DNA from: Planctomycetota bacterium
Lineage (GTDB): Bacteria; Planctomycetota; GCA-002687715; DRQF01
Reading direction: 5' to 3'
Length of the DNA: 15,304 nt
Assembly: GCA_036479435.1 (NCBI GenBank)
Contig: JAZGFI010000146.1
Span: 1 to 15,304, forward strand
Position 1 is the first letter of the stretch; the number at the start of each line of letters is the position of its first letter. Below are positions 1 to 15,304 of this stretch, piece by piece. The translations under genes were made by a program, and so were the position numbers. Below the pieces are notes generated by a model. It saw nothing but the letters and a program-made list of their open reading frames with translations. It was not told where the DNA came from and did not search any database.

Positions 1-1356
1 TTAGACCACTGGTTCCTTGAAACTCACACCTCGGGCTACACCGCCTGGCGCGAAGAACTTGAGAACACGAGTTGGGCCGACCTGGTGTCCGACTCCGGTT
101 GCTCCCGGGAACAAATCGAGGCGGCCGGACGGCTGATCGCCCACGCCAAGGGTGTGGTGGCTATTTGGGGCAACGGTCTTTGCCAGCACGATCGCGGCTC
201 CGAGAAAGTCGCGGCGGTCTGCAACCTGTTGATGCTCGGTGGGCACCTTCGGCGGCGCGGCTCCGGCCTGTGGCCGGTGCGGGGGCAGGTCAACCTTGAA
301 GGCAGCAAGCGCATGGGCTGCCGATCCGAGGCCGGCAAGGACTTTCGCCGGGCGCTTGGCAAGGAATTTGAGTTCACCTTGCCACGCAAGAGAGGCCTCG
401 ACGTCCACGCGACCATCGACGCCCTGCACCAAGGCAAAGCCAAGGTCTTGTTGGCACTGGGCGGCAACCTGTTGGCCGCGAGCCCGGACACGGATGGCGT
501 CGCCGAGGCCTTGACCAACTGTGAACTCACGGTGTCGATCGCGACGCATCTCAACCGCTTTCATTTAGTACCCGGCCGGAGATCCCTGATCTTGCCCTGC
601 TTGTCGCGGACCGAATACGATCGGGTGAATGGCTCGCTGCAAGTGTCTTCCTGCGAAGATTCACTAGGCCAGGTGCAAGCTTCGCGCGGTGCGGTCGAGC
701 CGATCGGGAAAGAAATTCGCTCCGAGTCCGCGATCATTGCGGGTCTTGCGCTCGAAACCATCGGAGCGCAGCCGGGGTTTGCTTGGGACCGCTGGGGCCA
801 GAACAACAAGACCCTAAGATCGCGCATCACGAAAGTTGTGCCGAGTTACCACGACTACGAGTTGCGTTTGGCGCAAGCCGGCGGTTTTTCGGCCACTCCT
901 AAGGAAACGCTCGCGGCAACAACTGAGTTCGGAACTGAAGACGGCAAGGCTCAGTTTTGCCTCGACGCTCAACCCGGGGCGGAGCCCAATCTTGGCGGCG
1001 GTCGATTCTTGTTGACGACTTTGCGAAGCCACGGCCAGTTCAACTCTCAGATCCTGAGCTTGGACGATCGGCCGCGTGGTATCTTTGGCGAGCGTCGTAT
1101 CTTGATGATGAACCGTCGTGAGATGCGAGACTACGGCTTCCAGCCCGGCGAGGCCGTCGAAATCGTCTCAGAGTATGACGGCGTCGAGCGCCGCGTCTCG
1201 CGCTTTCATTGCGTGCCCTGCGAGATCCCCCGCGGTGGCGTTGCCGCATATTTTCCCGAGGCCAATCCACTTTTTCCGAGTATCGGTCATGATGCTGGGG
1301 ACGAGGCCGCGCCGAAATCGCTCGTGGTCACGGTGTCCTCGAGCCCATGGAGCTAG
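1..1356 (+). CDS. FdhF/YdeP-family molybdopterin oxidoreductase, C-terminal part (5'-truncated by the window)
   Basis: Frame 1 is open from base 1 (LDHWFLETHTSGY...TSWADLVSDSG), so the start at 85 is internal. Family-like motifs: WGNGLCQH, PVRGQVNLEG, LALGGNL..ASPDT, LTVSIATHLNRFHL, ILPCLSRTEYD, TLRSHGQFN, AAYFPEANPL. Stop TAG at 1354-1356. Confidence 0.88.
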   Translation, partial: LDHWFLETHTSGYTAWREELENTSWADLVSDSGCSREQIEAAGRLIAHAKGVVAIWGNGLCQHDRGSEKVAAVCNLLMLGGHLRRRGSGLWPVRGQVNLEGSKRMGCRSEAGKDFRRALGKEFEFTLPRKRGLDVHATIDALHQGKAKVLLALGGNLLAASPDTDGVAEALTNCELTVSIATHLNRFHLVPGRRSLILPCLSRTEYDRVNGSLQVSSCEDSLGQVQASRGAVEPIGKEIRSESAIIAGLALETIGAQPGFAWDRWGQNNKTLRSRITKVVPSYHDYELRLAQAGGFSATPKETLAATTEFGTEDGKAQFCLDAQPGAEPNLGGGRFLLTTLRSHGQFNSQILSLDDRPRGIFGERRILMMNRREMRDYGFQPGEAVEIVSEYDGVERRVSRFHCVPCEIPRGGVAAYFPEANPLFPSIGHDAGDEAAPKSLVVTVSSSPWS

Positions 1357-2102
1357 GTGTGAGCCACAAAGAGAACAACGCGCCCAAGTTCCTGCCTTAT
1401 CAGCCTTCGCCCGTCGACGTCAGCGACGGCTTGCACGCAGGCGAGCGCTTCTACGAGTTCATGAACGCCCGCCGCAGCGTGCGTTTTTTCTCTGATCGCG
1501 AAGTGCCGAGGTCGATGATCGAACTGGCCATCCGAACGGCATCGACCGCTCCCTCGGGAGCACATCACCAGCCCTGGACCTTTGTGGCCGTGAGCGACCC
1601 CGCCATCAAAAAGCAGATCCGCTTGGCGGCGGAGGCGGAGGAGAAAAAAAGCTACGCGGGTCGAATGCCCCCGGAGTGGCTAGCGGCGCTAAGTCCGATC
1701 GGAACGACCTGGGAAAAACCTTTCTTGGAAACGGTGCCGTGGATTGTCGTGGCCTTCGAACAGCGACATGGCCTTAACGAAGATGGCTCGGTCAAAAAGA
1801 ACTACTACGTTCGTGAGAGCGTGGGCATCGCCTGCGGACTGTTCATCGCAGCGATCCATCAGATGGGCCTGTCGACGCTGACGCACACACCGAGTCCGAT
1901 GAAGTTCTTATCGAAGATCTTGGGGCGACCTCAGAACGAACAGCCCTTTATCCTATTTCCCGTCGGCTACCACGCTGACGATTGCGTCGTGCCCAACTTG
2001 CATCGCAAGGCACTCGACGAAGTCGCCGTGTGGAATCCGTCACCGGCATCGCCGAAAACTGACGAAAAAACAACTGACCCCCACCGGGAGGATTCCCCAT
2101 GA
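1347..2102 (+). CDS. Nitroreductase-superfamily flavoprotein, iodotyrosine deiodinase (IYD) type
   Basis: RRSVRFFS, TAPSGAHHQPWTFV, lid EEKKSY...WEKPFL, ESVGIACG, LTHTPSPMKFL..IL.RP.NE.PF.LFPVGY are IYD-subgroup signatures. The start may be GTG 1359 (GGAG at 1349-1352, just past the upstream stop) rather than ATG 1347. Confidence 0.9.
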   Translation: MELGVSHKENNAPKFLPYQPSPVDVSDGLHAGERFYEFMNARRSVRFFSDREVPRSMIELAIRTASTAPSGAHHQPWTFVAVSDPAIKKQIRLAAEAEEKKSYAGRMPPEWLAALSPIGTTWEKPFLETVPWIVVAFEQRHGLNEDGSVKKNYYVRESVGIACGLFIAAIHQMGLSTLTHTPSPMKFLSKILGRPQNEQPFILFPVGYHADDCVVPNLHRKALDEVAVWNPSPASPKTDEKTTDPHREDSP

Positions 2103-2707
2103 TGGCCACGCGCCGCCTTTTCACCTTGTTGTTACTGGCTTTGACCCTTGGACTCGGCGCATGCGAAACTTTCGCTCCGCAACCGGAACCCGACGAAACT
2201 TTTGACGCCGAGTTAGTGGAACTTGCCGACTGGATGAGCGGAAGTTTTGAGACCGCCAAGCCACCGGCTGCGAGTGGAATGAACTACCGCGGTTTCCAGC
2301 TTGAGACCGCAGAGATATGGACCGACCGAAAAGATGGTCTTTGGTTGTACTCCGAGCAGGCTGCCGCGGGCTCTCCCGACCGGCCTTTTCGGCAGCGCGT
2401 CTATCATCTGAGCCGCGGTGGGGATGGCGCGATCATCTCTGAGATCTATTCCTTGCCCAACGGCGGAAGAGGCCATCTCGGGGCCTACAAAAATCCCAGC
2501 CTCTTCAGCAACATCGACCCTTCGAAACTGCAGTCGCAGGAAAAAGGTCACATGGTTTTGCGGCGGATGGGACCACGAACTTTCCTCGGCTCGACCCAAG
2601 GCAATACGGGAATGAACTCTCAGCTAACGGTCACCCCGATCGAAATGCAATGGAGTGGCTCAGGGTCCGAAGATGCGACGCAGGTGTTCTTGAAGAAAGG
2701 GATCTAG
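2099..2707 (+). CDS. CpcT/CpeT (chromophore lyase)-like beta-barrel lipoprotein
   Basis: Signal peptide II with lipobox (LLLLALTLGLGA-C); WMSGSF, IWTDRKDGLWLYSEQA and RPFRQRVYHL resemble the CpcT/CpeT family. ATGA overlap with the upstream stop; GGGAGG RBS. Confidence 0.75.
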   Translation: MMATRRLFTLLLLALTLGLGACETFAPQPEPDETFDAELVELADWMSGSFETAKPPAASGMNYRGFQLETAEIWTDRKDGLWLYSEQAAAGSPDRPFRQRVYHLSRGGDGAIISEIYSLPNGGRGHLGAYKNPSLFSNIDPSKLQSQEKGHMVLRRMGPRTFLGSTQGNTGMNSQLTVTPIEMQWSGSGSEDATQVFLKKGI

Positions 2708-2723
2708 GGCCTCCCAAGGCCAT

Positions 2724-3074
2724 TTAGGATCGCGGTTGTTTGCGCAGCTCGGCGACAAAGATCTCACGGTCAGTGGGGCCGCGGTACTGGTCGCCGGGGC
2801 CCCAGACGCGGTGAGCGAACTCGTGGCAAGACCTACAGAGTTTGACGTAGCGGCTGCGGACCGCGCGGTCTTTGCCGCCATCCTCAGCAATTGGCACAAG
2901 GTGGTGCCGCGTCATCAGTTCGCTTTGGTGACAAATGGGGCATTCGCTGGACGAGCGCACCTTGCTGGAAAAGGTACACCAGCTGTCGCCGAATCGAATC
3001 CAGACTTCGCGCAGCAGCTCATCGTCGCTGACTTTCGCCATTTCGAAACGGTTAATAGAGACGTCTTTCGTCAC
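2724..3074 (-). CDS. Small HNH-endonuclease-like zinc-binding protein
   Basis: CPIC...RHHLVP...LCRSCHEFAH has the CxxC..HH..P..LCxxCH..H pattern of small HNH proteins. GTG start with AGGAAG upstream; converges on the CpcT-like gene. Confidence 0.7.
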   Translation of the reverse strand: MTKDVSINRFEMAKVSDDELLREVWIRFGDSWCTFSSKVRSSSECPICHQSELMTRHHLVPIAEDGGKDRAVRSRYVKLCRSCHEFAHRVWGPGDQYRGPTDREIFVAELRKQPRS

Positions 3075-3095
3075 GGCTCACTTCCTATGAATAAT

Positions 3096-3131
3096 GCAGC
3101 CCGCGGTTTCGCTGAAGAAGCCGCGGGCTGC
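3096..3131 (-). terminator. GC-rich stem-loop downstream of the HMA gene (candidate intrinsic terminator)
   Basis: GCAGCCCGCGG (3096-3106) and CCGCGGGCTGC (3121-3131) form a perfect 11-bp inverted repeat 25 nt after the stop at 3157. On the minus strand it is followed by AUUAUUCAU, a weak U tract. Confidence 0.55.
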
Positions 3132-3156
3132 CGTAACTAATCTTGATGCGAGCCGA

Positions 3157-3543
3157 TCAGGGCTTGGCCGCGGTGATGCCCTTAACCTCATAACGGGTCT
3201 CGGAGAGGGCTGCGACGCAATCATCGCCACTGATCTTGCCGCCTTTGCCGACGGTGACTCTCGCCGTGCCCGCGGCGACGTCAATTTCGACTGATTCAAC
3301 TTTGTCGATTTTTTGGGTCAAGACACTCTTGACCTTGCTTCCGCACATCTTCATTCAGCTCATGCCCTCGACCTGGACCGTGTAGGTCCCCGGTCCGTGG
3401 ACTTCTTGCATGTCGGCAGAAGCGTTGGTTTCGACTTCTGCGTTCTTGGCGGAGACGTCTTCGTAGCTTGCGTAGCAAGAGATCGTAAGCAGGGCCAAGG
3501 CGATGGTGGTCACCGTCAGCCGGAACAGATTCAATGTTTTCAT
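3157..3543 (-). CDS. HMA (MerP/CopZ-like) domain lipoprotein, probable selenoprotein (Sec63, in-frame TGA at 3355-3357), 128 aa
   Basis: Track ORFs 3355-3543 and 3157-3354 are in the same frame and abut. Joined they read ...TYTVQVEGMS-U-MKMCGSKVKSVLTQKIDKVESVEIDVAAGTARVTV...ALSETRYEV, a complete HMA-like pattern. GGAG RBS 6 nt before ATG 3543; signal peptide ending LLTIS-C; SECIS-like hairpin downstream of the TGA. Confidence 0.85.
3316..3334 (-). promoter_or_regulatory. Bacterial SECIS-like hairpin
   Basis: mRNA reads UGA-AUGAAGAUGUGCGGAAGCAA-GGUCAAGA-GUG-UCUUGACC: a perfect 8-bp stem, a loop starting with G, and 28 nt between the UGA and the loop. This fits the bacterial SECIS model (G in the first two loop positions, loop about 16-37 nt from the UGA). 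Confidence 0.78.
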
Positions 3544-3579
3544 GGCGTTCTCCAGTTTGGTGTCCAGATCGCACCACCG

Positions 3580-3612
3580 AGTCTTGACGATAGTGCTCCT
3601 ACAATCAAGGCT
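3580..3612. promoter_or_regulatory. Imperfect dyad / candidate overlapping divergent promoters between the HMA and sulfatase genes
   Basis: AGTCTTGACGATAG-TGCTC-CTACAATCAAGGCT, with 10 of 14 arm positions complementary. It gives TTGACG-N17-AAGGCT on + and TTGATT-N17-AAGACT on -. Confidence 0.35.
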
Positions 3613-3639
3613 TAGGCCAGGGTTACCTGGAGAACCGCG

Positions 3640-5139
3640 ATGTCTTTGTTTGAGCTTGTTGACCGTTACTTCCTCATTATCTGCGGCTTAGGTGTGTTCG
3701 GCGCGAGTCTACCCGCCCAAGACCGGGTCGCGCCGCCGCGAATCGCCGCAAAACCCAATGTCGTCTTTATCATGGCGGACGATCTCGGCTACGGCGAGCT
3801 GGGTTGCTACGGCCAGACCAAGATCAAGACTCCTCACATCGATCGCTTGGCGAAGCAGGGGATGCGCTTTTTGGATCACTACAGTGGGGCTCCGGTTTGT
3901 GCCCCGGCTCGTTGTGTACTGATGACGGGTAAGAAGCTTTCCCACGCCGCGGTGCGGGGCAATCGCGAGGTGCAGCCCGAAGGTCAGTGGCCGATCGCGG
4001 ACAAAGAAGTCACCGTGGCGGAGATTCTAAAGCAGCGCGGCTACCGAACGGGCTGCGTTGGCAAGTGGGGCCTCGGGGCACCGGGCTCGGTCGGCGCTCC
4101 CAATGCGCAAGGCTTTGATTTTTTCTACGGATTCAACTGTCAACGCCAAGCCCACAACTTGTACCCGACCCACTTGTGGCTGAATGATCAAAAGCACCCG
4201 CTGAACAATCCCTCTTTTCGTGCGCACCAAAAACTCAAGGTGGCGCCCGATGACTACGCAAGGTTTCGAGGTAAAGAGTATGCGCCACACTTGATGATCA
4301 ACGCTGCACTCGCGTTTTTGCGGCGCGAGCAGGATCGCCCCTTCTTTTTGTTTTTGCCTTTCGTCGAACCCCACTTGGCCATGCAGCCGCCTCAGGTCTG
4401 GGTTGACCTTTACCCCGAAGAATGGGATCAAAAACCCTATCTCGGGCAGCGGGGTTACTTGCCACACCCGCGGCCGCGCGCGGGTTACGCCGCGATGATC
4501 AGTCACTTGGACGATCACGTCGGCCGTGTCGTCCGCCTGATTGACGCGTTAGGCCTTGGCGAGAACACCCTCATCATCTTCACCAGCGACAACGGTCCGA
4601 CCCACGACGTCGGTGGCGTCCAAACTGAGTTTTTCAACAGCGCCGGCCCGCTTCGCGGCCGCAAAGGATCTGTCTTTGAAGGCGGAATTCGCGTCCCCAC
4701 GGTGGCTCGTTGGACGGGGAAAATAAAGCCCGGCTCGACGACCAAGATCATCTCGGCCTTTGAGGATTGGATGCCGACTCTCGCCGAGCTGGCCCAAGCC
4801 AAAACTCCCGTCAGGGCAGCCAATTCTGGCCAAGGCATCAGTCTGTTGCCCACAATTTTGGGCCGCCCCGGCCAGCAATCGCGCGAGTATCTGTCTTGGG
4901 AGTTTTACGGCTACGGCGGACAACAAGCGGTTCGCATGGGACCATGGAAAGCCGTCCGGCAGCGCTTGCACCGCGGCAACCAAAAAATCATGCTCTTCAA
5001 TCTCAAAGACGACCTCGGCGAAAAAACCGACGTCGCCGTCGAGCACCCCAAGATCGTTCGCCGGATGGACTGGATCATGCGCAACGACCGCCGCGCCAAC
5101 CCCGCCTTCCCCGTCGAGATGCTTGACCAAGAAAAGTAG
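3640..5139 (+). CDS. Formylglycine-dependent (Cys-type, S1 family) arylsulfatase, probably exported
   Basis: KPNVVFIMADDLGYGELG, TPHIDRLA, CAPARCVLMTG (CxPxR, Cys87), GYRTGCVGKWGLG, FTSDNGP, LRGRKGSVFEGGIRVP, LFNLKDDLGE. Hydrophobic N-terminus; GGAG RBS. Confidence 0.95.
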   Translation: MSLFELVDRYFLIICGLGVFGASLPAQDRVAPPRIAAKPNVVFIMADDLGYGELGCYGQTKIKTPHIDRLAKQGMRFLDHYSGAPVCAPARCVLMTGKKLSHAAVRGNREVQPEGQWPIADKEVTVAEILKQRGYRTGCVGKWGLGAPGSVGAPNAQGFDFFYGFNCQRQAHNLYPTHLWLNDQKHPLNNPSFRAHQKLKVAPDDYARFRGKEYAPHLMINAALAFLRREQDRPFFLFLPFVEPHLAMQPPQVWVDLYPEEWDQKPYLGQRGYLPHPRPRAGYAAMISHLDDHVGRVVRLIDALGLGENTLIIFTSDNGPTHDVGGVQTEFFNSAGPLRGRKGSVFEGGIRVPTVARWTGKIKPGSTTKIISAFEDWMPTLAELAQAKTPVRAANSGQGISLLPTILGRPGQQSREYLSWEFYGYGGQQAVRMGPWKAVRQRLHRGNQKIMLFNLKDDLGEKTDVAVEHPKIVRRMDWIMRNDRRANPAFPVEMLDQEK

Positions 5140-5157
5140 TCAGTGCTTCTTAGCGGT

Positions 5158-5655
5158 CTAAGTGCGGACACCATTTTCGCGGCAGCGTTCTAAGATGAAG
5201 TCCTTCATGGCGTCCGCAGCGGCGTGGGGGGGGAAGAGGACGCTGACATCGCGAACGATCTCAAACAGCCACACGTCCGAGTGGCGCCAGAGCTGCTTGA
5301 GGTCGGACCAAGCGTAGGACTGCTCGCCGGAATCGAGATGTACCGTGAGGCGGTCGGTGCCGGCGCGAAAGCGAATGGTCTGGCTGGGAGATTGTCTTAA
5401 CCACAGCGCGTAGGTGTGATCGACCGCGCGTTTGAAACGAAGCCATCGCGCCGCAGCCGCGGCCGCGCAGATCAATAGGACTAAGCTCCATGCCAATCCG
5501 CTGCGGTTAGCTTCGTCGCCGAAGATCCCGATGGATAGGCCGAGCGCAAGGATTACGAAGAGGGAGCCCACCAAGATCAGGCCCTTCCACAAATGGTCGC
5601 GTCTTAGACCATTTCGAAGGAACTGGCGGTCGAATTGGAACTTGAGATCGTGCAC
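5158..5655 (-). CDS. YcxB-like membrane protein (2 TM helices plus C-terminal beta domain)
   Basis: Two hydrophobic segments (GLILVGSLFVILALGLSIGIF; LAWSLVLLICAAAAAA) followed by LTVHLDSGEQSYAWSDLKQLW..SDVWLF...VLFP, which resembles the YcxB C-terminal domain. GTG start is uncertain. Confidence 0.65.
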   Translation of the reverse strand: MHDLKFQFDRQFLRNGLRRDHLWKGLILVGSLFVILALGLSIGIFGDEANRSGLAWSLVLLICAAAAAARWLRFKRAVDHTYALWLRQSPSQTIRFRAGTDRLTVHLDSGEQSYAWSDLKQLWRHSDVWLFEIVRDVSVLFPPHAAADAMKDFILERCRENGVRT

Positions 5656-5666
5656 TCAGCTAGTCC

Positions 5667-5873
5667 CTAATCCTGCCCAGGATGCGGGCGTTGGCGACCA
5701 ACCCTCGCCGCGAGCATCACGATCACGGTGAGCGCGGCTACAAACCAAATGTGCTCGGAGGCAAGAACATGACCGGTGGCCAAGTCTTCCAGCTCGTGGT
5801 GGCCATCGTGAGCCGTGGCGCTGCTAGCCAGGATTCCGATGCAAAACATCTTGCAAATCCATGTTTTCAGCAT
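5667..5873 (-). CDS. Small exported/membrane-anchored His-rich peptide (68 aa), hypothetical
   Basis: ATG 5873 is preceded by AAAGAGGACAAG, a better start than 5963. MLKTWICKMFCIGILASSATA|HDGHHELEDLATGHVLASEH followed by a TM helix (IWFVAALTVIVMLAA) and a basic tail. Confidence 0.6.
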   Translation of the reverse strand: MLKTWICKMFCIGILASSATAHDGHHELEDLATGHVLASEHIWFVAALTVIVMLAARVGRQRPHPGQD

Positions 5874-6052
5874 CTTGTCCTCTTTGGGCCTTTCGTTCGT
5901 CACTCTTGCGTCGCCCTGGGCTCGAAAACTCAAGAGAATTCCCCAAGCGCTTCGCTCAAGCACTAAGGTAGCCGTTTCTCCGCGGTTTAGGAATGGGAAT
6001 GGCGGCTTGCCTGGCGTTTGAGCGACCCGTAATCTGAACTTAGGAAAACCCT

Positions 6053-7627
6053 TTGCCCGCCGAGAACAATGCGATGACGACTGAGCAAGCTATCCGGGTT
6101 GGAATCCTCCCTTTGCGAAACCAAGTTCCCGTGCCCGGAGCGGGCTTGGCGGTCAGCTTTGACCGTGCCCGATCGCTTGAGGTTTTGAAGGCCTTGGCGA
6201 CCGAAGACGACCCCCAAGTGGCGCTCTTCGTGCAGCACGACCAGACCGTGGATCAGCCAGGTCCCGAAGATGTCTATCCCCATGGGGTCTTGGCCCGCGC
6301 TAGCGAGATTGCGGCGGCGGGAACGACTTTCGCTGGATTGAGTCGCGTGCGGCTCGAATCTTGGGCCGACGATGGTGCGGCTTTAATGGGGGAGGTGGTG
6401 GTGCTGGGCGATGACGGCGAGGCTGCCGGGACCGAGCTTGTGGCGGAGTTGCGCAAGACGGCGCGCCAGCTCGTGGAGGCGATGCCGGAGCTACCGCGGG
6501 ACCTTCTTGCGGTTATTGACATGATCCCGCCGCGCCGCCTCGCTTACGAAGTGGGCGCCTACATGAGCGCCAGCGTCGAGAACAAAATTGGTTTGTTGCT
6601 GGCCGAGTCGGAGAGACAATGCGTCGAAACAGGTCTCAGCTTGTTGAAGCAACAGCTTCGTTTGGAACAGCGACTCCAGACCTTGGCCGGGGCTGAGATG
6701 AAGGACTGTTGGTGCTTGCAAAAAGGCGCCGAAGCAGAGATCGACAGGCGCGAGAAAAGTGGCGAGTTGTCCGCCGAGGAGGCCGAGGACGTCCGTAGTT
6801 TTCGTCGCCGCGGTTACGTCGTATTTGAGAAGTTAGTCGAGGACGAACTCATCGACGCACTGCTGTCGGACTTGCGTTCGATCGCGGACCGGCCCGGCGA
6901 ATTTCTTACGACCGACCATCGCCGCGGTCGCGGATTTCGGCTTTCCGGTGCGGATTTTGACGCCTACGAAAGCGTGTTTGACCTTTATGTGAACTTCGAA
7001 AGCTCGCGGCGAGTGTGTTTTCACCCGCGCATTCTCCGTTTCTTAGAGATCATCTTTGACGCCCGCCCGCTGGCGTTTCAGCAGTTGCTTTTCCAGCGCA
7101 GCAACCTCCATCCCTTACACCAAGATACCGCCTACGTTTGTGTGCAGGAACCTTTGCTTTTGGCGGCGACTTGGGTCGCCTTGGAAGACGTGGTGCCCGG
7201 CCGTGGAGAGTTGACTTACTTCGAAGGCAGCCACCGCATTCCCCATCACATCTTTGAAAGTGGGGGCAAGCGATACCACTCTGAACGGGATGATGAAGGT
7301 ACGGCGCGCGAACACATCGTGCGGCAATGCGAAGAGATGGCTTGTGAGCAAAAGGACTTTTTCGCCAAAAAAGGCGATGTCTTTTTGTGGGCGGCGGACC
7401 TCGTACATGGCAGCCGGTCTCGCACGCGGCCCGAACATGAAACGCGGCTTTCTTGTGTGACGCACTACTGCCCCGAGACCACGGAACCGGTTTGGTTTTG
7501 GTCTCAACCCAAGCACAAAACCATTGAGCGCTACGGCGACCGCGCCTTGATCGCGAGCTCACAGTACTTGTTGCCGCGGTCCCCCGATCGAGATCGGCCG
7601 CATACCCGCGCGCCTTTGCCGTCTTAA
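6053..7627 (+). CDS. Fusion: Lon protease N-terminal substrate-binding domain + phytanoyl-CoA dioxygenase (PhyH)-family Fe(II)/2OG oxygenase
   Basis: N-terminal ILPLRNQVPVPG...RARSLEVL...QPGPEDVYPHGVLA...GLSRVRL is Lon N-domain-like. C-terminal FRRRGYVV, LHQD, TWVALEDV..GRGELTYFEGSHR, KKGDVFLW..LVHGS, RLS is PhyH-like. The start may be ATG 6074. Confidence 0.82.
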   Translation: MPAENNAMTTEQAIRVGILPLRNQVPVPGAGLAVSFDRARSLEVLKALATEDDPQVALFVQHDQTVDQPGPEDVYPHGVLARASEIAAAGTTFAGLSRVRLESWADDGAALMGEVVVLGDDGEAAGTELVAELRKTARQLVEAMPELPRDLLAVIDMIPPRRLAYEVGAYMSASVENKIGLLLAESERQCVETGLSLLKQQLRLEQRLQTLAGAEMKDCWCLQKGAEAEIDRREKSGELSAEEAEDVRSFRRRGYVVFEKLVEDELIDALLSDLRSIADRPGEFLTTDHRRGRGFRLSGADFDAYESVFDLYVNFESSRRVCFHPRILRFLEIIFDARPLAFQQLLFQRSNLHPLHQDTAYVCVQEPLLLAATWVALEDVVPGRGELTYFEGSHRIPHHIFESGGKRYHSERDDEGTAREHIVRQCEEMACEQKDFFAKKGDVFLWAADLVHGSRSRTRPEHETRLSCVTHYCPETTEPVWFWSQPKHKTIERYGDRALIASSQYLLPRSPDRDRPHTRAPLPS

Positions 7628-7869
7628 TCGGACCAACATGGTCCGGTACTGTGTTGCTCGACAAGTTCTCATTAAGAGGCTATTCGACTTCATTTTGAGA
7701 CGGAGTTCTTCCGAAATTCTCAAATGCAATTGTCTTCCGTGAGCCGCCCTTGGTTGCTCGAAGTGCGGAAGTTTGAGGGTTGAACCCTCGACTTCTCGCC
7801 TCAGCATCGCGGCCCCCGAGGATTCCCCAGCTTTTCAGGCCGTTGGGGTTTTAGGTGAGGACCAAAAAA

Positions 7870-8289
7870 ATGAGATTCGGCGATTACTTACTCAGCCGCG
7901 GAACGGTAACCCTCAAAGATCTTGTCTCCGCTCTCAACGCGCAGCGCCTTGAGCAGGAGCCGCTCGGAAAGATCGCGCTGGCCCAAGGCAAGCTCAACAT
8001 CAAACAGGTTTTTTTGGTGTTGAACGCCCAAGCCAGCGACCGAGAGATCGCTCGTTCAGATACTCAGGGATACCTTTTTGGGGACATCTGTATCGAGTTT
8101 GGGTTCTTCAACGACCAGGAACTGATTGATCTCCTTCGACTCCAGCGCATGTCGCGCCCTCAGATTGGCGAGATTCTGGTAAACAAGGGAGCGCTATCGA
8201 GGGAGCAGCTCCAAGAGTTTCTTCGGGAATACGCGGTCTACAAAAAGGCGCGCAAGGGAGCGGACATGGCTCTGGGGCGCTCTGGCTAG
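7870..8289 (+). CDS. Stand-alone protein of four MshEN-like (putative c-di-GMP-binding) repeats
   Basis: Four 24-aa units: RFGDYLLSRGTVTLKDLVSALNAQ, PLGKIALAQGKLNIKQVFLVLNAQ, LFGDICIEFGFFNDQELIDLLRLQ, QIGEILVNKGALSREQLQEFLREY, versus the MshEN consensus RLGxxLLxxGLLxxxxLxxxLxxQ. GAGG lies 9 nt before ATG 7870 (alternative start GTG 7855). Confidence 0.75.
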   Translation: MRFGDYLLSRGTVTLKDLVSALNAQRLEQEPLGKIALAQGKLNIKQVFLVLNAQASDREIARSDTQGYLFGDICIEFGFFNDQELIDLLRLQRMSRPQIGEILVNKGALSREQLQEFLREYAVYKKARKGADMALGRSG

Positions 8290-8536
8290 CCGCCGCCGTG
8301 GGAAGCTGCCGACGTCCTATTATTCACCTAAACTTCTTCCTTTAGCTGCTAAACGGCACCTCCACGAACTAGATACGTATCGAGTCACTTCAGCTCCCCG
8401 CGCCCCGCCTTCCCATCGCCAGAACTGATCCAACAAGACGTGCTCGTATTGTCGACTCGGTCGGACTCAATCTGGTTTTCAAGGCACTCCTCGGCCGAGT
8501 CTGAGCCCTAACTTCAGTCGTTGACAATTAATCTCG

Positions 8537-10126
8537 ATGATGAATGAGTATGCAGGGTCAGTTTGGGAGCTAGTCAGAACCATGACCGACAATTTTGTTA
8601 CCCGCAGCTTCGATCAAGCCGCCGCGGCCCTTGCCTTGCGGCGCACAAAAAGCTCCAATCCGGTGCTGAGACAACGCGCTCAGAAGCATCTATCGGAGCG
8701 CCTCGGCCGTCTGAAGGGGCTTCCCCTAAAACTGGGGCAGATGATGGGAATGGCAGCCGCGAAAGACGGGGAGACCTCGCAAGATATTGCCATCAACGCC
8801 AAGCCAATCCCCCTAGACAAGATCCTCGGCGCCTTTGAAGGCTCGTCAACATTACGAAGTGATGGCGTTTTTGAGTCCGTCGACGTCGAGGGCTTCGCCG
8901 GCTCTGTAGGCCAAGTTCATCGCGCAAGGCTGAAGGGTGGAGAGGATCAGGTTGCCCTAAAAGTTTTGTACCCGGGCATACGTTCTGCGATCCGAAGTGA
9001 CCTGAGAACTTTGGGGTGGCTAGCTCCAGCGATCAAGCGCCGGGCTCGGGATTTCGATTTGGACCAACTGAAGGAAGAGGTCGTCGCGCGCCTCGAACAA
9101 GAGTGCGACCTTCGCCAGGAAGCCAAACGACAATCCGAATACGCAGAAGCCTTTGCGACGGACCCAGATGTCGTCATTCCGCGCATCCATCGGAAACTCT
9201 GCTCTAAGGATGTCCTGGTTTCCGACTGGGAAGATGGCGAGGAGTTGGCGGCAATTCAGAGCTGGAACTCCGCCGACCGAAAAGCCGCAGCCCGAGTCCT
9301 GCTGCGCCATTTTCTGAATGCGGTCTTCAGGAGGGGCTTGGTCCACGGAGACCTGCACCCGGGCAACTTCCGTTTTCGCCGTGACGGCCATGGCGGCGCG
9401 TCGAGTCGAGTGCGGCTGGTCCTCTACGACTTCGGGGCGGCTATTCGACTGGACGAGACGACTCGCCGTGCCTTTTTAGGACTGATCGACGACACGATGC
9501 AGCGGCGGGGCGATCCGAGCGTTCGTTTTCGCGAGTTGGGCTTTCGCGAGGATCTCATGACGCCGATTGAAGATCGCTTGCCCGCACTATGCAGCGTTCT
9601 GTTTGAGCCCTTCGCGGTCGACGGTGAATTTGACCTGGCCACTTGGAACCGCAAAGACCGGGTGGATGAGATTCTCGGCGATTTGCGTTGGAACCTTCGA
9701 ATGGCCGGGCCCCCGAAACTCCTGCCGCTAATGCGCGCCTATCAAGGCCTAATTTGCGCCCTCGCCGCCCTCGGAGAGCCCGTGAATTGGAAGCAAGCGA
9801 TCACCAGAATCTTGGACGCCGAGGGTGACCTGAGCCCAAGAGTCGCTTGTCGGGAAACGGGGGAGGGATTTTCAGCCTTGGCGCAGTCGCTGCGGGTTCA
9901 GGTCTCGGATGGCGGGAAACTCGTCGCCGCCCTCACCTTTCCGGCGGCCGTTATCGAACGCTTAGAAACCCTAATAGACCCCAGTCTCCGTTCTAAAATT
10001 GAGGCCCAAGGAATCGTCCTTCAAGACATCGTAAGTCGAGCTAGACGGGCGGGATATGCTCCGATAGAATTGCTGCAATTCGACGATGTGGCCAATTCCC
10101 GCCACGTTCGACTGTGGCTTGAGTGA
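8537..10126 (+). CDS. ABC1/AarF/UbiB-family atypical kinase with extra C-terminal domain
   Basis: LKGLPLKLGQ (KxGQ), FAGSVGQVHRA, VALKVLYPGI, ECDLRQEA, HGDLHPGNF, LYDFGA. The start could be ATG 8582. Confidence 0.92.
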   Translation: MMNEYAGSVWELVRTMTDNFVTRSFDQAAAALALRRTKSSNPVLRQRAQKHLSERLGRLKGLPLKLGQMMGMAAAKDGETSQDIAINAKPIPLDKILGAFEGSSTLRSDGVFESVDVEGFAGSVGQVHRARLKGGEDQVALKVLYPGIRSAIRSDLRTLGWLAPAIKRRARDFDLDQLKEEVVARLEQECDLRQEAKRQSEYAEAFATDPDVVIPRIHRKLCSKDVLVSDWEDGEELAAIQSWNSADRKAAARVLLRHFLNAVFRRGLVHGDLHPGNFRFRRDGHGGASSRVRLVLYDFGAAIRLDETTRRAFLGLIDDTMQRRGDPSVRFRELGFREDLMTPIEDRLPALCSVLFEPFAVDGEFDLATWNRKDRVDEILGDLRWNLRMAGPPKLLPLMRAYQGLICALAALGEPVNWKQAITRILDAEGDLSPRVACRETGEGFSALAQSLRVQVSDGGKLVAALTFPAAVIERLETLIDPSLRSKIEAQGIVLQDIVSRARRAGYAPIELLQFDDVANSRHVRLWLE

Positions 10127-10347
10127 AGACAGGCAAGCGCAAACGGTGAAATAACTCAAGCGAGCCGACGTCATCTGTCGAAGCACCTGAGGGATAAGGG
10201 ATGTTCGAGAAGATCTCATCTTTCATCTAGGTAGTTTGCTCCTTGGCAAAAAGGGGTCTGGCTACTCGTGGGTATTGGCCATCGCATCCACGCCTAGATT
10301 TCTTTGCATATTGACTTAGAACGTAAATCGGGCGGAGAACGACTTTC

Positions 10348-12948
10348 ATGGCAAGCATCCTTGAGCAGGTGCAAAACCTCTCGGCCGAGATCATCGCGGC
10401 TGATCCCGGAGACGCTAGCGATCTGCAGAATCTCGTTTCGGCCGTCGCGTCTAACGAAACGGAGATCTCGGAGAACTACCCTCGCCTTTTGCCCTACATC
10501 GACGAACTAAAAAAATCCCTGGGTCAGCTTGAGTCCTGCGCGGAAACCGAATCGGCGCAGTACCTCGAGCAGCTAGGCGCGATCGTCTCGGTCTTGGCGC
10601 GTGAAGTTGAAGAGGAAGAGCAATCGGAAGATCTATCGGGCTCGCCAACAGAAAACACTGACGAGTTCGAATTCGATGATACCGCGCTCTTGTTCGAGTT
10701 CTTGGCGGAACAAGATGAGAACCTGGAACGCCTCGAGGCTTTCGCCTTGGAACTCGAAAAGGGCGTCGACGACACCACGCTCTCGGAGCTAAAGGGAGTC
10801 CTTCACACCTTGAAGGGCGAGCTTGGCGTGCTGGGTTTAGCCGATGTCGCGGGACATTGCCACGAACTTGAAGACCAGCTGACCAGGCCGACGGAAGATG
10901 TTCACTCCGAGGTGATTCTGCGCGCGATCGACTGGGTACGCCTGCGCTTCAAAGCGATTGAACAAGGTGGCGACAATCCCGCCCCGTTTATCTGGGAATC
11001 CCAAGACGAAATTCAAACGACGGCCGAATCCAAGGCTGAGGTCGCGGAGGCAAGGCCGAAGGTGGAAGCCTTTGAGGTGCCGCCCTGTTTTACTGAAGGT
11101 GCGGATCTCGTCGGCGATCAAGAGGTCGCGACTGAGTTTGTTTTCGAGGCGCGCGAGTACCTTGAAGACGTCGATGTCCAACTTCTCACCCTTGAGAAAG
11201 ACCCCGCCGACGGCGAAGCCATCAACACGATCTTTCGGGCCTTTCACACCATCAAGGGCGTTGCGGCGTTCCTCGAGCTGAAGTGCCTACAGCAGCTCGC
11301 GCACGTCGCGGAGACGATGCTGGATTCCGTTCGCAACGGCACGATTGTGATGATCGGCGAACCTTTGGCGGTGACTTTCGACGTCAACGATGCCTTGAGG
11401 CAACACTTCGACACTCTCGAAGAAGTGATTTTGGCAGGCGGACCACTGCAACCTGCTCCTAACCTCCCTGAGCTGGTCTGCCGGATTACTAGCGTCATAC
11501 GTGGGGAGCCAGAGCTCGAAGTTGCCGGGACGATCGCGAGTTCTGGAACGGCTAGCTCGAACCTCATCGCGGAGGCACCTATCCAACTAGACATCGTTGA
11601 GTCAAGCGGAAGCATAGTTGAAGCCGCCACTCCGAAAGTTTCGCCCGAACCGGCGAAGGCAGCCTCTAAGGCCACTGTGGAACCGAGTTCCAAAGAGAAG
11701 GCCGCCAAGCCGACCGGAAGCCTGCGCGAGACCATCAAGGTCGATGCCCAACGTCTGGACCAACTCGTGGACATGATTGGCGAACTCGTCATCTCCGAAG
11801 CGATGGTGAGTCAGTCCGACGAACTCGATCTGACCGACCGTCCGCGGCTGACGAGTCTCTTTGGGCATATGGACAAGATCACTCGCGAACTCCAAGAGCT
11901 CGCGATGTCGTTGCGCATGGTCCCCATTCGTTCGACTTTTCGGCGGATGGCTCGCTTGGCGCGCGATGTCGCCCAACGCCTCGACAAGCCGATCAACTTC
12001 GTCACCCTCGGCGAAAACACCGATCTGGACAAGACGGTTGTCGACTCGATCGGAGATCCGCTCGTTCACCTCATTAGGAACGCGGTGGATCACGGGATTG
12101 AAAACGACAGCGAGTCGCGAATCTCGGCTGGCAAGCCTCCCGAAGGCAGGATTGAACTCCGCGCTTTCCACCGCGGGGGCAACATCCTTATCGAAATTGA
12201 AGACGACGGCGGCGGACTTGACGCCGAGGTGATCCTGGCGAAGGCTCGTGAACGCAATGTCGTTGGACCGGACGAGGTCCTCAGCGAAGACGAGATCTAC
12301 AACCTGATTTTCGCCCCCGGATTTTCAACCGCCAGCACCGTTACTGAGGTATCGGGGCGTGGCGTTGGGCTCGACGTCGTCAAGCGACATATCGAGACTC
12401 TGCGGGGATCAACGAAGGTTACCTCTACACCGGGAAAAGGAAGCGTCTTCAGTATCCGCCTCCCCCTAACGCTCGCGATCATCGACGGCATGGTGGTACG
12501 TATGGGCACGGAGAGATTCATCCTTCCCACGGCCTCGATTGTGCGAATGATTCGCCCTCATGAAAGCACTCAAACCAAGCTCTTCGACCGCAACACTGTG
12601 CTGAGTGTTGGCGACGATCTCGTGCCGCTCGTTCGTCTCGATCGAACCTTCGGTCTCCCTGAAGTAGCGGCTCAAGCCGAGAGGTCGTCGGCCGTGATCG
12701 TGGAGCACGAAGGCCGACAATGTGCCTTCATGGTTGATGAACTACTTGGCCAGCAGCAAGTCGTCATCAAGCCATTGGGCCCCAGTTTGGTCGGCCTCGC
12801 AGGCCTCAGCGGCGGAGCCATCATGCCGGACGGGCGTGTGGGCTTGATCCTCGACGTGGCGGGCCTAAGCAAGATATCCGGAGAATCATCGGAAACACCC
12901 TCGGCTGACAATCGATCAGCGCTGGGTCGAGATAGGGAATCAGCATGA
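10348..12948 (+). CDS. cheA: Chemotaxis histidine kinase CheA with two Hpt domains
   Basis: Hpt motifs VLHTLKG and AFHTIKG; dimerisation IKVDAQRLDQLVDMIGELVI; HATPase HLIRNAVDHGIE, EDDGGG, FAPGFST, VSGRGVGLDVV; C-terminal CheW-like domain RLPLTLAI...VDELLGQQQVVIK...LILDV. GGAG RBS. Confidence 0.97.
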   Translation: MASILEQVQNLSAEIIAADPGDASDLQNLVSAVASNETEISENYPRLLPYIDELKKSLGQLESCAETESAQYLEQLGAIVSVLAREVEEEEQSEDLSGSPTENTDEFEFDDTALLFEFLAEQDENLERLEAFALELEKGVDDTTLSELKGVLHTLKGELGVLGLADVAGHCHELEDQLTRPTEDVHSEVILRAIDWVRLRFKAIEQGGDNPAPFIWESQDEIQTTAESKAEVAEARPKVEAFEVPPCFTEGADLVGDQEVATEFVFEAREYLEDVDVQLLTLEKDPADGEAINTIFRAFHTIKGVAAFLELKCLQQLAHVAETMLDSVRNGTIVMIGEPLAVTFDVNDALRQHFDTLEEVILAGGPLQPAPNLPELVCRITSVIRGEPELEVAGTIASSGTASSNLIAEAPIQLDIVESSGSIVEAATPKVSPEPAKAASKATVEPSSKEKAAKPTGSLRETIKVDAQRLDQLVDMIGELVISEAMVSQSDELDLTDRPRLTSLFGHMDKITRELQELAMSLRMVPIRSTFRRMARLARDVAQRLDKPINFVTLGENTDLDKTVVDSIGDPLVHLIRNAVDHGIENDSESRISAGKPPEGRIELRAFHRGGNILIEIEDDGGGLDAEVILAKARERNVVGPDEVLSEDEIYNLIFAPGFSTASTVTEVSGRGVGLDVVKRHIETLRGSTKVTSTPGKGSVFSIRLPLTLAIIDGMVVRMGTERFILPTASIVRMIRPHESTQTKLFDRNTVLSVGDDLVPLVRLDRTFGLPEVAAQAERSSAVIVEHEGRQCAFMVDELLGQQQVVIKPLGPSLVGLAGLSGGAIMPDGRVGLILDVAGLSKISGESSETPSADNRSALGRDRESA

Positions 12949-13466
12949 CGCAGTTAGTCGACAAGATCAGCAAAGAGCAAGAAGAGGTCTCGGGCAAGTA
13001 CCTGACTTTTCAGCTCGGAGAAGAGCACTACGGCCTCCCGATTCTTCAAGTTCGCGAAATCATCGGACTGATGGATATCACCAAGGTCCCTCGCTCACCT
13101 GACTACATTCGTGGGGTCATCAATCTGCGGGGCCGGATCATTCCAGTTCTCAATCTCAGAGATCGCTTCGGGATGACGAGCGTCGAGGACACGAGCATGA
13201 CCTGCATCATCGTCGTGGACGTCGAGGCCCAGGGTGCGACCACCTTGATGGGCATTCTTGTCGACAGCGTACGGGAAGTCCTCGACATCATCCCGGAAGA
13301 CATCGAGCCGGCGCCCAGCTTCGGCGCCGGCGCCAACGGCAATGCCATCCGAGCGATGGCCAAAGGTAAAGAACGCGTGACGATCCTCTTGAGCACCGAG
13401 CAGGTTGTCAACTCCGAATCCCTCGCCGCGACCTCCGAGTCCGGCGAAGAAGAAAAGAAAAACTAA
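12945..13466 (+). CDS. cheW: Chemotaxis coupling protein CheW
   Basis: KYLTFQLGEEHYGLPILQVREII, TKVPRSPDYIRGVINLRGRIIPV, GILVDSVREV. ATGA overlap with the cheA stop. Confidence 0.97.
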   Translation: MTQLVDKISKEQEEVSGKYLTFQLGEEHYGLPILQVREIIGLMDITKVPRSPDYIRGVINLRGRIIPVLNLRDRFGMTSVEDTSMTCIIVVDVEAQGATTLMGILVDSVREVLDIIPEDIEPAPSFGAGANGNAIRAMAKGKERVTILLSTEQVVNSESLAATSESGEEEKKN

Positions 13467-13477
13467 GGGGCCCCCTG

Positions 13478-15304
13478 ATGACAACGACAACGACGACCAA
13501 AAAGACCAAAAGCAAGGGCCCCGCGGCCAAGACCAAAGCCAAGGCCGCAGCCAAAACGCCGCGTTCCAGCGCAGCTAAAAAGCTCTGGGAACTCGAAGAG
13601 AGAATGCGGGCGATCGGCAGCACTCAAGCGGTGATTGAATTCGAAATGGACGGCACCATCATTGCCGCAAACCAGAACTTTCTGGCTACGACGGGCTACG
13701 ATCTCAGCGAGATCGAAGGCCGGCACCACAGCATGTTCGTCGACGAAGACCACAAAAGTTCCGACGACTACAAGGCATTCTGGGAGAGACTAAATCGCGG
13801 CGAAAGCGAAAGCGGCGACTACACACGTTACGGAAAAGGGCGTCGCCAAATCACCCTCAGGGCGTCCTACAACGCCATTGTCGACCGTGACGGCAAACCT
13901 TTCAAGGTTGTGAAGTATGCAACAGACGTCAGCGCTGCCGCCACCGAAATGGCGGCAGCAGCGCTGTTGCGGAGTGCAGTGGAGGGATCTAGTACCGCTT
14001 CGATGCAGGTTGATCTCAACTTAAACATTACCGGTGTCAACCCCGCTACCGTTCGCTTGGTGCGTAGCAATATCAGTGCTTTCGAAGGCGCATTTCCAGA
14101 AGTTGATTTCACCAACTTGATCGGATCTTGTGTCGACGTTTTTCACGAGAATCCGGCACACCAACGCAAGCTGTTGTCTGATCCCAAAAATCTTCCACAC
14201 CAAGCTGAGATCAAGGTTGGCGATCTGTACTTCGCGCTCAATATCTCCGCGATGCTGGATTCCCAAGGTCAGCACGTCGGAGCGAACCTCGAGTGGCAAG
14301 ATGTGACGGAACAACGGAGTCAAGAGGCCGCGGCCGCGAGGCTTCGAAGTGCCTTTGAGGGCTCGGGTACCGCGTCGATGCAGATCGACCGTGACCTTGT
14401 CATTCAAGGTGCGAACCCCGCGACCATCAAGCTGGTGACTAATAACCTTGACGTTTTTCGTAAGGCCTTCCCAGCAGTCAACTTCGATGATCTTATTGGA
14501 GTTTGTGTTGATGTCTTCCACAAGGACCCACAGCATCAACGAAAAATTCTCGGTGACCCTCGAAACCTCCCTTATGTCGCGGAGATCGAAGTGCAAGACC
14601 TTCGCTTCGCCCTCAACGTCTCAGCCATGCTCGACGCGAATGGCGACCACGTTGGCGCTAATCTCGAATGGCAGGATGTCACTGAAGCCCGCGAGAGCGA
14701 ACGGCAGCAAACCCTTGCCAACGCAGCCATCGCGGATCTGGCGCGCGCCGCGCAGGAAGGTGATCTTGCCAAGAGAGCGACGACGGATGGCCTCGAAGGC
14801 GACATTCACCAGCTCGTCAAGGGTGTTAACGGAATGCTCGACGCAGTTGTTGCACCCATAAACGAAGTATCAGCCGTTCTGAAGAGCGTCGCGAATCAGG
14901 ATCTTCGGCCGCGCGTCATGGGCGACTACAAGGGCGATCACGAAGAGCTCAAGAACAACCTCAACATGGCGGTCCAAAAGCTAGAGGATGCGCTGTCTCA
15001 GGTTAGCGAGGCGACAGGCCAAGTCGCCGCGGCAAGTGCTCAGATAGGCGAAGGCAGTCAGAAACTCGCGGAAGGTGCGAGTACGCAAGCGGCGTCGATT
15101 GAGGAGATTTCCGCGTCACTTGAAGAAATGTCTTCGATGACCGGGCAGAACGCTGATAACTCGTCCCATGCCAAGATCCTCGCCGACACTGCCAGCGAAT
15201 CGGCAGATAAGGGCAACGATCAGATGGTTCAGCTGAAGGAAGCGATCGACGCCATCAAGGCTTCGAGCGACGAGACCTCGAAGATCGTCAAGACGATCGA
15301 TGAA
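13478..15304 (+). CDS. Soluble methyl-accepting chemotaxis protein, PAS-PAS-PAS-HAMP-MA (Aer2-like), 3'-truncated by the window
   Basis: Not in the ORF track (no stop in the window); translated by hand from ATG 13478: MTTTTTTKKTKSK...AVIEFEMDGTIIAANQNFL...GRHHSMFVD...FWERLNRG...VVKYATDV; two VDVFHxxPxHQ...EWQDVT domains; GDLAKRA/QDLRPRV HAMP-like segments; QAASIEEISASLEEM...IVKTIDE signalling domain. No TM helix seen. Confidence 0.93.
   Translation, partial: MTTTTTTKKTKSKGPAAKTKAKAAAKTPRSSAAKKLWELEERMRAIGSTQAVIEFEMDGTIIAANQNFLATTGYDLSEIEGRHHSMFVDEDHKSSDDYKAFWERLNRGESESGDYTRYGKGRRQITLRASYNAIVDRDGKPFKVVKYATDVSAAATEMAAAALLRSAVEGSSTASMQVDLNLNITGVNPATVRLVRSNISAFEGAFPEVDFTNLIGSCVDVFHENPAHQRKLLSDPKNLPHQAEIKVGDLYFALNISAMLDSQGQHVGANLEWQDVTEQRSQEAAAARLRSAFEGSGTASMQIDRDLVIQGANPATIKLVTNNLDVFRKAFPAVNFDDLIGVCVDVFHKDPQHQRKILGDPRNLPYVAEIEVQDLRFALNVSAMLDANGDHVGANLEWQDVTEARESERQQTLANAAIADLARAAQEGDLAKRATTDGLEGDIHQLVKGVNGMLDAVVAPINEVSAVLKSVANQDLRPRVMGDYKGDHEELKNNLNMAVQKLEDALSQVSEATGQVAAASAQIGEGSQKLAEGASTQAASIEEISASLEEMSSMTGQNADNSSHAKILADTASESADKGNDQMVQLKEAIDAIKASSDETSKIVKTIDE
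13965..14690 (+). repeat. Tandem internal duplication of an Aer2-type PAS domain (375-nt / 125-aa period; boundaries approximate)
   Basis: TTCGCGCTCAATATCTCCGCGATGCTGGAT...GAGTGGCAAGATGT at 14231 versus TTCGCCCTCAACGTCTCAGCCATGCTCGAC...GAATGGCAGGATGT at 14606. Both encode LRSAxEGSxTASMQ...FALNxSAMLD..G.HVGANLEWQDVT. Confidence 0.9.

Follow-up and report, generated by a model that had tools for sequence, protein, structure and literature searches.

Gene structure and reading frame

The window, the whole stretch of 15,304 nucleotides that was analysed, comes from the genome of a Planctomycetota bacterium (5.47 Mb, 92% complete). On its minus strand, running from 3543 to 3157, 62 codons are followed by a TGA triplet (3357-3355) and then by 65 more codons in the same frame, and translation confirms the proposal of the first-pass annotation that two ORFs split only by the TGA give one protein of 128 amino acids when read through. 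With the TGA read as selenocysteine (Sec, U), this protein contains the motif GMS-U63-MKM-C67 and has the architecture of an export signal, a linker and a single HMA-fold domain (Table 1). Alignment places TGA 63 at the first cysteine of the GMxC motif, where it had been said to lie, and neither half is a complete HMA domain: against the Pfam HMA model (PF00403) the N-terminal half has no match and the C-terminal half scores 19.0 bits (model positions 12-42), while the read-through protein scores 24.4 bits (E 3.8e-05, model positions 1-42), just under the cut-off of 24.8. The splitting that was expected of standard gene callers has occurred, the 65-residue C-terminal half being on record as a separate protein (P0262, 100% identical). 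The two small called genes are almost certainly one selenoprotein gene for an exported protein shaped like a metal chaperone; we hold it nearly beyond doubt that this selenoprotein gene is real, and to judge from the machinery, the SECIS hairpin and the conservation described below, Sec is very highly likely to be inserted at UGA 63. A third cysteine, Cys109 (3217-3219, minus strand), lies in helix 2 and is common to an orthologue in genome G003, of the same family, and a few other members.

Table 1. Features of the gene, its surroundings and related loci (positions are those of the window unless a contig or locus is named).
Feature	Position	Strand	Basis or remark
Full gene, 128 aa, TGA 63 read as selenocysteine	3157..3543	-	HMA match spans the TGA
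GGAG, Shine-Dalgarno-like, 6 nt ahead of ATG	3550..3553	-	direct sequence reading
Predicted export signal M1-C23: basic n-region, hydrophobic core, possible lipobox L-T-I-S-C	3475..3543	-	
Variable linker, residues 24-51	3391..3474	-	pLDDT 50-59 in first 20 modelled residues
HMA domain, ferredoxin-like beta-alpha-beta-beta-alpha-beta, residues 52-126	3166..3390	-	AlphaFold2, Foldseek, profile
In-frame TGA, predicted Sec63, first ligand position of GMx-U-xxx-C	3355..3357	-	alignment, relatives, runs
Cys67, second ligand position	3343..3345	-	invariant in alignments A2 and A3 (U read as C)
SECIS hairpin GGUCAAGA-GUG-UCUUGACC	3316..3334	-	folding; within the bSECIS constraints of PMC13188914
Strong hairpin after stop codon, 11-bp outer stem	3096..3131	-	z -3.8, 0/200 shuffles
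Small HNH-like gene downstream	2724..3074	-	Pfam HNH 20.2 bits, under cut-off 21.4
Paralogue: three domains, three Sec, two without second Cys	C124:11104-11919	-	
Paralogue: three domains, Sec in first only, repeats 2-3 ligand-less	C96:6433-7215	-	
Paralogue: one domain behind hydrophobic anchor	C109:1240-1572	+	
MerR-family regulator, exported protein of 285-315 aa, two to four HMA genes	L114:6264-10084, L115:5439-7740		
MerT-like/Sec-HMA fusion, adjoining ECF sigma factor	L113:4912-5586	-	under NCBIfam cut-offs
Lipoprotein HMA(UxxU)-thioredoxin fusion	L109:635-1447	-	
Second HMA-thioredoxin fusion, further in-frame TGA in thioredoxin motif	L111:513 onward		

Selenocysteine machinery and SECIS hairpin

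All four genes for which a search had been proposed (selA, selB, selC and selD) are present in the genome: selA, selD and tRNA-Sec lie together on contig C117 and selB is on C237, each scoring over its curated cut-off (selA 526 bits against 267.9; selD 372 bits; tRNA-Sec 67 bits). The selD gene has an in-frame TGA of its own.

As set out in the available text of PMC13188914, the bSECIS model has a loop of 3-9 nt with G in its first two positions, a stem of 4-16 bp, a distance of 16-37 nt from the UGA and an MFE of -7.5 or lower. The window hairpin has an 8-bp stem and a 3-nt loop that begins with G; the stem starts 21 nt and the loop 28 nt after the UGA, the folding energy is about -13 kcal/mol for a hairpin region of 39-58 nt, and z ranges from -3.66 to -1.98 in five folded intervals around it. 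In the same zone, stems of at least 8 bp follow 0.9% of 4000 random TGA triplets of the genome, none of the 4000 has such a stem with GUG in the loop, and none of 200 synonymous recodings matches the window stem.

The positional test, confined to loci from unbiased genome searches, found stems of at least 6 bp after 34 of 51 Sec domains and 4 of 21 Cys domains; loci found by a CGTG pattern were excluded from the hairpin statistics because the pattern itself had demanded CGTG. The folding energy of the whole region does not separate Sec from Cys domains (means -12.2 and -12.3). In a covariation count on 23 hand-picked UxxxC/UxxxU rows, from which the structure was itself derived and among which kin are not independent, 79.5% of positions of the family hairpin are paired, which beats 500 of 500 shuffles and six slid registers (best of seven); the window hairpin is left out of this count because it is displaced by 3 nt relative to the family consensus.

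The second hairpin, after the stop codon, is a possible terminator without a clear U-tract, and it was not reported by a terminator scan. An Rfam search over positions 2700-3800 of the window returned two chance-level matches only.

Sequencing reads

Four public runs were compared over positions 3000-3700 of the window, of which X3, X6 and X7 cover codon 63 and X10 does not. The TGA is unchanged in all three covering runs, with neither of the cysteine codons (TGC, TGT) that were to be looked for. Run X3 is identical to the window and may be the source of the assembly; X7, from the same sample as that possible source, is identical over 318 nt; X6 represents a strain with 9 differences over 184 positions, which are confined to codons 33-55 and spare both the TGA and the hairpin; five of its six altered codons are non-synonymous. 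The runs containing the region are invertebrate or unspecified metagenomes, and no RNA dataset is among the runs listed as containing it.

These reads bear on the reading that a Cys codon has recently turned into TGA, as a pseudogene or through sequencing error, to which we give very little probability. The closest orthologue found, in G003, does carry Cys, and the searches of other species turned up no close TGA-bearing orthologue with a domain identity of more than about 42%. However, the TGA is present even in a strain with nine substitutions in 184 nt, the SECIS-type hairpin of 8 bp is absent from the Cys orthologue (4 bp), TGA recurs at the same position across the order, and the frame is intact on both sides; the pseudogene reading is largely refuted. 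The first-pass annotation had named three findings that would tell against a selenoprotein (no Sec machinery, a Cys codon in the reads, Cys in all close relatives); what was found is the machinery, TGA in the reads and TGA-bearing relatives, which support the selenoprotein reading.

HMA domain and export signal

HMA proteins such as MerP, CopZ and Atx1 hold one soft metal ion in near-linear coordination. The AlphaFold2 model of the window protein (40-row alignment, mean pLDDT 80.5) has the order strand-helix-strand-strand-helix-strand, and its best Foldseek matches are copper chaperones, MerP, ATP7B domains and Atx1 (CopZ 6ff2: TM 0.85 by target, rmsd 1.7), in support of the HMA fold that had been assigned from the letters. 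The family profile matches MerP and CopZ structures at 1e-14 to 1e-16 (MerP 3e-16), and the GMx motif and loop-5 Tyr are those of metal-binding HMA domains.

The ligand spacing is GMS-U-xxx-C, not the canonical GMxCxxC. The idea that UxxxC is special to this gene did not hold, since that spacing is the norm in the family (23 of 51 unbiased Sec domains) and Cys-only GMxCxxxC proteins occur elsewhere. GMxCxxxC or its Trp-rendered form is found in 47 of the best 150 profile matches, 46 of them with Cys, and 12 of the GMxCxxxC proteins among these 150 have the P-type ATPase motif DKTGT; the spacing occurs in only one of 120 short homologues. Because it is also found in P-type ATPase repeats, it leaves room for an HMA-like function of the window protein.

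The claim of an exported lipoprotein stood as to export, which is likely from the N-terminal sequence, and became less certain as to the lipid anchor at Cys23, which is plausible and to which we would give somewhat better than even chances. The possible lipobox L-T-I-S-C23 has Thr at -3 and fits the relaxed pattern, not the strict [LVI][ASTVI][GAS]C, both being the patterns that we take to be in general use. C23 aligns with the cysteine of a canonical VVAC lipobox in the G003 orthologue, and Lgt and LspA are present in the genome. The alternative to a lipobox is a signal peptidase I cut after C-Y-A. The linker behind the signal is probably disordered, to judge from the model.

Relatives across the order and phylum

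A 12-row profile matches 22 of the 23 genomes of the order. The comparison of TGA with Cys at position 63 that had been called for in homologues showed U at this place of the motif in 16 of these genomes; six genomes have only Cys matches and one has none. Across 401 genomes of the phylum, 109 match at E <= 1e-11 and 44 have a TGA inside the match, the position of the TGA within the motif being confirmed for matches with retrieved loci and kin among the 44 genomes being non-independent. The family is present in about a tenth of the sampled Planctomycetota genomes. The selA gene is found in all 44 genomes with TGA matches and in 44 of the 65 other matching genomes (288 of 401 overall). A DNA pattern of TGA plus CGTG loop found 32 loci in GTDB genomes, of which 28 are true HMA loci with the TGA at the motif position (one a duplicate) and four are chance matches; the pattern loci include five Candidatus Binatia records and one deltaproteobacterium.

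The motifs of all 74 Sec domains are UxxxC (46), UxxU (9), lone U (8), UxxxU (6) and UxxC (5), and those of the 51 unbiased Sec domains are UxxxC (23), UxxU (9), lone U (8), UxxxU (6) and UxxC (5). Among 57 Sec-bearing proteins, 54 have a hydrophobic N-terminus by a rule of our own and 15 a Cys that resembles a lipobox; two or three domains were scored in 15 of the proteins. The window gene is a member of a Planctomycetota-centred family of exported Sec-HMA proteins with one to three domains. Its own genome holds four Sec-HMA paralogues in all (Table 1), one of which, on C96, is resembled by a Cys form, P0084. Because gene callers split such genes (P0262, P0157, P0119) or read TGA as Trp, at each site in P0007, the family is missing from catalogues.

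Other searches returned little. A single-protein homologue search gave none at E <= 0.001 among 14 candidates, and a search of 50%-representative proteins was dominated by multi-HMA ATPase-like proteins. No relative was found in viral contigs. None of 563 pattern matches was confirmed in a metagenome scan for close orthologues, and a metagenome scan with a DNA pattern gave 19 loci, two of which were HMA domains, both with Cys.

The cysteine orthologue of G003

In a FastTree phylogeny, the window domain is sister to that of a Cys lipoprotein of G003 (SH 0.943; 35% identity). This orthologue has GMS-C-SR-C and a VVAC lipobox and lacks the hairpin, and it lies in a genome that has selA and other Sec-HMA genes. 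An OxyR-like gene is upstream of it, and an HNH-like gene follows both it and the window gene, the two HNH-like products being 60% identical. The HNH-like protein has two CxxC pairs and was found, with this query, in all nine genomes of the family and in none of the 14 other genomes of the order. As a partner of the HMA protein it was rejected: it is present in all eight other genomes of the family and adjoins an HMA gene only in G003, and is therefore a marker of synteny. Because the deep nodes of a tree of 70 residues are weak, no direction of change between Sec and Cys was drawn. Since the nearest relative carries Cys, a direct comparison of selenium with sulfur is possible.

Genomic context and metal genes

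A Pfam search over the window ORFs found no metal gene, the neighbours being a sulfatase and the HNH-like gene, which confirms the reported absence of metal genes nearby; the stand-alone context claimed for the gene therefore holds locally, but not for the genome, where it is one of four Sec-HMA genes. Neighbourhoods of 55 loci are conserved only among close kin, among the matches listed.

Elsewhere in the window (all on the plus strand), positions 1-2707 hold in a row a molybdopterin oxidoreductase fragment, a nitroreductase-family gene, which we take to resemble iodotyrosine dehalogenase, and a CpeT/CpcT-family lipoprotein. An unusual 524-residue fusion of Lon substrate-binding and PhyH-type dioxygenase domains occupies 6053-7627, and 7855-15304 holds an ABC1-type kinase followed by CheA-, CheW- and MCP-like chemotaxis genes, the chemotaxis names being read from translations.

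No match to a P1B-type ATPase, nor to any other P-type ATPase, was found in the window genome, at 92% completeness, with TIGR01525, PF13246 and a DKTGT scan. P1B-type ATPases occur in all eight other genomes of the family and in 20 of the 23 genomes of the order; the absence may reflect incompleteness or a real loss in a host-associated lineage. No MerA scored over the cut-off in the window genome either, which leaves the protein with no evident canonical HMA partner; the genome does have heavy-metal RND pumps, one TIGR00914 match being over the cut-off. That Sec-HMA proteins replace P1B-ATPases was considered and rejected, as the 20 genomes with the ATPase include most Sec-HMA carriers.

In two genomes of another family, a MerR-family regulator (best matches MerR/ZntR, under cut-offs) precedes clusters of Sec-HMA and Cys-HMA genes. 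The HMA genes of these loci, L114 and L115, have UxxU, CxxC or no ligands, and the accompanying exported protein is unannotated, without an NCBIfam match, and possibly an outer-membrane barrel. Both loci are candidates for a metal-responsive selenoprotein operon.

Comparison with known proteins

The window protein resembles CopZ (PDB 6ff2, 2qif), MerP (TIGR02052; 1osd, 1afi) and Atx1 in fold, in the GMx-ligand loop and in domain size, and MerP also in having an export signal. In contrast to all three, its first ligand position holds Sec in place of Cys, its two ligands are separated by three residues, it has a linker and a possible lipid anchor, and it belongs to no mer or cop operon; the merT, merA and merR genes of a mer operon are absent around it. 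Its scores are 17.5 with the MerP model (cut-off 92.55) and at most 23.3 with CopZ models (cut-offs 85-95).

Sec at a ligand position of a stand-alone HMA-like protein is found in the UxxU metal-binding (seleno)protein NF041115, labelled a putative mercuric reductase in Table 1 of PMC13188914 and in the table of PMC9312934. Similarity is weak: NF041115 spans 74 positions with UxxU, whereas the window protein has a single Sec in a UxxxC motif and carries an export signal at its N-terminus, and it scores 17.3 against a cut-off of 95 (the highest score among 16 relatives, 71.1, is a sum over three domains). The MerT/CopZ fusion-like heavy metal transport selenoprotein NF045683 shares a Sec-containing CopZ-like domain and, like the fusion of L113, joins MerT-like and HMA parts; the window protein, by contrast, lacks the MerT domain and scores 24.4 against a cut-off of 375, and fused L113 reaches only 66.2. 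A P1B ATPase selenoprotein with UxxC (ABB15669.1; Table 1 of PMC13188914) likewise has Sec first in the ligand motif, at a site that we would place within its HMA domain, but this is a cytoplasmic domain of a pump, whereas the window protein is exported and stand-alone. SaoB, SaoC and SaoX, in the available text of bioRxiv 10.1101/2022.07.06.499078, are likewise exported or lipid-anchored selenoproteins proposed to bind metals; they differ in having ABC binding-protein or unrelated folds, CU motifs and a conserved nine-gene operon, none of which is found at the window gene. The window protein is therefore MerP/CopZ-like by fold and not a member of MerP, CopZ, NF041115 or NF045683.

Against NCBIfam (June 2026), neither the window protein nor any of 16 relatives reaches a cut-off. 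Table 1 of PMC13188914 has 119 families, including NF041115, the UxxC heavy-metal ATPase, a MerT-type protein and exported Sao proteins; none of the 119 is an HMA protein that is both exported and stand-alone, and none has a UxxxC motif. PMC9312934, in its available part, lists the same older entries, and the accessible portions of PMC1976440, PMC12013277, PMC13326102 and bioRxiv 10.1101/2022.07.06.499078 describe no such family. A GOS 'MerP' selenoprotein (PMC2398784, as far as its accessible text goes) was rejected as prior art, being a 33-residue fragment without a GMxCxxC-like motif. The exported Sec-HMA family was not found described in the literature covered, which extended neither to Haft and Tolstoy 2025 nor to the family list of BSepDB. 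It is uncatalogued but widespread, and it is not categorically new, since HMA-type and metal-transport proteins with Sec have been catalogued before. That such proteins had appeared in selenoproteome surveys was rightly said in the first-pass annotation (NF041115 and NF045683 are catalogued); the novelty that it suggested for the combination was overstated, since Sec-HMA domains are catalogued, CxxxC occurs in HMA repeats of P-type ATPases, and the lipobox is non-canonical.

Proposed function

A selenolate stays ionised, is a tight ligand for soft metals and is hard to oxidise irreversibly. The following mechanism is proposed. The hairpin downstream of UGA 63 would recruit SelB with Sec-tRNA and Sec would be inserted; the protein would be exported and lipid-anchored at Cys23 on a flexible linker; and its single HMA domain would expose Sec63 and Cys67, which lie on the loop and the first helix, and would most likely capture Cu(I), Hg(II) or Ag(I) on the extracytoplasmic side, either buffering the metal or passing it to envelope transporters. 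At this position the selenolate would stay ionised, would hold the soft metal tightly and would escape irreversible oxidation in an oxidising compartment. Taken whole, an exported selenoprotein in which Se63 and S67 bind one soft metal outside the cytoplasm is the reading we consider probable, if by no means secure. The metal part of it is preferred because of HMA chemistry, the MerR-family regulators of two genomes and the MerT-like fusion of a third. The heavy-metal RND pumps of the window genome also fit it; a window with no metal gene, neighbourhoods that vary beyond close kin and a Pfam HMA score slightly below the cut-off count against it.

The main rival, which we judge unlikely, is a redox selenoprotein in which U63 and C67 would pass through a periplasmic selenenyl-sulfide cycle (thiol-disulfide exchange, or scavenging of peroxide or hypochlorite) with the HMA fold as scaffold only. 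Most catalogued selenoproteins are redox proteins, according to the available text of PMC13188914. The OxyR-like gene that precedes the G003 orthologue and the HMA-thioredoxin fusions of two relatives (L109 and L111) point to redox, and neither a P1B-ATPase nor MerA was found as a partner in the window genome. The eight of 51 Sec domains without a second Cys or Sec are, moreover, a poor fit to a two-ligand site within one domain. On the other hand, metal-binding HMA domains share the protein's fold, GMx motif and loop-5 Tyr, some relatives have MerR-family or MerT-like genes as neighbours or fusion parts, and the OxyR-like neighbour is found in one genome and is absent from the window. An improbable further reading is a selenium store or carrier, or a dead-end Hg-Se sink, formed by small exported proteins with one to three (up to four) Sec. 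It would account for the tandem forms of two or three domains with a UGA and hairpin for each repeat (more than one domain in 15 of 57 proteins), for the four paralogues of the window genome and for Sec being kept where the second Cys was lost; yet there are also Cys forms, one of them the syntenic orthologue, whose genome has selA, one Sec per 128 residues is a poor store, and some repeats (the second and third on C96) have lost both ligands.

A wider proposal is speculative and rather unlikely as it stands: Planctomycetota and some other lineages (Candidatus Binatia) would have expanded an uncatalogued extracytoplasmic, selenium-based layer of soft-metal handling, in which the four genes of this genome would operate with no P1B-ATPase or MerA. 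Such a layer would be built from exported proteins with between one and three HMA domains and UxxxC, UxxC, UxxU, UxxxU or lone-U sites, lipid-anchored or soluble. Their selenolates would trap Hg or Cu outside the cytoplasm, and the proteins would either serve as a sink or supply RND pumps; the Sec-only copies would bind through selenolates from several domains.

To our knowledge, nearly all characterised selenoproteins are redox enzymes. The family bears on whether Sec can be favoured for metal binding alone and what advantage it then has over Cys, a question made directly testable by the small, soluble, natural Sec/Cys pair of the window gene and G003, on a well-understood fold, together with the UxxU, UxxxU and lone-U variants. 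The catalogued metal-transport selenoproteins are predictions only, in the available text of PMC13188914.

Other TGA-bearing frames

Two further kinds of locus were noted. At L098 and L099, a ligand-less HMA gene is preceded in frame by a signal peptide and a 'LUAGU'-like segment with two TGA codons, which suggests Sec residues outside the usual loop. In the window genome, thioredoxin-like frames with TGA occur at C96:7596-8672 (plus strand), where the frame is divergent from the Sec-HMA paralogue of that contig, and on C141, C271, C97, C46 and C262; they carry WUPGC, WUAGC, TUPNC, KUPPC, CU or CVU motifs followed by hairpins, also with CGUG loops, and are probable selenoproteins.
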